A program made the position numbers and the translations under genes. DNA of 13,109 nt. It comes from a virus (taxonomy: Duplodnaviria > Heunggongvirae > Uroviricota > Caudoviricetes). Below, piece after piece: positions 1-13,109 of the stretch; positions within the stretch are counted from its first letter, which is position 1; each line of letters opens with the position of its first letter. Below the pieces are notes generated by a model, which had not been told where the DNA came from, searched no databases, and was given only the letters and a program-made list of their open reading frames with translations. Location: the IMG/VR virus record IMGVR_UViG_2917849834_000005, positions 1 to 13,109 of that record, one strand, 5' to 3'.

Positions 1-219
1 TTACATCCACATAATTTGCTGCCCTGACGGCAACGGGTGCGGCCTTACGGCGTGGACTTCTCCCGGCTTCACGATGTATCGCTGTACCGACTCATAGGTG
101 ATGAACGTGGCGCTGCAATTCACGTTCTGGCACTGGTGATAACGCTCTTTTGTCGTGTCAGTGATATAGCGGCTTGTACGCGCATGTGCGGCATGCTGGC
201 ATAAAGGACAATGAAACAT
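1..219 (-). CDS. ogr: Ogr late-gene transcriptional activator (C4 zinc-finger)
   Basis: 72-codon minus-strand ORF: ATG at 219..217 preceded by GGAAGAGGTG, TAA stop at 3..1. Translation MFHCPLCQHAAHARTSRYITDTTKERYHQCQNVNC... has Cys-X2-Cys, 22 residues, Cys-X4-Cys, as in P2 Ogr from memory. The track ORF (1..282) extends to an upstream in-frame ATG that I consider non-native. Confidence 0.9.
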   Translation of the reverse strand: MFHCPLCQHAAHARTSRYITDTTKERYHQCQNVNCSATFITYESVQRYIVKPGEVHAVRPHPLPSGQQIMWM

Positions 220-253
220 CGCGAGCACCTCTTCCGGTTTTGTTGATGGTGCC

Positions 254-282
254 ATTTTAGTTAATTTATCCTTATAAAACAA
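254..282 (-). promoter_or_regulatory. Candidate sigma70-type promoter for ogr (-35 TTGTTT at 282..277, -10 TAAAAT at 259..254, 17-nt spacer)
   Basis: AT-rich 81-nt gap between the D stop (301) and the ogr start (219). Hexamers read by eye on the minus strand; no experimental or computational scoring. Confidence 0.3.
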
Positions 283-300
283 ACAGATAAATAAAACATA

Positions 301-1464
301 TCACTCATCATCTTCTGTTTCGTACTCCACATCAGAAAGCCTGACCTCAAGCTCTAAGGACGTCGTGAAGCCGCTATTATTCAGAAAATGTGTCACCTTA
401 GTGATTGTCCAGTCCTGCTCGTCTATGACGCGCTTAAAGCCTGACACTTTAACCGGTGTTTCCGTGTAAATATCTGCCCGACCGGTAGCCAGGCTGATGG
501 AGAACTCCGCAACGCCCCGTTGCAGTTTATCCCACTTCGCCTGAGCGGCGCGCATGGCCTGCGCTTTCGTGGCATATACCGTGGTCAGGGCAAAAACGTT
601 GTCAGCCTCACCGGCCATGTATTCACCTTCGCGTGCTTCCGGTACTTTTGGCGCTTTCTTCTGCCTGACCGGTTTCGCTTTCGGGTGCTCCAGTGCGCGC
701 AGGTGTTTTTCTTTCTTTTTGCGTTTCAGTTTTACCTTCTGCTTTTGCGGTTTCGGGTCTTTGGTGTGTAACCACTTTGCTGTTACGCCGGTATAGGCTC
801 CACGGTCAGCAATCGCAAAATGATGGCGGTCGCCGTCACTGCGGGTGATGGTAATCTGCGGGATTTTTTTACCGCTGGCCGTCACCCCCTGCCCCGCTTT
901 GAGAAACAGCAGTTTTCCCATTTTTACCGACACCTCACCGCCGTTGCGTTCAGCAAGACGGGTCAGGAATTTCGCATCTGACTCCTGCGACTGGTCGATG
1001 TGCGGGATTTTAATTCCGGCCAGTGGCGGAGCGACACTGGCTTCCAGCCTGTTACGGGAGGCTATCGCTTCAACAATCGCACCGAGCGTGGTGTCATGCC
1101 AGGAGCCTTCACGGCGGGAATTGAGCGTCCCGCGGAAATCTGCACTCCGGGCGCGGATGGTGACCACATCCGGCGCGCCCCGGTGTTCAACCTCATCAAC
1201 GGTGAATTTCCCTTTGCATACCAGGGCAAAACCTTTCCAGCCGATATACACCGTCAGGACAGCGCCACGAACCGGCAGCCCGACCTGCCCGTCGGCATCG
1301 TTCAGTTCAATATCAAGCTGGTCAGCCTCAAAGCCCCGGTTATCCGTCAGGGTCATGCTCATCAGACGGTCGCTGATATTGCCGGTAATATCCCTGCTGT
1401 CGAGCATCAGCATGTAATCCGGCGTCAGCGTACTGCCTGCATCAAATGTCAGCGCATCCAGCAT
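301..1464 (-). CDS. D: Tail protein D (P2 late gene D family; baseplate hub-like)
   Basis: 387-aa ORF starting MLDALTFDAGSTLTPDYMLMLDSRDITGN..., recognised as P2 gpD. AGGA lies 3 nt upstream of the ATG; the ATG (1464..1462) overlaps the U stop (TAATG). Contains a Lys-rich stretch KDPKPQKQKVKLKRKKKEK. Confidence 0.9.
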   Translation of the reverse strand: MLDALTFDAGSTLTPDYMLMLDSRDITGNISDRLMSMTLTDNRGFEADQLDIELNDADGQVGLPVRGAVLTVYIGWKGFALVCKGKFTVDEVEHRGAPDVVTIRARSADFRGTLNSRREGSWHDTTLGAIVEAIASRNRLEASVAPPLAGIKIPHIDQSQESDAKFLTRLAERNGGEVSVKMGKLLFLKAGQGVTASGKKIPQITITRSDGDRHHFAIADRGAYTGVTAKWLHTKDPKPQKQKVKLKRKKKEKHLRALEHPKAKPVRQKKAPKVPEAREGEYMAGEADNVFALTTVYATKAQAMRAAQAKWDKLQRGVAEFSISLATGRADIYTETPVKVSGFKRVIDEQDWTITKVTHFLNNSGFTTSLELEVRLSDVEYETEDDE

Positions 1465-1943
1465 TATCCTGCCCCCGTCATACCCGTGAATCTGGTCGCC
1501 ATACTGCCGGCCTTACCGATGAGCGACTCCGCCTGTTTACCGATATCGCCATAAAGCGCGGCCAGTGATTCATCAACGCGGGTGAGCGACAGCGTAAAAT
1601 CAATTTTCCGGGGTGTGCCGTCTGCAAAGAAAATACTCCCTGTTTCACTCACCTTGCTGATGACATACATGCCGTAAATCATGCCAGTGCCATCCAGCAA
1701 CGGCCACGCCCGGCCTTCATCTGCCATCAGCCTGAGCGTGGTCATCGTCAGCTTTCCGCCGGTCAGTTCGGGATAAAGCACACCGGCAAGCGTCATGTTC
1801 TCCTCACCCACACCGAGAAACTGGTAGGCATCCCGTTTACCGATACGGGAATTTGACGGCCAGCGATAATCTGATTCACGCTGCATGGTCTGGTGTGGCA
1901 GCGTCTGGCGCATAAAAACAAACATACCTAACGCGAGCATCAT
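1464..1943 (-). CDS. U: Tail protein U
   Basis: 159-aa ORF MMLALGMFVFMRQTLPHQTMQRESDYRWPS... recognised as P2 gpU. Strong GAGGAGGTG ribosome-binding site upstream of the ATG at 1943; its stop overlaps the D start. Confidence 0.9.
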   Translation of the reverse strand: MMLALGMFVFMRQTLPHQTMQRESDYRWPSNSRIGKRDAYQFLGVGEENMTLAGVLYPELTGGKLTMTTLRLMADEGRAWPLLDGTGMIYGMYVISKVSETGSIFFADGTPRKIDFTLSLTRVDESLAALYGDIGKQAESLIGKAGSMATRFTGMTGAG

Positions 1944-1957
1944 TTTTCGTCACCTCC

Positions 1958-4405
1958 TCAACCGTCATGCATCATGCTGGCACGGGCGCGCGCACGTTTA
2001 TCCCGCTCGTATTTTTCGAGCGCATCCTGTAACTGGCGGTCGAGCTGTGTCCCCGGCGCAGTACCACCCGTCAGGCTGATGTGATATTCGTTTTTACTCT
2101 GGTCTACATAAGAGCGGCCAGCCGGTGCCGTGACCGGCTGATAAGCCTGATAACCTGCATAAGAGCTGGTCGCCGGAATATAACCACCGCTGCCATACGT
2201 GGCGGCTTGAGTTCTGGCGGCGGTCTGGTCAAGTGTGTCTGACTCTTTGTTGATAACACCGAGTTTTTCCAGTACCCAGTCAATACCACTGCGCAGTTTG
2301 TTGAACGCATTAAGCGGCAGCATCAACGCGTCAGCCAGTGCCTGCCCGAACATGACGCCCGTGTCACGGCAACGGTTCAGGGTGTCCTGTGTGGCTTTAA
2401 CCGGGGCAATCAGGTTTTTAAACCACTGCCACGCGGCCTGTAACTTGTCGCCCAGCCAGTCAAACAGCGGCTTCAGTGGCGTGAACAGTTCCCCCACCGG
2501 CGCAAATGCCGCTTTCAGCCCTTCAACCACACCGCCAAAGAATGCGCTGACAGGCTCCCAGTATTTACGGATAAGCAACGCCCCGGCGACAATGGCAGCC
2601 ACCACGGCCACAACCGGCCAGCTAATAGCCCCGATGGCGGTCATAACAGCACTGCCAACCGTCGTGAAGATTGCCCCCATTGCGCCTGCTGCCGCGATGA
2701 TGGCATTGATGCCGGTGATAACCGGCCAGGCTACAAGACCAATTGCACCGATGATGCCAATCAGCGCCAGCGCGCCACCGGCAATGATGCCGATGGTTGA
2801 CGCCAGTGATTTGTTTTTCTGGATCCAGCCGTCGAGTTTTAACACATACTTTGTGGCCGTCTGCGTGAGCTTACGCAGTGTACCTTCCTGCTGGTCAAAC
2901 AGGTCAGTCCCCACCGCCTCATAAGCGGACTGAAACTCCTTAAAGTCACCACCGAGGTTATCCTGCATGATTTTAACCAGCTCTTCCGTTTTACCGTCCG
3001 AGGCTTTCAGCGTGGCGGTCAGCTTATCCAGTTTTCCGCTTGCTGCCGCTGCCAGTAAAACGTTCGCTGATTTCAGGGCTTCCTCACCAAAAATGGTTTT
3101 AAGGTATTCCCCCTTCTGAGACGTTCCCAGCTTGTGTTTATCAAAGCTGGCCTGAATCTCTTTCAGAATGGTGAACAACGGACGCATATTTCCCTTTTTG
3201 TCCGAGGTTTTAACGCCAAGCTCTTTGAGTGCATCCCATGCTTTTCCAGTCGGTGCCTGTAATCGGGTGACAATGGCACTGCTACCCGTACCCGCCATTG
3301 ACCCCCTGATGTTATTGTCATGCAGCACACCGGTCATGGCCGCTGCCTGCTCAAGACTTACACCTGCCGTCCTCGCAACCGGGCCGAGGTAAGTCAGTGC
3401 ATCACTGAGACCCTGAAAATCAGCCGCCGACTTATTCATCGTTGCCGACAACACGTCGCCCACATGGCTGACATCATCATTTGACAGTTGAAAGGATGCC
3501 TTAGTCCCCAGCAACAATTGCGCGTTTTCTTCCATCGACCGCTGGTTTGCCAGTGCCATATTCAGTGTGACCGGCGTTGCTGCCTGAATAGCCGCAGCAT
3601 CTCCACCCGCTTTCGCAATGATAATCTGCGCACCGGCCGCATCATCCGCTGAGGCGGCGGTGTTGTCGCCGAGCTGGCGCGCCTGCTTGCGGAGTGCGGT
3701 CATTTCGGCGGAGTCTTTTGCCACTCCGAGCACGGCCTGCAATGCTGAGTTTTTCTGCGCAAACTCATAACCGGGCATCAGCAGCTTAACTCCGGCCATC
3801 GTTCCCGCAGCAGCAATCCCCACACCGGCAGCGCCCACTGAGGCCATATTTCCGGCCAGTTCCTTTCCGGCCTGATAACGCTGTTTGACTGCGTTAAGTT
3901 TTGCCTGTTGCGCACTGACACGCGCCAGCGCGTCGCGCTGACGGTTAAGCTGTGCGGTGGTTTCACTGATACGGTTTTTCAGTCCCTGCTCATCATGTGC
4001 AAGATTGCGGGTATTAATTCCCACAACGGCCAGTTCCCGCTGCTGGCGTTTAACGGAATCCGTCAGGCGGTTATATTTCGCCTGTAAGTCCTCCGCCGCA
4101 CGCTTTGCGGATTCCAGCACTTTCGCCTGAGCACGGGTCGGACGTTCGGTGTTTTTAAACTGTGTGGCAAGGGCTTCGGCTTCCTGCCGTGCCTTTTCAA
4201 GTGCATGACCAGTCACGGCAAGCTGTGCGCTGGTCTTGCGAAATCCCTCAATACGGGATGCGTGACCATTCAGCTCGCGCAGTGATTTTTGTGTTTCCCG
4301 GATATCCCCCGACAGCGACTTACTCGCTGTGCGGATGGATTTAAACGGGCGGGATGCCTGGTCAACAGCCCTGAGCAATACCTGTAATTTTACATTGTTA
4401 CTCAT
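1958..4405 (-). CDS. T: Tail tape measure protein
   Basis: 815-aa ORF with an N-terminal coiled-coil-like region, central Ala/Gly-rich hydrophobic segments and a C-terminal region, typical of tape measure proteins; recognised as P2 gpT. The ATG at 4405..4403 overlaps the E' stop codon. Confidence 0.9.
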   Translation of the reverse strand: MSNNVKLQVLLRAVDQASRPFKSIRTASKSLSGDIRETQKSLRELNGHASRIEGFRKTSAQLAVTGHALEKARQEAEALATQFKNTERPTRAQAKVLESAKRAAEDLQAKYNRLTDSVKRQQRELAVVGINTRNLAHDEQGLKNRISETTAQLNRQRDALARVSAQQAKLNAVKQRYQAGKELAGNMASVGAAGVGIAAAGTMAGVKLLMPGYEFAQKNSALQAVLGVAKDSAEMTALRKQARQLGDNTAASADDAAGAQIIIAKAGGDAAAIQAATPVTLNMALANQRSMEENAQLLLGTKASFQLSNDDVSHVGDVLSATMNKSAADFQGLSDALTYLGPVARTAGVSLEQAAAMTGVLHDNNIRGSMAGTGSSAIVTRLQAPTGKAWDALKELGVKTSDKKGNMRPLFTILKEIQASFDKHKLGTSQKGEYLKTIFGEEALKSANVLLAAAASGKLDKLTATLKASDGKTEELVKIMQDNLGGDFKEFQSAYEAVGTDLFDQQEGTLRKLTQTATKYVLKLDGWIQKNKSLASTIGIIAGGALALIGIIGAIGLVAWPVITGINAIIAAAGAMGAIFTTVGSAVMTAIGAISWPVVAVVAAIVAGALLIRKYWEPVSAFFGGVVEGLKAAFAPVGELFTPLKPLFDWLGDKLQAAWQWFKNLIAPVKATQDTLNRCRDTGVMFGQALADALMLPLNAFNKLRSGIDWVLEKLGVINKESDTLDQTAARTQAATYGSGGYIPATSSYAGYQAYQPVTAPAGRSYVDQSKNEYHISLTGGTAPGTQLDRQLQDALEKYERDKRARARASMMHDG

Positions 4406-4825
4406 TCGTGTTTTCGCTTCGCTGGAGCGCCTTTTCGCGCCATGTGATGAGTTCGGTCAGGCTCATGGGATACAGTTCTGATGGCGGCCAGTGAAATATC
4501 ACTGCCACATCCGCCATCAGGTCATCTACCGACAGATTTTTCGGAAACGTCACTGCACCGAGTTCGGCGACAAAAAACCGACCACCTTACCGGCCAGTTC
4601 CACAAGGTCAGGCAGTTCCAGCGCGGCGACTTCCTGCTCGGTCAGCATCGGTGCCGTCATGCGCGGCAGCACCTTAATAAGTGCATCGACTTCGGAGTGT
4701 GCGACCGAAGCCAGACTGACACCGCGAAGCGTCCCGGCATTAGGTTTCATCAGCGTGACCTGTTTGATAACCTGCTCACCACGTTTGACCGGATTTTCCA
4801 GGGTAATCACATTTTCTTTGTTCAT
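4398..4825 (-). CDS. E+E': Tail assembly chaperone E+E' (product of -1 programmed ribosomal frameshift within E)
   Basis: Slippery heptamer T_TTT_TTG on the minus strand (plus 4577..4571) near the 3' end of E. The -1 frame stays open from the slip site to TAA at 4400..4398 (hand translation ...FFVAELGAVTFPKNLSVDDLMADVAVIFHWPPSELYPMSLTELITWREKALQRSENTNE*), giving about 142 aa in total. Same architecture as P2 E/E' and lambda G/GT. Confidence 0.8.
4550..4825 (-). CDS. E: Tail assembly chaperone E (zero-frame product)
   Basis: 91-aa ORF MNKENVITLENPVKRGEQVIKQVTLMKP... ending ...VVGFLSPNSVQ, recognised as P2 gpE. ATG at 4825. Confidence 0.9.
   Translation of the reverse strand: MNKENVITLENPVKRGEQVIKQVTLMKPNAGTLRGVSLASVAHSEVDALIKVLPRMTAPMLTEQEVAALELPDLVELAGKVVGFLSPNSVQ
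4571..4577 (-). other. Programmed -1 frameshift slippery site (T_TTT_TTG) for E/E'
   Basis: Read directly: plus-strand caaaaaa at 4571..4577 is minus-strand TTTTTTG, in X_XXY_YYZ register with the E reading frame (codons GGT TTT TTG). Confidence 0.8.
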
Positions 4826-4853
4826 GGTTTTCTCACTTCTGAATCAGGGTTAA

Positions 4854-4874
4854 CCGGTCAGCCTGGCTGACCGG
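4854..4874. repeat. Perfect 21-bp palindrome (10-bp arms CCGGTCAGCC / GGCTGACCGG around a central T) in the FII-E intergenic gap
   Basis: Every base pair checked by hand. Lies 8 nt downstream of the FII stop and about 28 nt upstream of the E start on the minus strand. As RNA it can form an 8-bp GC-rich stem with a 5-nt loop; no U-tract follows. Confidence 0.6.
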
Positions 4875-4881
4875 ATGAAAA

Positions 4882-5400
4882 TCACAGGCCGATATTGCGG
4901 CGGTGTTGCTCCAACCGGTCGACGCCGTTCACCTTCTCAATCATGTTGATGGTGTCGATTTCGACCAGCTCCTTACCGTCCATCGTCAGCCGGAAATAGG
5001 TGCAGACCACGGAGATTTTCGACTCGGTGTCTTCTCCCTGTTTACCCTCGCCGGTGTCGATTTCTTTCTGACGTCCACGCATGACCACTTCGACGGCCAC
5101 CGTTTCGCCGGTATCGTCGCGCTGGTAAGAGCCTGCAAAACGAATCGGCACAGCATCCACACCGGTTGCGGCGTAAAGCTCCCAGATAACCGAATCCGGG
5201 AAGCCCCCGAGCGACCACTCCATTGACAGCGCATCGTCATCAAGGCCGAGGTCTACCGGTGCGCTGCCGTTCATCCCCGCACCGCGATAGTTTTCGAGCT
5301 TACGAGTCAGTTTTGGCAGCGTGACGGACTTTGCAACGCCCTGATAGCTGTAGCCGTTCAGAAAGACGTTCATTAACTTGAGTTTGCGCGGCATTGCCAT
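4882..5400 (-). CDS. FII: Tail tube protein
   Basis: 172-aa ORF MAMPRKLKLMNVFLNGYSYQGVAKSVTLPKL... recognised as P2 gpFII. AAGGAG lies 8 nt upstream of the ATG at 5400. Confidence 0.92.
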   Translation of the reverse strand: MAMPRKLKLMNVFLNGYSYQGVAKSVTLPKLTRKLENYRGAGMNGSAPVDLGLDDDALSMEWSLGGFPDSVIWELYAATGVDAVPIRFAGSYQRDDTGETVAVEVVMRGRQKEIDTGEGKQGEDTESKISVVCTYFRLTMDGKELVEIDTINMIEKVNGVDRLEQHRRNIGL

Positions 5401-5412
5401 CGGTCAGGCTCC

Positions 5413-6603
5413 TTAATTGCTGTTAACCGAAGTGACCAGATTTGCCAGGTATTTATCGGTAATACGCTGGCGCAGGGTCAGGTTTTCGAGAGGAGGCACC
5501 GGTGTATAGTCGTAGTCGATATACAGTTTTCCGGCCTTGAGGGTTTCCGCATCGTTGGATTCTTCGCTGAACCAGCAGGTCGCATCCACGATATAGCCGT
5601 TTGTTTTCAGTTCACGGAATTTGGCATTAATGCCGTCAACGATGTCGCGAATCAGCGTTGCGGTTATGGGCTTATCCACAGCCCACATGTGCGCCTCAGC
5701 CATCGTGTCGGCCAGCACCTGCGCGGTGCGGGTGTAGTTTTCAAAGAGGAACAACGGGTCATCAGAGCAGGTACGGTTACCCCAGAAACGGAAACCGTCA
5801 CGGCGAATCAGCGTTGTGACACCTGACTCGTTCAACAGGTCAGCATCGGTGCCGGACTCCTGCAAATCCCAGAATACAGAGGCACTGATGCCAGTAACAC
5901 CGTTTACCCCGACGTTGGACAGCGTTTTATGCCAGCCCTGCTCCTGGTCGATTTTAGCACGCAGACCCAGCGCACGGGCGGTGGCATACGCGGTGGCAGT
6001 GGTACTGGTGACCGTATCCCATGCGAGGAAATCCGGCCAGATGACCATCAGCTCACGCTGGCTGAAATTCTGGCGGTAGGCTTTCACCTCGGAAATGGTT
6101 TTACAGCCCCATGCGCTGATATACCCGAAAGCGCGCAGCTTCTGACAGACTGATGCCAGTGCAACAGCCACCTCTTTGGTGTCCAGTCCCGGCACACCGA
6201 GAATGCGCGGTTTAACACCGGTTACCGACTCTGCCGCCAGCAGGGCTTTCAGTCCGGTGTACTGACCGTTTTCGTCAGTGGTGCCGATGATATTGGAAAC
6301 GGTCTGCGCGAGTTTCGTTTCCTCGTCGTCGCCGGTGCCGTCTTCCACACGCACGACAACGGTGACCGGTTTTGACTGGTCGGCGATGGCCTGCAACGAT
6401 GCCGCCAGCGTGCCTTTTTTACCGGCCTTTGCAATTGCGCTCTGCACATTGGTAATCAGCACAGGTTTATTGAGGGGGAAGGTTTCCGCATCCGCATCGC
6501 TGGCCGTACAGACCATGCCGACAATGGCAGTGGATACGGTGGAAATGACGCGGGTGCCGTCGTTAATCTCCAGCACCTGCACGCCGTGATGATAGTCACT
6601 CAT
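5413..6603 (-). CDS. FI: Contractile tail sheath protein
   Basis: 396-aa ORF MSDYHHGVQVLEINDGTRVISTVSTAIVGMV... recognised as P2 gpFI. GGAG lies 8 nt upstream of the ATG at 6603; first gene after a 276-bp gap. Confidence 0.92.
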   Translation of the reverse strand: MSDYHHGVQVLEINDGTRVISTVSTAIVGMVCTASDADAETFPLNKPVLITNVQSAIAKAGKKGTLAASLQAIADQSKPVTVVVRVEDGTGDDEETKLAQTVSNIIGTTDENGQYTGLKALLAAESVTGVKPRILGVPGLDTKEVAVALASVCQKLRAFGYISAWGCKTISEVKAYRQNFSQRELMVIWPDFLAWDTVTSTTATAYATARALGLRAKIDQEQGWHKTLSNVGVNGVTGISASVFWDLQESGTDADLLNESGVTTLIRRDGFRFWGNRTCSDDPLFLFENYTRTAQVLADTMAEAHMWAVDKPITATLIRDIVDGINAKFRELKTNGYIVDATCWFSEESNDAETLKAGKLYIDYDYTPVPPLENLTLRQRITDKYLANLVTSVNSN

Positions 6604-6879
6604 CCGTTTAACTCCGTGGTTAATGGGTGAGTGGTATTTTCATGTGTGCCGGAGATGTCAGGCTATTTGTCCCGGTTGGCTGAGGGATGACACAATTTAT
6701 TCTTTGTCGCTGATGAGGCGAATTTTTTATAGAGCGTGGACAGGTCAATATCAAAAATCAGCGCCACACGTTGACGTGATTTCCTCGCAGCCAGCAATCG
6801 TCCTGCCTGTTCCCACGCAGTCGATTATCTGGAGCACTGGAACTGGTCGAAATTTCCAGTGCTCCAGATATTGAATGGC
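6604..6879 (-). promoter_or_regulatory. G-FI intergenic region; expected location of the Ogr-dependent late promoter for the FI-FII-E-T-U-D operon
   Basis: Positional inference from P2 operon organisation. I could not find a canonical TGT-N12-ACA Ogr site; only a reversed ACA-N12-TGT at 6690..6707. Confidence 0.3.
6826..6870 (-). terminator. Strong hairpin (17-bp perfect stem, 11-nt loop) just downstream of the G stop; candidate terminator or stability element for the V-W-J-I-H-G transcript
   Basis: Arms 6826..6842 (TATCTGGAGCACTGGAA) and 6854..6870 are perfectly complementary, checked base by base. No U-rich tract follows on either strand, so this is not a canonical intrinsic terminator. 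Confidence 0.4.
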
Positions 6880-7482
6880 CTACGCCTCCGGCAGTTCAGG
6901 CCAGATAACATCCGGCGCTGTGCTGGTATCTGTTGCTGTCACCGCGTCAATGTAATCCAGCACAGCGTTAAGCCGGGTTGTTTCAGTTTGCGTCAGTTTG
7001 CGCCCGGCCTGCAATTTCAACTGAATCAGACTAATGGAAGCCATTGCGGCATCAATCAGCGACTGGCGCTGTGTTTCTGCCGTCTCTACTGCGACGTAAT
7101 GTTGCTCCTCAGTATCTGTCACCCATTTCTCACCATCCCATTTATCGTATGGCGTTAACGGGGCGATAGTAGTTGTGTTGTCAGGATAGTCGCCCGGTGC
7201 TGTGATTTCTTTGGCGTCACCCGTTTCGGTGTTATAGACGATTTCACCGCGATGGTCTGGCACATATTCCCATGAATTTAAATCCACAGAACGGCAGATT
7301 GCATAACCAGCCTTATGTATACCAGGTGCGTCTAAACAAGAATATGCCGGAATACCGACTCCCACAGCAAGATATTCAGTTGATGAGGAAATATATTCCC
7401 GCGTCTCACTGTCATAGTTGTAAACGATGAGGCTTCCTGCCTGAACGGCAATAAGTTCGTTATTCAATATCGCGTTATCCAT
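6880..7482 (-). CDS. G: Tail fibre assembly protein (chaperone)
   Basis: 200-aa ORF immediately downstream of the tail fibre gene, with its ATG overlapping the H stop (TAATG). Position and size fit P2 gpG / Tfa-family chaperones; the assignment is mostly positional. Confidence 0.8.
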   Translation of the reverse strand: MDNAILNNELIAVQAGSLIVYNYDSETREYISSSTEYLAVGVGIPAYSCLDAPGIHKAGYAICRSVDLNSWEYVPDHRGEIVYNTETGDAKEITAPGDYPDNTTTIAPLTPYDKWDGEKWVTDTEEQHYVAVETAETQRQSLIDAAMASISLIQLKLQAGRKLTQTETTRLNAVLDYIDAVTATDTSTAPDVIWPELPEA

Positions 7483-9122
7483 TATGCAGCTCTCACAATA
7501 TAATTAAATGATGTATTACGTGGTCGCACTGATATCCATGCACTATTAAAACCGTCTTCTGCTGTTTTCTGCGTTCCCGTAATGGAGTTATCAGACGAAG
7601 CTGGAACATAGTTACTGCTGTCGCCAGCTTTAGAATTAGCAGGTATCCCGCTTGTTTGTACTTTATCGGCGGAAGCAAATGCTATCCCCACCTTGACAGA
7701 TGTTGCTGTATCAACCCCGTAATAATCCTGTAACGCTGTACGAATAAAAGTTGCATCCTGACTACTGAGTAGTGATCGTCCACTGTCTACACCGCGTCCA
7801 TCATCCCAGCCACGAATAAACTCACCGCGTAAATCAGGTAATTTTCCGGTGGTGTATACCTTGGCAAGCTCAGGATATTTCACCTTATCAAAGGCAGCAC
7901 CATTGCATTTCAGCCAGCCTGTCGGCGGCGTGGCTGAAGGCCACGAAACAGGTACGCCAACAGGCAATGCAGAGCCTTTCCCCAAACCAAGGTAATCAAG
8001 AACCCCCTGTGTGCTGGTCTTGCCAATAATGGCGCGTCCAACACTTGTCAGTGCGGTTAGCGCAGCACGATCTGCCCCTGAAAAATAAGGGAGTTTATCT
8101 GCTGATGTAGCAAGTCCTGCCAGCGCCGTCAGTGTGGCATCCTTCGGTTGCTTACCCGCAAGTGCGTTAGTCATGGTTGTCGCAAAATTCGGGTCGTTAC
8201 CCAGCGCCGCCGCCAGCTCGTTCAGCGTGTTCAGTGCGTCAGGTGACGAGTCTACAAGTGCGGTAATCGCGGCCATAACATAAGCCGTGCTTGCGATCTG
8301 AGTATTATTAGTACCCTTTGGCGCTGTTGGCGTTGTTGGCGTTCCGGTCAGGGTCGGGCTGTTTAATGGCGCTTTTTTGTTCACTTCATCCATTACCGTC
8401 TTAACAGCTTTTGGCGTCGCTGCCAGCGTTTCAGATGTGCTGTTTGTGGCGCTACTGAGTTGAACAAGGCCTTTTCGTGCCGTAGTCGCATCCTGAGCGG
8501 TATATTTCCCGTTAGCCAGGTCATATGCAGCCTTAACCGCTTTCGGTGTTGCGGCCAGTGTTTCAGATGTGCTGTTGGTTGCACTGCTTAACTGAGTAAA
8601 ACCTTTTGCGATCAGCGAGGCGTCCGGGTGGCGTCGTGACTGTTCGTGCTCAGAAATTTTGTCATCCACATATTTACGTGTTGCCAGTACCACAGCCGGG
8701 TCGATTTTCAGCGTGATGGCTTCGGTGTTCGTGACAACCAGAATCATGCGGATGGTCTGGGTGCGGCCACTGCCTTCCTGTAACTGCGGTTTGTACGTTT
8801 CCGGACAGTTCGCTACCGCAATGAGTACGCCTTCATCATCATAAAGCCCAATCTCACGTATCCAGAATCCGCCCTCGTTTTCAGGGATGATTTGCTCCGC
8901 AATAATCTGGCTCTGGTTGTTCGGGTCAACACTCAGAAGATTCAGCGGCGCGATGCGTTTCTGGTTAATCAGTTTTGTCTGTGCCGGGTCTGGTGTCGGC
9001 AAGACACCATTCGCATCACCAACGGCCATTTGCGTCAGATTCAGCTTACTACCGAGCATCGTCGCGTTAGCCAGCCGTGCCGCGCCCTGATTAGTCAGAA
9101 TGGCGTAGTATTTCACTGTCAT
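7482..9122 (-). CDS. H: Tail fibre protein
   Basis: 546-aa ORF. The N-terminal part (…GGFWIREIGLYDDEGVLIAVAN…SEHEQSRRHPDASL…) is recognised as P2 gpH-like. It has an internal duplicated QLSSATNSTSETLAATPKAVK motif. The C-terminal part carries a collar-type signature GWLKCNGAAFDKVKYPELAKVY…LPDLRGEFIRG. The ATG at 9122 overlaps the I stop (ATGA). Confidence 0.88.
   Translation of the reverse strand: MTVKYYAILTNQGAARLANATMLGSKLNLTQMAVGDANGVLPTPDPAQTKLINQKRIAPLNLLSVDPNNQSQIIAEQIIPENEGGFWIREIGLYDDEGVLIAVANCPETYKPQLQEGSGRTQTIRMILVVTNTEAITLKIDPAVVLATRKYVDDKISEHEQSRRHPDASLIAKGFTQLSSATNSTSETLAATPKAVKAAYDLANGKYTAQDATTARKGLVQLSSATNSTSETLAATPKAVKTVMDEVNKKAPLNSPTLTGTPTTPTAPKGTNNTQIASTAYVMAAITALVDSSPDALNTLNELAAALGNDPNFATTMTNALAGKQPKDATLTALAGLATSADKLPYFSGADRAALTALTSVGRAIIGKTSTQGVLDYLGLGKGSALPVGVPVSWPSATPPTGWLKCNGAAFDKVKYPELAKVYTTGKLPDLRGEFIRGWDDGRGVDSGRSLLSSQDATFIRTALQDYYGVDTATSVKVGIAFASADKVQTSGIPANSKAGDSSNYVPASSDNSITGTQKTAEDGFNSAWISVRPRNTSFNYIVRAA
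8400..8603 (-). repeat. Intragenic direct repeat in H: two copies of a ~72-bp unit encoding G(F/L)(T/V)QLSSATNSTSETLAATPKAVK
   Basis: Copy 1 is aa 174..197 (8532..8603), copy 2 is aa 218..241 (8400..8471). The amino-acid sequence is near-identical; the nucleotide copies differ at mostly synonymous positions. Confidence 0.85.
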
Positions 9123-9730
9123 GCGTTTACTCTCAGGTTATCAATGAAATGAATGACCGAGGCCGGGAAATAATTCCCTCCGACAATAATGGCCTCCGGG
9201 GTGTAGGGATAAATCGTCAGGGCGTCGCCGTGATAGCATCCCGCACCGGCAAAAATGTTGCCGGTTGTACTTAAGCTGATAGCCAGTCCCGTCAGATGGC
9301 GGCTCGCCGGTTTTGCATCAGCAACGAGACGCTCCAGTTCCTGATACATTTCCTCGGTAATACCCTGCTCAAGCACGCCAACAACGATACGGAACGTCCC
9401 CGGCTCCTCGTTGAGCTGCCACCACTCCCTTACCTCAATCAGATAGCCAAGCGGCTCCACCACACGGCGAATCGCACCAATAGTGCCCTTATGGCAGTGA
9501 ATGAAATACGCATCGCGGATAACAGCGCGTTTTGTCGCTTCCGGCCACTTATCATCCCAGCGGTCAACCGAAAACGCCCACGCCAGCCACGGCAACAGAT
9601 TTGCCGGGCAGGTGTCCGGGTTCCACAGCTCACGAATACTGACCGGCGTTTTTTCAATTTCCGCACAGGCTTTCGCGGCGGCGACCTCAAGCGGTGATGA
9701 GCCGGTCGGCAGCAGGCGCGAATCACTCAT
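9119..9730 (-). CDS. I: Baseplate/tail protein I
   Basis: 203-aa ORF MSDSRLLPTGSSPLEVAAAKACAEIEKTP... between J and H, overlapping J at its start (9723..9730) and H at its stop (ATGA). Assigned as P2 gpI family by position and recalled similarity. Confidence 0.85.
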   Translation of the reverse strand: MSDSRLLPTGSSPLEVAAAKACAEIEKTPVSIRELWNPDTCPANLLPWLAWAFSVDRWDDKWPEATKRAVIRDAYFIHCHKGTIGAIRRVVEPLGYLIEVREWWQLNEEPGTFRIVVGVLEQGITEEMYQELERLVADAKPASRHLTGLAISLSTTGNIFAGAGCYHGDALTIYPYTPEAIIVGGNYFPASVIHFIDNLRVNA

Positions 9731-10631
9731 CCGAGCCTCCGGTCACGACGCTGTATTCGGTACAGAAAGACGCCTGCGTATTGTTGAGCACGATGTCGGC
9801 CAGCGGTGCAGCCAGTTCGACACGCTGCACACCTTCCACATGCAAAGCGGCATAAATGGCAGACAGACGGATGTCGCGCCCCAGCCGGTGCTGTGCCGTG
9901 ATATACGCTTCCAGTTTTTTCACGGCAGCAGCGCGAATGGGTTCGCTTTCGGGACCAGGGTAAAGGTAAAGCGTGGCGTTTATCTGGTATTCAACAATGG
10001 CGGCAGACTGCACGGTCACGCGGTCGGCCACCGGCCTGACGTCCTCGCCATTAAGGGCGTTACGCACCACAGCCAGCAGGTCTTCGGATGCGACACCGTT
10101 ATTTTCACGTGACAGCACAGAGATGGTGACGCAGGCCGGAGACGGACTGGTGACAGAAATATCCGCGACACGCCCGTCAGCACTGCGACCATGATACTGA
10201 TAGGCTCCCACTGACCCGGCGACGCTTAAGCCCTCAAACGCCTGCTGAATACGCAGACGATAATCGGTGTCAGATTCCATCACTGCCGGTGTCGGCGGGA
10301 TGGTCGAATCATCTGCCGGGGTGATAGTCAGGCGCGTGGTGTTGTAATTGGCGCCAATCACATCAAGGTCATTACCGGCGGCACAGGCCAGCATTACCGC
10401 CCGTGCGGCCTCATTCACACGCTGACGCCAGATAAGCTCACGATAAGCATTTTCCTCCAGCAGTTTGACGAGAGGCTCAGATTCCAGTGTCAGGGTACGG
10501 GCGACCGCCTCCTGCTGGTCTTCCGGGTAAAGGGAAATCAGTGTCGCCTTGCGTTCGGCAAGAATGGTTTCAAAGTCCAGCTCCTCGACCACATCCGGTG
10601 CGGGTAGCTGGTTCAGGTCGATAATCGGCAT
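9723..10631 (-). CDS. J: Baseplate assembly protein J
   Basis: 302-aa ORF MPIIDLNQLPAPDVVEELDFETILAERKATLISLYPEDQQ... recognised as P2 gpJ. GTGAG lies about 10 nt upstream of the ATG at 10631. Confidence 0.9.
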   Translation of the reverse strand: MPIIDLNQLPAPDVVEELDFETILAERKATLISLYPEDQQEAVARTLTLESEPLVKLLEENAYRELIWRQRVNEAARAVMLACAAGNDLDVIGANYNTTRLTITPADDSTIPPTPAVMESDTDYRLRIQQAFEGLSVAGSVGAYQYHGRSADGRVADISVTSPSPACVTISVLSRENNGVASEDLLAVVRNALNGEDVRPVADRVTVQSAAIVEYQINATLYLYPGPESEPIRAAAVKKLEAYITAQHRLGRDIRLSAIYAALHVEGVQRVELAAPLADIVLNNTQASFCTEYSVVTGGSDE

Positions 10632-10635
10632 GGTT

Positions 10636-10983
10636 TCAACTCACAGGGATGGTTAACGAAAGTGGCTGGCCGGTGTCGTTGTGCTGGCCGGTTAACGTAA
10701 CTGTCATTCGCCCGTCAAAACTGCGCGCCGTGGTGACGGATGACAGGGTGACGCGGGGTTCCCATTTCAGCACTGCCATGTAACAGGCGACCTTAATCTG
10801 CAACTCAAGCGCCGGGGTCTGCGGCTGGTCAATCATTGACGCCAGCAACGAGCCGTAATCACGACGCATCACCCGTGAACCGACTGGCGTGCGCAGGATA
10901 TCGCCGATACTCTGGCTGATATGTTCAAGGTCAGTGGCAGTCAGGCCATCACTGCGATTCATTCCGAGATAACGCGCTGTCAT
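10636..10983 (-). CDS. W: Baseplate protein W (gp25-like)
   Basis: 115-aa ORF MTARYLGMNRSDGLTATDLEHISQSIGDILRTPVGSRVMRRDYGS... recognised as P2 gpW. The ATG at 10983 overlaps the V stop (ATGA). Confidence 0.9.
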   Translation of the reverse strand: MTARYLGMNRSDGLTATDLEHISQSIGDILRTPVGSRVMRRDYGSLLASMIDQPQTPALELQIKVACYMAVLKWEPRVTLSSVTTARSFDGRMTVTLTGQHNDTGQPLSLTIPVS

Positions 10984-11615
10984 AGAGGACTCCCGGTTGT
11001 GCCGCCGCTGTCGCCGGGGTGTTTATGGGTATGCAGTACCTTACCGTTTGATGAGAGTTCACCGCCGGTGTGTTCAATGTTGCCGCGCATCGTCCCGCCC
11101 TTCTGCACTTCCAGCGTGCCGGTGATCAGCTTGTTTGTGCAGACCACCTCCGGCGTGTCCAGAGTGACACGGGTTGATGCTTTCACCGTGACCACCGGCA
11201 CCGTGGCAGTAACAGAATCAGAAGCCGTCACGCTGGCCGTTTTAATTCCGCTTACCGTGAGTGCACTGGTTTCAGGTTCATACTCAATCACCGCCCCGTC
11301 AGGGAAACGGATATGCAGGGCATCCGCCGACGCAGACGGCGCGGGGTTATCACCGGAATAAATCCCCGGCAGAACGAACGCCGTGTCGAGTTCACCGCCC
11401 ACGGCCAGAATCAGCACCTGTTCCCCCACGGAAGGTGCCCACCATGTGCGCGAACGACCGGCGCGCTGGGTCAGCCACTTCAGCCAGTCGGTGCACATGC
11501 CGCCGGTCTGCACACGGCAGCGACCGGCGTTAAGGTCGGTTTCGACGACAAGGCCGGTGCGAATCATGTTGCGCAGTGCGCGCGCGAGTTCCTGAATATT
11601 TGCGAGAGTGTTCAT
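10980..11615 (-). CDS. V: Baseplate central spike / assembly protein V
   Basis: 211-aa ORF MNTLANIQELARALRNMIRTGLVVETDLNAGRCRVQTGG... recognised as P2 gpV. ATG at 11615; no obvious Shine-Dalgarno sequence upstream. Confidence 0.9.
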   Translation of the reverse strand: MNTLANIQELARALRNMIRTGLVVETDLNAGRCRVQTGGMCTDWLKWLTQRAGRSRTWWAPSVGEQVLILAVGGELDTAFVLPGIYSGDNPAPSASADALHIRFPDGAVIEYEPETSALTVSGIKTASVTASDSVTATVPVVTVKASTRVTLDTPEVVCTNKLITGTLEVQKGGTMRGNIEHTGGELSSNGKVLHTHKHPGDSGGTTGSPL

Positions 11616-11626
11616 AACGGGAAGGA

Positions 11627-11650
11627 TGCCGCCGGGTCATACCGGCGGCA
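11627..11650 (-). other. GC-rich hairpin (9-bp perfect stem TGCCGCCGG/CCGGCGGCA, 6-nt loop) in the S-V intergenic gap; candidate terminator/attenuator or 5'-UTR structure
   Basis: Checked base by base. On the minus strand it is followed by UCCUUCCCGUU and then the V AUG 12 nt later. The gap 11616..11681 is also where P2 organisation predicts the V-operon late promoter. Confidence 0.4.
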
Positions 11651-11681
11651 ATGTGACGATGAGGTGTCGGGAATGGCACAA

Positions 11682-12134
11682 CTAACGCTCAAGGTGAGCC
11701 AGGATAATCTCTTCAATCATCTGCACATCCTCACCGGTAAAGCCGAGCAGAGGACGCGCCGGATAATCAATTTTCTTACCGTCTTTCCGGGTTTCTTCCG
11801 ACAGACCGAACTGATGCACACTGGCGATTTTCGGTGACTTCCCGCCGTAAAATTCCATTGATGCCTGTTCCGGGCTGGCGCGGATATGCAAAAAACGACT
11901 GGTGATAAGTTTCGCAAACATTTTTCGCTTAACGCGACCGGTCTTTTTTCTGGCGCTCTGCTGCTGGCGTGGCGCGTAGGGGGTGCCGTCCGGGGCTTTC
12001 TGTGCCATCACCCGACGCTGCTGACTCTGCCGCAGACGTTTCGCCAGTTCGGCACTCAGTCGCCGACACCCTGACGGTGACAGCGACTCAATCAGTCCGG
12101 TCAGCCGGTCTTCAAAACGCTTAAACTCATTCAT
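11682..12134 (-). CDS. S: Tail completion protein S
   Basis: 150-aa ORF MNEFKRFEDRLTGLIESLSPSGCRRLSAELAKRLRQSQQRR... recognised as P2 gpS. The ATG at 12134 overlaps the R stop (12127..12129). Confidence 0.9.
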   Translation of the reverse strand: MNEFKRFEDRLTGLIESLSPSGCRRLSAELAKRLRQSQQRRVMAQKAPDGTPYAPRQQQSARKKTGRVKRKMFAKLITSRFLHIRASPEQASMEFYGGKSPKIASVHQFGLSEETRKDGKKIDYPARPLLGFTGEDVQMIEEIILAHLER

Positions 12135-12594
12135 CCCACTTGCTCACCAGTTCGCCATTGATATAAAGCTCCATCGGGCGGGTGACCGGCTCCGGCGGCG
12201 TGGGTTCCGGGATATTCTTCACATGCAGCGCGCCGTCCACCTCACTGACCAGCGTGCGCTCGGTCAGCATCAGGCTGATACTGATATCAAAGCTGCTGTC
12301 ATTGTTGATGTCTGCATAAAACGTGAAGCCCTTTTTCTGGCCTGCGTCGGTGGTCATGATGTCGGGCTGATTTTCCCGCAGCCACGCCAGCACCGGCACG
12401 ATGAGCAGGTCAAAATCACCGGTAAAGTCGGTCACAATGACATTGAGCGTGTAACGCTTTTCGAATGACAACGACGCCGCCAGTGTGGAGGCAATACTCC
12501 CGTTATCCACGAATATCCGCAGCATCTCGGGACTGGTTTTCAGCACCGTGACGGCATCAGTCAGCGCCCTGCGCAGGCTGTCGGGTTTGAGCAT
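12127..12594 (-). CDS. R: Tail completion protein R
   Basis: 155-aa ORF MLKPDSLRRALTDAVTVLKTSPEMLRIFVDNGSIASTLAASL... recognised as P2 gpR. AGGA lies 8 nt upstream of the ATG at 12594; its start lies inside the 3' end of lysC. Confidence 0.9.
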   Translation of the reverse strand: MLKPDSLRRALTDAVTVLKTSPEMLRIFVDNGSIASTLAASLSFEKRYTLNVIVTDFTGDFDLLIVPVLAWLRENQPDIMTTDAGQKKGFTFYADINNDSSFDISISLMLTERTLVSEVDGALHVKNIPEPTPPEPVTRPMELYINGELVSKWDE

Positions 12595-12847
12595 CGTTTT
12601 CGTCCTGACAGTGTTTAATCATTTTTACCTGGCTGGCACAGCGTGCCAGCGCGTTCTCAAGCTGCCGGATATCGGCACTTAAATCACCGTTCGTCTCCGG
12701 GTCACTGCCCGGCATCGGGCAAAGGCTCACTTTCGGGCAGGCGTTGTGGACAATCACTGGCGTCGGTGCAGGCCGGGCGCTGGTGCAACCGGCGCACAGC
12801 ATCAGGCAGGCCAGCGCCGTACCAGCGGCGAAAATCTTCGTTTTCAT
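12557..12847 (-). CDS. lysC: LysC, Rz1-like outer-membrane lipoprotein spanin subunit (starts out of frame inside lysB)
   Basis: 96-codon ORF from ATG at 12847..12845 (GAGG upstream) to TGA at 12559..12557. Translation MKTKIFAAGTALACLMLCAGCTSARPAPTPVIV... shows a short hydrophobic leader with Cys residues in lipobox-like context followed by a Pro-rich segment. The track ORF (12557..12964) is the same frame extended upstream. Confidence 0.8.
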   Translation of the reverse strand: MKTKIFAAGTALACLMLCAGCTSARPAPTPVIVHNACPKVSLCPMPGSDPETNGDLSADIRQLENALARCASQVKMIKHCQDENDAQTRQPAQGAD

Positions 12848-13109
12848 TGAGTAACCTCGTAATGGTTTTCTCGCGCTGTGCTTCACGCTTCGCGGCGTTC
12901 TCCAGCTCCTGACGCAGTGCAACCTGCGCCAGCTCGTTTTTGTCTGCCCTGGTGAGCGCAACATGAAGCTGGTTTTTCAGCATGGTGATGGTCGTCTGCT
13001 GCCCGCTGGCGACATTGTTTGCCCTGTCCAGTGAGGTGCGCAGGCTGGCGTTTTTATGCTTCGCCAGAAACAGACCCGCCACCGCCAGCGATAACAACAC
13101 AACCATCAC
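12702..13109 (-). CDS. lysB: LysB, Rz-like inner-membrane spanin subunit (5' end at or beyond the window edge)
   Basis: ORF runs to the window edge. Translation …VVLLSLAVAGLFLAKHKNASLRTSLDRANNVASGQQTTITMLKNQLHVAL… shows an N-terminal transmembrane helix then a coiled-coil-like region, recognised as P2 LysB. The first in-window codon is GTG, so the true start may lie a few codons outside. Confidence 0.8.
   Translation of the reverse strand: MMVVLLSLAVAGLFLAKHKNASLRTSLDRANNVASGQQTTITMLKNQLHVALTRADKNELAQVALRQELENAAKREAQREKTITRLLNENEDFRRWYGAGLPDAVRRLHQRPACTDASDCPQRLPESEPLPDAGQ

Follow-up and report, generated by a model that had tools for sequence, protein, structure and literature searches.

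Results

The window, by which we mean the whole 13,109-nucleotide stretch of DNA analysed here, carries the tail-fibre gene H (7482-9122, (-), 546 aa) and the tail-fibre assembly chaperone gene G, of TfaE type (6880-7482, (-), 200 aa), of a P2-like (Peduoviridae) prophage of Escherichia sp. E4702, both with the reading frames and lengths given in a preliminary description of this DNA. H is identified from its translated reading frame together with Pfam matches to Phage_tail_fib, Phage_fiber_2 (twice) and Collar, and G from its match to Caudo_TAP. G lies immediately downstream of H and is translationally coupled to it, the H stop codon and the G ATG sharing one base at 7482. The open reading frame map and the Pfam domains of the neighbours give the gene order V-W-J-I-H-G-FI-FII-E-T-U-D-ogr, so that in the late operon H has I before it and G after it, with FI next, as in the P2 family. 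The reference P2 proteins have 669 aa (gpH) and 175 aa (gpG), in agreement with the preliminary description. A protein identical to H stands in the database as 'phage tail-collar fiber domain-containing protein [Escherichia sp. E4702]'; the mosaic described below is of a known kind throughout, and public-database annotation of it is already present.

H had been proposed to join a P2-like N-terminus to a collar-type C-terminal region. BLASTP against P2 gpH agrees with this, returning one ungapped match (aa 26-380, 75% identity) and nothing past aa 380, so that collinearity with P2 stops there; H is nevertheless a finer mosaic than was proposed. Its first 152 residues (8667-9122, (-)) form the baseplate-attachment domain, with a full-length profile match to Phage_tail_fib (PF12571) at aa 1-150 (E 5e-62, Pfam with curated cut-offs), in keeping with the likeness to the attachment part of P2-family gpH that had been noted. 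By Pfam and identity this domain is a KC618326-type allele, not a P2-type one, being 99-100% identical to KC618326 H compared with 54% to P2, and about 97% compared with about 50% at the DNA level. The allele is common to the window and KC618326 along with the C-terminal half of gpI, and in both parts P2 has a different allele.

The shaft that follows (aa 153-335; 8118-8666, (-)) is a P2-type segment with two Phage_fiber_2 repeats (SSATNSTSETLAATPKAVK) at aa 179-197 and aa 223-241, and its DNA contains a 76-nt direct repeat (8400-8475 and 8532-8607). It is 95% identical in amino acids to P2 gpH and 50% to KC618326, with DNA 85-95% identical to P2; judged by these identities, the shaft rather than the N-terminal attachment domain is the part of H closest to P2. 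Between the shaft and the crossover site described below lies a linker (aa 336-380; 7983-8117, (-)) that by identity is P2-homologous but diverged: identity is 56% to P2, 91% to the prophage L006 (GCA_030346215.1) and 62% to a fibre encoded by a 92-kb phage-plasmid.

From about aa 381 onwards collar-type motifs had been noted, and all three are present: GWLKCNG (aa 402-408), YPEL (aa 416-419) and LPDLRGEF (aa 428-435). They lie in the N-terminal part of the C-terminal region, aa 381-460 (7743-7982, (-)), which is assigned to the Collar domain (PF07484) by Pfam, phmmer, AF2 and Foldseek. The Pfam match covers aa 389-436 (54.5 bits vs a cut-off of 24), and phmmer relates the collar to the T4 gp37 tip (2XGF, E 2.6e-14) and to the short tail fibre 9CUY (E 2e-14). 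We modelled aa 375-546 with AF2 as a monomer (mean pLDDT 63), and a Foldseek search with this model ranked T4 gp37/gp12 first (2XGF: E 1.3e-6, prob 1.0, TM 0.39), the TM being low because the tip is poorly modelled. The monomer is confident solely in the collar core (pLDDT 81-90 at model residues 11-50, which are H aa 385-424) and in the last strand (about 79), and the tip is weakly modelled.

That tip, aa 461-531 (7530-7742, (-)), is a hypervariable distal insert recognised by homologue comparison and presumed to contact the receptor. Among 120 homologues whose N-terminus and shaft are 92-99% identical, aa 466-531 range from 0 to 95% identity, and GC is down to 0.43-0.47 across the tip and the 5' half of G. 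Of 5,426 E. coli genomes, only 10 have the window's tip allele; in E. coli ECONIH4 and a 92-kb phage-plasmid it lies silent, as a cassette on the opposite strand. Residues 381-546 of H contain no histidine, and neither the HxH motif of gp37 nor the Zn-site motif of gp12 is found there. The protein ends in a conserved C-terminal strand, aa 532-546 (RPRNTSFNYIVRAA; 7485-7529, (-)), which matches the C-terminus of T4 gp37, aligning with 'KNIAFNYIVRLA', and is 67-100% conserved over homologues carrying unrelated tips. We picture H as passing from a baseplate-docking N-terminal domain through a P2-type repeat shaft to a gp37/gp12-like Collar scaffold, from which the chain would exit to make a hypervariable distal tip of about 70 residues and then come back as the conserved C-terminal strand. 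The end of H would have a trimeric, gp37-like topology, and aa 461-531 would be the part that binds the receptor.

The P2-like part of H ends at YLGLG (aa 377-381), inside a single orphan crossover-site sequence of Pin/Gin/Cin type, TTCTTGATTACC-TT-GGTTTGGGGAAA (7977-8002, (-)), which overlaps the DYLGLG codons. This sequence aligns with the repeats of KC618326, e14 and L006, in L006 at the same codons. KC618326 has perfect 31-nt inverted repeats, one within H, where it encodes GLLAYLGLGE, and the other beside its invertase, and L006 and e14 have the same repeats in the same place. Within the 13.1-kb window there is no second copy of the site with up to 3 mismatches allowed, nor any match to the generic palindromic core AAACCNNGGTTT with up to 1 mismatch; the left half of the window's site has drifted (TTACC), and it is for this reason recognised only via the KC618326 repeats. 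Read from these alignments, the junction at aa 377-382 corresponds to an invertase crossover site and would not be an arbitrary breakpoint.

Alternatively, the chimera might have arisen by ordinary homologous recombination in the conserved linker or collar, with the coincidence at the crossover site merely reflecting a conserved stretch. We regard this as a serious possibility, while leaning against it. DNA identity to P2 declines gradually between aa ~335 and 380, from 78% to 50% across the linker, and on account of this fading homologous recombination in the linker could have contributed as much to the shaft junction as an invertase did. Other junctions, at aa ~100 of I, at aa ~152 of H and at the tip edges (~460 and 531), have no crossover site and must be homologous or illegitimate exchanges. 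Between conserved flanks, moreover, the tip inserts are exchanged without regard to G. Such recombination would not, however, readily account for the precision seen elsewhere: silent ORFs of 165-188 aa in many genomes turn homologous exactly at '(N/Y)LGLGEGSALP', other fibres in which the same module is joined to unrelated upstream sequence switch to homology at the same LGLG codons, and intact-invertase loci have perfect 31-nt or near-perfect 18-21-nt inverted repeats at that very spot.

The chaperone belongs with the cassette rather than with P2. Caudo_TAP (PF02413) matches G at aa 78-199 (E 1e-30, 107 bits vs a Pfam cut-off of 22.1), and for a protein identical to G both Caudo_TAP_N and Caudo_TAP are precomputed. 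Over its whole 200 aa G is 85% identical to K-12 e14 TfaE, and its identity to KC618326 G is 88%, compared with 27% to P2 gpG over the last 67 aa only (E 0.004), in line with the earlier suggestion that the H and G pair is the most likely place for a difference from P2. A variable N-terminal half (aa 1-105; window 7168-7482) is followed by a conserved helical C-terminal half (aa 106-200), and among relatives of the collar cassette the two are 30-90% and 57-93% identical, respectively. In an AF2 monomer (mean pLDDT 63) beta strands at aa 2-122, of low confidence, precede helices at aa 125-158 and 165-183 (pLDDT 84-89). A sequence search of solved structures with G, the 5YVQ chains included, gave no match, and a fold search with the G model gave nothing significant (best E 0.6). 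The modelled beta-plus-helical plan fits the published Tfa architecture, in which a variable N-terminal fibre-binding domain is joined to conserved C-terminal trimerising helices (PMC9608196). G is a two-domain Tfa chaperone of e14 TfaE type, with a putative chaperone activity by which it would trimerise and fold the distal end of H.

G had been described as matching the C-terminal region of the fibre. This stands at the level of the cassette and fails at the level of the tip itself: one G type (78-93% identical) is found with at least 4 unrelated tip inserts, and a similar collar can pair with a different G N-domain. The strict co-variation of G and tip that we had expected is thus not supported by the data, and contact between the N-domain of G and the tip becomes uncertain, since the co-variation is not clean. 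We speculate, with rather little confidence, that chaperones of TfaE type may act as generalists, binding to the scaffold of collar and C-terminal strand, which is conserved, and not to the hypervariable tip. If so, recombination between conserved flanks could swap tip inserts (aa 461-531) with the chaperone unchanged, a second and finer level of host-range shuffling would be nested in the classical invertible cassette, and the scaffold together with G would be a handy chassis for engineering receptor specificity.

A different division of labour is also conceivable, in which host recognition comes largely from G, kept at the tip of the fibre and acting there as an adhesin or a subunit that binds a co-receptor, so that the H tip would not be the sole determinant. 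Mu Tfa reportedly stays on the mature fibre and adds to receptor recognition (PMC9608196), the N-terminal half of G is itself variable among relatives, and the low GC spans both the tip and the 5' half of G. We nonetheless judge such a role for G to be unlikely, given that hypervariability is sharpest in H aa 461-531, that the same G type accompanies unrelated tips and that P2-type gpG is generally taken to be an assembly factor.

Downstream of G lie the remains of two further genes. The first, overlapping the G stop codon at 6823-6908 (+), is an 86-nt scar comprising the last ~29 codons, with a 1-nt frameshift, of a second, convergent chaperone gene, G'. It aligns with the 3' ends of KC618326 G' and e14 tfaP, its translation ending ...ALELVEISSAPDIEWPTPPAVQAR vs ...ALELVDTSGAPDIEWPTPPAVQAR in KC618326, each followed by a stop, and PGAP calls the same fragment a pseudogene in E. 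coli 3908. The second (6663-6822, (-); translation AWEQAGRLLAARKSRQRVALIFDIDLSTLYKK) is the C-terminal HTH end of a serine DNA invertase of the Pin/Gin family, of which only the last ~50 codons remain and the N-terminal ~130 are deleted. It is 59% identical over 34 aa to the C-terminus of PinE (E 2e-13), its DNA is 95% identical to the 3' end of the KC618326 invertase, and in E. coli 3908 PGAP names it 'DNA-invertase, incomplete', a pseudogene. Next to the cassette there is no intact serine invertase, only this remnant, and no oppositely oriented alternative tip, Hv'; of G' only the frameshifted end is present. Also in this region is a perfect 17-bp inverted repeat with an 11-nt loop (6826-6870), 10 nt past the G stop and derived from the G' coding remnant; in its 91-nt context the RNA fold has -45 kcal/mol and z = -6.3, and the hairpin is imperfect in relatives with intact G'. 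We considered it as an intrinsic terminator and rejected it, as it has no U-tract and is not called by a consensus scan. A weaker terminator-like site is present at 6776-6762 (-), inside the invertase scar.

With pseudogene scars for neighbours, and a 22.6-kb contig as the only available source sequence, H and G might be suspected of being decaying relics without function in a defective prophage. We find this quite improbable: H and G themselves, like every tail and baseplate gene called on the contig, are full-length and carry the Pfam domains expected of them, the deletion took accessory functions only, and close H homologues at 90-95% identity are kept in many genomes.

The two scars meet at a deletion joint (6822-6823), defined by BLASTN and a three-way alignment, at which 1,264 bp of KC618326 are missing, namely the alternative tip Hv' and the greater part of both the invertase and G'. 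In BLASTN, window 6401-6823 corresponds to positions 1302-1724, and window 6823-7526 to positions 2988-3692, of the KC618326 locus (L001). The source is a draft contig and assemblers can be confused by invertible repeats, but the chance that the joint is an artefact of draft-genome assembly is negligible, as the identical joint occurs in E. coli 3908, 29 of 5,426 complete E. coli genomes carry the joint at 98.3% identity and an independent Logan assembly has the same H-G.

Discussion

Taken together, the locus is very probably a modular P2-like fibre with its Tfa chaperone in which the stretch from YLGLG to the end of G is half of an invertible host-range cassette, locked by a 1.26-kb deletion. 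The YLGLG codons (aa 377-381) to the end of G would represent one half of a cassette of Mu-G / P1-C / e14-P type. In intact relatives a serine invertase flips the Hv-G-G'-Hv' segment between two inverted crossover sites, one of which lies within H at precisely this position. A deletion of 1.26 kb in the prophage lineage took away the invertase's catalytic domain together with the alternative tip and the greater part of the chaperone that goes with it, which would have locked the fibre in one specificity and frozen a formerly invertible switch. The domain content and breakpoints, the homology of the crossover site, the scars and the deletion joint with its recurrence are directly observed, and descent of the lineage from an invertible L006-like ancestor is what we infer from them. 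Experiments have shown that P2-like E. coli prophages can carry invertible tail-fibre loci (PMC4272514).

Having lost its host-range switch to a defined deletion of 1.26 kb, the prophage lineage is predicted to have one fixed specificity. The practical yield of the analysis is a residue-level map of the fibre modules and the recognition of the breakpoint as a putative invertase crossover site, together with a hint of tip inserts moving separately from the chaperone. The tail-fibre genes of P2 have reportedly been described as mosaic since 1992, with distal fibre parts exchanged horizontally along with their chaperones. The locus is, in this sense, textbook phage host-range shuffling; it is not new and has little import beyond annotation.

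Among known systems, the T4 gp37 tip (2XGF) and gp12 and other short tail fibres (1OCY, 5IV5, 9CUY) provide the homologous collar and the best fold matches, and the gp37 C-terminal strand '...FNYIVR(A/L)A' matches that of H. The shaft of gp37 is unrelated, however, and the distal insert of H is much shorter and has no histidine, so it has no counterpart of the iron-binding HxH needle found in gp37; where T4 has the chaperones gp38 and gp57A, the window has a Tfa. The G segment of Mu (S/U, S'/U', Gin) follows the same logic: a crossover site inside the ORF separates the constant part of the fibre from a variable tip, which comes with its Tfa, and there is a serine invertase. Mu Tfa (PDB 5YVQ) has the same modular plan as G, with no sequence match between them, and Mu S shares the Phage_fiber_2 repeat with H, a match limited to that repeat and not extending to the collar module. 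No inversion is possible in the window.

P2 gpH and gpG occupy the same position in the V-W-J-I-H-G operon, and gpH has the same N-terminal Pfam domain. Identity to gpH is 54% in the attachment domain, 95% in the shaft and 56% in the linker, with none beyond; at the same codons P2 has a vestigial crossover-like sequence (...EYLGL), after which its C-terminus (aa 382-669) is unrelated to that of H and has no Collar domain. Homology between the two G proteins is confined to the last ~67 aa.

Much closer are the P2-like phage KC618326 ('Peduovirus magyaro') and the prophage L006, which have a P2-type H, an intact Hv-G-G'-Hv'-invertase segment and the same gene order as the window. KC618326 shares with the window an identical H N-terminal domain and an identical gpI, with G at 88% and the flanks at 95% identity; over the six segments of H, from N-terminus to terminal strand, its identity is 99/50/22/80/14/80%. 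L006 has the same 546-aa architecture, with 99/92/91/80/75/87% over the same segments, and its crossover repeats lie at the same codons. Unlike both, the window is without the 1,264 bp and as a consequence cannot invert.

A further parallel is the e14 element of K-12, with its invertible P segment (stfE/tfaE/tfaP/stfP(ycfK)) and PinE. Besides the likeness of G to TfaE, StfE is 53% identical to H aa 378-546 overall, with 78% in the collar and 80% in the last 15 aa, and has an unrelated tip (20%). The two also share the crossover-site core CCTTGGTTTGGG(A/G)(G/A)AA, the invertase scar resembles the C-terminus of PinE, and the convergent Tfa genes overlap alike. The window differs in having no functional invertase, second crossover site or alternative cassette; yet e14 is a cryptic remnant, whereas in the window the cassette is joined to a P2-type fibre that is complete and belongs to a tail operon that appears intact.

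The tail region and its fibre genes

The ORF map and Pfam place the late tail genes of a P2-like prophage on the minus strand of the window, in the order R/S, V (10980-11615), W, J, I (9119-9730), H (7482-9122) and G (6880-7482), then a 277-bp gap, FI (5413-6603), FII, E, T, U and D. An identical H protein is encoded on contig PDIA01000060.1 of Escherichia sp. E4702 (GCA_004745155.1), with ogr and host genes coming next. Existing annotation names H a "phage tail-collar fiber domain-containing protein" and G a "tail fiber assembly protein". The G ATG overlaps the H stop codon, and ORF calls and translation gave the lengths claimed in the preliminary description (546 and 200 aa); the sizes it gave for reference P2 gpH and gpG (669 and 175 aa) were also right.

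H matches Phage_tail_fib at aa 1-150 (5e-62), Phage_fiber_2 twice, and Collar at aa 389-436 (54.5 bits, cut-off 24), and G matches Caudo_TAP. The PF12571, PF03406 and PF07484 architecture is precomputed in all 120 homologues listed of 8,000 matches. The claimed collar motifs lie at aa 402-408, 416-419 and 428-435. We note that both Phage_fiber_2 repeats, each containing SSATNSTSETLAATPKAVK, are coded by a 76-nt direct repeat (8400-8475 and 8532-8607, 78% identical), a potential substrate for changes in shaft repeat number. Over the H tip and 5' half of G (7000-8000) GC content is 0.43-0.47, as compared to 0.52-0.58 for the remaining tail operon, a drop that fits a foreign source for the cassette.

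Mosaic structure of H and gpI

Sliding-window DNA and segment-wise protein identities were compared with P2, phage KC618326 ("Peduovirus magyaro") and L006, a prophage with an intact invertible cassette. J and gpI aa 1 to ~95 are common to P2 and KC618326 (at least 93% DNA identity to each), whereas gpI aa ~100-203 and the H attachment domain (aa 1-152) are ~97% identical in DNA to KC618326 and ~50% to P2 (protein, 99% and 54%). The shaft (aa 153-335) is P2-type, with 95% amino acid identity to P2 and 50% to KC618326, and the linker (aa 336-380) is 56% identical to P2, 22% to KC618326 and 91% to L006. Beyond aa 380 P2 gpH, in which no Collar domain was found, has no alignment with H; the collar (aa 381-460) is 80% identical to KC618326 and 78% to e14 StfE, the tip (aa 461-531) 14% to KC618326 and 75% to L006, and the final strand (aa 532-546) 80% to KC618326 and 80-100% in most collar-type relatives. 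P2 gpG shares 27% identity with G, confined to the last 67 residues.

The observation of a mosaic H/G pair is thus confirmed: full-length collinearity with P2 is absent, and the collar-type module proposed from about aa 381 is borne out by the Collar match and the end of the P2 alignment at aa 380. Its P2-like N-terminus holds in that aa 26-380 align to P2 gpH ungapped, but aa 1-152 are only 54% identical to P2 and are KC618326-type. Among the 120 homologues listed of 8,000 matches, identity was 96-99% for the N-terminus, ~92% for the shaft (~63% in a second shaft type), 66-93% for the collar, 0 to 95% for the tip (aa 466-531) and 67-100% for the final strand, a segment pattern matching the window's mosaic.

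Together with the H N-terminal domain, the gpI C-terminal half, which has a 28-aa extension that P2 gpI lacks, forms a single block (8667-9440). This suggests exchange as a unit, perhaps from mutual contact at the baseplate. The same H domain and gpI/gpJ set also occurs in the L006-L008 prophages, with a downstream gene order unlike P2: after the invertase come gpU and a tape-measure gene on the opposite strand, and DUF2635 or the oppositely oriented gpU/tape-measure pair adjoins it. This points to movement of the baseplate-fibre module itself from one tail backbone to another.

A crossover site at the breakpoint

Besides H and G, KC618326 encodes a second, convergent Tfa (G'), an alternative tip cassette that has no promoter (Hv', Gp53-like_C type) and a serine invertase, with perfect 31-nt inverted repeats, one adjoining the invertase and one within H coding GLLAYLGLGE. 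L006 and K-12 e14 share these repeats at the corresponding position. In the window a relative of this site, TTCTTGATTACC-TT-GGTTTGGGGAAA (7977-8002), overlaps the DYLGLG codons (YLGLG being aa 377-381); the P2 resemblance of H stops exactly there, and P2 has a vestigial version at the corresponding spot. A generic palindrome search did not pick up this site. These alignments identify the H breakpoint as an invertase crossover site.

Querying with the C-terminal module returned many ORFs of 165-188 aa whose homology starts exactly at "(N/Y)LGLGEGSALP" behind unrelated leader residues, and fibres with the module on entirely different upstream sequence. In E. coli ECONIH4 the window's tip allele forms a silent cassette on the opposite strand (96% tip identity), and a 92-kb phage-plasmid carries it in its fibre (82%). 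The module that starts at LGLG and extends through G therefore belongs with the portable cassettes of the Mu-G, P1-C and e14-P type.

Loss of the switch

At 6822/6823 the 3'-most ~64 nt of the invertase gene of KC618326 abut the 3'-most ~57 nt of G', before the G stop codon, and 1,264 bp of KC618326 are missing. The invertase remnant reads AWEQAGRLLAARKSRQRVALIFDIDLSTLYKK, which is the C-terminal helix-turn-helix and shares 59% identity with PinE (E 2e-13), and the G' remnant (6823-6908, plus strand) ends …ALELVEISSAPDIEWPTPPAVQAR* following a 1-nt frameshift. Only one crossover-site copy lies within the window, so inversion of its segment should no longer be possible. E. coli strain 3908 has the identical joint, with both fragments PGAP-annotated as pseudogenes, and the joint is present in 29 of 5,426 complete E. 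coli genomes; this recurrence rules out an assembly error, and the joint is therefore the inherited scar of a prophage lineage.

Other switches may have been lost as well. The annotated KC618326 invertase (1659-2153 of that locus, 165 aa) departs from PinE and the L006 invertase after ~aa 128 and has no in-frame helix-turn-helix; it appears frameshifted, so the switch of that phage may be inactive too, its perfect 31-nt repeats notwithstanding. On plasmid p92_MLI108-2 (NZ_CP116996.1, a ~92-kb phage-plasmid; L010 3456-5436) the same tip and 200-aa Tfa cassette sits on a 312-aa fibre, with the recombinase and second Tfa annotated as truncated pseudogenes, in what looks like an independent frozen switch.

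At 6826-6870, 10 nt past the G stop codon, the G' coding remnant has given rise to a perfect inverted repeat of 17 bp around an 11-nt loop; it is imperfect where relatives keep an intact G', and in E. coli 3908 it contains one bulge. The hairpin is very stable (z = -6.3) without a U-tract, and could be a candidate mRNA 3' stabiliser. Within the invertase scar, ~100 nt downstream of G, a terminator-like hairpin and T-run (CGTCAACGTGTGGCG CTGATTTTTG; 6762-6776, minus strand) could now terminate the V-to-G operon.

The chaperone and the fibre tip

G is 85% identical to e14 TfaE, and no solved-structure relative was found by sequence or fold. In its model the N-terminal half is beta-rich and the C-terminal half has two long helices predicted with confidence. 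This matches the Tfa layout described in PMC9608196, where a variable N-domain binds the fibre and a conserved helical domain trimerises. As for G being a matching chaperone, H from aa 381 onward and G are replaced jointly relative to P2, which supports linkage at the level of the cassette. A residue-level match of G to the tip is unsupported: within the collar family, KC618326, E. coli 3908 and e14 combine the same G type (78-93% identical) with unrelated tips, and the L008 prophage has a similar collar (81%) yet a different G N-terminal half (30%).

By homology, the H N-terminal domain would anchor a trimeric fibre to the baseplate, and a putative gpI-gpH contact fits the co-replacement of their adjoining parts. 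In sequence the collar region resembles the tip of T4 gp37 (2XGF, E 2.6e-14) and the short tail fibre 9CUY (2e-14). At the very C-terminus of H, "…FNYIVRAA" aligns with gp37 "…FNYIVRLA", and Foldseek with an AF2 model of the H C-terminus ranked gp37 and gp12 top. In the inferred gp37-like topology the chain would exit the collar, make a short distal tip (aa 461-531) and come back. The AF2 monomer could not model the tip fold. The tip contains no histidines, so it lacks the gp37 iron-binding needle. As the sole hypervariable stretch, it is the leading candidate for contacting the receptor.

Relation to known systems

The testable features of a P2-family gpH with a Tfa chaperone were found, except collinearity with the P2 H C-terminus, and the locus lacks three of the four features of an invertible segment; it should be called a decayed derivative of one. 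Haggard-Ljungquist et al. (1992) reportedly described horizontal exchange of P2 tail-fibre genes. Inversion in P2-like prophages is likewise established (PMC4272514). The finding of an H/G mosaic is correct but ordinary. The closest characterised system to the window's cassette is the e14 P segment with PinE; nearest among phages are KC618326 and the L006-type prophages with intact switches.
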